IMG/VR virus record: IMGVR_UViG_3300017646_000001 | Span: 32,001-96,000 of that record | Reading direction: 5' to 3' (one strand) | DNA: 64,000 nucleotides | Origin: a virus | Shown: positions 1 through 64,000 of the stretch, in pieces | Position numbering within the stretch: the first letter of the stretch is position 1 | Layout: each line of letters starts with the position of its first letter | Position numbers and translations under genes: made by a program | The notes under the pieces: generated by a model | Database searches by the model: none | Seen by the model: the letters and a program-made list of their open reading frames with translations, nothing else | Told to the model about the DNA's origin: nothing

Positions 1-1
1 T

Positions 2-295
2 CAAGGCCCTATTAACGGCATAATTGAAAACGTAAATGTATCTACGAGTCGTCCAGATACTTGGTCCCCTACTGGCGCTAATATAGCTAGCGCGGATCGA
101 TCCTGCTGGTGGCAAGTAGATTTCGGCTATCGTAAACAGATTGCAGAAATATACCTAGTAGCGAGGCAAAGCTTAGATAGGGTGCCAACCAGTGTGGCTA
201 TTATGTATAGTGATGACGGAGAAAACTGGGCGGACGCTCTGGTAGCCTCTGGATTGACTTATGCTTCGGACACCACCCCCACTAGGATATACTAA
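2..295 (+). CDS. C-terminal part (5'-truncated) of a discoidin/F5/8 type C carbohydrate-binding domain protein, probably tail/virion
   Basis: Frame +2 is open from 2 to TAA at 293-295 and reads ...WWQVDFGYRKQIAEIYLVAR...MYSDDGENW..., the typical discoidin pattern. TAATG overlap with the next gene. Confidence 0.7.
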   Translation, partial: QGPINGIIENVNVSTSRPDTWSPTGANIASADRSCWWQVDFGYRKQIAEIYLVARQSLDRVPTSVAIMYSDDGENWADALVASGLTYASDTTPTRIY

Positions 296-1941
296 TGCCG
301 TTTAAGGTCATTTCCTACCTACCACAAGTTGTTTGGTCCGAGATTCTGCTCGACAAGACGGATGTAGCTCAGTTAATGGCCCAGGTGGTGGCGGGTTCGA
401 CTGGTCCTGTGCCGGCTACTGCCGTGCGGGCGGCTCAGCTAGCAGTTCAAGTGGTGACCAGTTCTAGCACCGTACTGCCTAACCCGCCAACCAAGTTTTA
501 TCAACAGCAGCAGTTCGCTCTCATACAAACCGAGCCGCCAGAATACACAGCCGTTCATCAGATAGAACACCTGGCGCTATGGGAAGACCCTATAATACCT
601 GGTACTAACGCGTTCCAGGTGCAACAGCTGGCTCTGGCGGTTACTGAACCGCCCATTCCTAACATTCTGAACCAGGTTAGCCAGTTAGCCTTATATAATG
701 AATTTCCGTTTGGCAACACCGAGCTCTATCAGCAGTCCACACTAGCGCTCATACTAATTGAGCCCCCGCCACTGATGGAGTTTCGTCAGCTATCCAGCGT
801 GCGAAGTGCGGCGGTAGCCAAAGACTCTCCTAACCCCAACTATATTCTGTCGCATCGCACTCAACTTTCCGCGATTAAACAGCTGGCAGAATCTGCAGTT
901 AAAGCCGATCCCGAAGAGATTCAGTCGCACACCGCTTTGTTGATGTTAGCAATACAGCGTGTAAAACCCGTTGTGATGCTAAACCCTGACTCTATTTTTG
1001 GTAGTGTGATTCAGCAGTCCGTCGTGCGTCAAGCCGTTCGAACCAAAGCCAAGTCTAACCCGGAAGACGTAATAGCGGCCTCACATTTGTATCAAAGCAC
1101 GCGCATGTCGGCGATAGGGTTGTTAAAATCCGATCCCAATAACGTGTTTTCTACCCAGGCATTGTACTTACAAGCACGTTTATTGCTCGCGTCTTCGGCC
1201 AAAGCGAATCCTAATTCAGTCATTTCAGCGCGTTCATTGCGGTCGGTTTCCAAGCAGGTAGTCAGGCCTCAAGTTTTATCCGACCCAGAATTCATTAGCT
1301 CACCTACTAAGCTGCTACATCAAGCGCTTCAGGTGGTGATTTCCACGGATTTCCGCAATCCTTCGGGTATTAATTCTAATACCAATCATTTTTACACAGC
1401 CAAGTTTTTAGCTGAGTCTAAAAACATGGTTGATCCGTCTGAAATTATTTCATACTCACAACTCCGGTATACGGCCAAGTTGAGCCCCGTGTCTAAGCCC
1501 ATGCTGGACCCTGACTCTGTGGTTTCTCAGCGTCGTTTGTATTCAGCACGCAAGATGTTTGTTCGGCCTGTCGAAATGCCAGATCCGGCTCAAACAGTAT
1601 CCCCCCAACAGGCGCGCGCAAACAATCGGCACGTTGCCGTAGCGCTAAATATGTTAGACCCGGGTCGAATCCTAAGCCACCGTCGCGTGATGTCCATGCT
1701 ACGTCAAATCTCGTCGAATAAGACGATGCCCGACCCTAATCAGGTGGTGGAAGGGCTGCAGCACTGGAGCGTGGGGCGTTGCACGGCTATTGCTAAGGAA
1801 ATGCGAAACCCAGCTAGCATTATTCCGTTCACTACTCACCACGTTGCTCGCCGGCTTATAGCCGAAAGTAAGATTATGCCTAACCCCAACGTAATGGGAG
1901 CGTCTAACATTCCCGTTACCATAATCAACATCTTGCGCTAA
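295..1941 (+). CDS. Repeat-rich putative virion/tail-associated protein (about 15 x 25-aa [DN]P repeats)
   Basis: 548-aa ORF. [DN]P-x2-[IV]-x-S recurs every 25 aa over the C-terminal two-thirds; the N-terminal part has Q-x2-QLAL...EPP repeats. Confidence 0.6.
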   Translation: MPFKVISYLPQVVWSEILLDKTDVAQLMAQVVAGSTGPVPATAVRAAQLAVQVVTSSSTVLPNPPTKFYQQQQFALIQTEPPEYTAVHQIEHLALWEDPIIPGTNAFQVQQLALAVTEPPIPNILNQVSQLALYNEFPFGNTELYQQSTLALILIEPPPLMEFRQLSSVRSAAVAKDSPNPNYILSHRTQLSAIKQLAESAVKADPEEIQSHTALLMLAIQRVKPVVMLNPDSIFGSVIQQSVVRQAVRTKAKSNPEDVIAASHLYQSTRMSAIGLLKSDPNNVFSTQALYLQARLLLASSAKANPNSVISARSLRSVSKQVVRPQVLSDPEFISSPTKLLHQALQVVISTDFRNPSGINSNTNHFYTAKFLAESKNMVDPSEIISYSQLRYTAKLSPVSKPMLDPDSVVSQRRLYSARKMFVRPVEMPDPAQTVSPQQARANNRHVAVALNMLDPGRILSHRRVMSMLRQISSNKTMPDPNQVVEGLQHWSVGRCTAIAKEMRNPASIIPFTTHHVARRLIAESKIMPNPNVMGASNIPVTIINILR

Positions 1942-1943
1942 AT

Positions 1944-2366
1944 ATGCTTACGTGGTTTAAGTTTGCCTGGGACAATCGAGCCAACATTGCACTCGCCCTG
2001 CTTTTGTTGGCTGTAGGCGTGCAAACCTACCGTTTGGAATCTTCTCAGGAAGACTACACTAGGCTGGAGACTCAACACAATCAGGTTAAGCTAGACCTCA
2101 AAACCGCTAAGGAAGCTAACCAGATCTTAGCTACGGCGGTACGTCAAAACAACGAGGCCATTATAGAGCTATCTCGGCAACGACAAAGCCTGGATACGGC
2201 GCTTCTATTTGCACAAGACCAGAACCGCGCCGTGGAATCGCAACTAGCCACTACTCTGAAGCGTATTCAGGATGCTGATGTATCCGACAACGCGGAAGAA
2301 GCCATCCAATGGAGCTCGGAGATGAATAATGAATTGGCGAATGCTTGGAACCGCGCTGCTCGTTAG
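1944..2366 (+). CDS. Inner-membrane spanin (Rz-like)
   Basis: Single N-terminal TM helix (NIALALLLLAVGV) followed by a long coiled coil; overlaps a downstream lipoprotein gene. Confidence 0.75.
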   Translation: MLTWFKFAWDNRANIALALLLLAVGVQTYRLESSQEDYTRLETQHNQVKLDLKTAKEANQILATAVRQNNEAIIELSRQRQSLDTALLFAQDQNRAVESQLATTLKRIQDADVSDNAEEAIQWSSEMNNELANAWNRAAR

Positions 2367-2649
2367 TGTACTAACCGGGTGTAGCACTGCGTCTGAACCG
2401 CACACGGTGTTCCAACCCACTGAAGTGATAGTAGCCGAAGTCTCCGCTGCGAAAGAAATCCAGCTTCCTGCTCGACCCGTTTTGGCCATAGTGCCCGCTA
2501 CTGAAAAGCGGGACAGTCAAAAGGTTAAGATCATACAGTCCAACCTACAGCGTGTCTCCTCCTATGCACAACAGCTAGAGAACCTTATCTTGGAGTATAA
2601 CAAAGCTATACGGCGCAATGCCGCGTCATCTCCAGGAACACAGGAATAA
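2329..2649 (+). CDS. Outer-membrane spanin lipoprotein (Rz1-like)
   Basis: Lipobox LLVSVLTG-C, a Pro-containing mature part, and overlap with the 3' end of the i-spanin. Confidence 0.75.
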   Translation: MNWRMLGTALLVSVLTGCSTASEPHTVFQPTEVIVAEVSAAKEIQLPARPVLAIVPATEKRDSQKVKIIQSNLQRVSSYAQQLENLILEYNKAIRRNAASSPGTQE

Positions 2650-2876
2650 TGGACTACTCGGACGAAGCCACTCAACAAGAAGAACTTAACCTGCGCGTGG
2701 CTGCAGCCAATCAAGCCGCCCGTGCTGCGCAATCTCGGTTACGGCCATGCGGCCGTTGTTATTATTGCAACGAACCCGTAGCCGCTTCAGGATTATTTTG
2801 TGATGAGCATTGTCGGGACGACTACGAGGCCGAACAGCGTATTCGCGCTAATCAAGGCTTGCGCCGCGTGCATTGA
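2649..2876 (+). CDS. DksA/TraR-like zinc-finger protein
   Basis: N-terminal DxxDxA (DYSDEA) helix, then CYYC...CDEHC zinc finger. Confidence 0.55.
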   Translation: MDYSDEATQQEELNLRVAAANQAARAAQSRLRPCGRCYYCNEPVAASGLFCDEHCRDDYEAEQRIRANQGLRRVH

Positions 2877-3371
2877 CTACGAAGCGTTGATGAGCATACG
2901 GGTAATGGCGTCCACTGGCATACCGTCCAGGGTGCGCACGCCCCACAGTCGGCATATTTGAATCGCGTGTTGTATTAGAATGCCGTTGTGCTCGGTGGCT
3001 TTCACAGTACGTCGGTCAATTGCTGCGCAGTCACCTACGGGCAATCCAGCTTGCAGTATAGCAATAGCAGGCCATTGGCCCTCATTCACGCCATACTCAG
3101 CGCGTAGCTTGTGATAAAGATGGGTATTGGTTTGTTCTCGCGAACAGTCTAAAGACCAATAGTCCGCTCTGCCGTCTTGCCCTAACCACCGCAAGGCTAA
3201 TTGTAAAGCTTGGGGTACGCCGTAGGCAATGATGCGCGCTTTGTGCTCACGAGCTAAGCCTAGTATCAACTGCGCGCCCGAATTATCCAAGCTGTTTTGA
3301 TAAAAGGCCGATCTCGTTGGATCGGCCAAGCCTGGGGCGTAAACCAACAGCGCAGGCTGGGTGGTTGTCAC
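2877..3371 (-). CDS. Hypothetical protein
   Basis: 164-aa ORF in a chain of overlapping or abutting minus-strand genes. Confidence 0.55.
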   Translation of the reverse strand: MTTTQPALLVYAPGLADPTRSAFYQNSLDNSGAQLILGLAREHKARIIAYGVPQALQLALRWLGQDGRADYWSLDCSREQTNTHLYHKLRAEYGVNEGQWPAIAILQAGLPVGDCAAIDRRTVKATEHNGILIQHAIQICRLWGVRTLDGMPVDAITRMLINAS

Positions 3372-3595
3372 GCTGGACTCCCGAATTCAACCTTGAGTTC
3401 TTCGGGCAGGTGTTCCCAAGCGAATCGGCGCAGCAGGTCGAACGAGACGCTGCTGGCCGTAACGGATTCCTTGCGGAAGCGCAGCGTTGGGTGCTGCCGG
3501 CGGGCGAAAATCAGCATGCCCATAGCACGTACATGTTCCATGTTCTTCGGATCGAAGTCCACTTCGTTCATGGCGGGGTCTTTGAGAATAGCCAC
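3368..3595 (-). CDS. Hypothetical protein
   Basis: 75-aa ORF with a 4-bp overlap to the next gene. Confidence 0.55.
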   Translation of the reverse strand: MAILKDPAMNEVDFDPKNMEHVRAMGMLIFARRQHPTLRFRKESVTASSVSFDLLRRFAWEHLPEELKVEFGSPA

Positions 3596-3597
3596 GG

Positions 3598-3849
3598 TTA
3601 TGCCTCCAGTTTGAGGGCTTGACTTAGCATCAAACCCAGATTGTGAAAGTACAGAGCCGAGCGCGGCGCGCCTTCAGGCTCTGTGGGAAAACGAATGTAA
3701 CCGTCCCGCCCTACTGCGCCAGTAGGGGCTACTGTAGCGAATTCGTGCAGGCCGGCTTTGTTTTGACGCACTACAGCCTTGACTTGGCCTTGATACCGGC
3801 ACAGCAGGCCATTCATGGAAGATACGAAACTCCACTTGGACTTCATCAC
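3598..3849 (-). CDS. Hypothetical protein
   Basis: 83-aa ORF, tightly packed in the operon. Confidence 0.55.
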   Translation of the reverse strand: MMKSKWSFVSSMNGLLCRYQGQVKAVVRQNKAGLHEFATVAPTGAVGRDGYIRFPTEPEGAPRSALYFHNLGLMLSQALKLEA

Positions 3850-4199
3850 GCCACCCAGTACTCTAGCGCGCGCTTTTCGGGCAGCGGGATGGACAGAATG
3901 TGCGACAAGTATGCCATGCCACGGGGCTCCAGCGTCACGCTTTCGATCACGGGTCCGCTGCTGGGACCGCCATCCACTGCAACATTAATCAACTGATTGG
4001 ACAGCAGCTGTTGGATGGCTATTTGTTGGGCTTCCGTCTGCGCGCGTCGGCTGGATGGAATGTAGTCGGGCAGGACGCTGCGCACGTGAGCAGATAGCAG
4101 AATCTCTAACTGCATCGGGGTCACGACGACAGTGTTGTTAGAGATTAGGACGTGCTCTTTGCCCACTTGACACAAGGTTTTCATGGTTGAATTTTGCAC
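3846..4199 (-). CDS. Hypothetical protein
   Basis: 117-aa ORF, tightly packed in the operon. Confidence 0.55.
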   Translation of the reverse strand: MQNSTMKTLCQVGKEHVLISNNTVVVTPMQLEILLSAHVRSVLPDYIPSSRRAQTEAQQIAIQQLLSNQLINVAVDGGPSSGPVIESVTLEPRGMAYLSHILSIPLPEKRALEYWVA

Positions 4200-4519
4200 G
4201 AAGTATACTCCTTCTGGTTGGCGATCCGGGCCAGTTGGCCTGCGTACTTCATCAAACGCTCGCGTACCAGGGAAATTCGTCCTGGAGTCAGAGAACCAAA
4301 ACGCAGTAGGTATTGCGCCTGCACGGTCATGGCTTTGGCGTCAAAAGCGTTGAATCCGACGCCGTTGTGCTCCAGGGTCTCTTGCGCGCCACGCTCCTGG
4401 TCGGTCTGAAGCCGATAAATAGCCAGGAGACCCCGCTCCACCGCTCGATCGCGAGCGGCGAGCATCTCCTGTATGGCTTCTTTCGTCCAGGCCCGACGCG
4501 GTTGGGCTCGGGCCGTCAT
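4181..4519 (-). CDS. Conserved-looking phage hypothetical protein
   Basis: 112-aa ORF with motif RGLLAIY..QT..E...T.EHNGVGFN..DA...KYAGQL. Confidence 0.65.
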   Translation of the reverse strand: MTARAQPRRAWTKEAIQEMLAARDRAVERGLLAIYRLQTDQERGAQETLEHNGVGFNAFDAKAMTVQAQYLLRFGSLTPGRISLVRERLMKYAGQLARIANQKEYTSCKIQP

Positions 4520-4522
4520 GGC

Positions 4523-5062
4523 TTAGGCCTCGACTGCGTTCGGTCGACCCCAGAGGCTTTCGGCCAGCTTAGCCAGCTTGCGGCGCAGCTCGGGAATCTT
4601 GCCGCTCGACCCGTTGGCGCGCGGCTTGAAGCCCATCCAGAGCACGATGTCGCCGATCTTTTCGGGTTCGAAGTCACCCAGAATTTCGACCGAGCGCAAC
4701 AGGTTTTGGTCGTTGTAGTATTGGTCCAGTTCTTCCAGTCGGCAGACAGCGTACAGGAACTTGCGCTCCTGCTCGTCGCCCGCGTCGTGCAGACGCTGGA
4801 CCAGTTGGTTGAACAGCACAAGGTCCAGGGCCGACGTCTGGCGCTCGTCTTCGAACAGATGCTTTTGGTCGTCCCAGTGGTCGGTGGCTTCACGGGCCGT
4901 GTACTGGCGGTGATAGTCGATGGCGTGGTTGCGCGCCGACGTGTGATCCTTGCCCAGGCACACCCGGGCATAGCGGTATTCTTCTTGGAAGATGGACGTG
5001 GTTTTGACGGTCGAGTCGGAAGCGGATTGGACGACGTTGGAGAGGGAGTCGTAGCGTGACAT
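4523..5062 (-). CDS. Hypothetical protein
   Basis: 179-aa ORF with strong GC3 codon bias. Confidence 0.65.
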   Translation of the reverse strand: MSRYDSLSNVVQSASDSTVKTTSIFQEEYRYARVCLGKDHTSARNHAIDYHRQYTAREATDHWDDQKHLFEDERQTSALDLVLFNQLVQRLHDAGDEQERKFLYAVCRLEELDQYYNDQNLLRSVEILGDFEPEKIGDIVLWMGFKPRANGSSGKIPELRRKLAKLAESLWGRPNAVEA

Positions 5063-5097
5063 AGTATGTGCTCGTCTGTGGTCTGTGTGGATAGGGA

Positions 5098-5697
5098 TTA
5101 GGCCAGGTTCAGCTTCGCACCCTTCTTGATCAGGGCGCGGGCGCGGATCGTGATGTTCATCTTGATCAGGCCGTACTGACGACCTTCCGCCTTGTAGGCC
5201 GCGATCGTGGCGAGATAGTCATCTTCGATCTCGGGCGGCAGAGCCATGCCCCGCACTTTCGCACCCAGCGTGTCGTAGTCGGTTGCACCGCGCAGGTACA
5301 CGGCCAACGCGTCACCCACGTCCCTCTTGCCTGCCGTCTTGGCGTTGGCCGGCTTCTTGACCGGAGCGGCTTCCACTGCTTCTTCTTGCTTGCCTGCCTC
5401 GATGGCGTCGTCCTGCTTGGCTTTCACTTCCACCGCACCCGCCGCCTTGAGGCCGGCGTCGGCAGCGGCTTGAGCCTCTACCAGGGTCAACTCGCTGGGA
5501 CGGAATTCGGCGCGGTAGCCATCTTCCACACGCTCAGCAAAGATGCGAAAGCCGACGCCCATCGGACGCGCACCGATCACTTTGTACTCGCGGTCGAACA
5601 CCGAAACGGACAGGCCCAGTTCGGCCGGCTTACCGCCAATCATGGCGCGCTTGCCCGAGCTGTTCACGAAGGTGGTGGGGATGGTCTTGGTCGTCAT
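5098..5697 (-). CDS. Hypothetical protein (Ala/Lys-rich), first gene after an early promoter
   Basis: 199-aa ORF with an AGGAG RBS just upstream. Confidence 0.7.
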   Translation of the reverse strand: MTTKTIPTTFVNSSGKRAMIGGKPAELGLSVSVFDREYKVIGARPMGVGFRIFAERVEDGYRAEFRPSELTLVEAQAAADAGLKAAGAVEVKAKQDDAIEAGKQEEAVEAAPVKKPANAKTAGKRDVGDALAVYLRGATDYDTLGAKVRGMALPPEIEDDYLATIAAYKAEGRQYGLIKMNITIRARALIKKGAKLNLA

Positions 5698-5754
5698 GTT
5701 AATCTCCTAGAGGAAAGGGGCGAAGGATGCTGTGGGAGTGCTCCTTCAGATTAA

Positions 5755-5783
5755 ATTATAACATGACTTTGCGTCTTACGCAA
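5755..5783 (-). promoter_or_regulatory. Sigma70-type promoter with extended -10
   Basis: Minus strand reads TTGCGT-N17-TATAAT with TGT before the -10; it points into the 5697->2877 gene block. Confidence 0.75.
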
Positions 5784-5876
5784 CCCCTGAAAGTTGCTTG
5801 AAAGACAAGAATTTTCACTGAAGACCCATGTTCTTCATCGTGACTCGAAGTCATATCAGAATTTTCTTCGTAATGT

Positions 5877-5948
5877 TTTCAAGTTTGATGAAGGACAAGG
5901 CACTTCGAGATATATTCTAAAAAATCTTGTCCTTCATCAAACTTGAAA
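5877..5948. repeat. Perfect 23-bp inverted repeat with 26-bp spacer
   Basis: TTTCAAGTTTGATGAAGGACAAG (5877-5899) / CTTGTCCTTCATCAAACTTGAAA (5926-5948). Confidence 0.9.
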
Positions 5949-5987
5949 TTATAAGCGCCGCTTCAGAACGTTGCGTCGACGCAACGT

Positions 5988-6953
5988 TCATAATATGGAC
6001 AACGAGTGTGACCGGGCTAAATGCAGCATGCGGTCCCAACTGCGCTGATCCATATCCTTTAGTCCTACTAATATAGACCGAGTGGAATTGTTCACCGGCA
6101 GCATATGCTTGCGCGTGTGGCGCAGCCACCGATCAAAACCCATGGAGTTCGGGTCTTGGCCCATGGGCAGCACCGCTATAGACACCTGTTTGCCTGCCGG
6201 CAGTAAGCTCTCAGCTGAATTCATTAATGCTTCGATCTCTCCCCCGTCGTATACTATGCAGATGTGTTCTACAGGCAGATCGGCAATAGCTCTTAGCTGT
6301 CGATAGGTAGCGCTCTTGCCATACGTGGCCACGCTACCCCAACCCGGCACACCGTGCGTGCTAATTGCGCTAAAGCATCCTTCTCCTACAAACACGCCTA
6401 CGTCGTTCGGTTGGCACAGTCTCAACCCATACACGGGCTTATCCGCTTTGGAGGGGGACACGTATTTGATTTTATCCGCTTCCAGATATCGGGCCTGGAA
6501 GAAATTGGTATATTGTCCATCCACCACATCGGGCAGCACGATCATGCGCTTGGGAAACTCGGCGGCGCGCATTTCCCAACGTGCGATGGTGTCTAGATCA
6601 AATCCGCGCTTTTGCGTTAAATATTCCAGCGCCCAGCCCACTTCATGAGCAGGTTGTGTCCAGGAGAGATTATATTTCTGTTCTTTGGGTTTCTTGCGTT
6701 CTTCAAGAGCAATATGGGATTCGTACAACTGGGTTACCGTGGGTACGGTATCATCCACGATTACCGTCTTGCACTTCTGGCAAGAGCCCACGCGCTTAAC
6801 AGGATTCCAGTATAGCCGCCGGCCCTTGTCTGGTTTGCCTCTAACCGACTCGCAGAATGGGCAGTTAATACTCCACTCGTGTGCAGTGCGATGCCATTCA
6901 CCCCGCACTTCCCAGAAAGAACGAGGCTTGGCTTTACGTTCCAAATAGGCCAT
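5988..6953 (-). CDS. DNA primase (zinc-binding + TOPRIM, DnaG-like)
   Basis: CPFC...CQKC zinc domain; TOPRIM motifs VGEGCFSAIS, YDGG, GQDPN. Confidence 0.85.
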   Translation of the reverse strand: MAYLERKAKPRSFWEVRGEWHRTAHEWSINCPFCESVRGKPDKGRRLYWNPVKRVGSCQKCKTVIVDDTVPTVTQLYESHIALEERKKPKEQKYNLSWTQPAHEVGWALEYLTQKRGFDLDTIARWEMRAAEFPKRMIVLPDVVDGQYTNFFQARYLEADKIKYVSPSKADKPVYGLRLCQPNDVGVFVGEGCFSAISTHGVPGWGSVATYGKSATYRQLRAIADLPVEHICIVYDGGEIEALMNSAESLLPAGKQVSIAVLPMGQDPNSMGFDRWLRHTRKHMLPVNNSTRSILVGLKDMDQRSWDRMLHLARSHSLSIL

Positions 6954-6957
6954 GGAG

Positions 6958-7509
6958 TTAGTAGAATTTCAGCTCAAGTTCAGAGTGATCTGCACGTACG
7001 CGGTGTCCAGACTCTCTGATACGGTTCCACAGCGCAATCTTTTCGCTAGCCGTCATGCGATAATCAGCTAGTTTATCCACCACTTCGTTAAACCGATTGC
7101 CGACGTGACCGCGCGTGTGCGCCCACCGTATTTTGAACCGTATTACTCCCATCATGATGGAGATGGCTTTCCACTCGGGTTGGTTTTTGATAATATCGCC
7201 GCCGTGGCCGCGCCAATCAGATTCTAACCAGTGTCGCAGTCTTAGAGCTGCGCCCTTGATTACGTATTCAGAGTCTGACACCACTATCAGCGAGTGATCA
7301 CGCGGCTTCTCTTTCCATTCATGGTAAGCGAGCAACCCTTGAATTACGGCGCGAAGTTCCATCTTGTTAGAAGTGGTATCTTCGATTGGCTGCTCGTTAT
7401 ATCCCACTCGATGGATATGACCGTCCATGACGACGGCGTAGCTCCAGCCACCCACCCGCTTGGTGTTGTGGCCAGAGCCGTCCGCGTAAACGTAGACCTC
7501 CTTATACAT
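6958..7509 (-). CDS. Ribonuclease HI
   Basis: YADGS, TSNKMELRAVI, SDSEYV, WAHTRGH.GN..NE.VD.LA motifs. Confidence 0.92.
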   Translation of the reverse strand: MYKEVYVYADGSGHNTKRVGGWSYAVVMDGHIHRVGYNEQPIEDTTSNKMELRAVIQGLLAYHEWKEKPRDHSLIVVSDSEYVIKGAALRLRHWLESDWRGHGGDIIKNQPEWKAISIMMGVIRFKIRWAHTRGHVGNRFNEVVDKLADYRMTASEKIALWNRIRESGHRVRADHSELELKFY

Positions 7510-9014
7510 CAGAAGCCCGCCGGGTTAGCCTGTGCCCACTCCTCGCGTTTCGGTGGCGCGTTCGGCGAATCATCGAACCGGCCCACCGTGCCAAGAGCGC
7601 CGACCGGACAAATCAGGTGCTGTTCAGCGCGAGTGACGCCCACATACAGCAAATTAAGCTCATTTTGCAGTGCGGATTGCTTGGCAGGAAACCCATCCAG
7701 CACATCGTAGTCGCTCTTAAACTCGCGATAGTCGTAGAAGTCATCGAGCAGTTCGACTCGCTCGTATTCTTGTCCCTTGGCTTTATGGCCCGTGCCGAAG
7801 ATCATGTCGGCTTCGCCGCGTCGTTCGGTAACGTTGGTGCGCACCCGTTCGACCAGGGTAGGGATTTTGTCCCGATAGGTTTCGACGAGGTTGTACAGGC
7901 CGTGAATCTCAGGATCGAGAGACAGCTTGGTGCCATTATCACGTTTGTGCGTCGTTTCCTCGACGTACTTCTTCAGTTCGCCGTAGCTCTTGAAGTTGTT
8001 CTTGATATACTGGTCTTTGATCGAGTAGACGTCGCCCTTCCACAGGTAGTAGACGTCCAGAATCGGATCGAACTTGTAGCCGTCCTTGCCGCCGATGAAG
8101 TACAGCCGCGAATCGGGTCGATCGTACACCTGTTGAATCATGCGCGCCATCAGGCCAGCGTTGGTGCGCCCCAGCACAGCCCACTGGCGCGTGGTCACTT
8201 CGCGCTCGGGCTTCATGCCCACGATCGGATGCTTGTTGCCGCGCACGTTCAGGATGCGGTTGGCAACATCGGCCACGCCTTGGTGAAAGCGCCAGCTCTG
8301 CGTCAGGTGAAACTCTGCGCCGTCCACCATTTCCAGCGCGTTCACTGCGCCCCGAAAGGCGTAAAGCTGTTGGAACTCGTCGCCGACCAGCAGTCGTTTG
8401 CGGTCCTGCTTGAGCAGAATGTCCAGCATCACAGGGTTCCAGTCCTGGGCCTCGTCGACCACGATCCAGTCGATATCCAACACCGGTTTGGACAATTGAT
8501 ACTGCTTGAGATACACATCGTGCGTGGCCGGAAACCGGTCGAGCGGGTTGGTAGCACGCTCCCACATGTCTTCCACGAACTTGCGCACCTTGGCGTTCGT
8601 CCGTTCCAGCAGATCGCTGAATTCTTCCATGGTCTTATCCGACGCCAGGAACGCATTGAAGGCTTCTTTGGTCTGATAGGCCAGGTAGTACTGATTCCGC
8701 CCCATGCCCAGGGTTTCGACGATTTCCTTGAGCCGGTAGGCGTTGATCAGCTTGTGCTTGAGCGCCCGGCCGGTATAGGCGAAGGCGTGCGCGTGCATCG
8801 TCGTGTTGTACGAGTTGGACGGCATACGCAGGTTGGCTTCCTGAGCCGTCGAACGGTTGAACACGACGTACATGAAGCTTTCATGCGGCCGCGCCAGCAT
8901 GAAGTTTTCGCACAGGGTAGTTTTACCGGTCCCGGCGCGAGCTTGCACCTTGATAACCGGTTCTTGGCATTGAATTACAGCAGCTTGTTCGCTGGTAGGC
9001 GAAAACTTGGACAT
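7509..9014 (-). CDS. UvrD-like SF1 helicase
   Basis: ARAGTGKT, VDEAQD, VGDEFQQLYAFRGA, LTQSWRF, HKAKGQEY, LYVGVTRA. Confidence 0.92.
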   Translation of the reverse strand: MSKFSPTSEQAAVIQCQEPVIKVQARAGTGKTTLCENFMLARPHESFMYVVFNRSTAQEANLRMPSNSYNTTMHAHAFAYTGRALKHKLINAYRLKEIVETLGMGRNQYYLAYQTKEAFNAFLASDKTMEEFSDLLERTNAKVRKFVEDMWERATNPLDRFPATHDVYLKQYQLSKPVLDIDWIVVDEAQDWNPVMLDILLKQDRKRLLVGDEFQQLYAFRGAVNALEMVDGAEFHLTQSWRFHQGVADVANRILNVRGNKHPIVGMKPEREVTTRQWAVLGRTNAGLMARMIQQVYDRPDSRLYFIGGKDGYKFDPILDVYYLWKGDVYSIKDQYIKNNFKSYGELKKYVEETTHKRDNGTKLSLDPEIHGLYNLVETYRDKIPTLVERVRTNVTERRGEADMIFGTGHKAKGQEYERVELLDDFYDYREFKSDYDVLDGFPAKQSALQNELNLLYVGVTRAEQHLICPVGALGTVGRFDDSPNAPPKREEWAQANPAGF

Positions 9015-9677
9015 TTCATCGCTCCCACGGTGTTAAAAGAGTACTACCCTAATCAACGGCCACACATGGTGGTTTCACCTGAAAGCACCACTATTTTCAT
9101 TCGAGAGCGGTAAGATTTGTACTGTTACCCGTTACCCTATTGCTCCAAAGCGCGGAGCCGTACCCCCTGCGTCAATAGTGAGCCTGACATGGGCTGCTGG
9201 GGAGAAAACACCGTCTGACCCAACCAGACGTTCGAGATAGCGGCGGGTGCAATTCCCATAATACCAGGCTGGTAACCTGGGCCAGGAGCGAATCTCAGGC
9301 TAGTCGAAGCTACAAGCCAGAGCAGTGGGTTGATTCGGAAGTTGGATGTCCCGCTTATGTAGCTGCCTCTCCGAGGCCTCTCCAGTTTTGGAGAGAAAAG
9401 ACCGCTCTCCCTCATGGTCCTCTCCACGTCCGTCCCCGCACTCGCGGGGCGGGCCTCCGGCGGGGTAGGGGGAGAGCTGTCTTTTCTCTCCAGAAAGAAA
9501 AGAAAAAGACTCATAAATCTTTCCGCGAGCGCGAAGAGACGACCCCGCCGACCACTCTGCTTTCCGCTGTACTCCCCTGATCTTCGCTCGTCTTCCTGTG
9601 ATTCGTCGATTCCACGACGTTTCTGGTAGGAACTCGCCAATGCAGCGACTCCACTCTCCCACACAGGAATCTCTCTC

Positions 9678-9986
9678 ATGTCCATTAGCACCCGCAATAC
9701 CTTCGCTCCGGTCTACAAAGAGATTGCAGATAAGCGCGCTCATAAGCTGATGCCCGTTCGCCCCACTTACAAAGACCCCACTCCGGGAATCTATCGACAT
9801 CATTCTGGCCGTATCGTACACCTGCTGCGCGTAGAAACCCTTCCGACCCGGCAAACCCGAGTCGCGGTGTATTCGGCGGATGGTTCTGAACACCGGCTGC
9901 AGCGCCTGCCCGTCGCCAAGTTTTCCGAAATGCTGTTAATCGGCGGTCGAGCGGTGAAGCGCTTTGAGCCGGTGACGCAACAGTGA
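9678..9986 (+). CDS. DUF1653-like protein
   Basis: PGIYRHHSG...VAVY...P..F.E...KRF pattern. Confidence 0.6.
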   Translation: MSISTRNTFAPVYKEIADKRAHKLMPVRPTYKDPTPGIYRHHSGRIVHLLRVETLPTRQTRVAVYSADGSEHRLQRLPVAKFSEMLLIGGRAVKRFEPVTQQ

Positions 9987-10021
9987 TCAAACGTTACGGG
10001 GTTTAGACTGGAGTCACAGCT

Positions 10022-10612
10022 ATGCCCCGTATCCTTTTGGTGGGAGCTTCTTCCACCGGTAAAACCACTCTCGCCCGTGAAATCGAAGCCAAGCTCGGCA
10101 TCCCGTTCGTATCGGTGCAAACCGGCGACTTGATGCGCGAGTGCGGCGTCCACAGCCACCCTGACCTGCTGCGCCGAACCCCGGAATTTCAGGCCGAATT
10201 TCAGCTTCGACTCGCCCTGGACCGCCTATCCCTGATGCGCCAGCACGAAAATTGCGTGATGGACCGTAGTCCCTTGGACGCCTACGTCTACTACCTGCTC
10301 GGGCCGGCCGCACACCTGAACGCGGAACAAGGCGACTTGCTAGTCGACGCGATGCGCCAGGCGCTGCAACTGTCCGACCTGTCGGTCTACTACAAATTTG
10401 GGTCGATCCCGCTATCGGCCAACGACTTGCGGTCGACCAATCCGCATTTTCACCAAGCCACGTGCGCGTTGTACGGTCACCTGCTGAGCCAGCTTACCAT
10501 GGATGCTCGTCGCCCGTACCGTACGTCGCGCGTGTCCAAGCTGGAGCACCGACTGGCCGAAATCGTCGCATACCTCACTCCGGCTGACCCCTGCTGCGCT
10601 GAGGCTTCGTAA
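10022..10612 (+). CDS. P-loop nucleotide kinase (NadR/AAA_28-like)
   Basis: LVGASSTGKTTLA Walker A and MDRSPLDAYVY motif. Confidence 0.8.
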   Translation: MPRILLVGASSTGKTTLAREIEAKLGIPFVSVQTGDLMRECGVHSHPDLLRRTPEFQAEFQLRLALDRLSLMRQHENCVMDRSPLDAYVYYLLGPAAHLNAEQGDLLVDAMRQALQLSDLSVYYKFGSIPLSANDLRSTNPHFHQATCALYGHLLSQLTMDARRPYRTSRVSKLEHRLAEIVAYLTPADPCCAEAS

Positions 10613-10659
10613 AGTTTTGGGGGTTAACCGTTTTATGGAGAAAAACTCCAGGCAGCATC

Positions 10660-10974
10660 ATGTCTACCCCCAAAAACCTTACTCGGTTCTTCGATCAGCG
10701 CACGCCTGACCTACAGCAGTGGGCGCGTGTAGACCCAGACCAGCACCCGCTCGCCCGTTTGGAGCAGGCAGCGGGTATTACTGCCAAGGAAGCGGCCCGA
10801 CGTTTGGGAATCAGTGTGCGGCAGTACATGCGCTATAAGTCGGGCAAGATTCGCATTTCGGATACGGTACTGCTGCTGATTGACAGCGGAGCCCTGACCC
10901 GGCCGCGCACGGAGTTGGCAATCGAGCGGGAGTTGCAAAAATGGCACAAACGCAGCAATACTTCCAACGACTGA
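10660..10974 (+). CDS. XRE-type HTH DNA-binding protein
   Basis: GITAKEAARRLGISVRQYMRYKSG. Confidence 0.75.
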   Translation: MSTPKNLTRFFDQRTPDLQQWARVDPDQHPLARLEQAAGITAKEAARRLGISVRQYMRYKSGKIRISDTVLLLIDSGALTRPRTELAIERELQKWHKRSNTSND

Positions 10975-11068
10975 TACTGGATGTGCGTTCCGTGTACGCG
11001 CGGCGCAGTCTGGTAGGCCGTATGGTACGTGGCATGCGGTCTGCGCGGCGCGTTTTAGGAGACCAGCC

Positions 11069-12547
11069 TTGGTAGTGGAGCCACGCCTCTACGGCTACTA
11101 CGCGGCCATCTCGACAGAGTTGGCCGCTCGATTATTTGTAGCTAGCGATGACGTTAAGGTGCGCGGCGCAAAGGGCATGATCCAAAACCGCCGTGTGCAA
11201 CGTGCGTTGTATCGGGACAGCCCGGTAGACGGATACTCGCTCGTGCCGGTTGGGTTATTGGGCAGGCCTCAACGCATAGCAGGAGAAGACGTACAGTTCG
11301 CGCTCCCACCGGTCGAGGCCGTGCCCTTTGACGCTGTACCCGAAATTCGTTGGGACTCGTTACGCTCCTACCAGTTAGAAGCAGTAGAAAAAGCGGTGTC
11401 GTCCCGCTCTGGCATGATAGAAATGCCGACGGGTTCTGGTAAGTCCAGGGCGCAGGTGGTTTCTTGCCTCTTGCTGGCTACGATTGGCCCGGTGTATTAC
11501 ATGACGCCAGGCCACACTGTGGTGGAAAATTTCTACGAAGAGTGGGAGAGCCTGCAACAGGAATGGGGAGTGCGCTTTACTCAGCGGTTAGTCGAATACG
11601 ACGCCGTGCGCGCTGGTTATCAGCTAGGTTTGGGCGACATTCTGGTCGGCCCTTCCATTAAGCTTGTTAACGACGGTCGTCCGCTAAACCGCGTGCGCAC
11701 TTTGATCACGGACGAGGGCCACCACTGGACTTCCGATACCAATCACGCCGCACTCGCTCTCATGCCCGACCTGGAGCGTTCGATCTCCTTCTCTGGTACT
11801 CCGTTTGATGGCAAGCTTAACCCAGATAGCATTCGGCATACCGATTATGACAACGCGCGTATTATTGCGGGCTCTGGATATTCCATTCACACCACGTTAC
11901 CGGAAGAAATCAGCGAGTACGTAGACTTACCGGACGTGTGCAACCTGATGTTTCAATGGACGCCGGCTGAACTAAAGGGAGTACAGAACACCAACAACTG
12001 GGTGGCTATCTCTCGTGCTATGAAACGCAACGATCGCCGCACCCGGCTAATCGCCGCCGTGGTAGATGGACTGTGCGCGTTAGGTCGTACTTCGGTGACT
12101 CCGTTTTCTTCCAAGGACTACGCGTTGGCTGTGCTAGAAGCCTCAAATGACCCACGCGTGGTGTGCTGGTTCGGCGATGGCGTGCTCATCCACCGTGGCA
12201 ATAATGTAGAACGCTGCTCCATCGAGCAAGTAAAGGAACGCGTCAACGAGGGAACGTATGCTTCGTTGTTGACCACGTCCCACGTGGACGAAAGTCTAAA
12301 TATTCCCAAAATCAATACGACTTTCTTGGCCGAAGGCAAGAAGCTGCGCCGCGTGAAGCAGCGCGCCGGCCGCGCCATTCGTAAGGGCGAACTGAAAAGC
12401 ACTATCATTAACATGTACGACATGGGTCAAGAGGTGCTGCGCGCTCAGGCCCGGTATCGTGCTGACGAATTGACTGCTTACTATAAGACGAAGCAGTATC
12501 GGTTCAACCACCCGTTAGAGTTGGTTGACTATCTCGCTTCTCTCTAG
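11069..12547 (+). CDS. SF2 DEAD/DEAH helicase (UvsW-like)
   Basis: LRSYQ, MPTGSGKS, DEGHH, FSGTP, ESLNIP, QRAGRAIR. Confidence 0.88.
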   Translation: MVVEPRLYGYYAAISTELAARLFVASDDVKVRGAKGMIQNRRVQRALYRDSPVDGYSLVPVGLLGRPQRIAGEDVQFALPPVEAVPFDAVPEIRWDSLRSYQLEAVEKAVSSRSGMIEMPTGSGKSRAQVVSCLLLATIGPVYYMTPGHTVVENFYEEWESLQQEWGVRFTQRLVEYDAVRAGYQLGLGDILVGPSIKLVNDGRPLNRVRTLITDEGHHWTSDTNHAALALMPDLERSISFSGTPFDGKLNPDSIRHTDYDNARIIAGSGYSIHTTLPEEISEYVDLPDVCNLMFQWTPAELKGVQNTNNWVAISRAMKRNDRRTRLIAAVVDGLCALGRTSVTPFSSKDYALAVLEASNDPRVVCWFGDGVLIHRGNNVERCSIEQVKERVNEGTYASLLTTSHVDESLNIPKINTTFLAEGKKLRRVKQRAGRAIRKGELKSTIINMYDMGQEVLRAQARYRADELTAYYKTKQYRFNHPLELVDYLASL

Positions 12548-12556
12548 GAACATGTA

Positions 12557-15361
12557 ATGAAAATTTGTCTCTCGGCGGATTGGCATTGTCATCCGTGGTC
12601 CACTCACGCTCGGTATAACGAATTTGGTGTTCCGGATCGGTTGGAGCTGTTTCTGACACTGGCGCAAGATATTCGCCAGTTGTGCGCGCAGCGCGGCGTG
12701 GAACACCAAATCGTAGCGGGCGACATCCTGCAAACGCATTCCCCCAAACCGATGGTGTCGAACACGGTGCGCGCCATGTTCGATGTGTTCGAAGAAGCTG
12801 AAATCCACACCTTGGTTGTGGTAGGCAACCACGACGTCGATCAGAAGTCAGGGCGGTTTGACGATATCCACTCCGGCCTAGCCGCTTTGGTGCGAGGGTA
12901 TAAGCACGTGGAATACTACGGTGCGCCGGCTACGGTCGCGTTCGCCGGTCAACGGGTTTATATCCACCCGTGGGTACACGGCGAACCTAACTACGACGCC
13001 ATGCCGGAGGCTGACATCTTTGTCGGTCACGGCATCGTTCAGCAGTCAACCGACCCGCATGGACACGTATTCGAGAATGGGTACGACGCGCGACGTTTGG
13101 GCGAGCACTTCCGATTTTCGGTTATCGGGGATATCCATCGTGGCCAAGTATTGCACGGTGAGAACGGCAGCAAGACGCTGATTCCTGGTCAGCCAATGCA
13201 AATTAACCATGCTTCAGATCCTAATTCCGGTATTTGGTTTCTGGATACCGAAGACTATAGCTTGGAGTTCGTGCCGACCACTGAATTCCCGTCTGCTGAT
13301 CGGTACCACCGGTTTCTTTCTGTAGAAGGAGAGCCGCCTACCGATGCGCCTGCCAACGTGCACTATAAGCGCAAGATGTCGCGTAAGAGCGCAGACCGGC
13401 AGCAGGTGGAAACCGAAGTCGTGCAGGTGGCTCAGCAAAACCTGCTGGACGTGGCTCTGTCCGAGTTCCATATGCTCAAGCCCGAGCATGCTGAAGAGGG
13501 TGCACAACTTCTGAGGGACGCCTACGAGCAAGTGCGCGAGATGGCCCCTAAGGAGCGCATCCACTCCAACCAGCGTTTGGGCCGTTTGGAGATCCACGAC
13601 TTCTACTCCATTCCGGACTACGTGCTGGATTTGCAGCAAATGGAAGGCGACGTACTGATCGTCGGAAAGAACGGACACGGCAAGTCCAGTCTGGTAGAGG
13701 CCGTGTTTTGGTGCTTAACGGGCGAGAACACCAAGCGCACGCCGGTTGATCAAATCTCGAACAATGTCACCGGTCAGCCAGCACGGGTTTCTCTGGAAGT
13801 CTTGGATGGCAAGGATGTGTGGAAGATCACACGTTCTCGTGCCGAGCCGTTGCTCACTCTGGAGCAAAATGGAGTCAGCCAGACTAAGGCCAAGACGATC
13901 GAAACCCAGGAACAGATTTATCAGCTGTTGGGCATGCGCGGCGCGTCCGACCTACTGTCGTTGATTTATTTCTCAGTCAATCAGAACAAGTCGTTCTCGG
14001 ACATGTTGCCCAGCGAACAGCTGGAGTTTTTGGGTCGCTTGACTGACTCCGAACAGTTCGAGGAGTTCAAGCGCATCCTGTCCGAACAGGAAGTCGAACT
14101 ATCGCGTCAATACTCGGAGCATTTGATCGAGCAGCGTACGGTCCAAGGTTTGATCGAACAGCGAGAAGCGCAGATCGCTGAGCTTTCCCAACGCTCTGCG
14201 ACCGACGTAGAGCAGGCCGCTATCGCTCGCGTCAATGAGCACTATGGGTTGGAATTGACCAACTCCGCCGACGCCAAACGCGCGTTACAGGCGGTGCAAA
14301 CCACGCTGCAACAAAAGGCCGACGCCTGCGCTACCGAACAAGAAGCCAGTAATGCTGAAAACGCGTTGCGCATTACTCGCTCAGCCATCACGCAGCAGGA
14401 AAACGCGCTTTCCCGAACTCAGGTCGAGCTGACGCGCATAGAAGGCGACATCGGCACTCTGACGCGCCGTTACGAGCAGGCTCTGTCTAACAAGTGCCCT
14501 GAGTGCGGTCAGGCTGTGCACGACCCAGATATCCAAAACCGTATTCTGGCTCAGGTTAAGGAAGTAGGACAACGGCGCAAGTCTCTACTAACCGAAGTTT
14601 CCGCGATCGAGCAAGAAATCTCGGCGCTGCGTCAAAAAGAACCCGGTCAAGCTACGCTTGCCGCTCAGATGCGGGAGAGTGCTACCAATCGTGCCGGGTT
14701 CGAATTTCAAGTCAAGCAGGCTGCCGCTCTGCTGTTGGAGTTCGAAGCCGAAGTCACGGACCACGCTGCCAAGATACAACATTACCAGGATGATATCAAG
14801 CAGCTCAAGACACGCTTGGCTAATTCCCGCGCGGAGTCTGATAAGTTGGAACCGCGTTATCGCGCTGCTCAGTTAATTAAGAGCAAAATGCTGGTGAAGA
14901 ACTCCAGCATGGTGCAGCAGATGGTGTCTGGTGTCTACGCTGCGTTAGTACAGACCATGAACGACATGGTGGGTGACCGCCGCTTGTTTCATGCTAAGGC
15001 TGTGACTGGCAAAAAGCTGGACATGAAGGTGTCGTTCCGAGGCGAGAAGCCGGTCACGATGCGTGGCATGAGCGCGGGCGAACGCCGCTTGCTCGATATT
15101 CTGTCCCTCTTCGCTCTGAACACTATGTTTGAGCGCCGGTTTGGGCTGCAAGACGGCATTCTTGGCGTAGCCTTCTACGACGAAATTGTCACCTACCTGG
15201 ACCCCGAATACCTGGATATCGTGTTCTCTGCTATCCAGAATCTGCAAACGCGCCTTCGCGTCATGGTGACACACGACGAGAACCTGATGAGCTACTACGA
15301 TAAGATCATCCGTGTTGAGAAGGTAGATCGACTCACCCGATTCACGATGATAAACATGTAA
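12557..15361 (+). CDS. Fused Mre11/SbcD nuclease-Rad50/SbcC ATPase
   Basis: N-terminal SADWH, AGD, GNHD, GH, GDIH phosphoesterase motifs; then GKNGHGKS, coiled coil with CPEC zinc hook, MSAGE signature, FYDE, VTH. Confidence 0.9.
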   Translation: MKICLSADWHCHPWSTHARYNEFGVPDRLELFLTLAQDIRQLCAQRGVEHQIVAGDILQTHSPKPMVSNTVRAMFDVFEEAEIHTLVVVGNHDVDQKSGRFDDIHSGLAALVRGYKHVEYYGAPATVAFAGQRVYIHPWVHGEPNYDAMPEADIFVGHGIVQQSTDPHGHVFENGYDARRLGEHFRFSVIGDIHRGQVLHGENGSKTLIPGQPMQINHASDPNSGIWFLDTEDYSLEFVPTTEFPSADRYHRFLSVEGEPPTDAPANVHYKRKMSRKSADRQQVETEVVQVAQQNLLDVALSEFHMLKPEHAEEGAQLLRDAYEQVREMAPKERIHSNQRLGRLEIHDFYSIPDYVLDLQQMEGDVLIVGKNGHGKSSLVEAVFWCLTGENTKRTPVDQISNNVTGQPARVSLEVLDGKDVWKITRSRAEPLLTLEQNGVSQTKAKTIETQEQIYQLLGMRGASDLLSLIYFSVNQNKSFSDMLPSEQLEFLGRLTDSEQFEEFKRILSEQEVELSRQYSEHLIEQRTVQGLIEQREAQIAELSQRSATDVEQAAIARVNEHYGLELTNSADAKRALQAVQTTLQQKADACATEQEASNAENALRITRSAITQQENALSRTQVELTRIEGDIGTLTRRYEQALSNKCPECGQAVHDPDIQNRILAQVKEVGQRRKSLLTEVSAIEQEISALRQKEPGQATLAAQMRESATNRAGFEFQVKQAAALLLEFEAEVTDHAAKIQHYQDDIKQLKTRLANSRAESDKLEPRYRAAQLIKSKMLVKNSSMVQQMVSGVYAALVQTMNDMVGDRRLFHAKAVTGKKLDMKVSFRGEKPVTMRGMSAGERRLLDILSLFALNTMFERRFGLQDGILGVAFYDEIVTYLDPEYLDIVFSAIQNLQTRLRVMVTHDENLMSYYDKIIRVEKVDRLTRFTMINM

Positions 15362-15451
15362 CGTCGAATCGTTAATAGTTGGACCGTGGGCGCTCCAAAC
15401 AGGGGTGAGCGTCTCGGCATAGTGCGAGTACCCCTAGATTAGGAAAAAGAC

Positions 15452-16450
15452 ATGAGTGAAGCTCCCAAGCCTATCCGCAACCTCGAAATGACGGATGCGG
15501 ACTTCGAGAACATCGAGCTGTTCTCTGGCGTACAACAAGACGCCGAGCAATACCGTGACCAGAACTCCGACGACGACCGCGCCCCGACCGCCTACATCGA
15601 CGAAGGCAACTACTGGGTGCGCCTGTACCCTGAAATGATCATCAACGAAGCCGGCGCGCGTCAACTCGTCGTGGTACGCCGCTTCTGGTCCTACCAGCGT
15701 GCCTTCGGTGTACGCCGCCTGCCCGCTCCCAAGGACGGTGACTGCCCGATCCGCCAGCAAGTGCAGCGCCTGAAGGACGCCAACTACGACGAGGCTTGGA
15801 AGTATACGGCCAAGGAAGAAGGCCTGATCAAGCTGTACATCTACAAGATGTCGCTCAAGGACCACAAGTACATCAAGGTCAAGACCCCGATGTTCTTCAT
15901 CTTGCGCCGCAAGCAGCTGACTGCCCTGGCCGACTTCCTGGCCGACCTGTCGCCCGAAGACCTGCGCAACATCATGAACCCGCGCGTGGCTGCGCCGCTG
16001 ATCAAGTTCTCGTTCACCAAGGGCTCCGGCGGCTCGTCTTCGTTCGGCTTCGATCTCGCTCGTGAAGAGCTGCCTCCGCTGCCCGAAGACTTCCCTTCGC
16101 TGTACGATGTGGTCATGCCCGAATCGGACGCCAAACCGCCCACCGACGAAGAAATCGCCAAGTACAAGAAGGGCATCAGCGCCTTGCTGGCTGCCGGTAC
16201 CAACCTGCTCAACCCCGACGAGCAGGAAGGCGGCGAAAACCCGATGGCGCGCGCCAAGGCTGCTGCCGCTGGCTCGGCCAAGGAGCTGGTGAACAACGTC
16301 AAGAGCGCCGCCGCTCAAGCCGCTGCCGCGTCGGGCCTGGCTGGTGGTGCAAAGCCGGCCGAAGAGGCGGCTCAGACGGAAACCCAGGTCAACGCCAGCG
16401 ATCCGAGCGATGCGGCGCGTCGCGCCGTACAGGCTGCGCTGGGAGAGTGA
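15452..16450 (+). CDS. Single-stranded DNA-binding protein (T4 gp32-like, putative)
   Basis: VRLYP...DCPI core with a low-complexity acidic/Ala tail, strong codon bias, and replication-module context. Confidence 0.55.
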   Translation: MSEAPKPIRNLEMTDADFENIELFSGVQQDAEQYRDQNSDDDRAPTAYIDEGNYWVRLYPEMIINEAGARQLVVVRRFWSYQRAFGVRRLPAPKDGDCPIRQQVQRLKDANYDEAWKYTAKEEGLIKLYIYKMSLKDHKYIKVKTPMFFILRRKQLTALADFLADLSPEDLRNIMNPRVAAPLIKFSFTKGSGGSSSFGFDLAREELPPLPEDFPSLYDVVMPESDAKPPTDEEIAKYKKGISALLAAGTNLLNPDEQEGGENPMARAKAAAAGSAKELVNNVKSAAAQAAAASGLAGGAKPAEEAAQTETQVNASDPSDAARRAVQAALGE

Positions 16451-16466
16451 TCGCCCGATCCGGTTG

Positions 16467-16631
16467 ATGCAGTCAGAGAAAACCCCGGCCAGTCCGGGGT
16501 TTTCTTGTTTTTCGACCGATCCCGCTCGTTCGGTCGGCAATCCGGACACATCGGGCTATCACCCAGACTGCCTGTTTTGCGAGCACTACGAAGCCTGCGT
16601 AGATCTGCTGCTCCCGGACGTTCCTTACTAG
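16467..16631 (+). CDS. Possible small Cys-rich protein
   Basis: MQSEK...CF...CLFCEHYEAC; it overlaps the terminator, so it is uncertain. Confidence 0.3.
   Translation: MQSEKTPASPGFSCFSTDPARSVGNPDTSGYHPDCLFCEHYEACVDLLLPDVPY
16477..16512 (+). terminator. Intrinsic terminator
   Basis: AGAAAACCCCGG-CCAGT-CCGGGGTTTTCT followed by TGTTTTT. Confidence 0.8.
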
Positions 16632-16650
16632 CCCCACTCTTTAGAACGTC

Positions 16651-17190
16651 ATGGCCCCATACAATCCTCAGGAAGACATGCTGCCACAATTGGTGCGCTC
16701 CCAACAAAAACGGGAGCTGTATCACCAGTTGTGGATGGATATGGCGTGGCGTGCTTCCTTAATGTCCCATTCGGTCAAGCGCCGAGTGGGTGCTGTCTTA
16801 GTAAAGGATGGCGACCCGATTTCCATCGGTTGGAACGGCATGCCGTCTGGCTTGCCCAACGCGTGCGAACGCTGGGACGACGCGTTGCAGAAATACGTCA
16901 CCTTGGACGGCGTTCTGCATGCGGAAGAAAACATCGTGCGCAAGATGGCGCGCTCCGCGTCCTCCAGCACTGGAGCTACCCTATACATCACGTACGCGCC
17001 GTGCGACAAATGCGCTCGCCTAATTTGGGGCATGGGCGTGGCTCAAGTGTACTACGACCAAAGCGATACCAATCCGGACGAGCCTGGAGTCACACTACTG
17101 CGTGCCCTGGATGTTCCCGTATCACAGTTTCAATCTTGTAATGCTGCCATGATTGACAGCCTTAAGCCTTACAATAGGACCATAGCATGA
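16651..17190 (+). CDS. dCMP deaminase
   Basis: VGAVLV, GWNG, HAEEN, PCDKC. Confidence 0.92.
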   Translation: MAPYNPQEDMLPQLVRSQQKRELYHQLWMDMAWRASLMSHSVKRRVGAVLVKDGDPISIGWNGMPSGLPNACERWDDALQKYVTLDGVLHAEENIVRKMARSASSSTGATLYITYAPCDKCARLIWGMGVAQVYYDQSDTNPDEPGVTLLRALDVPVSQFQSCNAAMIDSLKPYNRTIA

Positions 17191-18431
17191 AGCCTACTGC
17201 CAGCCACCTGCAACTGTTGCGTTCCTTCCCGTTTGATCCCAACCTGCACCGGATGCGCACCGCTTCCGCCTACATCAACATCGCCGGGTGCGGTGGCCTG
17301 GACTGGGGATCGATGGTAGAACTGCAGGGCCCGCCCTCCGGCGGCAAGAGTACGTATGCCTATCAGTCGGCCGAGTGTTTCTTGGAAGACTACGGCGACC
17401 TGGGCGAAGTGCTGATTCTGGACCCCGAAAACTCAGCTAACCATCTGCGCCTGGGTAAGGTATTCAACCTACACATCAACAATCACCCGTCGGTGCGCAA
17501 CCCCGACCCTCGCGTCAATCTCGAATTCGCTCCTACTTACGAGTCGGCGGTTGAAATCGTGTCTCGGTACATTCGCCGCATCAAGGCCGAAGGCAAGTTC
17601 TTGCTCATCATCTGGGACTCGATCACGATGTCCAAGCCCAAGAACGAGTATGAGTCGATTTCGGCCACGCTCAAAGCACAGGAGGACAAGCCCAACTCCA
17701 AGGAAGCTAAAGAGGGTCTGGGTATGAAGATGAACGATAAGATGCTGCGCCCCCAGATTATGAAGTGGGCGGTCAACCAGATTATGACCGAAATGTACCG
17801 CGCGCCGGTCATCGCTTTCTTGATCAACCAAGCTACCACGCAGTTTACCATGTTCGGTGCGGTTGAAGGCTCGGGCGGCGGATACGGATTCAAGCACGGT
17901 ATCCACTACTCGCTCAAGTTCAAGAAAATCAAGAAGATTGACGGCAGCAGCAAGCTGTTCAGCGTCGGTACGCTCACCCGCATGAGCATTGAGAAATCCA
18001 AGGTGATTCCTTACTTGGACAACATCGAAATCCTGATCCGCGACGATCAGGGTGGTCGCATTGACTCCAACATGGAGATTTTCAAGAACTCGGTCACGTC
18101 CGGGTTCATTCACGCCAAGAACGGCGGGTGGTACATGGTGGACCCCGCGCTGGTCGAACAACTGCTGCCCACGCTCACACCTGAACAAATTCAAGCCCTG
18201 CAAGAGGAGACCGGCTCAACCGACTTCCAGTTCGACAAGAACCGCAATATGCGGGACTTGGCTGATCACGCTCCCTCGATCGCTATCCTAGAGAAGGCCA
18301 TCGAGCGCGACCTGCGCGCCAACTTCCAGCTGTTGAACTGGGCGTACGAAGAACTGGATTTGACCTTGGAGGACTACAAGAACCGCCCCGTTCCAGCCAA
18401 GAAGGCTGCAAAAGCTAAGGCGGAGGCATGA
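17187..18431 (+). CDS. RecA/UvsX-like recombinase
   Basis: ELQGPPSGGKST, LDPEN, IIWDSI, LINQ, GGGYGFKH. Confidence 0.88.
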   Translation: MKPTASHLQLLRSFPFDPNLHRMRTASAYINIAGCGGLDWGSMVELQGPPSGGKSTYAYQSAECFLEDYGDLGEVLILDPENSANHLRLGKVFNLHINNHPSVRNPDPRVNLEFAPTYESAVEIVSRYIRRIKAEGKFLLIIWDSITMSKPKNEYESISATLKAQEDKPNSKEAKEGLGMKMNDKMLRPQIMKWAVNQIMTEMYRAPVIAFLINQATTQFTMFGAVEGSGGGYGFKHGIHYSLKFKKIKKIDGSSKLFSVGTLTRMSIEKSKVIPYLDNIEILIRDDQGGRIDSNMEIFKNSVTSGFIHAKNGGWYMVDPALVEQLLPTLTPEQIQALQEETGSTDFQFDKNRNMRDLADHAPSIAILEKAIERDLRANFQLLNWAYEELDLTLEDYKNRPVPAKKAAKAKAEA

Positions 18432-18631
18432 CCGTGCTGCTGTGGTTGTTGTGTCTGTACTTCGTGGTGGGCGGCGTTTTTTGGAGCTATGCTATCGTCT
18501 ATAATTGGTGGACTTGTCGGGCTCTAAGCGCGGTTAGCTTGCTGCGCGCTTATACGGTGATTTTTGTAGGGCTGCTGTGTTGCCTCATTGCTTGGCCCTT
18601 TTTGGCCTATGAATTCTTTTCTCGCAAGTAG
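18428..18631 (+). CDS. Small two-TM membrane protein
   Basis: Two hydrophobic segments; ATGA coupling to the upstream gene. Confidence 0.6.
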   Translation: MTVLLWLLCLYFVVGGVFWSYAIVYNWWTCRALSAVSLLRAYTVIFVGLLCCLIAWPFLAYEFFSRK

Positions 18632-18634
18632 AAT

Positions 18635-19057
18635 ATGGACCCCATTACCGTAGATTCGACTGAATACCTAGACCTGTTGGGAGAACGCGAACGTCAGATC
18701 GTATACGGGGCGCAGTCGTTGATCCGCGCCGCGCTCCCTACAGGCAATGAAGTACTGGCGTACGCCCGTCTGAACCTGGAGACGCAGGACGACCTCAACA
18801 ATCTGTTGAGCAACGTCACCATGGTGTACAACCGCAAGTACTCCCAAATGCGTACCTTGGAGTCACGTCTTCGCGACTCGTATAAAGAAGATGGCATCAA
18901 GGCGCGAGAAGAACGCGACGTAGCTGTGCACTCCGACTCCAAATGGGTAGACCTGCATCTAAGTGCGAGTACGTTGCAGGTGCTGATGCGCCGGCTTGAA
19001 GCTCTGTCCTGGAACCTCCGCAACGCTCTCGCTATCGTCACGCACAGCGCCAAATGA
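18635..19057 (+). CDS. Helical protein, possible UvsY-like recombination mediator
   Basis: 140 aa, all-helical, ends LEALSWNLRNAL, located beside recA. Confidence 0.4.
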   Translation: MDPITVDSTEYLDLLGERERQIVYGAQSLIRAALPTGNEVLAYARLNLETQDDLNNLLSNVTMVYNRKYSQMRTLESRLRDSYKEDGIKAREERDVAVHSDSKWVDLHLSASTLQVLMRRLEALSWNLRNALAIVTHSAK

Positions 19058-22000
19058 ATATTACCATCCTCTCCGACCAAGAAGGCTCCGACCTCATCCC
19101 CGACTTGCTGCAAGAGGCTGGGCTAGACCCCAACCTTGTTAATATCATGTCGTATCGTAGTCTGGGGTATAATCAGGCCACGGTGCTGGCCGATATGAAC
19201 GCCCGTGCTCACGACCTGATCATTTGTTTGGGGTCTTATGCGCTGTCCGTATTGGTTCCTGGAAGGGAAGGCGATAAGATCGGCAAACTGCGTGAAGACG
19301 AGACGATGGAGTGGCACGACATACCAGTGCGGATGTCGTACTCCACCAAGTACCTATCCAAACGTGGCGGCAAGGGCAGCCGTGATTTCCAGCTGGTGGC
19401 ACACGACATCAAGCGGTTCGCCGCCTTCAACGTCCGTGCCGAAAACAACTTCAAATACGAGCTGTTTGGCCCGAATCAAGTATACGAGTTTCTATCCAAG
19501 TTCATTGACGCGGAGCACTGTGCCCTCGACTATGAAGGTAGCTCGCTTGAGCCAACAATTGCCGACTTCCAGCTGGGCGGCATTGGCTTGGCTAGAGAGG
19601 GATACGCTGCTTACCTCTGCTTCAAGGATTTCGGCGACCTGGAATACAAGCTCAAACCTGAAGACGCTAAGCTAATCGGTAAGTTCCTCAAGATGAAGAA
19701 CGACCGGGCTAAACTAATGGTGTTCAACCTGGGATACGAGGTTCCAACTACGCGGGCCGTGTTCCACATGCACCTAGACAAAATTATCGACGTGATGCAG
19801 ATGTATCGCACACTGGACATCACAGGCGGTCTGAAGGAAATCTCCAAGTATCACTTGGGTTCGATCGGTTGGACCAAGGAAGTCGATCAATGGCGCGATG
19901 CCTTCATTGCTCTACTAGGTGCTCTTAAACCTACCAAGCTGCGTAATCAGCCCGAGTATAAGCCTCTGACTGAAGGCGGCATAGCTGCTGTGGTACAGTT
20001 CTTGCAAGACAAGGTAGAGAAAGCGCGTATTGCGGCTGAAAAAAAGGGGGAACAGCCTAAGCCTAATATCCGGGTTGATAAGCTATTAGAGCTAATTGAC
20101 CGTGTGCTTAACATGGCACGCCAGTATTACGGCGACGAAGCCGAGCAGAAGGTGACTACCTATCTGCTACACAAGTTGGAGTTGCGCGAGTATGAATGCA
20201 ACTACACCGAGATTCCCAAGGAAATCACCGGTCCGTATTGCGGCGCTGACTGCCATAATACTCTTGAGTTGTACCACAAGATACTTCCCAAGATCGTGGA
20301 ACAAAAGCTGGAGCCAGCTTTTGGTTACTACAATCGGCATATTTATCTCGGCACAGCCATGGAGCAAAACGGCATCGCTTGGGATGACACGCGCGCTTCT
20401 CAGATCGAGGCTGAGCACAATGAGGTCATGGTCGACTCGATGCGCCGTTTCTTGCTATCCGAGTCGGTGCGCCGAGCCCTACGCGTTCCGGACGGCAACG
20501 GTGGTACCCGCCCGTTAAGCAACCAGGACTTTGTGGATATTCAGTCTAGCACTGACCTGAATTTCCTCAAGGGGTATTTTAACCCCGATTCCACGGCCCC
20601 GGCGAACACCCAGCTGTTGAGCCGTATTATGGTCACGCCGCTCACTCGCATTGCTCTGATGTTGCACGAGATCGGTACTGAGTACCAATCCGACCCTGAA
20701 GGTGCAACCGAGAAGTGGCCTGCGCTGGTGGAGCTGATCAAGATGATCTACCAGACGCCACAAGACCAGCGTGGCAGACACACGCTTAAGCAATTCTTGG
20801 ACGCGTTTGCGACACTCAAGGATGGCGGGTACCTTCAAGACAAAGAGCTAGACCTGTACGCCAAGTATGCGTCCTATCACCTGCCTGACGCCAGCGGCGA
20901 CACCATCCAGACGCTGATGGACGCCTACACGATGTACACCGGAGCCGACCTTAATAAACGGGAAAGCTGGATTCCCGAGGTCGAGCCCGTTTTTTACTAT
21001 AAGTTGTTTAAGAAGACATCCAAGGCAGTATCGTCGTTCTTGAATGGCGCTGGTGGACGCAAGGCGGTGCGCATTGCTCGATACGACGCCGAATCCGACC
21101 AGTATAAGCTGCTGGCACGGTACGAAGATCGACCCCTGTCAGACGGGGAAATATATTTGTACCAACCCAGTTACGGGGTAAACCGCGCTAAAACTAAGCG
21201 CTGGACGTCGGCTTACCACGGTATACCGTCCATGTCCGAGAGCCGTCAGTGTTTTGTGTCGCGCTATGGCGACTCGGGCATCTTTATGAAGGGCGACTTC
21301 TCGCAGCACGAACTGCGTATTATCGCCGCGCTGTGCCAAGACCCAGGGTTGCAGGAAGCCTTCATTAACAATCGAGACTTGCACCGCATGGTTGCAAGCA
21401 AGATGTATGACAAGCCGGAAGACGAGGTTACCGATAACGAGCGGGCCGTGGCTAAATCGGCGAATTTCGGGATTGTGTATCTGAAGACACCCGAATCGTT
21501 CGCCATTGATTACCTTAATGGCGATGTAGAAGCCGCGCGCCGCTTGTTTGGCGTGATTTTCGACATGTTCCCATTACTGCGTGAATGGCGGGATCGTCAG
21601 ATTGCTAGCCTGCATGAGCAGATCGCGGCGCAAGGCGGTCAGTTCGTGCGCTTCCCGATCCATACCCTATGGGGCGATCCGATCTGGCACGAGTTCGATG
21701 CCACCAAAAAGATGGAACTGATCGACGCTGAGCGCTACGCCGTGAACTGGCAGGTGCAGAGCACTGCTTCCAACCTTGCTGGTCTGGCTTTGGCTGAAAC
21801 CGATGTGTTCCTCACGAGCGGTGGCTATAAGACCAAGGCTTTTGGTTTCACCCACGACTCGGAGGAATTTGATGCTCATTTGGACGAATTCTTCCTGATG
21901 CTGAACAAGGTACCGGAAATCTCGGAAAAATACCTGTTCGATCAGTTCAAGCTGCCAGTTAAGCTGGACATGGAAATGGGCATTAACCTGGGATCGTTGG

Positions 22001-22263
22001 TGGAGATTGGTCGCGTTAAGGGCAACGACTCGTTCTTCAATGCGGATGGCCACGCTCATCTGAACCTCAGTGGCGCAGTAGAAGATATGGAAGCGGCAAT
22101 CTCTCGCTTGTCCAACCGTTATGATGTACAAGTGTTGGGCGGCAGTGAAAAGGAAAAATACGACAGTTGGAGCACCGTGTTTTCCGCTAAGGGGTGTTTC
22201 TATAGCGGTATTGGTCAGACCTCCATTGTCGGCAAGCGCGAAATCCTTGTCGTTCAGCGATAA
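19054..22263 (+). CDS. Family A DNA polymerase with degenerate N-terminal UDG-like domain and 3'-5' exonuclease
   Basis: Exonuclease motifs LDYE, FNLGYE, YCGAD; polymerase motifs DFSQHELR, RAVAKSANFGIVY, NWQVQST, THDS; N-terminal IICLGSYA..KIGKLR. Confidence 0.92.
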   Translation: MNITILSDQEGSDLIPDLLQEAGLDPNLVNIMSYRSLGYNQATVLADMNARAHDLIICLGSYALSVLVPGREGDKIGKLREDETMEWHDIPVRMSYSTKYLSKRGGKGSRDFQLVAHDIKRFAAFNVRAENNFKYELFGPNQVYEFLSKFIDAEHCALDYEGSSLEPTIADFQLGGIGLAREGYAAYLCFKDFGDLEYKLKPEDAKLIGKFLKMKNDRAKLMVFNLGYEVPTTRAVFHMHLDKIIDVMQMYRTLDITGGLKEISKYHLGSIGWTKEVDQWRDAFIALLGALKPTKLRNQPEYKPLTEGGIAAVVQFLQDKVEKARIAAEKKGEQPKPNIRVDKLLELIDRVLNMARQYYGDEAEQKVTTYLLHKLELREYECNYTEIPKEITGPYCGADCHNTLELYHKILPKIVEQKLEPAFGYYNRHIYLGTAMEQNGIAWDDTRASQIEAEHNEVMVDSMRRFLLSESVRRALRVPDGNGGTRPLSNQDFVDIQSSTDLNFLKGYFNPDSTAPANTQLLSRIMVTPLTRIALMLHEIGTEYQSDPEGATEKWPALVELIKMIYQTPQDQRGRHTLKQFLDAFATLKDGGYLQDKELDLYAKYASYHLPDASGDTIQTLMDAYTMYTGADLNKRESWIPEVEPVFYYKLFKKTSKAVSSFLNGAGGRKAVRIARYDAESDQYKLLARYEDRPLSDGEIYLYQPSYGVNRAKTKRWTSAYHGIPSMSESRQCFVSRYGDSGIFMKGDFSQHELRIIAALCQDPGLQEAFINNRDLHRMVASKMYDKPEDEVTDNERAVAKSANFGIVYLKTPESFAIDYLNGDVEAARRLFGVIFDMFPLLREWRDRQIASLHEQIAAQGGQFVRFPIHTLWGDPIWHEFDATKKMELIDAERYAVNWQVQSTASNLAGLALAETDVFLTSGGYKTKAFGFTHDSEEFDAHLDEFFLMLNKVPEISEKYLFDQFKLPVKLDMEMGINLGSLVEIGRVKGNDSFFNADGHAHLNLSGAVEDMEAAISRLSNRYDVQVLGGSEKEKYDSWSTVFSAKGCFYSGIGQTSIVGKREILVVQR

Positions 22264-22280
22264 CACACAGCGAGAAATTC

Positions 22281-23582
22281 ATGACGGATAATCAGTACGT
22301 TGACTTTTACGACTTTTCGCAGCTGGTGCGAGACTTACGCGCTACAACCAAGGCCAACGAAAAGAAAGCCACCCTACAGCGGGTTAAAGAGGGCTCAGTG
22401 GCTTATAAGCTGTTGGGTATGACTTACAACCCGTTCTATACGTTCTACATGCAGAATGTGCCAGCTCCATCCGGTTCAAGCGAAGTTTTGATGGCAGAGC
22501 TGGCAGGCGTGATGGCGCTGGATCTTCTGGATTCGCTTAATCAGCGCAGCCTGTCGGGCAACGCGGCCAAGAGTGCTGTGTCCAGGTTCCTGGGCATGAT
22601 TCGCGAAGACAGCCGAGAAGCCTTCTGTCGTGTCTTGCAAAAAGACCTGAAGGCTGGGATCGGCGACAAGACCATCAATTCAGTCTTCAAAGACTACATT
22701 CCGATTTTCCCCGTTCAGCTTGCTGTAACGCTTAAGCCCGGCGTGATCGAGCAGCTGGTGTACCCAGTTATCGCCGAATATAAGTACGATGGCGAGCGCA
22801 CCGTAGTCCGTACTCGCGACGGCGCAGTCGAATACCGTTCTCGCTCTGGTTTCATGCAAGAGCACTTGCTGGGTCAGTTTGACGAAGACGTACAAGCTCT
22901 GCGACTGCTGGTGGGTGAAGACATTGTGATCGACGCTGAAGTTATGTCGTCTTCCTTCCGCGCGCTGGCCAAAAGTCGAGGCGCTAATGCGGATAAAAGC
23001 GGTCTGACGTTGGTGGCGTTTGACATTATGCCAGCATCCAGTTGGGATCGGCGTGAATCCAGCCCGCAAGCCCAACGTTCTCAGTTTCTCAGCCAGTTGA
23101 TCTCCAACTCTCGGCTGCAGCGCGTCGTGCGGTCTGACATGCGGATCGTGAATAATGCAGTTGAGCTGCAGGCGTACTACGATGAAGCCATTGGTCTAGG
23201 CCTGGAAGGCCTCATGATCAAGTCCATGCATGACGCCTACCAGTTCAAACGGGCCAATAACTGGTGGAAGTGGAAGCCGGTTAATCCAATTGACCTGTGC
23301 TTCGAAGATTTCGTAGAAGGCCTGCCTGGTACCCGGTTTGTGGGATCGATGGGCGCGGCCGTGATGAGCGGGTACACTGACGACGGTCGGTTCGTGCGCA
23401 CCAACGTCAACTCTGGGTTTCCGGATAGCCTGCGCCAAGAAATTTGGAATAATCGCGAAGCGTGGCGCGGCAAGTGCGGCGAAGTGTTGTACGACTGCTT
23501 GACTCAGAATGAGCAAGATGCCGAAGTCTGGAGTCTGCGTTTTCCGCGTTGGAGCAAGCTCCGGTCTGACAAGACGGCATGA
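22281..23582 (+). CDS. ATP-dependent DNA ligase
   Basis: EYKYDGER, IDAEV, AFDI, EGLMIK, WWKWK, SLRFPRW. Confidence 0.95.
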   Translation: MTDNQYVDFYDFSQLVRDLRATTKANEKKATLQRVKEGSVAYKLLGMTYNPFYTFYMQNVPAPSGSSEVLMAELAGVMALDLLDSLNQRSLSGNAAKSAVSRFLGMIREDSREAFCRVLQKDLKAGIGDKTINSVFKDYIPIFPVQLAVTLKPGVIEQLVYPVIAEYKYDGERTVVRTRDGAVEYRSRSGFMQEHLLGQFDEDVQALRLLVGEDIVIDAEVMSSSFRALAKSRGANADKSGLTLVAFDIMPASSWDRRESSPQAQRSQFLSQLISNSRLQRVVRSDMRIVNNAVELQAYYDEAIGLGLEGLMIKSMHDAYQFKRANNWWKWKPVNPIDLCFEDFVEGLPGTRFVGSMGAAVMSGYTDDGRFVRTNVNSGFPDSLRQEIWNNREAWRGKCGEVLYDCLTQNEQDAEVWSLRFPRWSKLRSDKTA

Positions 23583-23624
23583 TCACTATTTTCATTAGTG
23601 ATAACCCAGCTCGTCGGAGATACC

Positions 23625-24110
23625 ATGGCTAGCGCAGCACCCAAAAAGACTACTGCTTCTAAACCCGTCGCTAAAAAGAAACCCATCAATTCCCGCGCTC
23701 GCGGTCTGAGAGGCGAGCGGGAGTTGAAAAACATGTTGATCGAGTCGTTCCCTGAGTATGCAGATAAGATACGACGGAACCAGGATCAAAGTGAGCGCGG
23801 CGGACATGATTTATTCGGGCTCCCAGGTTTTGCTCCCGAGTGCAAGAACGTCAACGATGTGCGGTTTTTTATCGTCCCGTTCTGGAAACAAACTGTGGAT
23901 CAGGCTGAGCGCGAAGATTGTATTCCTGTCCTTTTCAGGAAGCGCGATTTTCGTGGGTGGACGGTTTATATCCACCTTAAACATCTGTCTCCGGCTGTAT
24001 TTGGCGAATCGCTGGTACGCGACGTATCGCTCGTGGCTCAAATCAGCTACGACGCTTTCGTTCTTTGGGCGCGTGAGTACATTCGACAACGCGCTTCTCT
24101 TTCCAATTAA
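23625..24110 (+). CDS. Holliday junction resolvase (Hjc-type PD-(D/E)XK)
   Basis: SRARGLRGERE, GGHDL, ECKN. Start moved to the ATG after a GGAGA RBS. Confidence 0.8.
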   Translation: MASAAPKKTTASKPVAKKKPINSRARGLRGERELKNMLIESFPEYADKIRRNQDQSERGGHDLFGLPGFAPECKNVNDVRFFIVPFWKQTVDQAEREDCIPVLFRKRDFRGWTVYIHLKHLSPAVFGESLVRDVSLVAQISYDAFVLWAREYIRQRASLSN

Positions 24111-24137
24111 AACACACCACAGCAGGAATTATCTGGT

Positions 24138-25484
24138 ATGTCTACGCCCGTAGAGCGGTCGATTATTAGTTATTTGATGCACCCCGAAATCCGGGACATC
24201 ACGATCGGGTACTTCGCTGATTACATGTTCCAAACCCCATACTTAGCCGCCATGTGCAACGTGCTGGGTCGGGAAGAATATCGTGGGCAAGTGCCTAACG
24301 TCAACAGCTTCGTACTCAATCTGCATCAAACGCAAGATTTAGACGAAGAAGGCCTGGAGTTCGCTGCTGCACTAGCAATTGAATTTACGCAGTCTCGCGA
24401 CCGTGCACCAACTAAAACCGAAATCGAGTCTGCTATCAGCCAGATCGAGTCGTTCATTCGGGACCGAATGATCGATTACGGCATGGAGAAAATCGCTACG
24501 GCCGGTTCTAGTTCTTCCCAGGCGCACGCCGGTCGAGAAGTGCTGTCTCAGGCGCTCAACTTCGCGATTTCCACCGATCTGTTCTACGACTTTTCAGACC
24601 CACAGATGATCTTGGAGGCCCGCAATGCGGACTTCCCAGCCGGCGGCGTTGTAATCAAGAGCCATTTCTCGCTGGTGAACAAAAGCTCGTCTATTAAGGG
24701 CTACAAGTATGGCGACTTGGTTGCCGTAGTGGCTAAGCCTGGCGTGGGCAAGTCCACTGGCATGGTGGACGAAGGCGCATACGCCATTCAACAGGGGTTC
24801 CGCGTCTGCCACCTGTTCTTGGGCGATATGTCCGAATACGACGGCTTCGTCAAGTACATGTCGTATTGGACCGGTGCGAGCAGCGATGAGCTGATTAACG
24901 AGGGGCACGACGCGCACTGGAGCCCCGAAGTTGCTGATAACTTCAGTCGTCTGCGTGTTAAAGCCCTGCCTGCCGACCAGTATGACATTTATCAGATCAT
25001 TGCCAAGCTGAATCAAATTCGGCGTTCCTTCAAGTTTGATATGGTGATCATCGACTACGACGCCAATATCAAAAGCCAAAACTCGGACAACATGTACGGT
25101 GAAGGCGGTAATATTTACGCCAACCTTAAAAGCTACGGCAAGGGCAAGTGCGTAGTTATGATTGGTTCCCAAGCTAAAACCGTATATTGGGACCTCGAAA
25201 TCTTGCCCATGGATGCGCCGGCCGAAAGCTCGAAGAAGGGTCACCACGTCGATATCATGCTCACCATCGGCCGCAATAAAGTGTGCCCGCACTTGGGCAC
25301 GATCAATATCGCCAAAATGCGGCGCGGCCAGGCCGAGCGACAGATGCGACTACATTTTGACTATGCCAAGTGTCGTATGCGCGAAATCGGCCCGTTAAAG
25401 TACGATGAAATGCTGATTGCGCACAAGACTAAGTCAGCCCAGTCCGAAGCGGCTGGCATATACGACGAACCTTCTGACGAATAA
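24138..25484 (+). CDS. DnaB-like replicative helicase
   Basis: AKPGVGKST, IIDYD, GSQ, AESSKK, AKMRRG. Confidence 0.85.
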   Translation: MSTPVERSIISYLMHPEIRDITIGYFADYMFQTPYLAAMCNVLGREEYRGQVPNVNSFVLNLHQTQDLDEEGLEFAAALAIEFTQSRDRAPTKTEIESAISQIESFIRDRMIDYGMEKIATAGSSSSQAHAGREVLSQALNFAISTDLFYDFSDPQMILEARNADFPAGGVVIKSHFSLVNKSSSIKGYKYGDLVAVVAKPGVGKSTGMVDEGAYAIQQGFRVCHLFLGDMSEYDGFVKYMSYWTGASSDELINEGHDAHWSPEVADNFSRLRVKALPADQYDIYQIIAKLNQIRRSFKFDMVIIDYDANIKSQNSDNMYGEGGNIYANLKSYGKGKCVVMIGSQAKTVYWDLEILPMDAPAESSKKGHHVDIMLTIGRNKVCPHLGTINIAKMRRGQAERQMRLHFDYAKCRMREIGPLKYDEMLIAHKTKSAQSEAAGIYDEPSDE

Positions 25485-25565
25485 TTCCGTTGTATGACGA
25501 ATTGTCCATATAATGGTTTCAATGAACTTAAATTTTAACGAATCGTATCGAGTTGTAACAAATAG

Positions 25566-25595
25566 TTGCGTCTTTTTTTAAATTCGTGTTATAAT
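25566..25595 (+). promoter_or_regulatory. Sigma70-type promoter with extended -10
   Basis: TTGCGT-N18-TATAAT with TGT before the -10, in an AT-rich gap. Confidence 0.7.
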
Positions 25596-25606
25596 GTAAA
25601 AAGGAC

Positions 25607-25906
25607 GTGCTGTCCTTTGCTCTGGATGATTTTATGAATATGCACTCCATTATCGCCCGCACATGCGACGTCCCAGAGGAGGTGGTGCAGCAAGTCCTGC
25701 TGGCCCAGACTCAGTACGCCGCTGTGCATGCCGTGTTCAGCGGGCCGGTACAAACCCCGTTTGGCAAGATTGCCTTTACTGACGGGAAGCTGTCCATCAT
25801 CGAGCAGAACCCCGAGTTCTTGTGTCTCACGCAATCCAAGTTCGATCAGGTGGAATTTATGGAGCGCATGGGGCAAATTTTGCTCTCTAACCGATCGGAG
25901 AGCTAG
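25607..25906 (+). CDS. Hypothetical protein, weak HU/IHF-like pattern
   Basis: IIARTCDVPEEVVQQVL...VQTPFGKI. Confidence 0.45.
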   Translation: MLSFALDDFMNMHSIIARTCDVPEEVVQQVLLAQTQYAAVHAVFSGPVQTPFGKIAFTDGKLSIIEQNPEFLCLTQSKFDQVEFMERMGQILLSNRSES

Positions 25907-25907
25907 C

Positions 25908-26609
25908 ATGACAGCCGAGCTCCCAGTCAAAAAGCCGGCTAGAAAGCCTTCAGAAAACAAGCCACATGAAAACCGAATACGCGAACTGTGTATTCAGCTC
26001 AAGACCGAAACTCGCCCCGCGCACCGGTCTGCCATCGAGCGCGAAATTTATAAAAACCTGCATATTCTAACCAAGAATATTGCCATCAAAAAGTACGGTA
26101 AGGGCAGCCGCATCGATATCGACGATATCGTGCACTCTGTGGCCACTTCCGCCATCATGACCGTGGTGTTGCGCGACAAGGAAGTCCATTCCTGGGTGCA
26201 TCTAATCCGCAAAATGACCTTCGACTGGGCCAATAAGTGGATGAAGACCAACTTGTATGGGCGCGATAAGGATAATGTGTCCTTCTCCGAGCCAGGCGAA
26301 GATGGAGAAGACGACGATCGTGGGTTCGGGTTCTATTACCACGATATGGATACCCGCGTCACCAGTTCTTATCTGTCGTACGTGCGCGGCCAGGTGCGTA
26401 AACTGGCCGATCAAATAAATGAACTGCAGGGCCCACGCGGTAGTATTATCAGCCATCTAGCCCTACACCACGTGCTGTACGGCGACCACCCGCTCATGAT
26501 TCTTTTGCCGGTTGCTCAGCGCAACCGAGTGCGGTTTTACTCGTATCAATTCCGGCAGATTATTTCGCCCGTTCTTAATCACAATCATTTCGCCAAGGAA
26601 TTCCTATGA
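25908..26609 (+). CDS. Putative phage sigma factor (region 2-like)
   Basis: DIDDIVHSV...SWVHLIRK..F pattern. Start set at the ATG after GGAGAG. Confidence 0.45.
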   Translation: MTAELPVKKPARKPSENKPHENRIRELCIQLKTETRPAHRSAIEREIYKNLHILTKNIAIKKYGKGSRIDIDDIVHSVATSAIMTVVLRDKEVHSWVHLIRKMTFDWANKWMKTNLYGRDKDNVSFSEPGEDGEDDDRGFGFYYHDMDTRVTSSYLSYVRGQVRKLADQINELQGPRGSIISHLALHHVLYGDHPLMILLPVAQRNRVRFYSYQFRQIISPVLNHNHFAKEFL

Positions 26610-26992
26610 GCTTCAAACCGCACCTACCCGCAGACTTGCACGAGCGAGCAGAATTTTTTGCCACCGCTCTCTCCGTGTTCCTCAGTCGCAACGACAAGGC
26701 CATCCTGCCTGAAGTATTGTACTTCCTCAACCCGGATCAAGTGCTTACCCTGATCAATACTTTCGGTGGTACCTCGGTCAAAATACCGACCATGAAAGAA
26801 TTCGGAGAAGACCTGATCACCACCTTGGTCATCTTTTACCACGAAGTACGCGGCATGTCATACGACGAAATTCAACGTCGACTGGATATTCCTCAGGCGC
26901 GTTGGGAAGCCGTCATGCGCAAAACCGAGGTATGGAAAGAATTCGTCAAAGACGAACTGGTGTTGAACCGCGACCGGATGAAAGCAGCATGA
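26606..26992 (+). CDS. Mor/C-like transcriptional activator
   Basis: LINTFGGTSVKIP followed by HTH RGMSYDEIQRRLDI. Confidence 0.55.
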   Translation: MSFKPHLPADLHERAEFFATALSVFLSRNDKAILPEVLYFLNPDQVLTLINTFGGTSVKIPTMKEFGEDLITTLVIFYHEVRGMSYDEIQRRLDIPQARWEAVMRKTEVWKEFVKDELVLNRDRMKAA

Positions 26993-27486
26993 GCGATCCT
27001 ATCCAATACCACGATACTGAAAAAGAAGCTATGATGCTGGCCGTGGAGGGTACGTCTCACCGACTACCCGATCTTGCCGCGCTGGCTCAGTCCTTCTTAC
27101 ATCGCCGCATGGCTAACGCCAACACTATGGAGCGCGCCAAGCTACAGGCGTTAAACCTGTTGCTCGATAAGATGGAGAACGAACCCGATAAAATCTCGGC
27201 CACCAAGCTGCTGGAGATTATCGAAACTATTTCCACTCATACCGGCTCCGATCTCAAAACCATCATGGACACCCAGGTTGCCCTAGCCAATGCGGGGGGT
27301 AAGTCTGGCTCAAATCAGCCGGCTCCAGGTTTAATGACTGGCCTGTTCGGTGGAGGACAATCTACGCCAGCTCAACCCGTGCACCCTGTTAGCCGAGAAA
27401 CCTACAAGCTGTTGGATGGCTTAAATCAGGTGGCTGAAAACGTGGTGGCCCGAGCGCAGAGTGGCGTTGTAGAAGCTGGCACGTAA
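26989..27486 (+). CDS. Putative terminase small subunit
   Basis: Helical protein directly upstream of the large terminase; ATGA coupling. Confidence 0.45.
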   Translation: MSDPIQYHDTEKEAMMLAVEGTSHRLPDLAALAQSFLHRRMANANTMERAKLQALNLLLDKMENEPDKISATKLLEIIETISTHTGSDLKTIMDTQVALANAGGKSGSNQPAPGLMTGLFGGGQSTPAQPVHPVSRETYKLLDGLNQVAENVVARAQSGVVEAGT

Positions 27487-27496
27487 AGTCGTACTT

Positions 27497-29434
27497 ATGA
27501 TCCTCAACGAGTTACAACAGGAACAGCATAAAGCCGCCATGGAGCGGCTTTACAATTCTCCTGAGTACCGAGAACTAGAGCGCCAAATCTCGGTTAACAA
27601 CCCGCGCATTCAAAATCTTAAGCCGGCGGTCCGGCTTACTGCCATATATTTGCTCAAGTATGGCGGTGAGTTCATGGTGGATGATCTATGGCGGCTGTTT
27701 TATAAGCGTCGTCCTCCTACTATCGAGGAATACCTGTCGCCTAAGGTGCTGCCCGAAACAAACCAAATCTTGTACCCCAAGTGGCGGCAAGAGGCCCATG
27801 AGATTTTTGCTACGGGTTCTACCTTCTTTGAGGTTGTCATCGGAGGGGCCATTGGAGGCGGCAAATCGACATTTGCCACCATTTTGCATTTGTACAACCT
27901 GATTCGTGTAGCCCTATTACTCAATCCACACGCCACTCTGGGTTCGGCTCCAAACAAGACGTTAATTTTATCGCTCTTTACGATTACTCTGCCAAAAGCG
28001 CGTAAAGCGTTGGTAGAGCCATTCCTTGCACTAATGAAGGAATGTGAGGAATACTTCGAGTATGTTGAGGACCGCCGCGAATGCAAGGCCGGCTTTCCCT
28101 CGTTTGCTAACTCGGACAAAATTCCTTTTTACGACAACAATACCGAAATTATCCTGCCTAAGTCGGTCAACGTGATGCTGGGTTCCCAGACCACGCACGC
28201 GTTGTCGTTTGATATGTTTGGGGCTTTCCTGGACGAGGCCGAATTTCGAGGCGATGCAGGCGGGGCTGAAAAAGCCATGGAAGTGTGGAACTCGTTGCGC
28301 ACTCGCGTAACGTCTCGCTTCTTGGATTCCCGTTTTACGTTCGTATCACTCGTATCGTCTGCGCGATACGCGACCGGGGTGATGGCGACTTATACCAAGT
28401 CCATCTCACCCGACTCTAAGGTTTCCAAATACTTGTCGTATCCCATTTGGGAAATCAAGAGTTTCGATTCCTACAAACAGGGCCATTTCTATATCCTGCG
28501 TGGTAATTCGGCTAACCCTAGCCGCATGCTAGAGGTAGAGCATGACAGCATCGAAGCTGGACAGTATGTGGTTCCAGAAGGATGCGAGGTAGTCAAGGTA
28601 CCTAAGGTTTACTACCGCGAGTTCAAGTTCGACTTAGAGAACTCTATTCGCGACCTAGCAGGGATGCAAACGCTTAATGCGGACTTCCCGTTCCAGAAAA
28701 CCTCGCATATTGAAGCCCCATTCCTGACTCCTGAATTTGTGATTCAGGCTCCGTTGGGCGAAGGTATCCCACTCATTAACAAGCTACCGGAGCAGCTGTT
28801 CACTGAAACCCCCTCCGGGTTGCGTTTGGCGCGATACGGGTCGGTATACCGATATGCCCACGTGGACTTAGCCGAAGCTAACGTGGCGGGCTTGACTATA
28901 TCGCACAAAGAAAGCTATAAAGGGCGCACGGTCTACGTAGTGGACCTTACATGCGAAATTAAGTCGCCTACTCGTATTGACATCAACGCGATTGAACAGC
29001 TATTAATCGACTTGCACCATCAACGCGGAGTGTTATTTCATACCATTACCGCTGACCAGTACCAGTCTACTGCCATGAGACAGCGGCTGGAAGTCCTAGG
29101 TGTAGCGCAGAAGGTAGAGCTGCTGTCGGTTGATAAGACTCTGGTTCCCATAGGCGACGTAGCGCGCCTTGTGATAGAAGACCGCCTGAAAATAGGCCCG
29201 TGTCCACATTTACGCGAGCAGATGGAACAGCTGCGCGTAGACCCCGCCGCGTCGGCTAAAAAGGTAATACGTGGCCCCGCTGGTAAGGACCAATTTGACT
29301 CCATGGTAGGGTCTATTACTAACGCTATCGCGAACATCGAAGACGTGCCTAGCGTGGAATATGAAGAGCTAAGCACAGACGAAAAATTATCTGCACGCTT
29401 AGAGTCTGTGTTTGACGGGTTAAACCTGATTTGA
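27497..29434 (+). CDS. terL: Terminase large subunit
   Basis: GAIGGGKST Walker A, FLDEAE Walker B, VSS coupling motif; nuclease motifs HVDLA, TADQYQS, DQFDS. Confidence 0.85.
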   Translation: MILNELQQEQHKAAMERLYNSPEYRELERQISVNNPRIQNLKPAVRLTAIYLLKYGGEFMVDDLWRLFYKRRPPTIEEYLSPKVLPETNQILYPKWRQEAHEIFATGSTFFEVVIGGAIGGGKSTFATILHLYNLIRVALLLNPHATLGSAPNKTLILSLFTITLPKARKALVEPFLALMKECEEYFEYVEDRRECKAGFPSFANSDKIPFYDNNTEIILPKSVNVMLGSQTTHALSFDMFGAFLDEAEFRGDAGGAEKAMEVWNSLRTRVTSRFLDSRFTFVSLVSSARYATGVMATYTKSISPDSKVSKYLSYPIWEIKSFDSYKQGHFYILRGNSANPSRMLEVEHDSIEAGQYVVPEGCEVVKVPKVYYREFKFDLENSIRDLAGMQTLNADFPFQKTSHIEAPFLTPEFVIQAPLGEGIPLINKLPEQLFTETPSGLRLARYGSVYRYAHVDLAEANVAGLTISHKESYKGRTVYVVDLTCEIKSPTRIDINAIEQLLIDLHHQRGVLFHTITADQYQSTAMRQRLEVLGVAQKVELLSVDKTLVPIGDVARLVIEDRLKIGPCPHLREQMEQLRVDPAASAKKVIRGPAGKDQFDSMVGSITNAIANIEDVPSVEYEELSTDEKLSARLESVFDGLNLI

Positions 29435-29476
29435 CGACCGTTATATAATTTTGGTCCAATTTCATAGGGATACACC

Positions 29477-29752
29477 ATGGCTCATTCGGCTCAGCGCGTA
29501 CAGTACACCAAGGAAGACGGCTCCAGTACCGAGCGCGTCCTCATTCTCGATTCCAACGATACCGTTCTCGCCCTCGACGTGACCGATCTGACCGAAGAGC
29601 AGCGCCGTATCGTTGAGGAAGAAAACGCCAAGCACCAAGAATCCATCAAGGAGGCAATCAAGGCGCTGCGCTCCATGAAGGATCGACTGGCTCCTTACGG
29701 TATCGAACCCAAGTGGCGCTCATTCAAGCGCTCGGGGCTGAAGAGCCTGTAA
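29477..29752 (+). CDS. Hypothetical SH3/WYL-like protein
   Basis: YTKEDGSSTER...ALDV...WRSFK. Confidence 0.6.
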   Translation: MAHSAQRVQYTKEDGSSTERVLILDSNDTVLALDVTDLTEEQRRIVEEENAKHQESIKEAIKALRSMKDRLAPYGIEPKWRSFKRSGLKSL

Positions 29753-29757
29753 CCGCC

Positions 29758-30093
29758 ATGGGCGTTCAAACGCACGAGTGTCCCTTGGCGGGCATTCAAC
29801 ATCACGACGTCGACTCGGTACGGGAACAGCTGCGTGAACTCGCTCCGCTGCAGCTGCGCCCTGAGCCCGAGAACGAGTACGATCCCAACGCTGTGGGAGT
29901 GTACTACGAGGGCCACAAGCTGGGGTTTGTCGCTAAAACCGTAGCCGCCCGCATCAGTGCTCTGCTTCGGGGTGGCGCGCCCTACTCAGCCGTGATCAGT
30001 CAAATTGATTGGTCGGCTCAACCCTATCATCAAGTCCATATGGTCGTCGCCGTTCGTACCCCGGACGTAGAAGGCGAAGGAGTCACTGAATGA
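29758..30093 (+). CDS. HIRAN domain protein
   Basis: LRPEPENEYDPNAVGVY..GHKLGFV. Confidence 0.85.
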   Translation: MGVQTHECPLAGIQHHDVDSVREQLRELAPLQLRPEPENEYDPNAVGVYYEGHKLGFVAKTVAARISALLRGGAPYSAVISQIDWSAQPYHQVHMVVAVRTPDVEGEGVTE

Positions 30094-30401
30094 CCAGAGC
30101 CGCTGAATACGCTATTCGAAATCTGTTTAGCCAGATACCCGTGTCGAACTTCATGGTGTCCAACCGGGATTCGGCCGAAGCCGTGCGTCAGATGCTGTGC
30201 GACCGGGTGGTAGCTGAACTGCCGCCTGAAAACCCTGCTCCGCCGCGCAGCGTTTGGCGTGATCCCATCACCGATGCACCCAAGGACGGCGAACGCGTCC
30301 TGGTTAAAACCAACACCGGCAACGTTATGATGGTGAACTGGTATGGTCCCAGTATCATCCACCGTGCTGGCATCATCGCATGGTGTTACGAACCAGCATG
30401 A
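30090..30401 (+). CDS. Hypothetical protein (DUF551-like C-terminus)
   Basis: WRDPITDAPKDGERVLV...IIAW. Confidence 0.55.
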   Translation: MTRAAEYAIRNLFSQIPVSNFMVSNRDSAEAVRQMLCDRVVAELPPENPAPPRSVWRDPITDAPKDGERVLVKTNTGNVMMVNWYGPSIIHRAGIIAWCYEPA

Positions 30402-31651
30402 GCATATACCACCCCCTCACTTGGAGAAATCAGTTGGGTACCAAAGACAAGAAGCAAGGCCTGTTCCACATCTTACTGGACGGTGGGCATGGATCGAGCG
30501 GGAAGGGAGCGGCTGTGTGCCGTCTTGCCGAACTGCTGAAAGTGCAGAACTCGTCGGCCAACCACTCAGCCAACGCGGGACACACCATGGTACGCCCGGA
30601 TGGCGAAGCCTACGTGTTTAAGGCGCTGCCTTCGGCCGCTGCTCTGGGCTGGATGGGTTCGGAAGTGCGACCGCGACTCTGGGTGGGCCCCAACTCGGGA
30701 TTCGAAGAAGCCCAGTTCCTGAAAGAAATCCGGGACATGAAGCTGCGCATGAGCGACGTATTCGTCCATCACCGCGCCGCTCTCGTTCAAGACCACCACA
30801 AGCAGCTGGAAGGTCCGGGCGGCGCGCTGAGTACGCTGCACATTTCGTCCACCATGTCCGGTGCAGGTGCGACTTATGCGTCCAAAGCGATGCGCCAGCT
30901 CGACACTCTGTATGCAGGCGAAGTGGATTCGATCAAGGGTGTGGCTACCGTTGGCCGACCCGACTCCTTCTGGCGCGCCATTCAGTCGCGTTTGCAGAGC
31001 GGCGAAAGCTTCCTGCACGAGGTAGCCCAGGGCTTCGCTCTCTCGCTCGACTACGGCAACCACGACCGCCACGGTACGTTCCGCAACTGCACCGCGCAGC
31101 AGGGCGCGGCCGACATGGGTATCTTGCCGCATCAAATCGGCAACGTCTACCTCAACCTGCGTACTTACCCGATCCGTGTCGGCAACAACTTCGACGCCGA
31201 TGGCAACCGCGTTGGCTATTCGGGCGACTGGGAAGCCGACCAGCAAGAGCTGGACTGGGAAACGATCGGCCGCGCGGCCGGTATGCCGGAAGAAGAAATC
31301 CAGGCCCTCTTCTACAAGGAAAAGACTACCGTCACCAAGAAGCTGCGCCGCGTGGCTTCGTTCACCATGACCGGTACCAAGTTCGCCGCCGCGTTCAATG
31401 GGGCGACGCACCTGATCCTGAACTTCACATCCTACGTGGACTGGGCCTCGACCGACGTTAGCGGGGGTCGATCGGCCTACCAGGGCCTGTCGCGCCGCTT
31501 GCGCAAGTTCGTCGAAGATATCGAGGATGGCGTGGGCCTGCCCGTGGTGATGCTCGGTACGGGTGCGAAGCACGACTCGTTTATCTTGCCTTACGGTGAT
31601 ATCAACGTAGGTTCTCCCGCGTTGAGCCGCCAACCGAAACAGGCCGCGTAA
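30398..31651 (+). CDS. purZ: PurZ-like N6-succino-2-amino-2'-deoxyadenylate synthase (PurA paralog)
   Basis: GSSGKG (Ser where PurA has Asp), NAGHT, AQG, RTYPIRV, SG..DQQEL.W, TTVT..LRRV, and NF in place of PurA TKLD. Confidence 0.8.
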   Translation: MSIYHPLTWRNQLGTKDKKQGLFHILLDGGHGSSGKGAAVCRLAELLKVQNSSANHSANAGHTMVRPDGEAYVFKALPSAAALGWMGSEVRPRLWVGPNSGFEEAQFLKEIRDMKLRMSDVFVHHRAALVQDHHKQLEGPGGALSTLHISSTMSGAGATYASKAMRQLDTLYAGEVDSIKGVATVGRPDSFWRAIQSRLQSGESFLHEVAQGFALSLDYGNHDRHGTFRNCTAQQGAADMGILPHQIGNVYLNLRTYPIRVGNNFDADGNRVGYSGDWEADQQELDWETIGRAAGMPEEEIQALFYKEKTTVTKKLRRVASFTMTGTKFAAAFNGATHLILNFTSYVDWASTDVSGGRSAYQGLSRRLRKFVEDIEDGVGLPVVMLGTGAKHDSFILPYGDINVGSPALSRQPKQAA

Positions 31652-31671
31652 CCGGCAGCGCGTTCCACCTA

Positions 31672-31689
31672 GCCCGGCTTCGGCCGGGC
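31672..31689 (+). other. GC-rich cUUCGg hairpin between purZ and mazZ-like genes
   Basis: GCCCGGC-TTCG-GCCGGGC with no U-tract. Confidence 0.7.
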
Positions 31690-31712
31690 AAAATATCTCG
31701 GAATCCATTGAG

Positions 31713-32441
31713 ATGAATAACAGACAGTTTCAACATTTGCTGAACCAAGTCTTCGACCGGCTACAACAGCTTTCAGCTACCAAGGGACAAGAATATACCC
31801 AAGGCGAAGCCGGTGGCGAACGGCTTCGCAACTTCAAGCGACCCGCTGAAAACGTAGGTGATCACCCACTCAAGGCATGGTGGTACTACCTCAACAAGCA
31901 CTACGAGTCGATTACGACCTTCGTTAAGCAGGTGAGCGACGGCACGTTTGCGGGTCACGACCAGCTTTCTGAACCGATGGAGGGTCGTTTCCACGACCTG
32001 ATCCTGTACGGCATCCTGGGCATCGGGTTGATGCGCGATACTGTGCCCGTAGACGACCGTCAGCGTCAGCTGTGGGAAGACGCAGCTCATGAGCATGCTT
32101 ACCCAACCGAGCAGGCCGAGCCGCCAACAACCCTGCCCGAACTGCAGGCCTTCGTCGCCCAGTGGGCTGGTCAAGTTTTTCCACAGCGCACGCTTGATAC
32201 GATTCGCGCTAAGCTTGTGCACCACGAACTGCCAGAACTAATGGTAGCTCTCGGCGACCGCGATTGGGATAAGGTGGACGACGAAATGGTGGACAACGTC
32301 ATCTTGATTATGGACCACATGAGCTTGCGCGGCAAGGACTTGCTCACGGCTATTCGCGACAAGCAGCGTGTTAATCTGCGCCGACGTTGGCAGCAAGATG
32401 CGAACGGCGTCTCCTCTCACATCAAGGAAGAAAAAGAATGA
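31713..32441 (+). CDS. mazZ: Two-domain all-alpha NTP pyrophosphohydrolase: DUF1599-like N-terminus + MazZ/DUF550-like C-terminus
   Basis: N-terminal KGQEY..RLRNF..KH..EP.EGR.HDL..Y; C-terminal QWA..VFP..K...E..EL..DEMVD..IL..D..K..VN..R.W...NGVSSH; directly after purZ. Confidence 0.7.
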   Translation: MNNRQFQHLLNQVFDRLQQLSATKGQEYTQGEAGGERLRNFKRPAENVGDHPLKAWWYYLNKHYESITTFVKQVSDGTFAGHDQLSEPMEGRFHDLILYGILGIGLMRDTVPVDDRQRQLWEDAAHEHAYPTEQAEPPTTLPELQAFVAQWAGQVFPQRTLDTIRAKLVHHELPELMVALGDRDWDKVDDEMVDNVILIMDHMSLRGKDLLTAIRDKQRVNLRRRWQQDANGVSSHIKEEKE

Positions 32442-33124
32442 GCGGTATTCCTAAAAGTCACGTTTCTTCCTTTCCTGCTTATGGGCCGATGAGCTACATC
32501 GATGCGGCCTTTTCGACTTCGCATCTGCGCCGGTTTCACATGTGCCGCGTCCAGCGTGAGTCTCACCTGTCGGACCATACGGTGCGGGTAGCTTTCGCCT
32601 TCCGCCACTTCTTGCGCATGTGGCTGGACAACCGCGACGTGCAGGCTTGGCTGGATACACAACCATCCATTTCCATTACCAATATACGGCTCATAGGGCT
32701 AGAAATGGCGCTCGACCACGATCTACTGGAAGTGCTGACTGGTGACGTGGCTTCCCATGTGAAAACCCCTGAAATCCGCACCCAGCTTAAAGACCTGGAA
32801 AAACACTTAGCCAGCACGGTAGAACATGGGGAGTGGCACTTCCAGTCCACGTATCCTGAGACCGAAACCGATAGCCATAAGGTGGCATCTAAGCTGGTTA
32901 AGTTGGCTGATATTGCGGAATCCCTTATTTTCGCCTACTACAATCAGGGATTCGGTCCACTCATGCAGGATCGCAAGAGCCGCTGGGTGAACAATAACTA
33001 CGACAAGATGGCCACTCAGTACATTGACAACCTACCTGAGCCTTTCTTCCCCGAAAGCTTCCGCGTTAACATGCGCAACTTTATCGTGGATCGAAAGGCT
33101 GACGTCGCTCCACAACATGCCTGA
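32438..33124 (+). CDS. datZ: HD-domain phosphohydrolase, DatZ/YfbR-like
   Basis: LRRF...SDHTVRV, HDLLEVLTGDVASHVK, VKLAD; ATGA-coupled to the mazZ-like gene. Confidence 0.7.
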   Translation: MSGIPKSHVSSFPAYGPMSYIDAAFSTSHLRRFHMCRVQRESHLSDHTVRVAFAFRHFLRMWLDNRDVQAWLDTQPSISITNIRLIGLEMALDHDLLEVLTGDVASHVKTPEIRTQLKDLEKHLASTVEHGEWHFQSTYPETETDSHKVASKLVKLADIAESLIFAYYNQGFGPLMQDRKSRWVNNNYDKMATQYIDNLPEPFFPESFRVNMRNFIVDRKADVAPQHA

Positions 33125-33542
33125 TACCACCCACGGCATTAATTGTCCACAATGCGGCGGCGACTCCCGAGTTATTGATTCCAGGCCCATGGTATCAATG
33201 ATCAGACGCCGCCGCGCCTGCCGCGTGTGTGGATTTCGGTTCTCTACGGGAGAGATCGTACTGCCCGAGTCCGCTAGTTCAGACGCGGAAAGGATCGTTA
33301 CTGAAATCCAACAACACATAATTCACCAAGGCGGCAAGAAGTTTCAACACCGCAAGACGCCGGCCGAACGCATTATCATGGAAAAAAGGAAGAAGACTGC
33401 GCAAGCGGCGCGTATAGTGAAACAGATTAAGCCCTTTACTCCTCCTATTATTCCCAATACAGTGCTAGACGATCAAGCTAAGCGTAAGCGCGACTTGATT
33501 AACTCCAGGTACGAACAGGTACCGGACGAGGACGACTGGTAA
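33117..33542 (+). CDS. NrdR-like N-terminal zinc-ribbon protein without ATP cone
   Basis: CPQCGGDSRVIDSR...IRRRRACRVCGFRFSTGE. Confidence 0.75.
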   Translation: MPDTTHGINCPQCGGDSRVIDSRPMVSMIRRRRACRVCGFRFSTGEIVLPESASSDAERIVTEIQQHIIHQGGKKFQHRKTPAERIIMEKRKKTAQAARIVKQIKPFTPPIIPNTVLDDQAKRKRDLINSRYEQVPDEDDW

Positions 33543-33549
33543 ATACAGA

Positions 33550-33571
33550 TTGGGCCCCAAGCGGGGCCCAA
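33550..33571. terminator. Hairpin between convergent genes, probable terminator
   Basis: TTGGGCCCC-AAGC-GGGGCCCAA with weak U-tracts. Confidence 0.5.
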
Positions 33572-33590
33572 AATTTATGCCGTTTATTTG

Positions 33591-34619
33591 TTACAGCAGG
33601 GCGCGGGACAGCTCCAGGGCACGGTCCTTCAGCTTGCGGCCCATTCCGAACCAGGCGCTTTGCAGCCGGCTGTCGTCGCTCTTAGCGGCCACTTCGTGGT
33701 CCGCATACTCGCTGCACGCCGCCAGCATCTGCCACGCGGTACCGGACACACCCGGCAGGTCCGAACCCAGGGCTTCGCCGTCGTACAGGCGCATGATTTC
33801 CTTGTAGGCCTTGGAGGCCTTGACCTGCTCGGTGTTGCGCATGTATTCGGCGCGGCTGGTTTGCGGCGTCAGCAGAGCGACCAGGAATTCTTCGGTTTTC
33901 TGGGTGTTGAGCTGCACCTTGGCCAGTTCGCGGCTGGTTTCGAGAAAGGCGCTGAACTCGTCGTTGACGCTGGCCAGTTGAGCCTTGACCTTGGCTGGGA
34001 CGAACTTGGAGCTGTGCGGCACGTTGATGCGGCCGTCATGCGAACTGCCGTTGAGCGCCAGGGTGAAGGTGTTGTTGCAGACGACGCGAATCGGAGTGAA
34101 CATGGCAACCGTGCTCATCATGCCGTCGTAGCTGGTGGCCAGCAGCAGGCGCGACCGCACTTCGTCTCCTGGCGTCACTTCGCCTTCGAAGTTGGTGTTG
34201 GCCAAGCACCAGATGCGGCTGCCGCCCTTCAGGGAACCCGCGCTTTCCAGGGTGAAGCCCTGCTCGCCGACGAGGTCTCGGAAGAATTCCAGCACTTCAC
34301 CGGGCTGCACCACTTGGTACCGGCTGGACACCACGCTCATGGCGGCTTGCGTGTCGGAGCGGTACAGGACGTGGCGGTCCAGCATGCGGTGGAAGATTTC
34401 GGCTTCGCCCGTCTTGGGATCGCCTTCGACGTATTCCGGATTCGGTACCGCGTATTCGACCGGAGTGCGCTGGATGCTCCAGTTCAGGCCGGCCGCTTCT
34501 TGCCATTCGGGAATGGAAGCCTCCGAATCCAACTTCTTGCCGAACCCGTGCCAGGGAACTTCCCCAGCGTAGGCGATGGCATGGGTGCCATCTTTTTTGA
34601 CGTCCAAATCATGCGACAT
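33591..34619 (-). CDS. DUF932 (TIGR03299-type) family protein
   Basis: PWHG.G, AGLNW, YQVVQP, ESAGSLKGG, SYDG, TPIRVVCNNT, GTAW. Confidence 0.85.
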   Translation of the reverse strand: MSHDLDVKKDGTHAIAYAGEVPWHGFGKKLDSEASIPEWQEAAGLNWSIQRTPVEYAVPNPEYVEGDPKTGEAEIFHRMLDRHVLYRSDTQAAMSVVSSRYQVVQPGEVLEFFRDLVGEQGFTLESAGSLKGGSRIWCLANTNFEGEVTPGDEVRSRLLLATSYDGMMSTVAMFTPIRVVCNNTFTLALNGSSHDGRINVPHSSKFVPAKVKAQLASVNDEFSAFLETSRELAKVQLNTQKTEEFLVALLTPQTSRAEYMRNTEQVKASKAYKEIMRLYDGEALGSDLPGVSGTAWQMLAACSEYADHEVAAKSDDSRLQSAWFGMGRKLKDRALELSRALL

Positions 34620-34691
34620 AGTAAGCTCCAGAGGAAGTAAAGGGTGTGCTACCTTTACTGACGCTCAGAGAGCTTTCTGTTACCGGTAAAA

Positions 34692-35198
34692 CTACGCAGG
34701 TATACCCCGGTACTCGTCGAAACACAGCAGAATTAGATAGTCATGTAGTTCTGCTTTATACTGAGTACGATATTGGGGCAGTACGACTCGATGTTTATGC
34801 AACCGGTTAAACTTCAGCGGAACATAAGGCTCTAACTTAGCTTCATCCACTAGCCCCTGGGGCCGTTTTACCTGCAAAATGCATTCGGTAGGATGTAGAG
34901 GCACTACGACACTATAGTCCGTATAAGTGTCTGTCAGCTGCAGATCGTCGTGCCAGGGTACTTGATCCGCTATCAGTACATCCAACCCGACACGTCGCTC
35001 CGTATTGTCGAAAAATTCTCGTCGCCCGTATTCGATCAGCCGATCTCGCTCCTTTAACTGGGATACAATGTGGCTGCCTACAGTTTGTATACCGAAGATG
35101 GCTCCACCGTTTCGGGCAGAAGCCATCTCAATCAGATTAACTCCCAGTTTGTGGTATTCAGACGGGACGTCGATGGGGTTGTATTTGCGGATCGTCAT
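34692..35198 (-). CDS. Hypothetical protein
   Basis: 168-aa ORF in a minus-strand operon. Confidence 0.55.
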   Translation of the reverse strand: MTIRKYNPIDVPSEYHKLGVNLIEMASARNGGAIFGIQTVGSHIVSQLKERDRLIEYGRREFFDNTERRVGLDVLIADQVPWHDDLQLTDTYTDYSVVVPLHPTECILQVKRPQGLVDEAKLEPYVPLKFNRLHKHRVVLPQYRTQYKAELHDYLILLCFDEYRGIPA

Positions 35199-35637
35199 AT
35201 TCTTCGTATATTTTTTCTAATACTTGGGTATCGCGCGATTTGCCTGAGCCATAGTTGACAACTATCTGAGAATAGATTCGATCTGTAACATCCCGGTATG
35301 TAGCTCGTTCTGCGCTAGGTAGTGCCAATACCCGCATTAAGTCCCTCTCTGACATACCGTAAAGCAATAAGATGCGGAAGTTATAGCTACGTACCGCTTC
35401 TACCAAGAGCTTGGTAGCGCGGGTGACCGACTCCATGTCCGGCGTAGCGAAAGCGTGTCCTACCCCGCTATCCGACGCCGAGACATGAAACCATAGGTTG
35501 TCTTTTAGCTGGATAGACTGTCCTTGCACCAGATTAGGTATGGCCAGTAGGAGGCGTAACTCATGTAGGTTCAGGGTAAAACTCACCCTGAACCAAGCGT
35601 CTCCCACTCTCCCGGTATTGAAGTAAAACCGTTTCAC
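35158..35637 (-). CDS. Hypothetical protein
   Basis: 159-aa ORF in the operon. Confidence 0.55.
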   Translation of the reverse strand: MKRFYFNTGRVGDAWFRVSFTLNLHELRLLLAIPNLVQGQSIQLKDNLWFHVSASDSGVGHAFATPDMESVTRATKLLVEAVRSYNFRILLLYGMSERDLMRVLALPSAERATYRDVTDRIYSQIVVNYGSGKSRDTQVLEKIYEEYDDPQIQPHRRPV

Positions 35638-35828
35638 AGTTGAGAAGCCGCGAACGTGCCGATGTACTGGGTTTGGAGCTTATAGCTGGCTCCTAGGGCT
35701 TGAGCTAAGTCAGCTAAGCCCTGGTCCACTAGCACTCGTTGGATAAGCTCCATGTTGGCCCGCTCGGCTTCGGGTTCGGGCAGCCCGTTTTTGTTTAAGA
35801 AGAACTGGGTGAGATAGGACTGGCTCAT
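35634..35828 (-). CDS. Hypothetical protein
   Basis: 64-aa ORF with 4-bp overlaps on both sides. Confidence 0.55.
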   Translation of the reverse strand: MSQSYLTQFFLNKNGLPEPEAERANMELIQRVLVDQGLADLAQALGASYKLQTQYIGTFAASQL

Positions 35829-36646
35829 GCTTGGTCTCCGGCGTGATCCAATTGCAGCGGAGCCCCGGGCAGCATTTCAGCGTCCTCCGCGTCGTATTGT
35901 ACAATGCGGTTGACGTTGACCTTGTCCGCGTCCACGTGGCCTACTGCCACGGCGTCCGTAACCGGCAGCTTTTGTTCCTTGTAGGAGAAATCCTCGTTCG
36001 GAAACTGTTGCGCGACCAGGGCCTCTTTCAGCGCCACCAAGCTCGTGCCGTCGCTAGCATGAACTTCGGCGCGCTCTCGGCCATACACTTCGACCACCTT
36101 GCGCAGCAGCGCGGATACCATACCGCGACGATACTGGTCCTTCCAGCGGCGTCGAGTGGACGCGTACACAGGTTTACCTATGCCTTGTAGCCGCGCCAAC
36201 TCCGACTTCCACCCTTCGTCGGTCAAGCGGTTGATTTGATCCAGCAGGTACGAGAACGTCCATCGGGCCACGGTCACGTCGGCCGAATAGCCGAAGATAC
36301 GCATCGACGGTACGAGGTCTACGTTTTGATCCGGGCCCGCCATTTTCCACGTAATCCGGGTGTGGCATTGAAAGACCCGAGCCACTCCCGTAGCAAGCCA
36401 ATTGTAGTAGGTCGGCAGCTTCTTTTCATACTGATGCTCGGCCATTTCTTCGCTGACGATTTGGCCATCCTTGTGGCGTAGCTCGTGAGCGATTAGGTCT
36501 GCTTCTTCCAGCTGGTACTGGGCCATCATCTTAGCCGCTTGCGCGGCTGCCACAGCGGCTTCGTTTTGGTTGCCGCGCCCGTCTCGCGCCACGGCGTACA
36601 GCTTGCGAATGCGGTCCAGAATTTTCTGGAGTTTGTCTTCACTCAC
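35825..36646 (-). CDS. DUF2786 domain protein
   Basis: KILDRIRKL.A...NQNEAAVAAAQA.KMM.QY.L. Confidence 0.8.
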   Translation of the reverse strand: MSEDKLQKILDRIRKLYAVARDGRGNQNEAAVAAAQAAKMMAQYQLEEADLIAHELRHKDGQIVSEEMAEHQYEKKLPTYYNWLATGVARVFQCHTRITWKMAGPDQNVDLVPSMRIFGYSADVTVARWTFSYLLDQINRLTDEGWKSELARLQGIGKPVYASTRRRWKDQYRRGMVSALLRKVVEVYGRERAEVHASDGTSLVALKEALVAQQFPNEDFSYKEQKLPVTDAVAVGHVDADKVNVNRIVQYDAEDAEMLPGAPLQLDHAGDQA

Positions 36647-36935
36647 GTTCGTTCTCCTTCTTGGCGTATTTGGCGGGATTCAGCAAACGGTCCATGCGGG
36701 CGCGCTTGTGGTTCTTGTTGACTTGCTTGAAGATTGGATGTTTGGGCTCGGCCGCTTTGATCACCCGGCCAGTTTGGCCACGAGCACGGCGGGTGAGCTG
36801 CTTGTCGAAGTCGCGTACCAGGTTGTCCATTTCCACTTTGGTGGCTTCCTGCACGGCTTCCACCATGTTGCGCTGACTTCGGGTGGCCAAAGCTGCCGCC
36901 GCGATCGTAATCTTGGAACTTTCGGAAAATTTCAC
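36639..36935 (-). CDS. Hypothetical basic protein
   Basis: 98-aa ORF with a GGAG RBS. Confidence 0.55.
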   Translation of the reverse strand: MKFSESSKITIAAAALATRSQRNMVEAVQEATKVEMDNLVRDFDKQLTRRARGQTGRVIKAAEPKHPIFKQVNKNHKRARMDRLLNPAKYAKKENERE

Positions 36936-37008
36936 TGCGTATCTCCAGTTGTGTATATCGGCTTCTAACCTTTCCGATAGCGCCGAACCATATTGAAACG
37001 GTTGAACC

Positions 37009-37365
37009 GTGTTTCCTTCTCTGTACGCTGTGCAGTATCAGTATGAAAGTCAAGAAATCCTACTGGAGGACCAAGTGTCTCAGGAGGTTCACTTGGTGGA
37101 ATTTGCGCGGTTTAAAAGCATGGCCGTGACTTTCTTCGGCCCAATCCGCGCAGATCGTCTGATTAGTGAAGTGACCTCGGGTCGGCATATGTACCTCTCG
37201 TTTGTAGAGGGCAAGATGGGGTATAAGACTTCGAGTACCGATTTTCAAACTGCGTTTTATCAACGCGCTTTAAGCGCAGATAATATCGCGGTGGAACAAA
37301 ATATTGAAGCCGATCCTTTATTGGATTTGGAAGAGCATCATAAGTCTATCATGGGAACCGCCTAA
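37009..37365 (+). CDS. Hypothetical protein
   Basis: 118-aa ORF abutting the next gene. Confidence 0.5.
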   Translation: MFPSLYAVQYQYESQEILLEDQVSQEVHLVEFARFKSMAVTFFGPIRADRLISEVTSGRHMYLSFVEGKMGYKTSSTDFQTAFYQRALSADNIAVEQNIEADPLLDLEEHHKSIMGTA

Positions 37366-37367
37366 TA

Positions 37368-40300
37368 ATGACTCCTGCGCTGTTGGAACGTGTCAAGCGA
37401 TATCATCACTTAACGCGCGTGCAAAAGATCGCACAGCAAGAAAGCGAATCTATTACGGCTTACCATGGTACGACCCAAGGAAAATTCGACGCGTTTAAGC
37501 CGAATTATCGTAAAGGAGAACAGCTGGGGTTTGGCATCCACTTTGCGGCAGAAGAAGATCTAGCTCGTTTGTACGCTTTTGATGATGCGGTGTCCCGGAA
37601 GGGGAAAGAGCCAACCCTCTATACCGTTCGACTGCATGTTAACCGTATGCTGGACTTGGATCGAATTGTATCTGAGGGCGACCCCGATTACGATTTGGCG
37701 AAGAAAATTGCGGGTCGAGCGTTTTATCCCGTCAAAAACGAGCACGGCGTGCCGTCCGTTTACCTGCAAAATGCAGTGGATGCTAGTCCCAACGGTAAGC
37801 GAACTGAGCAGCTCATTCGCGCGGCTGGGTACGATGGAGTAAGGTATAAGGCTAAGATCGTATCTCCTAACGCGTATAGCTTTCAAACGCGCGCCGAAGG
37901 CATTTCGTACATCGTGTTTGATCCTGATCAAGTAGAGATCGTCAGCATGGTGCATGAGGCTGAAGAGTTGGACGAGTTCATGAGCGGCGGCGGTGAGTAC
38001 GAGGTCACGCGGCAAAACGCGGGGAGCTTTCAGGCCAAGTTTCCAGCAGCGGACGGCGAAGTAGTGTTTAGCGCCGAGTGCAATGACTCGGACGAGTGGC
38101 TGGTGGAGTTTCACCACCGGAGTGAGCGCAGTGCGAGTCGAGGCGAGGTGAGTTACGGCGACCTCAACACTGCCGACCGCTACTCGATTCTGTCCACGGT
38201 AGCAGCCATCATGCACCAGTTCCTTACCTACTACCAGCCCGAGCGCGTTGAGTTCTACGCCGATAAGGGAGCAAAAGGTCGTGGGCGCGCCTCGACGTAC
38301 CGCCGCATGATGGATCGCGCCCTGGCCAGTACCGGTTACCGGTACGACGTCGAGCATGGCGGTAATTCGGAAGAATTTCTTTACATCCTCACACCTGCTG
38401 CCGTCCGCACCGAGTCCGTCACCGCTGTGCGCATAGATGACTTGGATGATTGGACCGAGACTATGCAGCAGGAAGGCTACGCGCTCGACTCCACCACCAA
38501 CCCCGGCACTCTGTTGGCGTTTTCCATGGTTGGCAGCCGCCGACTCTTCCATGGTTATTGGGTTTCTGAAGCCAACGTAGGCTATTACGACCCTCAAACC
38601 CCGTTCCGCGAGTACGATCAAATGCTGAAGCATCTCAAAGAAAACGCCGTCACGTCCTACTTCAAGGCCGACTACTACCAGGTCCAGCAGGACGGGAACA
38701 AGATCACGGTGTGGCTCAAAGACCCCAGCCGCTACTACGACGCAGTGGAAATCTACAGCGCTATCGACGGCGCGGTGAAGCTGCAGGATGTGGAACAGGA
38801 CGGCCGCGTCGGCATTTCGTTTGAGCTGAACAACGAATCCTATCCTGAAACCCGCCCTGACGCCAACCTGCCTCAAATCCCAGCTGTGGCTCCTACCACG
38901 GCTCAAAAGCAGCCCGTTCAGCCTGGCATCAACGAATCAGTGAAGGGCTACTCCATTCGCAACACCGCCCCCGACGTTTGGCGCGTCTTTAAAGACGGAC
39001 AGACTGCCGCTATCTCGGACGCCTTCAAGACCTCGGCAGAAGCCAGGGCCTGGCTTCGGAACTACGTGGGCGTAAATGAGGTCCGAACTCAACGTCGGAA
39101 GCTGGAAGCCGGTATTGACCAATACTGGTGGGTGGTCAAGAAGGGTACTAAGTCGGTAGTGGAAGGTCCGTTTGATACCAAGGCGCAGGCCGAACAGGAG
39201 GCTGCCAGCCTGCGCAAGGTAGGTGACGCGATCGAGGTGGTCCAGGGAGACTTCCTCGGAAACGGTCAGCTGGCGGACGCTAGCGCAGACCAGGAGTATG
39301 ACGGCTTCGAAGACTGGGCCGACGCGCTGGTCGCCAAGTACGGCCCCGAAGTGGATTACGAGCCCGACGCTGGAGACGATCAAACCACCCGTGCTATGTT
39401 TAATGGTCGCTTGGTAGGCGTGTTTCACGCTGATGCAAACGACGACATGACCGGCTCTGGTACGGTCATGGCGGGTTCCAGCACCGCTGCGCCACTTGAC
39501 GAGGCCAAGTGGGAACCGGCCGCCGGGTATCAGCTGCCGGACGGTATCGGATTCAGTCTGTCCCCTTACGACAACATTCGCTTCTTGACTCGAGACTTCA
39601 AGGTCTGGGAAAAGGAGATGAAGAAGGTGAAAGGTACTACCTTCGACGATCGTGGTGACGGCAAAATCGTAGCCATGGTTGGTCCGCATCCGACGGGACT
39701 GTGGGATGGCGAAGCTGGCGTGAAATTTAGCGCCAACGTAGTCATGGACAAGCCTCAAACCGAATCGAGCTACAAGGTAGCGGTGTACCCGCCTAAGACG
39801 GGACAAAACCAGACTGAACAGTGGATGGCTACCACTTGGCTGGGCTCGGGCAAAGAAGGCCAGAAGGTTGGCCTGGGTAAGAATCGAGATGCTGCCGTGG
39901 CTGATCTCAAGAGCCAACTTGAAGGGCAGGGTTCGAACGCTGTGCTGCCGCGCACGGGTGGCCCTGACGATTTTAACTCGGCTGGCGTCGATTGGTTCCA
40001 AAAGGAAGACGGAGACGACGCTCAAACCTTGGACTATGGTGCGGATGGCGCGAGCAATACGATGGGGGCCATGAGCCGTGCTCGTCGTCAAGCCCCGGGT
40101 CGAACGGTTAAGAAGCGCGTTGACGGCGAATTGCCAGACGGCGTGCGCGAAAACCAGGGCTATGAAGTTCCGAGCGACAACTCGCTGCCGTATACGGGTC
40201 AAATCGGTGGACAGCGTTCGTTGGACGACCCGCTACCCGCTGAAGAGGCTCAAGGCGATCAAACGCGTGAAATCTGCCACTTCCGAGCCTACAACAAGCG

Positions 40301-40784
40301 TGGTCGGTGTGTGGCTACGGCTCGCAACGCCATGAAGCTGCACGACCGCCTCGTCCAAAAGGGAATTAATCCGGACTCGGTACGCATCGCTCGCGTGTCG
40401 GGTGATGTGAACTATGAGGCCGAAGGCGTGGCCGGTCGAGCGGCTGATCAGGTTTCGGGTGGTCGTCCGTATCCTGTGCTGACAGACGACCAGACTTCGA
40501 CCGTTAAAAAGCGTAATCGCGGAGGTAACATGGATAAGGAATTCGTCGACGACCTGTCGGGCCTGTTGGTCAAGCCGGGCCGATTCTACATCATGATGGA
40601 TAGCGGCTCAATTGTGAGCGATAACGATGGCGAAGGCTTCGCTACCGAGCAAGAAGCCGAGCAGTGGTTCGAGGACAACTACGAGGAGCATGGCCTGGGT
40701 GGTGAAGTGGGCCACGGCCTGCAAGACTTGGGCGACGTGGGCGTTTCGATTCTGAGCTACCAAGACTTGAAGGCGTCTCAGTAA
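37368..40784 (+). CDS. Large multidomain (polyvalent-type) putative internal head protein with N-terminal ART-PolyVal ADP-ribosyltransferase domain
   Basis: YHGT..FDAF..G.GIHF..A..YA..YTV.L..GYDGV..YIVFDPDQV, followed by many 50-150-aa modules separated by hydrophobic-X-E motifs. Confidence 0.75.
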   Translation: MTPALLERVKRYHHLTRVQKIAQQESESITAYHGTTQGKFDAFKPNYRKGEQLGFGIHFAAEEDLARLYAFDDAVSRKGKEPTLYTVRLHVNRMLDLDRIVSEGDPDYDLAKKIAGRAFYPVKNEHGVPSVYLQNAVDASPNGKRTEQLIRAAGYDGVRYKAKIVSPNAYSFQTRAEGISYIVFDPDQVEIVSMVHEAEELDEFMSGGGEYEVTRQNAGSFQAKFPAADGEVVFSAECNDSDEWLVEFHHRSERSASRGEVSYGDLNTADRYSILSTVAAIMHQFLTYYQPERVEFYADKGAKGRGRASTYRRMMDRALASTGYRYDVEHGGNSEEFLYILTPAAVRTESVTAVRIDDLDDWTETMQQEGYALDSTTNPGTLLAFSMVGSRRLFHGYWVSEANVGYYDPQTPFREYDQMLKHLKENAVTSYFKADYYQVQQDGNKITVWLKDPSRYYDAVEIYSAIDGAVKLQDVEQDGRVGISFELNNESYPETRPDANLPQIPAVAPTTAQKQPVQPGINESVKGYSIRNTAPDVWRVFKDGQTAAISDAFKTSAEARAWLRNYVGVNEVRTQRRKLEAGIDQYWWVVKKGTKSVVEGPFDTKAQAEQEAASLRKVGDAIEVVQGDFLGNGQLADASADQEYDGFEDWADALVAKYGPEVDYEPDAGDDQTTRAMFNGRLVGVFHADANDDMTGSGTVMAGSSTAAPLDEAKWEPAAGYQLPDGIGFSLSPYDNIRFLTRDFKVWEKEMKKVKGTTFDDRGDGKIVAMVGPHPTGLWDGEAGVKFSANVVMDKPQTESSYKVAVYPPKTGQNQTEQWMATTWLGSGKEGQKVGLGKNRDAAVADLKSQLEGQGSNAVLPRTGGPDDFNSAGVDWFQKEDGDDAQTLDYGADGASNTMGAMSRARRQAPGRTVKKRVDGELPDGVRENQGYEVPSDNSLPYTGQIGGQRSLDDPLPAEEAQGDQTREICHFRAYNKRGRCVATARNAMKLHDRLVQKGINPDSVRIARVSGDVNYEAEGVAGRAADQVSGGRPYPVLTDDQTSTVKKRNRGGNMDKEFVDDLSGLLVKPGRFYIMMDSGSIVSDNDGEGFATEQEAEQWFEDNYEEHGLGGEVGHGLQDLGDVGVSILSYQDLKASQ

Positions 40785-40786
40785 CC

Positions 40787-41902
40787 ATGCGCCGCGCCCG
40801 TCGTGAAAGAATCGACCGCGAACCCAGTCCTGGCCCGTCCAGCGATATGGTGAATCGCAAAAACGCCATCAGTAGCCTCGTTCCGCACTTTACGAATGAA
40901 GACGACGAGGAAGCTCAACCCAATTCCAAGGAAAGAAAGGTGAAAAAGGAATCCGCCCCCACCCCGCTGAAGCAGCCTGGATTCACGGATAACTGGCGCG
41001 TGGGCGAGCGCGTTTGGTGGACGCAAGATGGACGATTCTTTCAGGCCAAAGTAGTGCCGGACGACGAGAACGCGGAAATCGAGGACAACACCAACTTGGT
41101 AGGCCTGGAAGTTCAGCTGTACGACCCGGATTCCGCTACGTTCCGCGTCGTAGACGAGACCACCTTGTGGGCAATTGACGACCCCGATGCCGAATATCTG
41201 AATATGTTGGCTGTGGAGCTGGCAGATGAATTAATCACCCAAAACTCGTTGGGTGGCGTCACCGAATCCTGCGCGGACGATACTGCCCTAGCTTGGGTCT
41301 CATTGTCGGGGCCTGCCCGCCGTTTCAATTCCGAATCCGCTGCCGTGCGACACGCTGAAACCAATACTTCCAGCGTGTCGCCTCTTACCGCCTTATCCGA
41401 CGGTCGGCAACATGTGGTAGTGAATCAAGCCGACGCGCACATTCTGCGCAAAATCGGCTTTAAGTCCGCTACCGCCGCTGTCACTGAAAGCCGTCAGCCT
41501 TTTCACGGCGATTACTTCCACTGGAAGGGCATCGTGACGTCGCTGGGTGCGAAAATCACCACCGACCACAACATCTGCAAGGCTTACATCGGCAATACGT
41601 TAGTCGGCAAGTTTGACTCGTACGACCCCGACCCGAAGAAGGACTGGGTGGACGAAGAAGCTGCCGCCCGCGCTAAGGGCAAGAAAGAGCAGCAAGTGCG
41701 CCAGGGCAAGCTGGGTTCGCACGTTCAGGAGGACGTTGATGACACCTGGGAAGGTGGCTCTGGTTGGTACGTCCTGGACGGACGCGGCAACATCATTTCG
41801 CCTCAGTTCGACTCTCAATCCGACGCCGAAACCTACGCCGATGAACATGAGCCGGGCGGTGTCGTAGCATACGTCGAGTTCGGCGTATCTCAACCTGAAT
41901 AA
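40787..41902 (+). CDS. Modular acidic putative internal head protein
   Basis: SH3-like, W-module and GPF-like modules; VTE-S (twice) and VQE-D motifs. Confidence 0.6.
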   Translation: MRRARRERIDREPSPGPSSDMVNRKNAISSLVPHFTNEDDEEAQPNSKERKVKKESAPTPLKQPGFTDNWRVGERVWWTQDGRFFQAKVVPDDENAEIEDNTNLVGLEVQLYDPDSATFRVVDETTLWAIDDPDAEYLNMLAVELADELITQNSLGGVTESCADDTALAWVSLSGPARRFNSESAAVRHAETNTSSVSPLTALSDGRQHVVVNQADAHILRKIGFKSATAAVTESRQPFHGDYFHWKGIVTSLGAKITTDHNICKAYIGNTLVGKFDSYDPDPKKDWVDEEAAARAKGKKEQQVRQGKLGSHVQEDVDDTWEGGSGWYVLDGRGNIISPQFDSQSDAETYADEHEPGGVVAYVEFGVSQPE

Positions 41903-41919
41903 CCCGGAACTACACTGAC

Positions 41920-43035
41920 ATGAAGACTCGATCCACCTTAGGGCAAGCCCCCCTGGCCGGTCATCGCCAGCTGTTCAAACTCACCGAAGCTAAAGCTGGC
42001 CGTGAGCGCGTGTTGGTCCAATATGGTGACTATGGCAACCAGCTCAAGGCCAGCCGCAAGACTCGCCCCACGTTGGAAGCTGGTTTGTACAAAATCACCG
42101 AGTCCATGGAAGGAATCTTCTACGAGAAGATCGAGCTTAACTCGGATGAGATCATCAAGTTCGAAGACCATCGGTTGGACGAAGTAGAAGCCGAAATCGA
42201 CGGGTTTTGGGGCTTGGCTGAATCCTTCTCCGACATGGGTATTACGCACAAGCGTGGTGTGCTGTTGTTTGGTGCCCCAGGCATGGGCAAGACGTGCTTG
42301 CTTAAGCGGGTATCTGAATCCGCTATTGAAAAGGACATTGTGGTGTTCGTAGGTTCGCGCAACATGGGCGCTACCGTCCAAGGTTTGCGTGAATTCAAGG
42401 AAGTGGAGCCTACCCGCCGTACTCTCGTCATGATGGAAGACATGGACGAGATTTGCGCCTACAACGAACACGCCGTGTTGGAGCTGATGGACGGCGGCGA
42501 CCAGATGAACGGCGTGCTGATTCTCGGCACGACCAACTATCCCGAACGCCTGCCACCCCGCGTGATGCGCGCTGGCCGCTTTGACACCAAGCTCGAAGTT
42601 AAGGCGTTACCTATTGAAGGCCGCATCGCCTACTTCCAGCACAAGTTGTCCAAGGTGGAAAGCGCCGAGCGCATTCAGAAGATTGCCGAGATGACGGACG
42701 GGTTTTCGTTCGCTCAAATGCGTGAGCTGATCGCTTCCGCTTACTGCTATAAGCGCCCGCTGGAAGCCTCCATCGACCGTATTCGCCGTAACTTCAACGA
42801 GTCCGGCGTGCAGTACAGCACCGATCGCAGACTGAATCGGCTTATGGAAAGTAAAGGGCTAGACGCTCCACATTCGTCTGCAGCCTGGAAACAACAAGTA
42901 CGCGAGAGCGGCTCTCAGCATATCACGCGCTCTCGGATTAACCCCCACGTGATCGTAGCCTATGACGGCAATGGACAGCTGCTGGGCCGTTTTAATGAGC
43001 GCTCCGGCGTGGAGCAATTCAGCCTCATTGTGTAG
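41920..43035 (+). CDS. AAA+ ATPase (classical AAA clade)
   Basis: HKRGVLLFGAPGMGKT, MMEDMD, TTNYPERL, RAGRFD, GFSFAQ. Confidence 0.9.
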   Translation: MKTRSTLGQAPLAGHRQLFKLTEAKAGRERVLVQYGDYGNQLKASRKTRPTLEAGLYKITESMEGIFYEKIELNSDEIIKFEDHRLDEVEAEIDGFWGLAESFSDMGITHKRGVLLFGAPGMGKTCLLKRVSESAIEKDIVVFVGSRNMGATVQGLREFKEVEPTRRTLVMMEDMDEICAYNEHAVLELMDGGDQMNGVLILGTTNYPERLPPRVMRAGRFDTKLEVKALPIEGRIAYFQHKLSKVESAERIQKIAEMTDGFSFAQMRELIASAYCYKRPLEASIDRIRRNFNESGVQYSTDRRLNRLMESKGLDAPHSSAAWKQQVRESGSQHITRSRINPHVIVAYDGNGQLLGRFNERSGVEQFSLIV

Positions 43036-43043
43036 GAAACGAC

Positions 43044-43229
43044 ATGCAAATCAAAACCCAGGACTCCGAGATCAAGCGAATCGTCGAGCAATCCGGCCTA
43101 CAAGAGGCCGTGGGCGTTACCGCTCTGCCCGATATCAAGGCCAAGATCGAAGCCAAAATTCAGGACAAGGTGGACGTGCGCATCGACGAGTCGGGCGCAG
43201 CGGTGGTACGACGCGTGTTGCGCGGTTAA
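43044..43229 (+). CDS. Small hypothetical protein (head cluster)
   Basis: 61 aa with an AGGA RBS and an LQE-A motif. Confidence 0.6.
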   Translation: MQIKTQDSEIKRIVEQSGLQEAVGVTALPDIKAKIEAKIQDKVDVRIDESGAAVVRRVLRG

Positions 43230-43236
43230 TCACATC

Positions 43237-43437
43237 ATGTTTAGCTGCTCCTGTTTGGAAGTGGAAGAAGTGGTAGAAGATACCTTGGAGGAGCTAGCAC
43301 ACGAAGGTATACGGGTGGCTATGACGGAAGACATAATCACCCGCATCGTGTGTAACGGCGCGCTGCGCGGGGTCTACATCGATCCGTGCCCGGTCGGATA
43401 CGGGTTCATTCATTTACAAAGCTGTACGCTCCACTAA
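43237..43437 (+). CDS. Small hypothetical protein
   Basis: 66 aa; resembles the recurrent G..L.G.[FY] module. Confidence 0.45.
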   Translation: MFSCSCLEVEEVVEDTLEELAHEGIRVAMTEDIITRIVCNGALRGVYIDPCPVGYGFIHLQSCTLH

Positions 43438-43474
43438 ACTATTCCCGTATCAGTTCACGCGCGGGATCGCACGA

Positions 43475-44305
43475 ATGTATAAATTACGGCTGGACACCGA
43501 CAACAACACCGTTGTTCTCACCACGGACGAGGGTGAAAAGGTGTATCGTCCGATCGAAGAGCCGGCTGTAGACTTGTACAACAAGCTAGCCGCGTTGGCT
43601 AAGACCGACCCTACTGCTGTGGTGTCTGAACTAGAAGCCAACGCAGAACTCGTACTGCCCGATCCCGAAGTCGGGTTCCAGGAACCGGAAGACGAAGTGG
43701 ATGAGGAAGACCCCGATCAGACCGATCCGGATCGTCCCGATCACCAGTCCGCTCCAGAAGATGTAACGGAAGACATCAACCCGGATGCCGTGGGCAACTT
43801 CGAGGACTGGAAGCAGCAGCTCGGTCCGGACGCTGTGATTACCCAAGTAGACGCCAACGGCGTTACCGCTTATACCGCCCGCGATTCTTCCGGCAAGGTA
43901 CTGGGCACGTTCTCAGCCGATCAAAACGGAAACGGTGTAGGGATGAGCGTCCAGGAGGCGAGCGTGGGCCAGCCCGCTGACTTGGCCCGACTGCGCAAGG
44001 GAAGTCGCGTAGTGGTGCCTGCTTCTCAGCAAGACGCTTACGGTGAGCCCGGTCTCGTAATTGCTGTTGACCGCGCTGAGCTGAAAGTGCACGTCCAGTT
44101 CAAGAGCTACGACAGATGGGTCCGAGCGCGCGACGTCTTCTTGCCCGCCGTCAACGAGACGGAGGATGACTACTGGATGCAGTGGGGTGACGCTTTGAAC
44201 TATCCTACTGAAGACACCCCTGAGTCTCAACATCCGCTGCACCGTTTGAACGTCGATGCGGCTGTAGCTGAAGCCCTGTCTTTGATTCCTAAGGAATACC
44301 GATAA
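43475..44305 (+). CDS. Modular acidic putative internal head protein
   Basis: W-module and SH3/KOW-like module, flanked by VTE-D, VQE-A and VNE-T. Confidence 0.6.
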   Translation: MYKLRLDTDNNTVVLTTDEGEKVYRPIEEPAVDLYNKLAALAKTDPTAVVSELEANAELVLPDPEVGFQEPEDEVDEEDPDQTDPDRPDHQSAPEDVTEDINPDAVGNFEDWKQQLGPDAVITQVDANGVTAYTARDSSGKVLGTFSADQNGNGVGMSVQEASVGQPADLARLRKGSRVVVPASQQDAYGEPGLVIAVDRAELKVHVQFKSYDRWVRARDVFLPAVNETEDDYWMQWGDALNYPTEDTPESQHPLHRLNVDAAVAEALSLIPKEYR

Positions 44306-45867
44306 TGAAACTCCATCGTGCCTTGCGCGAAGCCCTCGTGGCGAACGGTATCACCCTCAAGCGCGAGGGCGATGAAATCAAGCTGTACATCGACGGGACG
44401 ATGGTAGCGGCTTACGCTGCTGAACAGACCAACGTCGAAACGATTTACCAAGATTTGCTTGGCATGGGTGTGGATGCTGCGCCTGAAACAATTCAGCGTC
44501 TGTTAACTGGTCAACTGACCGAACGCAAGTTTTTTTACACTGGAGAAACCCGCATGGGACAGCGTACCAACGCTTCGGGCCGCCACCGTGCGGTGAACGA
44601 AGCCCTCGACTTCCAAGCCGCTCTGGACGCCATCAAGCCCGAAGACGTGGCTGAATACGGCTACGAGTCGGGCGACGAGGTCATCGCCGACGCCGAAGGC
44701 ACTCAAGCTCTTAAGAATGCTGCCAAAGACTATGCCGCCGTGATGGACGGCCAAGTGCTGGTGCACGTCGGCTCGGGTATCGGCTACTGGATCGACAAAG
44801 GCAAGGTCTGGGAAGGCGGTGGCGACCTGGGCCAAACCGCTATCCCCATTTCCGACGCCCGCCTGGCTGCTGCCATGGTGATCGGTAATACCGACAGCGG
44901 TTTCTCGCATACCCCGTCGGGTGACGCCCGTCAATATAAGTCGCTGTCCGGCGGCGCAACTCAGGAGAGCAAGACCATGAAAGTACGTGCGCTGCGCGAA
45001 TCTGCCGCCAAGAAGCTGGTGGCTCGTCGCCCCAGCCTGAAGATCTACCGTGAAGACGAGCTGGACGGCCTGCCCAGCGATGAATACTACATCCTAGTCG
45101 TGCCCGACGCGTCTGACGAGGTCGAAGTTTCGTTCCATGACGGCGAGCTGTGCGTCGGTCCGTTCGACACTCCCGAAGACGCGGCACATGCCGTGGGCGA
45201 CATGGATGGCGACGTCAATGTGGTGGACGCTGAAGGCAACCCCGTGTCGGCTGACCTCGAAGACGACGGCCTGGGCGGCGAGCCTGTCGTGCCGATGGAA
45301 GGCAAGCGCTCGCGCCGTACGGCGACTCGCCAAGAAAGCCGTCGTACCTCCTTCGCCAAGCTGGACGTGAAGAGCCTGCACGAGCAAGTGCGACGTGAAA
45401 TCCAGGAAGCGGCCGACGAACTGGACATCGATACCACGATTGGCCACAACAAGGACGGTTCGACCGATGGTGCGTCGGGCAACTACTCGGGCAACGGTGC
45501 GCCGCCCGCTTCGCAGCAGACCGCCCAGGACGCCGGTACCACCAGCCGTCTCGACGTGGATGCCGACCGTTTCCCTGAAAAGAAAGACGCTATCCCGGGT
45601 GCGGAAGTCCTGAACGATCCCGCCAAGGGTGGCATGGACTCGAACGACCAGGACCTGTCGGGCGCGGGTGACGGCAAGGGCGGCGTGCACCTGGAAAGCG
45701 TGGCTTCCAACGGCATCAGCTTCAAGCGCGGCAACATGGCGACGGTGTACGAAAACGGCCGTCGTATCGATTCGGGCCTGATCGAATCGGTGTCGAAGGA
45801 CGGCCTGACGCTGGAAGGCGGCGAGTTTTACCAATTCGCCAAGTTCGAAATCCGCAAGGTGCGCTAA
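44305..45867 (+). CDS. Acidic putative prohead core/internal head protein
   Basis: Many LRE/LTE/VNE/IQE motifs, strong codon bias, C-terminal SH3-like domain. Confidence 0.6.
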   Translation: MKLHRALREALVANGITLKREGDEIKLYIDGTMVAAYAAEQTNVETIYQDLLGMGVDAAPETIQRLLTGQLTERKFFYTGETRMGQRTNASGRHRAVNEALDFQAALDAIKPEDVAEYGYESGDEVIADAEGTQALKNAAKDYAAVMDGQVLVHVGSGIGYWIDKGKVWEGGGDLGQTAIPISDARLAAAMVIGNTDSGFSHTPSGDARQYKSLSGGATQESKTMKVRALRESAAKKLVARRPSLKIYREDELDGLPSDEYYILVVPDASDEVEVSFHDGELCVGPFDTPEDAAHAVGDMDGDVNVVDAEGNPVSADLEDDGLGGEPVVPMEGKRSRRTATRQESRRTSFAKLDVKSLHEQVRREIQEAADELDIDTTIGHNKDGSTDGASGNYSGNGAPPASQQTAQDAGTTSRLDVDADRFPEKKDAIPGAEVLNDPAKGGMDSNDQDLSGAGDGKGGVHLESVASNGISFKRGNMATVYENGRRIDSGLIESVSKDGLTLEGGEFYQFAKFEIRKVR

Positions 45868-45870
45868 GCC

Positions 45871-46920
45871 ATGGCCCTGGTGCAGTCTCGGGCTGGGGCT
45901 AAAGTCGGTGACTGGGTCAAAAGCACGGTCACCGGCTCTATAGGCCAAGTCGTCGAAGTCGATGCCCATTCTTATGGTATCGATACAGGCGACGACGAGC
46001 CCGAGTACGTGTACCACAACCAAGCTGTATTGCTGGACCCCGACAGCTTAGACATCAAGATGGTAGAAGCTCGCCATTCGGTAAGGGAAGAGATCGCTAA
46101 GGTGTCTTCCACCGTGTCTCGTGCTAATTCGGGGTATACTAACGGGGATTCGGGCGCGCACTATAACGCTCCCGTTCCTAACCAGCGCGCACAAGATGCT
46201 GGGCGCAGCCACGAGAACCTGTCGGTACATGCCGACCGCATTCCAGGCGAGCTGCCCGAAGAAATTGTAAGCCTGAACGTGAATCAGGCTCAACGCTCCA
46301 ATACTCCTACCACGTTCGGTGAAAAAATGAAGAAGCCCCTCACTGCCCTCCAAATCGCTGCTGCCGCTGCGGCCACGCTGCGCGAATCCTTCGAGGCTTC
46401 CGATCCTGGTTTCAGTGGCCTTCCGGCCCTGTACTCCAAGAACGGCAAGCGGGGTGAAATGGATTACGCCGTGATCGTGTATGATCCGAGCGCTGATGTC
46501 GAAGCATTTCAGCTGGTTCTGCCCGATTTCGAGGCCGATGCGGAGGATCCGTTCGCCTACGGCGGCGACTTCAGCAACCACGATACGCTGTCGCGCGCTC
46601 TGGACCTGGCGCGCGGTATGGGTTACAAGTTCGACCCGGGCGCGGTGAGCCAGATGATGAAGGTGTCGTCTGCTCGGAAGGAGAACAAGACCGCGACTCA
46701 CCCTTTTCGCAAGCTACGCGAAAGTCGCGCTCGTCAGCAGGTGAACGAGGCTTCCAGCACTGTCGGCCTGTACGCTGGCCTGTTGGTGCGTGTGACTGAA
46801 ACCAGTTCGGGCAAACGTGTCGACCAGGGCATCATCCAGAAGATGGAGCGGCAAGCTGTGATCCTGGCTGGTGGCGAACGCTACGAGCAATCCAAGTACA
46901 CGTTCCTCAAGCTGGCCTAA
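45871..46920 (+). CDS. Putative internal head protein, partial paralog of 44305..45867
   Basis: Shares the AQDAG..L.V.ADR.P segment and the C-terminal G.R.D.G.I....L.GGE.Y domain. Confidence 0.6.
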   Translation: MALVQSRAGAKVGDWVKSTVTGSIGQVVEVDAHSYGIDTGDDEPEYVYHNQAVLLDPDSLDIKMVEARHSVREEIAKVSSTVSRANSGYTNGDSGAHYNAPVPNQRAQDAGRSHENLSVHADRIPGELPEEIVSLNVNQAQRSNTPTTFGEKMKKPLTALQIAAAAAATLRESFEASDPGFSGLPALYSKNGKRGEMDYAVIVYDPSADVEAFQLVLPDFEADAEDPFAYGGDFSNHDTLSRALDLARGMGYKFDPGAVSQMMKVSSARKENKTATHPFRKLRESRARQQVNEASSTVGLYAGLLVRVTETSSGKRVDQGIIQKMERQAVILAGGERYEQSKYTFLKLA

Positions 46921-46939
46921 TGGGTCGAACTCTTGGTGT

Positions 46940-47380
46940 ATGAATTCCGCCAAGACGATCTGTTACGCCGCCTACGACGCTCGCCTCAACTCCCGTAGCG
47001 GTCTGTACGAATACCGATACTGGGAGTTGGGTGAGAGCGTCACCCTCCGCTCCACTCATCCTTTCTCTGCATCCGACGTCATTCAGATAGATTCCGTTCA
47101 GGAAGACTCTGTTGATGTCTCTGTTGTCACCGATCTATACCCCATGGTTCTGCACTCGTTAGCCTTCATGGCTCCGCGAGTTCCCCTGGACGCAGAGGAC
47201 GACTTCGAGTTCACCCCGTATGGCTGCGACATTTTAGTGAACCGCTCCGTAGTAAAGGGCGGCAATAAAAGTTATATTACGTTGGCCGTAGTGCCAACTG
47301 ATCGCATGTCTAACATCTGCGCCCGCCATACCCGAGTGCACGAGAACTTCAATTTCTTCATCAACGGGCGTAAAGCATGA
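46940..47380 (+). CDS. Hypothetical protein
   Basis: ORF ATGA-coupled to the portal gene. Confidence 0.5.
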   Translation: MNSAKTICYAAYDARLNSRSGLYEYRYWELGESVTLRSTHPFSASDVIQIDSVQEDSVDVSVVTDLYPMVLHSLAFMAPRVPLDAEDDFEFTPYGCDILVNRSVVKGGNKSYITLAVVPTDRMSNICARHTRVHENFNFFINGRKA

Positions 47381-48969
47381 AATTCCGTGACCTCCTCCCC
47401 AGCCGTCAGAATGTGAGCGCAGGTACGGGTGCTACCGACCAAAACCTGATTCGTCTAGCTGATGAAATGGGTTATAATCTGGTGAAGGAGCCCGCCACGG
47501 GCCGCATGGTACCCGTGCCGAAGGACATCGCACCAGGCGACATTCCCTCCGTCATGACGCGATGGGACTCGATCTACGACATGAGCTTCTACTCGGCCGA
47601 AAACCGAGAGAAGCGCATCAAGATGTACGAACTAATGGACCGCTCTGGCGCAGAAGGTTCGGTCGTACTCGATGTTTACGCCGACGAGATCGTCAACATC
47701 ACCGACAACTCGGATAAAGCGCTCCAAATTCAGATCAGTGGCGACGACGACTTGCGTGCTAAGATCATGCAGGTGCTGAACGCCAACGGCGTGATTGCTA
47801 ACATGCGTCAAGATATTCGCATGATGTGCAAGGATGGCGATTGCGCTTACACCATTACGCCGCGCCGAGGTTCTACCCTGCACCGTGTTGTGGAAACCGC
47901 CGCCAATGACGGCGTGAAAATCGACAACCCGTTGCGCCCCGAAGACATCACGTTGCACTTTGCTCGTTCGGCTGAATACGAGTTAGCGGGATACCGCGAC
48001 AAGATTTACAAGCTGCGTATCGAACGCGACGTGCTGGGTGGATTCAAGTACGACATGGACGAATACATGCCGTGGGAATTCGCTCCGTTCATTATCATGG
48101 ACCGCGAATGCTTCCCGTACGGCCGGTCCGTGCTGGAAAAGATGCGCATTCCGTTCGAGCAGTTAATGGTGCTCGAAAAGCTGCTCGCTGTGTCTCGCGC
48201 AAATTCCATCGACCGCGTGGCCGTTAAGGTTCCCGGCATGGGCGCGGATATCTCGTCCTTCATGGCTAAGGCCTCCCAGCTCAAGAATTCCCTCAAGACG
48301 TTGTTGCAAATGGGTTCGAATTCCCGTATGACGCGCAACCAAGACGTCGGCCTGACTGAATGGCTGGTAGTGCCCAAGGAATTCGAGGTCTCCAAGCTGT
48401 CTACCGCCATCACGCTCGGTTCGCCAGACGACGTGATTTACTTCCGCGACAAGCTGTATAACGCTTCCCGCCTGCCCAAGGGCTTCTTCGTTTTGAGCGA
48501 AGGGAACAATACCCAGCGTCCGATGAGCTTGCGTCAGCAGGACCTGAAGTTCGCCCGTTCGCTCATTCCCGTTTCGGAAGCTTATTGCAACGGTCTGCGT
48601 CACCTTATCCTGCTGCTAGCCTTCTATCTGGGCGGCGACGTGTCCAAGATACAGGTGAAGGTTTCGCTGAAAAAGAGCCCCTATATTTCCAGCGATCTGC
48701 TTCAGACGCATAAAGACGTGTTGGACATGATTAATACGCACGCTACAATCCGTCAGCAGGTTGAAAAGGACTACGTGCCGTCCAAAAAGGATATTTTGGC
48801 CCTATTGGATATGGTAGGCGCGCCTGCGTCCCTCTTTTTCCCAGAAGACGCGCCGGAAGGGGACTTCGACGGTAATGCGTCTCAAACTTCCGGGCTATTT
48901 GAGCACACGCGTTCGGCCAATTCTTTATACGACTGCGTGCAGCAGAGCTTACGCTCCATTTTTGGATAA
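47377..48969 (+). CDS. Portal protein (T4 gp20-like)
   Basis: YELMD...LDVYADE, DGD, PYGRSVLE.MR...QL..LE...R, DDV.YFRDKLY.A.R.P, QQDLKFAR. Confidence 0.85.
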   Translation: MKFRDLLPSRQNVSAGTGATDQNLIRLADEMGYNLVKEPATGRMVPVPKDIAPGDIPSVMTRWDSIYDMSFYSAENREKRIKMYELMDRSGAEGSVVLDVYADEIVNITDNSDKALQIQISGDDDLRAKIMQVLNANGVIANMRQDIRMMCKDGDCAYTITPRRGSTLHRVVETAANDGVKIDNPLRPEDITLHFARSAEYELAGYRDKIYKLRIERDVLGGFKYDMDEYMPWEFAPFIIMDRECFPYGRSVLEKMRIPFEQLMVLEKLLAVSRANSIDRVAVKVPGMGADISSFMAKASQLKNSLKTLLQMGSNSRMTRNQDVGLTEWLVVPKEFEVSKLSTAITLGSPDDVIYFRDKLYNASRLPKGFFVLSEGNNTQRPMSLRQQDLKFARSLIPVSEAYCNGLRHLILLLAFYLGGDVSKIQVKVSLKKSPYISSDLLQTHKDVLDMINTHATIRQQVEKDYVPSKKDILALLDMVGAPASLFFPEDAPEGDFDGNASQTSGLFEHTRSANSLYDCVQQSLRSIFG

Positions 48970-48976
48970 AAAGATT

Positions 48977-49345
48977 ATGCAGCCCGCCCCTGCCGTGCGC
49001 CCCTCAATTCACTTTCGATACGACATTCGCTCCTCTTCGCGTGAGCAACGTGGTAAGATCTTGGAGCTGTATAGCGTTAAATTCAATCGCTTGATCCGTG
49101 AGTGTGACGCCGCCATCTTGAGCGCCGCTGACTATGACGATCTTCCCGCTATGCGGCGAGTGTTGGAACGATGCCCGCAGTTGCATCAGCTGCCCATCGC
49201 TGCGCTACATGCGCTATCCGAGCGGCGCGTCAAGTTATTAATGGACGCGGCCCCCATGTTTAACGCGTGCGCTACGAACTACAAGGCCTACGTACTTCTC
49301 TCTTTGGGTGTACGCTCTAGCCATATTTCCGGAAACATCACATGA
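48977..49345 (+). CDS. Hypothetical protein
   Basis: ORF between portal and protease, ATGA-coupled to the protease. Confidence 0.5.
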   Translation: MQPAPAVRPSIHFRYDIRSSSREQRGKILELYSVKFNRLIRECDAAILSAADYDDLPAMRRVLERCPQLHQLPIAALHALSERRVKLLMDAAPMFNACATNYKAYVLLSLGVRSSHISGNIT

Positions 49346-50772
49346 AAAAGCTGCTCACTGAGTCGGCCTTGCGCGTCGGCAAGCAGGGTACCGCTCTGCA
49401 AGAATCGACTGGTCGGCCTGGGTATATCGTCGAAAGTGACGGGCAAGCGGGTCGTCCGTTGATCGTCAAGCTGCCGGTGACGACGCTGGATCAAAAGAAT
49501 GAGAATGGCCGCACTTACTCTCGTTCGATCATGGAAGGCGCTATGCGCCGTACCAAGCCGGCCTTCGAATCGATGGAACTACTGTCCACCGCCGACGAGC
49601 ACCCGGAAGAGCCGTACCCTACTCCGACGCGCGCTAGCCATGTGGTGATCGATTCTTGGTGCGAAAACGATGGCTACATGTGGAACAAGTGGCGCGTGCT
49701 AGATACGGCCAAGGGCCGCGATCTGCGCGCCCTGATCGAAGCTGGTGCCGCATTTGGCGTGTCCATTCGGGGTCTGGGCTCGATGGACAACTACGGCAAC
49801 ATCATGGACGATTACGAGTATTTGGGTACGGACTGCGTGGGGCAACCCAGCGCCCGTATCCGTACCGCGCCGCAACAAGTGTCCGAGAGCACGCGGCATC
49901 AACCCTCCCCTGCAGTACAGGAAAACACTACCATCAAGAAGGACGTCTCGGCCATGCAAACCGCCGCTCAGCTCAAAAAGCACCTGAAAGAACAAATCAC
50001 TCTCGCCAAGACCGAGGCCCGCTCCGAAGCGTTCAAGCGCGTCATGAAGCTAGAGCAGGACCTGACCAACGCGTTGACCCAGACGGACGATCCGCGCGAA
50101 ATCAGCTCGATGTTCACTGAGCTGGACGCCTTCAAGGAATCGCTCTTCGGCGGCGAAGGCAGCGCTCAGCCCCTGACTGAAGGCAAGCAAGGTGCGGCTC
50201 CGACCGAGCGCGAGAAGCAGCTGGAAGAGCAGCTCAAGCAGCTCAGCAAGAACTTCCGCACCAAGGTCACCGAGTTGGCTGAAACCTTCAAGCGCAGCCA
50301 GACCGGCCTGAAGAGCGCCCTCGAATCGGCTAACCGAAAGGCTACGCTGCAAGAGCGCCGTGCTCAGGCTGCAATCCGCAAGGCCAATGCCCTGTCGGAA
50401 GACAAGCGCCGTATTCGCGCTCAACTGGCTGAGTCGAAGCGCCTTGCTGCCGTGGCCGAGTCGAAGCGCGTCTCTGTGGCGCGAGAAGCTGTCAAGCTGC
50501 AGGAATCCTACAAGGCTGCTCGTCAAGTCGCCATCGAAACTACGGTGAAGTACAAGGAAGCCGTCCGCGTGGCCGCTCGCACCGTCAAGGAAGGCCTCAA
50601 GCGCCAATCCCAGGCTCCTGCGCTGCAGCAAGAAGCTCGTCAGCCGCGCCGTCCTGGTGTGGTGCGCACCGAAGCCGTGCATCGTGATGTGCGTCCCGCC
50701 GCTGATCAGCGCCCGCGCCACGTCACCGAAGCCAACCTGGACGGCACGACCAAGCTGCGCGGCTTCATCTAA
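49342..50772 (+). CDS. Prohead protease (T4 gp21-like) fused to a coiled-coil scaffold
   Basis: KNENGRTY, EHP, ASH, LDT.KG, GVSIRGLGS, DCVGQPS, then about 290 aa of helical sequence with many hydrophobic-X-E sites. Confidence 0.88.
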   Translation: MKKLLTESALRVGKQGTALQESTGRPGYIVESDGQAGRPLIVKLPVTTLDQKNENGRTYSRSIMEGAMRRTKPAFESMELLSTADEHPEEPYPTPTRASHVVIDSWCENDGYMWNKWRVLDTAKGRDLRALIEAGAAFGVSIRGLGSMDNYGNIMDDYEYLGTDCVGQPSARIRTAPQQVSESTRHQPSPAVQENTTIKKDVSAMQTAAQLKKHLKEQITLAKTEARSEAFKRVMKLEQDLTNALTQTDDPREISSMFTELDAFKESLFGGEGSAQPLTEGKQGAAPTEREKQLEEQLKQLSKNFRTKVTELAETFKRSQTGLKSALESANRKATLQERRAQAAIRKANALSEDKRRIRAQLAESKRLAAVAESKRVSVAREAVKLQESYKAARQVAIETTVKYKEAVRVAARTVKEGLKRQSQAPALQQEARQPRRPGVVRTEAVHRDVRPAADQRPRHVTEANLDGTTKLRGFI

Positions 50773-50793
50773 GCGCACCGCTGTGACGCTTTA

Positions 50794-50828
50794 GGGGAGA
50801 GGGACCTCGTTTCGGGGAACCTCTCCCC
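50794..50828 (+). promoter_or_regulatory. Stem-loop in the major capsid gene leader
   Basis: GGGGAGAGG...CCTCG-TTT-CGGGG...CCTCTCCCC. Confidence 0.5.
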
Positions 50829-50922
50829 AGACTTAAAGATCTGCCTACTACGCTCGATACCGCTATTCCGCTCGACCCGACTATCTGCTAGCAATATCTC
50901 CATTACTTCCCAGAGAAGCAAA

Positions 50923-52338
50923 ATGACCCAACAAATCGCCGAATCCGCCGCCATCGCGATGCGTCGTCGCGAAGGCCACGTGCAAAACATCCTGGCCGAA
51001 AACCGGTCGTGGAAGAACAAGTACAAGAGCCTGCTGGTTCACCTCGAGTCGGGCGACGACGCGCTCAAGCGCCGCGTCATGAACACCCTGACCGTCATGC
51101 ACAACCAAGCCATGTACGTGGAAAGCCTGTCCAAGGATCCGCGCATGGAATCGACGTTCGTGCAGAACCTGGGCCAGCTGGTGCCGAAGGTCGTGGACCT
51201 GGTCCGCATCTTCTACCCGAACATGATCACGCACGATCTGGTCGACGTCCAGGCCATCGACCGCCAGAACGGCGAAATCTTCGTGGTCCGTCCTACCTTC
51301 TCGAACACCGCTGCCGGCGTCAACGCGGGCGACCAAGTGTTCAAGACTCCGACTGACGGCACGTACGCTTCCGAAAAGACCAACCTGTCGGCCACCGGTA
51401 CCGGTACCGGCCCCTACACCGCCACCGCCACCCGTCTGCCCCTGCGCCCCGGCCGTCAGCTCGTCTACGCTGCTGGCGTGCAAGTCGGTGTCGACGACGG
51501 TAACGGCGCGATCGTGGGTCCGAACATCGCTGCCGGCACGATCAACTACGCGACCGGCGCGATCTCGGTGACCTTCACGGCTGCTCCGACCGCCCCCGTC
51601 TCGTTCGGTACGATCGCCGACCTGGAAACCAACCCCGCCGGCATCCGCCGCATGTCGATCAACCTGTCCACGATTCCCGTGCAGGCGCAGCCCCATCCGC
51701 TGTTGATCGACTGGTCCGTCCAAGCTCAGCTGGCCGCTGCCGCCCACCTGGACATCGACATCCCGCAAACGCTGGCCGACGCCGTCGCCTCGTTCATCAA
51801 GCAGGAACGCGACCTGTCCGTGGTCTCGGCCATCCTGGCTTCCGCGCTGCACGACGCCAACCTGGACTTCGACGCCACCGCGCCGACGAACTACAGCCGC
51901 CTGGCTCGCTACGCCGAAATCGAGCTGAAGCTGAACTACGCCGAATCCGACATCCAAGTCGGCCAAGGCCGTGGTGGTGTGTCCTGGGTGCTGTGCGGCA
52001 CGAACGCCGCCGACATCTGGCGCAACTGCAACGGCTTCCAGCCCAGCGACGTCGTGGCCCCGATCGGCCCGCACAAGATCGGTACGCTGCGCGATGGCAC
52101 GGTCGCCGTCATCAAAGTCCCGACCATGGACCGCAACACGTACGCCATCGGTTTCAAGGGCTACGTGATGGGTGACGCCGCGACCATCTTGGCCGAGTGG
52201 ATTCCCCTGTATGCCACCCCGGTGTTCCAAGCGCCGGAAATGGTGAACAGCCAAGGCCTGACCTCGCTGTACCATCTGGAAAACAACCCGATGGTCAGCT
52301 ACTACCGCTTCGGCACCATCTCGAACTACGGCGCGTAA
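50923..52338 (+). CDS. Major capsid protein (T4 gp23-like)
   Basis: LVRIFYPNMI..DLV.VQ.I....G.IF, V.A....L...WS, IGTL, GFKG, Y/W-IPLY; extreme codon bias; follows the protease. Confidence 0.9.
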   Translation: MTQQIAESAAIAMRRREGHVQNILAENRSWKNKYKSLLVHLESGDDALKRRVMNTLTVMHNQAMYVESLSKDPRMESTFVQNLGQLVPKVVDLVRIFYPNMITHDLVDVQAIDRQNGEIFVVRPTFSNTAAGVNAGDQVFKTPTDGTYASEKTNLSATGTGTGPYTATATRLPLRPGRQLVYAAGVQVGVDDGNGAIVGPNIAAGTINYATGAISVTFTAAPTAPVSFGTIADLETNPAGIRRMSINLSTIPVQAQPHPLLIDWSVQAQLAAAAHLDIDIPQTLADAVASFIKQERDLSVVSAILASALHDANLDFDATAPTNYSRLARYAEIELKLNYAESDIQVGQGRGGVSWVLCGTNAADIWRNCNGFQPSDVVAPIGPHKIGTLRDGTVAVIKVPTMDRNTYAIGFKGYVMGDAATILAEWIPLYATPVFQAPEMVNSQGLTSLYHLENNPMVSYYRFGTISNYGA

Positions 52339-52790
52339 GCTCTGTAGTGCGCGATGATGGGGACGGGGCCTTCGGGCCCCGTTTCTGTATTCGTCCACTT
52401 GTTGCGCTTAGACATATTCTCAGCCCCTGGCAATATGCGCCAGTTGTTCCACACGTGCAGGCCTGATACTGTTTTGCCTTGTAGTGGTATCTCGTGATCT
52501 ACGTGGTAAGGCGTGCCTGTGATCTTCTCTAGTCGGCGACACTGGTCTTGCATTTCACTCCACACCAACTCATGCCACTCCAGGTTCCAGTGTGTGTAGT
52601 CTCGTTGCTTGCGAGCCCGGTAATACCGATCGCTTTTGCCGTACCCGATATGTGGGTTTTGCTTACGGTACTTGCGTTCGCATTCTCGACACTTGCTATT
52701 TAGGCCGTCTTTGTGATGGGCATGTTTGTTGTAGCTAGATAGGAGCCGCGCCCGCCCACAAGCGCAACATACCTTGGTAGGGCGCGCCAT
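52326..52790 (-). CDS. HNH endonuclease with N-terminal zinc finger
   Basis: CCAC...CREC; YHVDHEIPLQG..VSGLHVWNN.RI...EN..K.N. Confidence 0.85.
   Translation of the reverse strand: MARPTKVCCACGRARLLSSYNKHAHHKDGLNSKCRECERKYRKQNPHIGYGKSDRYYRARKQRDYTHWNLEWHELVWSEMQDQCRRLEKITGTPYHVDHEIPLQGKTVSGLHVWNNWRILPGAENMSKRNKWTNTETGPEGPVPIIAHYRAYAP
52363..52391 (+). terminator. Intrinsic terminator after the major capsid gene
   Basis: ACGGGGCC-TTCG-GGCCCCGT followed by TTCTGTATT. Confidence 0.75.
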
Positions 52791-53272
52791 TACGCTGCTC
52801 GTTTGCCTACCTCGCCACGTCGAGAGTTCAGGCTCCGTATGCGGTAGTAGTCACCCAGAATGTTTTTGAGCAGGGCGCTGTCGCCGTAGATGGTGCGATC
52901 GCGCAGCCCTTCCAGAAACTTGATTTTGCCTGGGATGGTGTCGGGGTCTACGTCATTGAGGCCCAGCTCGGTAAGCGTAACGCGATCCTTATAATCCCGG
53001 CGCGCTTGGTCGATCTTTTCAGCCTGAATCTTGGCTTGTGGATGCGTCATCCAGTAGTGGGTGTACTGGCTGGCTGGGTCGGCCGGATCGGGCACGACCT
53101 CAGACTTGAGTACTTCGTCGCCCGTCAGCGTGAATAGGTGTCGCTTTAGGACATCTACTGCAATACCCGTGAGACGCGAAACTTCGGTCATCTTGAGTTT
53201 GCGATTGGGACGAGCGGCGAAGAAGCGTAAGATTTCTTGCTCAGTATTTATTGTTTTGGCGTGTCGGGTCAT
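52790..53272 (-). CDS. Winged-helix domain protein
   Basis: EILRFF...LKMTEVSRLTGIAVDVLKRHL..L....VL. Confidence 0.6.
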   Translation of the reverse strand: MTRHAKTINTEQEILRFFAARPNRKLKMTEVSRLTGIAVDVLKRHLFTLTGDEVLKSEVVPDPADPASQYTHYWMTHPQAKIQAEKIDQARRDYKDRVTLTELGLNDVDPDTIPGKIKFLEGLRDRTIYGDSALLKNILGDYYRIRSLNSRRGEVGKRAA

Positions 53273-53273
53273 G

Positions 53274-53690
53274 TTAACTGATATTCCACTCTTTTACCAT
53301 GTCGTACAGCATGCGATTGCGCCAGTCATTAGAACGCGGCAAAGTGTCGAGTCGCTTGTGTATCTCAATGAGAGACGCGGCAAATTGCACCTTACCCAAG
53401 ATGTTTTCCGTTTCCCACTCCACATCTTTGTCGATACCCATGTTGATGGAGTGCGCGTAGGCCAAATACATGATGCGCACGGCATCAATCTCAGCGCGGT
53501 GTGGAGCGCGGTCCATGTACTGCCACAGCAGAAATCCGATCTCGTGCTGTTCCACGCCGGTTACGTCTTCGACTTCAAGATCGCCGCTAGGCCACGAGTC
53601 TGTGCCGAAGGTCTCTACGTACGACTCGGAATTGTCGTGATAGTACAGACGGCGAGTCGGGTCCGATATCCGTTTTTCGTGTTGTTCCAT
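53274..53690 (-). CDS. Hypothetical protein
   Basis: 138-aa ORF in the operon. Confidence 0.6.
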   Translation of the reverse strand: MEQHEKRISDPTRRLYYHDNSESYVETFGTDSWPSGDLEVEDVTGVEQHEIGFLLWQYMDRAPHRAEIDAVRIMYLAYAHSINMGIDKDVEWETENILGKVQFAASLIEIHKRLDTLPRSNDWRNRMLYDMVKEWNIS

Positions 53691-53705
53691 GCCAGCCGCC
53701 TAGCT

Positions 53706-54344
53706 TCAATAGTGCAGGTTGTGAACGCGCAGGTTTTGTATCACTCCCGGAGAAGGCGACTCCCATAGCGGTTCTTCTCCCGCGATCATGGCAGACTTCA
53801 TCGGGTTGTTGTGGTCGCAGTAGCACAGCACGGAATAGGGATGGCGGATGTCTGGGTTGAGCTGTACCAAGAAGAGCGGCGTAGTACGTTTTCGGTTAAC
53901 GTCCAGGTACCGAACGAGCTGCTCCAATGGAACCGACTTCGCTTGCTCCAGATCAGAAAACGGCCCAGCGATGAAGCTCCAGACCAATTTTGCCGCTTGG
54001 CCCAACGGACTGCTGTTGCGCGGTACGCCGATGGCATACCGCACTGGGGGTTGTTCCAGTTCGCGTCTTTGTTCAGACGTCAATACCGCGTCCAACGCCA
54101 GATGCGGACTGTCATGCATCAACCGATACTGCTTGAGTTCCAACGTGGCCACAAGCGTGATCAGGCCAGAAGGATATACGAGAACGTCGTACGGACCCGC
54201 CCAGCTCAACAGTTGTGCTTCGCGCTTTTCTTGCGCGATTTTAACCGCTTCACGCAAAGCCGCCTCCAGCTCTGCAACGTCGGCCGGCCCCGCGTTCTGG
54301 ACCAGCATCAACCAGTGCGACAGATGAAACTTAGCGATTTCCAT
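53706..54344 (-). CDS. Hypothetical protein
   Basis: 212-aa ORF. Confidence 0.55.
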   Translation of the reverse strand: MEIAKFHLSHWLMLVQNAGPADVAELEAALREAVKIAQEKREAQLLSWAGPYDVLVYPSGLITLVATLELKQYRLMHDSPHLALDAVLTSEQRRELEQPPVRYAIGVPRNSSPLGQAAKLVWSFIAGPFSDLEQAKSVPLEQLVRYLDVNRKRTTPLFLVQLNPDIRHPYSVLCYCDHNNPMKSAMIAGEEPLWESPSPGVIQNLRVHNLHY

Positions 54345-54400
54345 GACTGTTCCAAAGAGGGAATAAACCCTACATAACGTTAGAAGGACGGTTTACTGCT

Positions 54401-55039
54401 ATGAAATATTTTGTGTGGGGTCTGAAGTGGTTAGCGTTGAGCGTGGTGGACTTACTGTTCCAAGCTTTTTCGCTCCTGTTCGTGAACTGGTGGGTTCCTT
54501 TTACGGCGCGCAAGATCGTCCCTGCCGACTACCTGTGGGAGGAAGCTGACCCTCAGTGGCGGGGGATTGAAGAAAAGCTACCCGAGTGGTTGCGCTGGTT
54601 CGAGACTTTCGATGCTTCGCTCGACACTGGTTGGATCGAAGGTAAATATTTCAAGTCCGGCGAAGCCTATTCTCCTACCAATCTGCCGGGGTTTTGGCGG
54701 CGTAAGTGGTATCAGATACGATGGCTGTATCGCAACTCCAACTATGGTTTCTCTTATTGGGTGACCGGCGTCCCTATGGTGAAAGCCGATTGGGTGATCC
54801 ACCGCTACGTGATCCAAAACGGATACAGGCTCTTTATTGCTTTAAACCCCAAGACCGGGTACTTCAACATCAACCTACAGGGCAAGTACGGGACGTACAA
54901 GCTAGGCGTGAAGGCGTGGAATTATTGGGACCGTGATATCCAAGACTGGTACCAGGATAACCTGCCTTGGGGCCCCGAATGGCGCACCCAGCTCGTACTT
55001 AGTATTAACCCGTTCTCCCGCACTCCTATCACTCAGTAA
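54401..55039 (+). CDS. Trp-rich membrane-anchored hypothetical protein
   Basis: N-terminal hydrophobic segment; LPEWLRWFETFDASLD, WLYRN. Confidence 0.65.
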   Translation: MKYFVWGLKWLALSVVDLLFQAFSLLFVNWWVPFTARKIVPADYLWEEADPQWRGIEEKLPEWLRWFETFDASLDTGWIEGKYFKSGEAYSPTNLPGFWRRKWYQIRWLYRNSNYGFSYWVTGVPMVKADWVIHRYVIQNGYRLFIALNPKTGYFNINLQGKYGTYKLGVKAWNYWDRDIQDWYQDNLPWGPEWRTQLVLSINPFSRTPITQ

Positions 55040-55094
55040 GTACGGTTCTATAAACCGTCCCAGAGTATGCACCACACTCTGGGAGGATAGCACC

Positions 55095-57491
55095 GTGCAG
55101 ATCGACTACGTCGTAGATCAAAGGAACGAAAAGATCGGGTTGGAGTCCAAGGTCATGGACTTGGACCACAGGAAAAAGGCGAAGCTCTTCGCCATCCTGT
55201 CGACCAACCTGTACAAGGACGCTAAGGCGGCAATCGTGCGGGAGTTGTGCTCCAACATGTACGACGCCAACGTCATGGCTGGCCAGCCCGATCGCCCGTT
55301 CCACATCACAATTCCTACCTACGACCGACCTGTCTTCATTGCTCGCGACTATGCCATTGGGCTGACTGCCGAGCACGCCGAAAGCACGCTGTTCTCCTAT
55401 CTGGGGTCGGACAAGGACTCCAGCGACGATTACATCGGCGGCTGGGGTTTGGGTGCGAAGAGCCCGATGGCTTACGCTACCGACTACACGGTTCACCTGT
55501 ACAAGGACGGCGTGCATTGGGAATACCTGTGCAGCAAGGGTGCGGACGGCATTCCGACGCACTCCATGTTTGCCGGCCCCGAACCGACTGAAGAGCCCAA
55601 CGGCGTCGAGTTTCAAATCCCCATTCGCACCGAAGACATTGGCGCGTGGCGTGCGACGATCTCGCAGTACTACGCCAACACCAACTATCCGCTGACCATC
55701 ACCAACCCCGAAATGCTGATGGAAGTGCGTCGTTCCAAGGAGCACTATAGCTTCCGCCACGATCAGTTCCACTACTCGGTAACCGACCACATGCCGGCAC
55801 AAATCCATGTGCGTTACGGCGGCGCGTTGTACCCTATCTCCGAGTTGGTTGGGCTTGAAGGAGATGCTTACAACTTCATGAGGCGTTGGGATAGCATGTC
55901 CCGATATTCGCTCATCCTGAACGTGGATGTGGGCCAAATCAAGTTCGTGCCCAGCCGCGACAGCATGGAGAGTACTCCCAAGACCCTCTCCTACGTGAGT
56001 CGCGCCTTGGAGAACCTCATCGAAATGATGCGGGACGGCTACCAAGAGTACGCCGAAAGCTGCATCCTGCCGATCGAGAATCTGCGTGAGCAACACCAGC
56101 AGGCCGGCACGCTTCCGCTGCTGCGCGACATCATCGAAGTGATGAACCAAATCGACCCTGACTACAAGTCGTCGTTTGGGTTCTTTGACTACATCAAGTA
56201 CCGTGACTTCGCCAACGCCTTCTTGGACCGTTCGCGCGACTCCAAGTATATTGCCACGGACTACATTACCTTCGCGATCGACCAGCCGGACCGCGAAGTT
56301 ACGATTTCGTACCCGGACGGCTCACAAAAGCCCCGTGTCGGTCCGTTGGGCCAATTCATCCAGCGATTGTCCACCAGCCGCTGCAAGTCCAAGACGGCGC
56401 AGTATAGATACACGGTGCACGCGTCCTCAACCAAGGAACACGCAGGCAACGTCTCGGCCTATGCCACTATCCAGGGCCAATTTCATTTCCTGTGGTCTCC
56501 TAATCCGATTTCGGCCGCGTCGGCGCGCTCCGACAGCGCTATTTCGACCACCACGTTCCACGCGGTGAGCCCGGATCAAGAGTCGGCCGTTGCTTTTTTC
56601 GTGCAAGCAGGTTTTCCGGAAGACGAAGTACGAAACGTTATCGAATCGGTCGAAAACTATGGCATCGAATTCGTTTCGCGTAAGCCGGCTAAGCGCCGCG
56701 CACCTGGTACTCGCACCGAAATTCCCCAAATCGTGCAGTGCGCTTGGTCGGGTACGCGTGAGAGGTACCACGACTACTATCTCTACGTTCACGTAACCGA
56801 AGAGGAACGTCGATCGGGCCAGTTTCGTCACCTGTCTTCGCACGAAGACCACGTGATCGGCGCAGCGCTGGCGGTAGCAGCCCGACGCGTGTATGCCGAC
56901 GTGCCGAAGGTGCGTCGCACCTACTCGGGTGGTGGATTTCAGGTACATTCTTTTGTGGCCTCTAAGCCGTTCTTGCGGCGCTCAGCCGACCTATCCAATG
57001 TCTTCCACTGGCGCGAGTATTTGGGACCGGATGATTCCATCCTGCTGCACTTGCATCATCGCGCCGTAGTGGCTGAGCAGTATGCCAAGATGTTCTCTGC
57101 TCTTAATAAAATCGACGGCATTGACCTGAACATCTATCGCGAAGAGGATCGCGCCGCTTCCTTCATTATTCTGCGGCAGTTGTTGCGCGTGTCCAACGCG
57201 CCTCAATGCATGTTCCGCGAGTTGAAGCGTGTGGAACGGATAATTAGCCAAGGCTATGAATTCGGCGTGGTGGGCGCAGATAACGTTTGGAATTTCCGGC
57301 GTATGGCGGCTCAGCGAGAAGACCTCTATCGGCCGTCTTGCCCCGGTTTGGAAGCAGCGGCCCAATATGTTAAGTGGCTGGTAGCAGAGAGCCCACTGGT
57401 GTCCGTTGTGAAGTGGGACACTTTTAGCAAGCTGAGTGAATCGGCTCAGAATCAAATCATCGACATACTTTCTCGGGAGCTCTCCAAGTGA
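55095..57491 (+). CDS. rIIA: RIIA-like protein (N-terminal GHKL ATPase)
   Basis: LY....A.VRELCSNMYDA, RDYAIGL, IGGWGLGAKSP, TEEPNGVE; GTG start after GGAGG; followed by an rIIB-like gene. Confidence 0.85.
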   Translation: MQIDYVVDQRNEKIGLESKVMDLDHRKKAKLFAILSTNLYKDAKAAIVRELCSNMYDANVMAGQPDRPFHITIPTYDRPVFIARDYAIGLTAEHAESTLFSYLGSDKDSSDDYIGGWGLGAKSPMAYATDYTVHLYKDGVHWEYLCSKGADGIPTHSMFAGPEPTEEPNGVEFQIPIRTEDIGAWRATISQYYANTNYPLTITNPEMLMEVRRSKEHYSFRHDQFHYSVTDHMPAQIHVRYGGALYPISELVGLEGDAYNFMRRWDSMSRYSLILNVDVGQIKFVPSRDSMESTPKTLSYVSRALENLIEMMRDGYQEYAESCILPIENLREQHQQAGTLPLLRDIIEVMNQIDPDYKSSFGFFDYIKYRDFANAFLDRSRDSKYIATDYITFAIDQPDREVTISYPDGSQKPRVGPLGQFIQRLSTSRCKSKTAQYRYTVHASSTKEHAGNVSAYATIQGQFHFLWSPNPISAASARSDSAISTTTFHAVSPDQESAVAFFVQAGFPEDEVRNVIESVENYGIEFVSRKPAKRRAPGTRTEIPQIVQCAWSGTRERYHDYYLYVHVTEEERRSGQFRHLSSHEDHVIGAALAVAARRVYADVPKVRRTYSGGGFQVHSFVASKPFLRRSADLSNVFHWREYLGPDDSILLHLHHRAVVAEQYAKMFSALNKIDGIDLNIYREEDRAASFIILRQLLRVSNAPQCMFRELKRVERIISQGYEFGVVGADNVWNFRRMAAQREDLYRPSCPGLEAAAQYVKWLVAESPLVSVVKWDTFSKLSESAQNQIIDILSRELSK

Positions 57492-58345
57492 GCCAGAACA
57501 AAATCAAGGCGTTGATCACGTCGACGCGCGTCAAGTTCGTCGCCTATAACCTCACCTACGAAGCGCGAAACGACCACCCGCGCTTCCAAGAAATCTGCGA
57601 TCACTTGCGTGCCAACAAGCCTCGCGCCGCCGTGACCGCATACCGCAATGGCAAGAAAGCCGAAGCCAAGATCGGGCTGCGCCGTGACCCCACCGGCTTG
57701 ATGTACAAGGAACTCAAGCTGCCGCCCATCTTCGCTGAAGTCTACAGCAACGTGATGGCAGACGGTGATCCGGACCGGCTCAAGGGCCTGGAGCTGTTCT
57801 TCGACAACATTCTGGCCAACCCGTCCACCCTGGTGAGCATGGATGCGTTTGCTCGGTTCTTGTCGCGCCGCAAGATGATCATCACCGATCGCGGCACGTT
57901 CTTGGCCTACAAACGGCTCAACTACCGATTCTACGATTGCCATTCGAACAAATTCAACAACACTCCCGGCATCGGCTTCATCGAGATGCCGCGTGAAGAC
58001 GTGGACCAAAACCAGCACGCCGAATGCTCACGCGGATTTCATCAGTGCTCGTACGAGTATGTGAAGTCCTTCCCGGGTGAACACCTGATCGTGACCGAGA
58101 TCAGCCCGCGTGACGTCGTGGCCGTACCGCCCGACTACAATTTCACCAAGATGCGCGTATGCCGCTACTTTCCGCTCTGCACGATCGGCGAGTTCAAAGA
58201 CCTCGTGCGCAACTATGAGCAGGACGTGCTTAGCACGCTGCCGTTCTTCCATACCCACCAGCTACAACGGCTTGGCGCAGTGCACGCGCGCTATCGGCGC
58301 GAAAACCTGAAACCCGAGTCGATTGGTATGTATTATCCGTCGTAA
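57488..58345 (+). CDS. rIIB: RIIB-like protein
   Basis: F..N..ANPS, ITD.G.FLAYK, MPRE.VD.N....CSRG.H, PRDVV.VP.DY...KMRVC. Confidence 0.88.
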   Translation: MSQNKIKALITSTRVKFVAYNLTYEARNDHPRFQEICDHLRANKPRAAVTAYRNGKKAEAKIGLRRDPTGLMYKELKLPPIFAEVYSNVMADGDPDRLKGLELFFDNILANPSTLVSMDAFARFLSRRKMIITDRGTFLAYKRLNYRFYDCHSNKFNNTPGIGFIEMPREDVDQNQHAECSRGFHQCSYEYVKSFPGEHLIVTEISPRDVVAVPPDYNFTKMRVCRYFPLCTIGEFKDLVRNYEQDVLSTLPFFHTHQLQRLGAVHARYRRENLKPESIGMYYPS

Positions 58346-58389
58346 CGCTGATTTCTCACATCGTTATAGGGAAACTGTAGGAGATTTAC

Positions 58390-58707
58390 ATGCCCCAAGA
58401 CGCTCAACCGGAACTGACCGACTACCAGCAGCGTTCGCTCGACCTCTGGAAGTCGGCCCCGTTCCAAGCCTATCTCAAGTCGTATCACCGCGCTGAATCG
58501 GCCGCTCACTCGCGGCTGGAGTCCAAGGGATTTCAGCCCGACGCGGCCGAGCAGTACATGCGCCAGTCCTCCGACAGCGAGATCTGCGCCTTCTGGAACG
58601 ACATCTATTTCGCTCTGCCCGACAACGCAGGCATTCGCCAACCCCCGTTCTTCCGCCTGTGCGACCTCGCCGAAGGCACGGAAGACGACGACACGGAAGA
58701 AGCATGA
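58390..58707 (+). CDS. Hypothetical protein
   Basis: 105 aa with an AGGAG RBS. Confidence 0.65.
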   Translation: MPQDAQPELTDYQQRSLDLWKSAPFQAYLKSYHRAESAAHSRLESKGFQPDAAEQYMRQSSDSEICAFWNDIYFALPDNAGIRQPPFFRLCDLAEGTEDDDTEEA

Positions 58708-59027
58708 CTACCCCCACCGACGATCACAACGGCATCCAGGACGAACTGCAGAGCGCGTCCGTGGGTCGGCGCGCCGACCCTGAACGTGAAACTCAACCGC
58801 GTCCCAGGTTGGTGCGACAAGACCTGTCCTCCCGATTCGTAGAGATTAGCCTAACCGACAGCAACGCAGTTGGTTTGACCGATCTGTTCATGACGGTGCG
58901 TACCGACGAGTTGAACGGCAACGGCGAACGCATTGAGCGCACTCGCTCCTTGACCGGCCTGACCGTAGAAGATTTGCGCCAGCTGCATGGACACATCGAA
59001 CTGCGCTTGATGCAGTTCGGTGGCTAG
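58704..59027 (+). CDS. Hypothetical protein
   Basis: ATGA-coupled ORF. Confidence 0.55.
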   Translation: MTTPTDDHNGIQDELQSASVGRRADPERETQPRPRLVRQDLSSRFVEISLTDSNAVGLTDLFMTVRTDELNGNGERIERTRSLTGLTVEDLRQLHGHIELRLMQFGG

Positions 59028-59109
59028 CGCGTTTCACATTTCCCCGTCCGACTTTTCGTAAGCGGGGCTCCGCTCCGCTACACTCCCCTCCCGCGTTACC
59101 GAGTTGTAC

Positions 59110-59442
59110 ATGAACGCAGTAGATATCGCAAGACGACTGAATCTCGTTCGGCACGACCCGTCCGCTTGGAAAGCAGAATACGCTGCGCTGTTCTCACAGC
59201 ACTTCCAACAGACGACGGCCGAGGCGCTACGGATGGCTGATCTCGATCTTAATCCTGCTCAATACCTGGATCAACAGGCTCTAGTGTGGCAGGAAGTGCA
59301 ACAACTGATTGGGTCGGTTCCCGGCAGCCCCAACATGGATCTGTTCGATTCTTGGGTAGTCTACTGGCGAAAGCACATGGCCCCGGCATACGCCCTCTGG
59401 GCTGCTGAAACCAAGGTACCACGCGTACTTTCGGCCAGCTAG
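59110..59442 (+). CDS. Hypothetical protein
   Basis: 110-aa ORF. Confidence 0.55.
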   Translation: MNAVDIARRLNLVRHDPSAWKAEYAALFSQHFQQTTAEALRMADLDLNPAQYLDQQALVWQEVQQLIGSVPGSPNMDLFDSWVVYWRKHMAPAYALWAAETKVPRVLSAS

Positions 59443-59467
59443 CCCTACCTACCCAGAGGCTATCCCC

Positions 59468-60001
59468 ATGCTTACTTGTTCCGCTATCCGCCGCCTTGTC
59501 GCCACTGCTGGCAGCTTCCAACAATCCCAAACTGTCATTCGTTCAGCCATTAGTGGTGAAGACGCCCTGGCCATTTTGGCTACTCTACACCCTTCCACTC
59601 CAGTCTCGATATGCCGGTCGCTGGCCGAAGCGGTCATGCGAGACTCTAACACAGCATGGTTCTGGCGACAGCAGTGCGAACTGGCAGAAACCGCTTTGCG
59701 TCTTACGCACGACAGCGTGTGGTTGAGCGATGACGCTATGCGTGTTCGGTTGGAAGAATTCGCCATCCACCTACATCTGCGTCGGCATCTGAATCTGTCG
59801 ACCGAAGAAGAAAGCTTGTTCGCTATCGCTTTCGGATTTATGACTCGCGAACAAGCTGCAACTGACTTTGGCCGGTCTGACGTCATGTGCCTCGTTGGAC
59901 GCCTTTTACTGGCTATGGAACGCGCCGTTTCGATGAGCGTGGCTCAGCAAGGCCAGGATGAAAACCAACTTCAACTGTTGCGCACCGGTACACACGACTA
60001 A
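59468..60001 (+). CDS. Hypothetical protein
   Basis: 177-aa ORF with a GAGG RBS. Confidence 0.55.
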   Translation: MLTCSAIRRLVATAGSFQQSQTVIRSAISGEDALAILATLHPSTPVSICRSLAEAVMRDSNTAWFWRQQCELAETALRLTHDSVWLSDDAMRVRLEEFAIHLHLRRHLNLSTEEESLFAIAFGFMTREQAATDFGRSDVMCLVGRLLLAMERAVSMSVAQQGQDENQLQLLRTGTHD

Positions 60002-60025
60002 TCTCTTTTCGCTATAAGGTCCATC

Positions 60026-60274
60026 ATGCTCAAGAACGTCATCACAGTCGTCGCCCTCTTTGTAGCGCAGCTGCAGTTCGCGTTGCTGTTGCTGTGGCAC
60101 ATCGATTTGCAGCCCATCGGTTCGTGGCCGTGGTGGAAGGTGTGGTACCCGGTGTTGTATCCCGCTGCGCTCTTCGCGCTCGTTCTGGCTGTCATTTGGG
60201 CGCTGTACCTATTGGCCATGGTTATCAAGACAGCATGGCGTCGTCCCAACAAGCAGGAGAAAGCCAGTGAGTAA
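60026..60274 (+). CDS. Small two-TM membrane protein
   Basis: Hydrophobic segments and WPWWKVWYP. Confidence 0.65.
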   Translation: MLKNVITVVALFVAQLQFALLLLWHIDLQPIGSWPWWKVWYPVLYPAALFALVLAVIWALYLLAMVIKTAWRRPNKQEKASE

Positions 60275-60476
60275 GAAAGAAGCGGCACTACCCGAAGATC
60301 TGCAACGAACGTTGGAAGAGATTCGCGAACTGGGTAACAGCCAGTTGGGTCCCCTGATCGACCGTCTAGCCTCTGACCCGCGCGTTGACAAGGTGCACTT
60401 GAACGAAGCTCGCAAGTCCCTGAAGCTGGGTATCATGTACGCTCGTCGTTCCATCGAGAAGCCAACCGACTTTTAG
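60267..60476 (+). CDS. Acb2/Tad1-family-like helical hairpin protein (putative immune-signal sponge)
   Basis: EEIRELG..LG.LI..L..DP.VD...L..A...L..G.M...RSI.KPTDF matches the Acb2 pattern, which ends RAIAQPxxF. Confidence 0.55.
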   Translation: MSKKEAALPEDLQRTLEEIRELGNSQLGPLIDRLASDPRVDKVHLNEARKSLKLGIMYARRSIEKPTDF

Positions 60477-60486
60477 CCGTTATACG

Positions 60487-60879
60487 GTGTACCCTCTCTT
60501 ACTTGCGGCCCGGGGAGACTCGGGCCGTATACTATTCATCATGGCAGAACACGCTCAGTACGCTGTATGGGATTCCATCGTGGACGAAATTCGTCGCGCT
60601 GAAATGCGCGACCGGGCGATCAGTCCGTTGGACTACGAGGATTGCGAAGACAGCCTCATTCCTCCTAATCAAGCTTTGGGATTAGAAGAAATACACGACC
60701 TGGACAGCCTGAAAAAGGAAACCAGCTTGGCCCTCTTGCCTTTGGACACAGGGCGGCACACGGCTTTTAAACCGCCTCGAACCTCTATTCTTCCTCTGTC
60801 CACGTCGCCTTCCATGCAAGACTCCGTGGACGACATTTGGAACGCCGTGCGCACTAGCACCAAACTGAAGAAACCATGA
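60487..60879 (+). CDS. Hypothetical protein
   Basis: ORF ATGA-coupled to the next gene; start uncertain. Confidence 0.5.
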   Translation: MYPLLLAARGDSGRILFIMAEHAQYAVWDSIVDEIRRAEMRDRAISPLDYEDCEDSLIPPNQALGLEEIHDLDSLKKETSLALLPLDTGRHTAFKPPRTSILPLSTSPSMQDSVDDIWNAVRTSTKLKKP

Positions 60880-61421
60880 AAATTTCTTTTCACATCAAAA
60901 TCAGCAATTCCGCCTTGGCGCGCGTAACGTTCTCCAACACCGCTGCTTGGAAGAGAGCCCTATCCGATGCGCTGCTCGTCAAATTTCCGCGTGAAGCCGC
61001 TCCGTGGGAGCTTACGGTGGAATACCAAGAAGATCGCCACCAGCTGGCAGGTTGGATCGATCGCGTTACGGTGTCTCAGGGCTTGGCTATCCGCGATTAC
61101 TGCGAGTCGGGTGCATGGCTAGAAGACGCACTACTGCTGTACTTCCGCCAAAATCCTACCGTCACCGCTTACTACACGGTGGAAGAAATTCAGGACGCCA
61201 TGCACGTCGCTACTGGATGCCGCTACAACTTTCGTGCCCGCATGGTCAGTCCCAACTTGTGCAGGGTTTCATCGCCCGACGCGCCTCGTAGCAGTCTAGA
61301 GGCTGGGGTGCGGGCCCTGTGCGAAAGCGGCCGATTACCCGCTACTCTGCGCCTGGAAGCTGACGCCGCCTCTTCCCTCAATCCTCTGGACCTCAAGCCC
61401 TATGACCCCAATCAAAGTTAA
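60876..61421 (+). CDS. Hypothetical protein
   Basis: 181-aa ORF. Confidence 0.55.
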   Translation: MKISFHIKISNSALARVTFSNTAAWKRALSDALLVKFPREAAPWELTVEYQEDRHQLAGWIDRVTVSQGLAIRDYCESGAWLEDALLLYFRQNPTVTAYYTVEEIQDAMHVATGCRYNFRARMVSPNLCRVSSPDAPRSSLEAGVRALCESGRLPATLRLEADAASSLNPLDLKPYDPNQS

Positions 61422-61878
61422 AGAATCCCAGCTTCAAGAGTGTTGGGCGGCGTACGTGGCTCACACGCTCTTCCACATTGAAGATTGGGGTGACGTTCTA
61501 TTACACCGGCTTCCTGCTCCGTTTGGTGGTCGTGCCACCCTGCAACACGTTGTGTTGACCCCGTCGGGCGAGATCGACCATCAGTTCACCGATCAAACGT
61601 ATTGGTACCTGGGCACGTGCCCGCATACCACGATATCCGTGCACCAAGCGTCCGGCATCTCCCGCGCCGTGTCTACTGAGAGCCTACTCCGTGGGTATGC
61701 CCATACTGATTACACAGACTCGATAGAAGGTCTGCGTGTTCTCCACCCCCAACACGGTACGGGTGTAATTTCCCTTTCGGGTCGCGGCCAACTCGATCCC
61801 TGGTTGGTTATTCCCCCCGTTACCGAGTTTCTTCGCCGCGCTCAGTTCATTCGTTCCCTCGTTCTCTCCCATAGGTAA
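61402..61878 (+). CDS. Hypothetical protein
   Basis: 158-aa ORF. Confidence 0.55.
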   Translation: MTPIKVKESQLQECWAAYVAHTLFHIEDWGDVLLHRLPAPFGGRATLQHVVLTPSGEIDHQFTDQTYWYLGTCPHTTISVHQASGISRAVSTESLLRGYAHTDYTDSIEGLRVLHPQHGTGVISLSGRGQLDPWLVIPPVTEFLRRAQFIRSLVLSHR

Positions 61879-61884
61879 GCGGTC

Positions 61885-62220
61885 ATGCGTGCTCTACTGT
61901 TGATTCTGTTTCCCGTTTTGGCTTCCGCTTCTACTCTTCCAGACCCTCAACGCGCCGTAGAGTGTGCCAACTCGGCTCAAACCTATCAACAGATCGCTGA
62001 AATGCGCGACCAGGGTCTCTCCGAGTATCAGACTTGGGAGTACTACCGAGAGTCCATTAAGGACGCCGTAAACCGCCGCGCTTATCCCGCTCCTGTGGCT
62101 TACTATTACGCTGATTCTATTCAGCGCGCGATCTCTCTCGTGTATTCGCCGCCTTACTACCCGCTCTCGCCTTCTGCCGTCTCCGCTACCGTTCTACAGT
62201 CTTGCCTCAATCCCGATTGA
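61885..62220 (+). CDS. Secreted/periplasmic protein
   Basis: Signal peptide MRALLLILFPVLASA; two Cys near the termini. Confidence 0.65.
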   Translation: MRALLLILFPVLASASTLPDPQRAVECANSAQTYQQIAEMRDQGLSEYQTWEYYRESIKDAVNRRAYPAPVAYYYADSIQRAISLVYSPPYYPLSPSAVSATVLQSCLNPD

Positions 62221-62657
62221 ACCCTATATTTCCTTACAGGGTTCTTGAACCATCTGACTCCTTGTCTTCACAATATGGTTCATACGTTTCATATGTTTCA
62301 TGAAACCAATCTTTCTCTTGCCTTTTCTTTCAAGGGCTTTCGGTAGGTAAGACATTCTTTCCCTACCGTTAATATTAGCCTGCTACGTAGTGGGGCCTTC
62401 TCGGGGAGTGGCCAAGAACGCGAACCGAATCCCACACGGAGCCCTCGTCAGAGAGAAATCTTTGAAGAGGAAAAGGGAGGTTGATCCACTTTAAGGATCG
62501 TGGGAGTTGCAAGCCAAGGGTTCTGCAAAGGTGAGTGGTTTTGATGCGACTCATTCTTTGGGTTTCAGGGACCCACCGTTCGGGGCGCTTCAGTTAATCT
62601 GGGGCCGCCCCGAACACCTATTTGGTTCAATCGTTTCCTTATACGCACAAACAATTA

Positions 62658-63122
62658 ATGGAAGCGACCCAAATGAGCCTCGCCCTAGCGATGATCCAAG
62701 CCAACGTACCGCTGCATCGTTGGAAGACTTTCGAAGCCGAACGACGTATGACCGATCGCTCCAGCAGCGTGGAGATCGGTGGCTGGGGACGCACCAAGGA
62801 TTGGAGCAAAGTAGCACGCGCTCTCCTTAACTCGTGTAGCCACCCCGACGCCGTTGACCTCATCGCTCGGGAGTTCAACCAGTTCCCCGAATTGCTGCGC
62901 ATCAACTTTCGTACTTTGGCGATTGAGGCCCACTCGGCATCGGGTAACGTGCGCAAAGGCATCGCTCGCCTCAACGATCGTTTGGGCGGCGCAATCCTGC
63001 GCGACAAGGACGTCCAAACCTTCAACCAGCGCGTTGAAGGCGTTGACGGTGCTCGGTACAAGAAAGTACGGGTAGACCCCGCTGTCGCTGGAGCCATGCG
63101 CAAGTATGGTATCATCAAATGA
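62658..63122 (+). CDS. Hypothetical protein
   Basis: ORF downstream of a hairpin-rich intergenic region. Confidence 0.6.
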   Translation: MEATQMSLALAMIQANVPLHRWKTFEAERRMTDRSSSVEIGGWGRTKDWSKVARALLNSCSHPDAVDLIAREFNQFPELLRINFRTLAIEAHSASGNVRKGIARLNDRLGGAILRDKDVQTFNQRVEGVDGARYKKVRVDPAVAGAMRKYGIIK

Positions 63123-63262
63123 GCCGGGTAGACGAACACGGGATTTCTGGCAAATCCCTCGACCCAGGCGCGCGCCTGGGTGAGCTCCAGGTGGCTGAGG
63201 ATAAGACCCGTGCCGGTCGCTCCACCCTTTTCGTCAATGACCCCAAGGAAGCTCCGCTGTGA
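63119..63262 (+). CDS. 47-aa microprotein (below the ORF-track cutoff)
   Basis: MSRVDEHG...KEAPL*; ATGA overlap upstream and GTGA overlap downstream. Confidence 0.55.
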   Translation: MSRVDEHGISGKSLDPGARLGELQVAEDKTRAGRSTLFVNDPKEAPL

Positions 63263-63456
63263 CCTTGTTCTACCAGATTGTTCTCACCCTGCAGCTCGTC
63301 CTCTGCATTTTCTCCATGCTGTTCAGCATATTTTTGTCCACGGCCAGCTCCTGGAAGGAAGCGGTCTTCGACTTTCTGCTCATCCTGGCGGTCTGCAGCC
63401 TCGTGCTGTGGCTAGTAGTAGCTATGCCGCTCAAGTGGATTTGGGGCTGGGCGTGA
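63259..63456 (+). CDS. Small two-TM membrane protein
   Basis: Two hydrophobic helices; coupled overlaps on both sides. Confidence 0.6.
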   Translation: MTLFYQIVLTLQLVLCIFSMLFSIFLSTASSWKEAVFDFLLILAVCSLVLWLVVAMPLKWIWGWA

Positions 63457-63812
63457 ACACCACCCACTATCGCGCTGGCACCATTCGTTGGACACGGGAC
63501 AACGGCGACGTGGAGATTGCCTCTCCCCACGACGCCCACTACTCCACAATAACCATGCTCGCGCAGGACTATTGGAGCGACCGTGAAGGCGGCTGGATGC
63601 CCATCTGCCCCAAAGACTGGGTAGGCCGAGAGTTATTGGTTCCCGAAGAGCTGCTCCGTCAAAACGCCACCATCCTGTCACCCTTTGCGCCAGTTACGGT
63701 GGAGGGCCAGCAGTGGGAGTTCGTCTTGGTGCACTGCAAGATTTCCTGCGTTAAAGTAGATCGGCGCGGCCACTACCTTCAGATGCGCCCCGTGTTCAAG
63801 GAAGCAGCATGA
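63453..63812 (+). CDS. Hypothetical protein
   Basis: GTG start overlapping the previous stop. Confidence 0.55.
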   Translation: MNTTHYRAGTIRWTRDNGDVEIASPHDAHYSTITMLAQDYWSDREGGWMPICPKDWVGRELLVPEELLRQNATILSPFAPVTVEGQQWEFVLVHCKISCVKVDRRGHYLQMRPVFKEAA

Positions 63813-64000
63813 CAGTAGAGTTTTGTGGCGGCATACCAATTTGTCGGGTGAATCAGATCACACGCCGCGAGCCGGAATTTTATATATCCTACAATCCATC
63901 GCAGCGTGACTACGGCACGGATACGACGGCAATGCATATCAATGAAACTGGCCAGTTTCTCACTCTTGCGGGTAACCACACAGACCAGTATAACGGCTTG
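63809..64000 (+). CDS. Hypothetical protein, 3'-truncated
   Basis: ATGA-coupled; reads MTVEF...FYISYN...YGTDTTA and is open to the window end. Confidence 0.6.
   Translation, partial: MTVEFCGGIPICRVNQITRREPEFYISYNPSQRDYGTDTTAMHINETGQFLTLAGNHTDQYNGL

Follow-up and report, generated by a model that had tools for sequence, protein, structure and literature searches.

PurZ, MazZ and DatZ are known to replace adenine with 2-aminoadenine (Z) in phage DNA. Here we analysed a window of 64,000 nt from a virus genome of soil origin (positions 32,001 to 96,000 of IMG/VR record IMGVR_UViG_3300017646_000001), in which three adjacent genes probably make up a working Z-cluster. What we observed is homology, conserved catalytic residues, gene order and translational coupling; from these we infer the activity of each enzyme, the supply of PurB by the host and the occurrence of Z in virion DNA. 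In this phage, Z is likely to take the place of most or all of the adenine, with PurB and kinases provided by the host. An earlier note on this DNA had named the three genes as a Z-cluster, and this identity held in residue-level checks against solved or assayed enzymes; the gene order is that of phages S-2L and SH-Ab 15497. Z-genome phages are described as small sipho- and podoviruses in passages of two papers (PMC8599892, PMC8342488). Full-text literature searches of accessible papers found no description of a PurZ cluster in a large myovirus, although large contigs may be listed in supplementary tables or in papers beyond this set.

The source contig is 117,656 bp long and its start recurs at 117,533, about 123 bases before its end, so that the two ends overlap by at least 100 bases; the genome, of about 117.5 kb, is rated 100% complete. 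Contractile-tail genes (tail sheath, tube and baseplate) identify it as a myovirus. The T4-like head and the rIIA/B genes seen earlier were both recovered, as Portal_T4, an S77 prohead protease, the major head protein (phrog_138), rIIA and rIIB.

The three-gene locus and its products

The cluster occupies 30398-33124, with all three genes adjacent, coupled and on the + strand. It is preceded by an ORF of 103 aa (30090..30401, + strand) that has no Pfam or PHROG match and whose stop overlaps the purZ start (ATGA). The purZ-like gene (30398..31651, + strand) encodes a candidate succino-amino-deoxyadenylate synthase of 417 aa. A 61-nt gap separates it from the mazZ-like gene, and a G+C-rich hairpin with a 7-bp stem and a 4-nt loop was read from the sequence inside this gap (31672..31689, + strand); an A run and no T run follows the hairpin, which was not called by the terminator scan. 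The mazZ-like gene (31713..32441, + strand) encodes a two-domain protein of 242 aa, and its stop overlaps the start of the datZ-like gene (32438..33124, + strand; HD phosphohydrolase of 228 aa), again as ATGA. These overlaps, joining the 103-aa ORF to purZ and mazZ to datZ, point to translational coupling. None of the three frames is interrupted or truncated, and the catalytic residues are retained. The longest ORFs start at 30380 (gene 1) and 32387 (gene 3); the adopted starts, 30398 and 32438, were set by public gene calls of 417 aa (P0001) and 228 aa (P0268). Downstream, overlapping the datZ stop by 8 nt, lies a gene for a protein with an NrdR-type zinc ribbon (33117..33542, + strand; PF22811, 8.2e-12), which matched TIGR00244 over its N-terminal part only (27.7 bits, cut-off 124.65). 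It is a possible candidate regulator, coupling being the one feature that suggests a role in the cluster. A G+C-rich, terminator-like 9-bp palindrome (33550..33571), called by the terminator scan on the - strand, sits between the + strand cluster and a convergent - strand DUF932 gene. The G+C content at 30-32 kb is 58.6%, against 55.0% genome-wide.

The product of gene 1 matched PF00709 (5.2e-25), the PurZ family PHROG 1211 (phrog_1211; 2.6e-38) and S-2L PurZ in the PDB (7e-27). Its best NCBIfam model was PurZ (NF038379, 149.8 bits, under the cut-off of 300), nearly tied with the archaeal-type PurA model NF003295 (145.4 bits). As the earlier note had claimed, it is a PurA paralogue; the motifs quoted in that note are all present, in GSSGKG, RTYPIRVGNNF and LNFTSY, where E. 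coli PurA has GDEGKG and TKLD. In phiVC8 numbering, used here for PurZ residues, S14, T262, F295 and Y298 are retained as S33, T310, F343 and Y346 of the window protein; the corresponding residues of E. coli PurA are D, G, K and V. P233, W252, G256 and S273 of phiVC8 are likewise kept; F12 is replaced by H31, and other rows carry Y, F, V or W there. The roles of these residues are given in the accessible part of a preprint (bioRxiv 10.1101/2025.10.22.683976), which also cites work in which the mutation S14D abolished substrate selectivity. Of 246 aligned rows, 243 have Ser at the catalytic position; the other three are E. coli PurA and two with a gap at this site. Gene 1 carries the PurZ signature, namely Ser for the catalytic Asp, Thr262 and a Phe/Tyr donor site of the ATP type. 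The AlphaFold2 (AF2) model (pLDDT 82.3) returned 5k7x, 7odx and 6tnh as top folds (TM by target 0.81-0.89), all of the short archaeal/PurZ type; Pyrococcus horikoshii PurA ranked slightly above PurZ, and PurZ and short archaeal PurA are not separable by fold.

In the product of gene 2, the MazG-like DUF550-type domain proposed earlier was located in the C-terminal half (residues ~132-238), which matches MazZ-1/DUF550 enzymes. S-2L MazZ was the sole PDB match (2.3e-9). The C-domain has 38% identity with S-2L MazZ and, against the DUF550 segment of the enzyme of SH-Ab 15497, 37% (E 2e-17). The Pfam DUF550 model PF04447 stayed below threshold on gene 2 (13.3-15.3 bits, cut-off 23), and S-2L MazZ itself scores 44.4. 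E35, E38, E50, D53, I56, D60 and R83 of S-2L MazZ are all identical in the window C-domain, and E34 is replaced by H. According to passages of PMC8342488, which sets out the metal-binding and guanine-specifying residues, E34 is the one position not strictly conserved among MazZ-1, and N-terminal fusions are common in these enzymes. The C-domain is therefore predicted to be a (d)GTP pyrophosphohydrolase of the MazZ-1/DUF550 type.

The N-domain (residues ~1-130) matched phrog_6802 (1.2e-12) and, by tblastn, only hypothetical proteins of Gordonia, Rhodococcus and Microcystis phages and of one uncultured phage. It had no Pfam match up to E 10, and its four-sequence profile had no PDB match up to E 10. 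Hhalign did not connect it with the PF18909 domain of SH-Ab, and the PF18909 model was silent on the genome. A lead from the Atlas likens the N-domain to DUF1599/MazG-like proteins; it is unconfirmed, and the DUF1599 model was silent on the genome. A word-indexed search with the MazZ-like protein matched only itself, and jackhmmer from each of its halves found only S-2L MazZ.

Gene 3 had been called an HD hydrolase, and its YfbR-like HD domain (PF12917, 1.8e-9, 38 bits, cut-off 25.9) agrees with this, as do its matches to the dATP triphosphohydrolase family PHROG 7076 (phrog_7076; 5.2e-11) and to DatZ in the PDB (2.8e-4). The metal ligands H34, H66, D67 and D119 and the phosphate ligands R19, K81 and K116 are invariant in the DatZ alignment, and G74 is also kept. 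The specificity positions are changed, as W20F, I22M and P79H. Passages of PMC8065100 assign W20 to the deoxyribose and I22 to the exclusion of the 2-amino group. Five close relatives of the window protein likewise have F at position 20 and M at 22; at 79 they have S and the window protein H. In phiVC8-type DatZ, position 22 is L. Among dZ-enriched contigs, the accessible part of bioRxiv 10.1101/2025.10.22.683976 gives only the W20-I22 and Y20-T/S22 combinations, and the F-M pair of the window matches neither. Since these specificity positions differ, selective removal of dATP is not assured.

Lineage and distribution of the PurZ-like enzyme

The PurA/PurZ/PurZ0 phylogeny proposed in the earlier note was built from 106 rows (FastTree) and 50 rows (IQ-TREE quick), with a single long-branch root, E. 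coli PurA, and with archaeal PurA left out. It placed the window PurZ in a supported lineage, in the part of the tree shared with the known PurZ clade. PurZ0 branched off first, followed by several small unnamed lineages and then by the window lineage together with the known PurZ clade. In both trees, the window enzyme groups with those of other large phages, apart from the PurZ of small Z-phages. The window lineage is known from metagenomes only, is separate from the characterised PurZ clade and is common on phage contigs of 100-436 kb. Most of these contigs have no recognisable DatZ and MazZ and some have a PurB-like lyase; of the members found, only the window phage combines this lineage with the S-2L triad. 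The earlier remark that characterised examples are small also stood, as PurZ-homologue records were 38-67.5 kb long, with at most 33% identity, among the matches listed (189 in total in the phage collection).

Cluster blastn against the phage collection gave no match, and a metagenome scan with a single protein found nothing; a second scan, with an alignment as query, recovered 13 loci. Using the window MazZ, DatZ, NrdR-like, HIRAN and DUF932 proteins as phmmer queries, we obtained no match for any of them in the ORFs of 79 viral loci, and with these queries no PurZ-like gene in the 79 loci had a MazZ-like or DatZ-like neighbour. An HMM of eight DatZ sequences detected a DatZ-like ORF in 7 of 92 loci, and the PurZ of five of these seven has 30-32% identity. 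A YfbR-like gene was absent from 40 of 50 related large-phage records, and DUF550 was found in 0 of the 50. In L090, the closest relative that could be retrieved (PurZ identity 53%), both downstream positions are taken by unrelated genes. The cluster is not a conserved block within the window lineage. Near-identical DNA does occur in soil runs of a second study; the public runs with this DNA are assembled contigs.

More broadly, the result suggests that big phages with PurZ but lacking the known adenine-excluding helpers form a far larger group. We tentatively suggest, at less than an even chance, that the window PurZ belongs to a large uncultured PurZ sister lineage, mainly of large and jumbo phages (100-436 kb). 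If the DNA of the window phage does contain Z, many such phages may have Z-DNA or put the PurZ reaction to a derived use, excluding adenine by other means.

Proposed route to Z-DNA and alternative explanations

A family A DNA polymerase of 1069 aa (19054..22263, + strand; PF00476, 1.8e-35) is the sole polymerase recognised in a scan of 144 ORFs. It fails the NCBIfam DpoZ models NF038380 (29.6 bits, cut-off 500) and NF038381 (17.1 bits, cut-off 350), and the phage is therefore not classed as a DpoZ phage. A P-loop nucleotide-kinase-like protein of 196 aa (10022..10612, + strand; phrog_2107 thymidylate kinase, 2.1e-8; AAA_28), with weak adenylate-kinase N-terminal matches, could phosphorylate dNMPs including dZMP. 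Further replication and repair genes encode SbcCD, a UvsX-like recombinase, a ligase and RNase H. A six-frame Pfam-model search of the whole genome found no PurB-like gene, no dUTPase and no NDT gene, so that only the canonical route of the S-2L type is visible.

After infection, the MazZ-1 C-domain of the 242-aa protein would convert (d)GTP to dGMP, which the PurZ-like enzyme would join to aspartate to form succino-2-amino-deoxyadenylate, with ATP or dATP and not GTP as the phosphate donor. This product would be turned into dZTP by PurB and nucleotide kinases of the host (or by the phage kinase-like protein), while the DatZ-like HD hydrolase would remove dATP. The ordinary family A polymerase would insert Z opposite T, like the non-selective S-2L PrimPol, and the packaged genome of 117.5 kb would be largely or wholly ZTGC DNA.

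Three other explanations were weighed against this route. The cluster may work and yet leave substitution partial, with dATP incompletely cleared and an unselective polymerase inserting both bases into mixed A/Z DNA. The F, M and H at the sugar- and base-selecting W20, I22 and P79 of S-2L DatZ, an F-M pair outside the combinations in the accessible preprint text, and a polymerase that is not DpoZ are all consistent with such an outcome. Nevertheless, W to F and I to M are conservative changes to bulky residues, phiVC8-type DatZ itself departs from I22, and S-2L is described in passages of PMC8065100 as being without genomic adenine despite a polymerase that does not discriminate between A and Z, which the authors credit to DatZ. 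We consider mixed A/Z DNA rather unlikely. Alternatively, gene 1 could be a short archaeal-type PurA converting IMP to adenylosuccinate, with the hydrolases reshaping dNTP pools and the DNA remaining canonical. The near-equal score of the archaeal-type model, the place of P. horikoshii PurA among the best PDB sequence and fold matches and the scarcity of YfbR-like and DUF550 genes in related large phages would fit an ordinary PurA. However, Ser replaces the catalytic Asp in nearly all aligned rows and S14D removes selectivity in the cited work, the GTP-specific Lys and Asp have become PurZ-type Phe and Tyr, and the genes next to it are precisely the two partners that PurZ is known to have, all of which makes a canonical PurA very improbable.

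Lastly, the genes could be a recently acquired cassette, silent or decaying, with no effect on the DNA. Its absence from the nearest isolate, phiXF1, which has only small genes at that place, and its raised G+C content are in line with recent acquisition, but the intact coupled frames with their catalytic residues, the grouping of the PurZ with large-phage rather than small Z-phage enzymes and the recurrence of near-identical DNA in soil runs of a second study render a silent cassette extremely doubtful. Largely or wholly Z-substituted DNA is the reading that we prefer. If the genome is indeed of this kind, the base swap could coexist with T4-type head packaging, rII genes and an extensive set of replication and repair genes, and the PolA, not being a DpoZ, would count as a newly found natural polymerase able to copy ~117 kb of ZTGC DNA.

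Comparison with known systems

The nearest isolate, Xanthomonas phage phiXF1 (113.5 kb), resembles the window phage in size and contractile tail. Its large terminase is 41% identical and its PolA 30% identical over 94% of the length, but there is no PurZ homologue anywhere in its record, and only small genes follow its terminase gene, where the window phage has the cluster. The PurZ0 systems of Arthrobacter phage Wayne and Gordonia phage Ghobes comprise DutZ, DmtZ and DUF5664 (PMC12884076). PurZ0 has the catalytic Ser and Thr262 in common with the window PurZ; at the NTP site, however, PurZ0 of phages Wayne and Benry has M/Q and Asp, whereas the window enzyme has the PurZ-type N-F-Y, and no dUTPase or NDT gene was found in the window genome. 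The Vibrio phage phiVC8/VP5 type (DpoZ, primase, PurZ, MazZ-2 and DatZ) shares with the window phage the PurZ signature residues and the DatZ partner, but it has MazZ-2 and a Z-selective DpoZ; the window phage has MazZ-1, and its polymerase scores below the cut-off of either DpoZ model.

Acinetobacter phage SH-Ab 15497 has a module of PolA, SSB, PurZ, a DUF5664+DUF550 pyrophosphohydrolase and a dATPase, with the same gene order as the window. Its middle protein is also two-domain with DUF550, although its N-domain is PF18909, to which that of the window protein could not be linked, and its genome is 43 kb against 117.5 kb.

Cyanophage S-2L (PDB 7ODX, 7ODY, 6ZPA) has the same three families in the same purZ-mazZ-datZ order, near the large terminase gene, and shares with the window phage the MazZ-1 type and the absence of DpoZ. 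Its PurZ belongs to a different lineage, with 33% identity over the aligned region (tblastn, and likewise in the MAFFT alignment); the window MazZ has an extra N-terminal domain; and the DatZ proteins are 24% identical, with F/M/H for W20/I22/P79. The S-2L polymerase is a PrimPol and that of the window phage a PolA, and S-2L is a 45-kb siphovirus, as described in part of PMC8342488, whereas the window phage is a 117.5-kb myovirus. The presence of the triad in S-2L order in a myovirus of this size suggests that the base swap probably also occurs in large phages.

Organisation of the cluster

The earlier note had claimed three adjacent genes, namely a PurA paralog with the diagnostic Ser of PurZ, a gene with a MazG-like DUF550-type domain and an HD hydrolase, and each of these assignments was borne out. 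The ORF list holds a purZ-like gene (30380/30398-31651, +; start 30398, 417 aa), a mazZ-like gene (31713-32441, +) and a datZ-like gene (32387/32438-33124, +; start 32438, 228 aa), the starts of the first and third being set from public gene calls. As read from the sequence, the purZ start shares an ATGA with the end of an upstream 103-aa ORF and the same overlap joins mazZ to datZ; these junctions are translationally coupled. The 61-nt gap between purZ and mazZ contains a G+C-rich hairpin (31672-31689) followed by a run of A, where a terminator scan and reading of the sequence found no canonical terminator on either strand.

Several further features flank the cluster. The datZ stop is overlapped by 8 nt by the gene of a 141-aa NrdR-type zinc-ribbon protein (33117-33542; PF22811, 8.2e-12), which is coupled to datZ, has no recognised ATP-cone and may regulate genes of nucleotide metabolism. 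A 9-bp palindrome (33550-33571) lies between the cluster and a convergent DUF932 gene. Two genes 5' of purZ, a stand-alone HIRAN-domain protein is encoded (29713-30093; PF08797, 7.7e-12).

Predicted enzymes of the Z pathway

Gene 1 matched PF00709 and the PurZ PHROG. Against solved structures it scored 2.2e-28 with Pyrococcus horikoshii PurA and 7e-27 with S-2L PurZ, and more weakly with phiVC8 PurZ (2.4e-19) and the PurZ0 structure 7vf6 (2.6e-6). The top NCBIfam model was PurZ at 149.8 bits, against a cut-off of 300, with the archaeal-type PurA model level with it. The choice between PurA and PurZ was therefore undecided by family models and residues were compared instead (phiVC8 numbering). 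F295 and Y298 of PurZ hold the ATP adenine and the S14D substitution abolishes selectivity (bioRxiv 10.1101/2025.10.22.683976). In the alignment, positions 14, 262, 295 and 298 are occupied by S, T, F and Y in the window protein, versus D, G, K and V in Escherichia coli PurA. P233, W252, G256 and S273 are also conserved, and substitutions are seen at F12 (H), Y244 (E), P144 (L) and I34 (S). The PurZ0 enzymes of phages Wayne and Benry carry M and Q together with the Asp of a GTP-type site, all absent from the window enzyme, so its residues place it with PurZ rather than with PurZ0. An AlphaFold model (17 sequences; pLDDT 82.3, pTM 0.85) fitted short archaeal PurA and PurZ structures about equally in a fold search.

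The sole PDB match of gene 2 was S-2L MazZ (2.3e-9, residues 135-238). By BLASTP it is 38% identical to S-2L MazZ and 37% identical to residues 157-256 of a protein of Acinetobacter phage SH-Ab 15497, which Pfam assigns to PF18909 plus PF04447/DUF550; the Pfam DUF550 model was itself sub-threshold on gene 2. In S-2L MazZ, a pyrophosphohydrolase specific for (d)GTP, the metals are bound by E35, E38, E50 and residue 53, guanine specificity comes from I56 and D60, and R83 acts by stabilising the transition state; among the metal ligands only E34 lacks strict conservation, and N-terminal fusions are frequent in MazZ-1 (PMC8342488). Gene 2 keeps E35, E38, E50, residue 53, R83, I56 and D60 in the alignment and has H at position 34. 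Its N-terminal 130 residues matched phrog_6802, and tblastn with this domain returned only hypothetical phage proteins (Gordonia and Rhodococcus phages, Microcystis phage Mel-JY34 and one uncultured phage), from phages outside the set of PurZ-matching records. Pfam, PDB profile and hhalign searches did not connect the domain with a Pfam family or with a solved structure; an unconfirmed Atlas lead would make it a putative DUF1599/MazG-like domain.

Gene 3 encodes a YfbR-like HD protein, above the Pfam cut-off, and matched the dATP triphosphohydrolase PHROG and, weakly, S-2L DatZ. In S-2L DatZ the metal ligands are H34, H66, D67 and D119 and the phosphate ligands R19, K81 and K116, and W20, I22 and P79 select deoxyribose and exclude the 2-amino group (PMC8065100). 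The seven ligands are invariant in our alignment, including the window protein, and thus the predicted enzyme is very likely active, with altered specificity residues: positions 20 and 22 are F and M in the window protein and its five relatives (41-49% identical), and position 79 is H in the window and S in the five relatives.

Six-frame Pfam-model searches of the whole genome found no PurB-like, dUTPase or NDT gene. Without a PurB-like gene, the lyase step would presumably be carried out by host PurB; without dUTPase or NDT genes, the PurZ0-type route described in PMC12884076 is presumably not used.

The phage genome

The window spans bases 32001-96000 of one 117,656-bp contig, the initial 100 bases of which were found again at 117,533. 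IMG/VR classes the contig as having direct terminal repeats, CheckV completeness is 100% and the G+C content is 55.0%. PHROG searches identified a tail sheath (2.4e-75), two tube-like proteins, baseplate wedge proteins and a PAAR protein, together with rIIA (5.9e-67) and rIIB (2.9e-42). The head genes include Portal_T4 (PF07230, 4.4e-11), an S77 prohead protease (2.7e-10) and a major head protein (50923-52338; phrog_138, 1.3e-21), and the large terminase (27497-29434), just upstream of the cluster region, is 41% identical to that of Xanthomonas phage phiXF1. The replication and repair set comprises a 1069-aa family A polymerase, a ligase, DnaB-like and UvrD-like helicases, a primase, RNase H, a fused SbcD/SbcC-like protein, a UvsX-like recombinase and a dCMP deaminase. 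From these matches, the earlier note was correct in describing a large phage that has rII genes and a T4-like head, and the phage is a 117.5-kb myovirus.

At 12557-15361 one 934-aa ORF has an SbcD-like N-terminus (phrog_100) and an SbcC-like remainder (phrog_77), the nuclease and ATPase appearing fused in one protein. A 200-aa protein with a phosphopantetheine-attachment (acyl carrier protein) domain is encoded at genome positions 109877-110479 (L003:15877-16479), and an acyl carrier protein is also annotated in the distant relative phiXF1.

Among palindromic hexamers of the whole genome (G000:C1:1-117533), avoidance is strongest for GGCGCC (0 found, 47.1 expected) and CCGCGG (0, 38.3 expected), both G/C-only and wholly absent, followed by GAGCTC (6, 24.7 expected) and CTCGAG (7, 22.3 expected); the remaining G/C-only hexamers are not avoided. 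Exchange of Z for A could not mask G/C-only sites. Hexamer avoidance proves nothing about Z because ordinary phages also avoid host restriction sites.

Relatives of PurZ and comparison with known Z-clusters

A tblastn search with PurZ matched 189 of 50,697 phage records, all below 60% identity; the best match is only 33% identical and therefore no deposited phage carries a close relative. Among the matches listed (40 and 60 rows), every record with a PurZ homologue is 38-67.5 kb. From a 5.8-billion-protein collection, 205 proteins reached E <= 1e-10 among 8000 candidates scored, and the 119 relatives listed show 34-62% identity and come from contigs of up to 303 kb. A 50%-identity representative library gave 1479 matches at E <= 0.001 and 103 at <= 1e-30, and IMG/VR gave 145 relatives (79 loci kept) on contigs of up to 436 kb. 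Ser at position 14 and Phe at position 295 are each present in 243 of 246 aligned rows, the exceptions being E. coli PurA with two gapped rows and E. coli PurA with two PurZ0 enzymes, respectively.

The PurA/PurZ/PurZ0 phylogeny that the earlier note proposed set the window apart from both PurZ0 and the known PurZ. In FastTree (106 rows) and quick IQ-TREE (50 rows) trees, both subsampled, rooted on E. coli PurA alone and built without archaeal PurA, the earliest branch was PurZ0, and several small unnamed lineages came next. One clade (support 97 and 94) holds the six named PurZ, and the window falls in a separate lineage with proteins of large contigs (91 and 89; inner nodes 98-100).

A metagenome-only PurZ lineage is found on large or jumbo phage contigs of 100-436 kb (loci L011-L069, records G001-G047). 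PurZ-like representatives including P0121-P0126, P0129 and P0135 are 750-1200 aa, and their match to the query is broken into two or three stretches, suggesting large insertions that may be inteins or homing-endonuclease domains. The complete chromosome of Sorangium sp. So ce131 carries a PurZ-type gene (L113:5016-6128; 40% identity, Ser and N-F-Y kept), which adjoins SSB and 5'-3' exonuclease/AAA_24 genes and is probably part of a prophage.

Partner genes were sought around PurZ in these relatives. In phmmer searches that used proteins of the window as queries, no MazZ-like or DatZ-like match lay near PurZ in any of the 79 loci; a DatZ HMM detected DatZ-like neighbours at 7 of 92 loci, and at five of these 7 PurZ is 30-32% identical. 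Whole records were searched for 50 of the 79 viral loci, among them G048-G050, whose PurZ is only 28-31% identical. A YfbR-like domain occurred in 10 of the 50 (6 of 16 among records at least 90% complete) and DUF550 in none (1 of 51 with the window's genome counted), and a PurB-like lyase in 13 of 51, the window's genome included. In large phages the genes after PurZ are heterogeneous, with DUF6378 downstream in one locus. The closest retrievable relative (L090, 53% PurZ identity) has ligase, DUF7168/DUF2786 and RecA-like genes in common with the window, and unrelated genes at the mazZ and datZ positions. No PurZ homologue was found in the record of phiXF1, the nearest isolate. Two of the five DatZ relatives lie on contigs of 17,109 and 29,181 bp, the same lengths as the contigs of two close PurZ relatives, which suggests that purZ and datZ co-occur there. 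With partner genes this scarce or unrelated, the complete set of three thus characterises this phage, perhaps together with a few close relatives, and not the lineage.

In 15 loci (L028, L030, L036, L037, L038, L040, L053, L054, L055, L058, L061, L065, L068, L069 and L076) a 260-290-aa family lies just downstream of the PurZ-like gene, and three of four tested members matched PF01261, a xylose-isomerase-like TIM barrel.

The interpretation of the earlier note is the best-supported one, and we consider substantial Z substitution of the DNA a fairly probable outcome. In the literature searched, no large myovirus was described as carrying a Z-cluster, although supplementary tables may bear on this. 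The window adds a canonical purZ-mazZ-datZ triad on a large-phage genome, that is, a predicted S-2L-type Z-cluster on a 117.5-kb myovirus backbone. It is set apart by a PurZ of distinct lineage, a MazZ-1 fused to an extra N-domain, altered DatZ specificity residues and a non-DpoZ PolA. The gene order is identical to that of S-2L and is also common to SH-Ab 15497. The window PolA fails both NCBIfam models of DpoZ, the Z-selective family A polymerase, and a non-DpoZ polymerase is likewise found in S-2L, where a non-selective polymerase suffices since DatZ removes dATP (PMC8065100).
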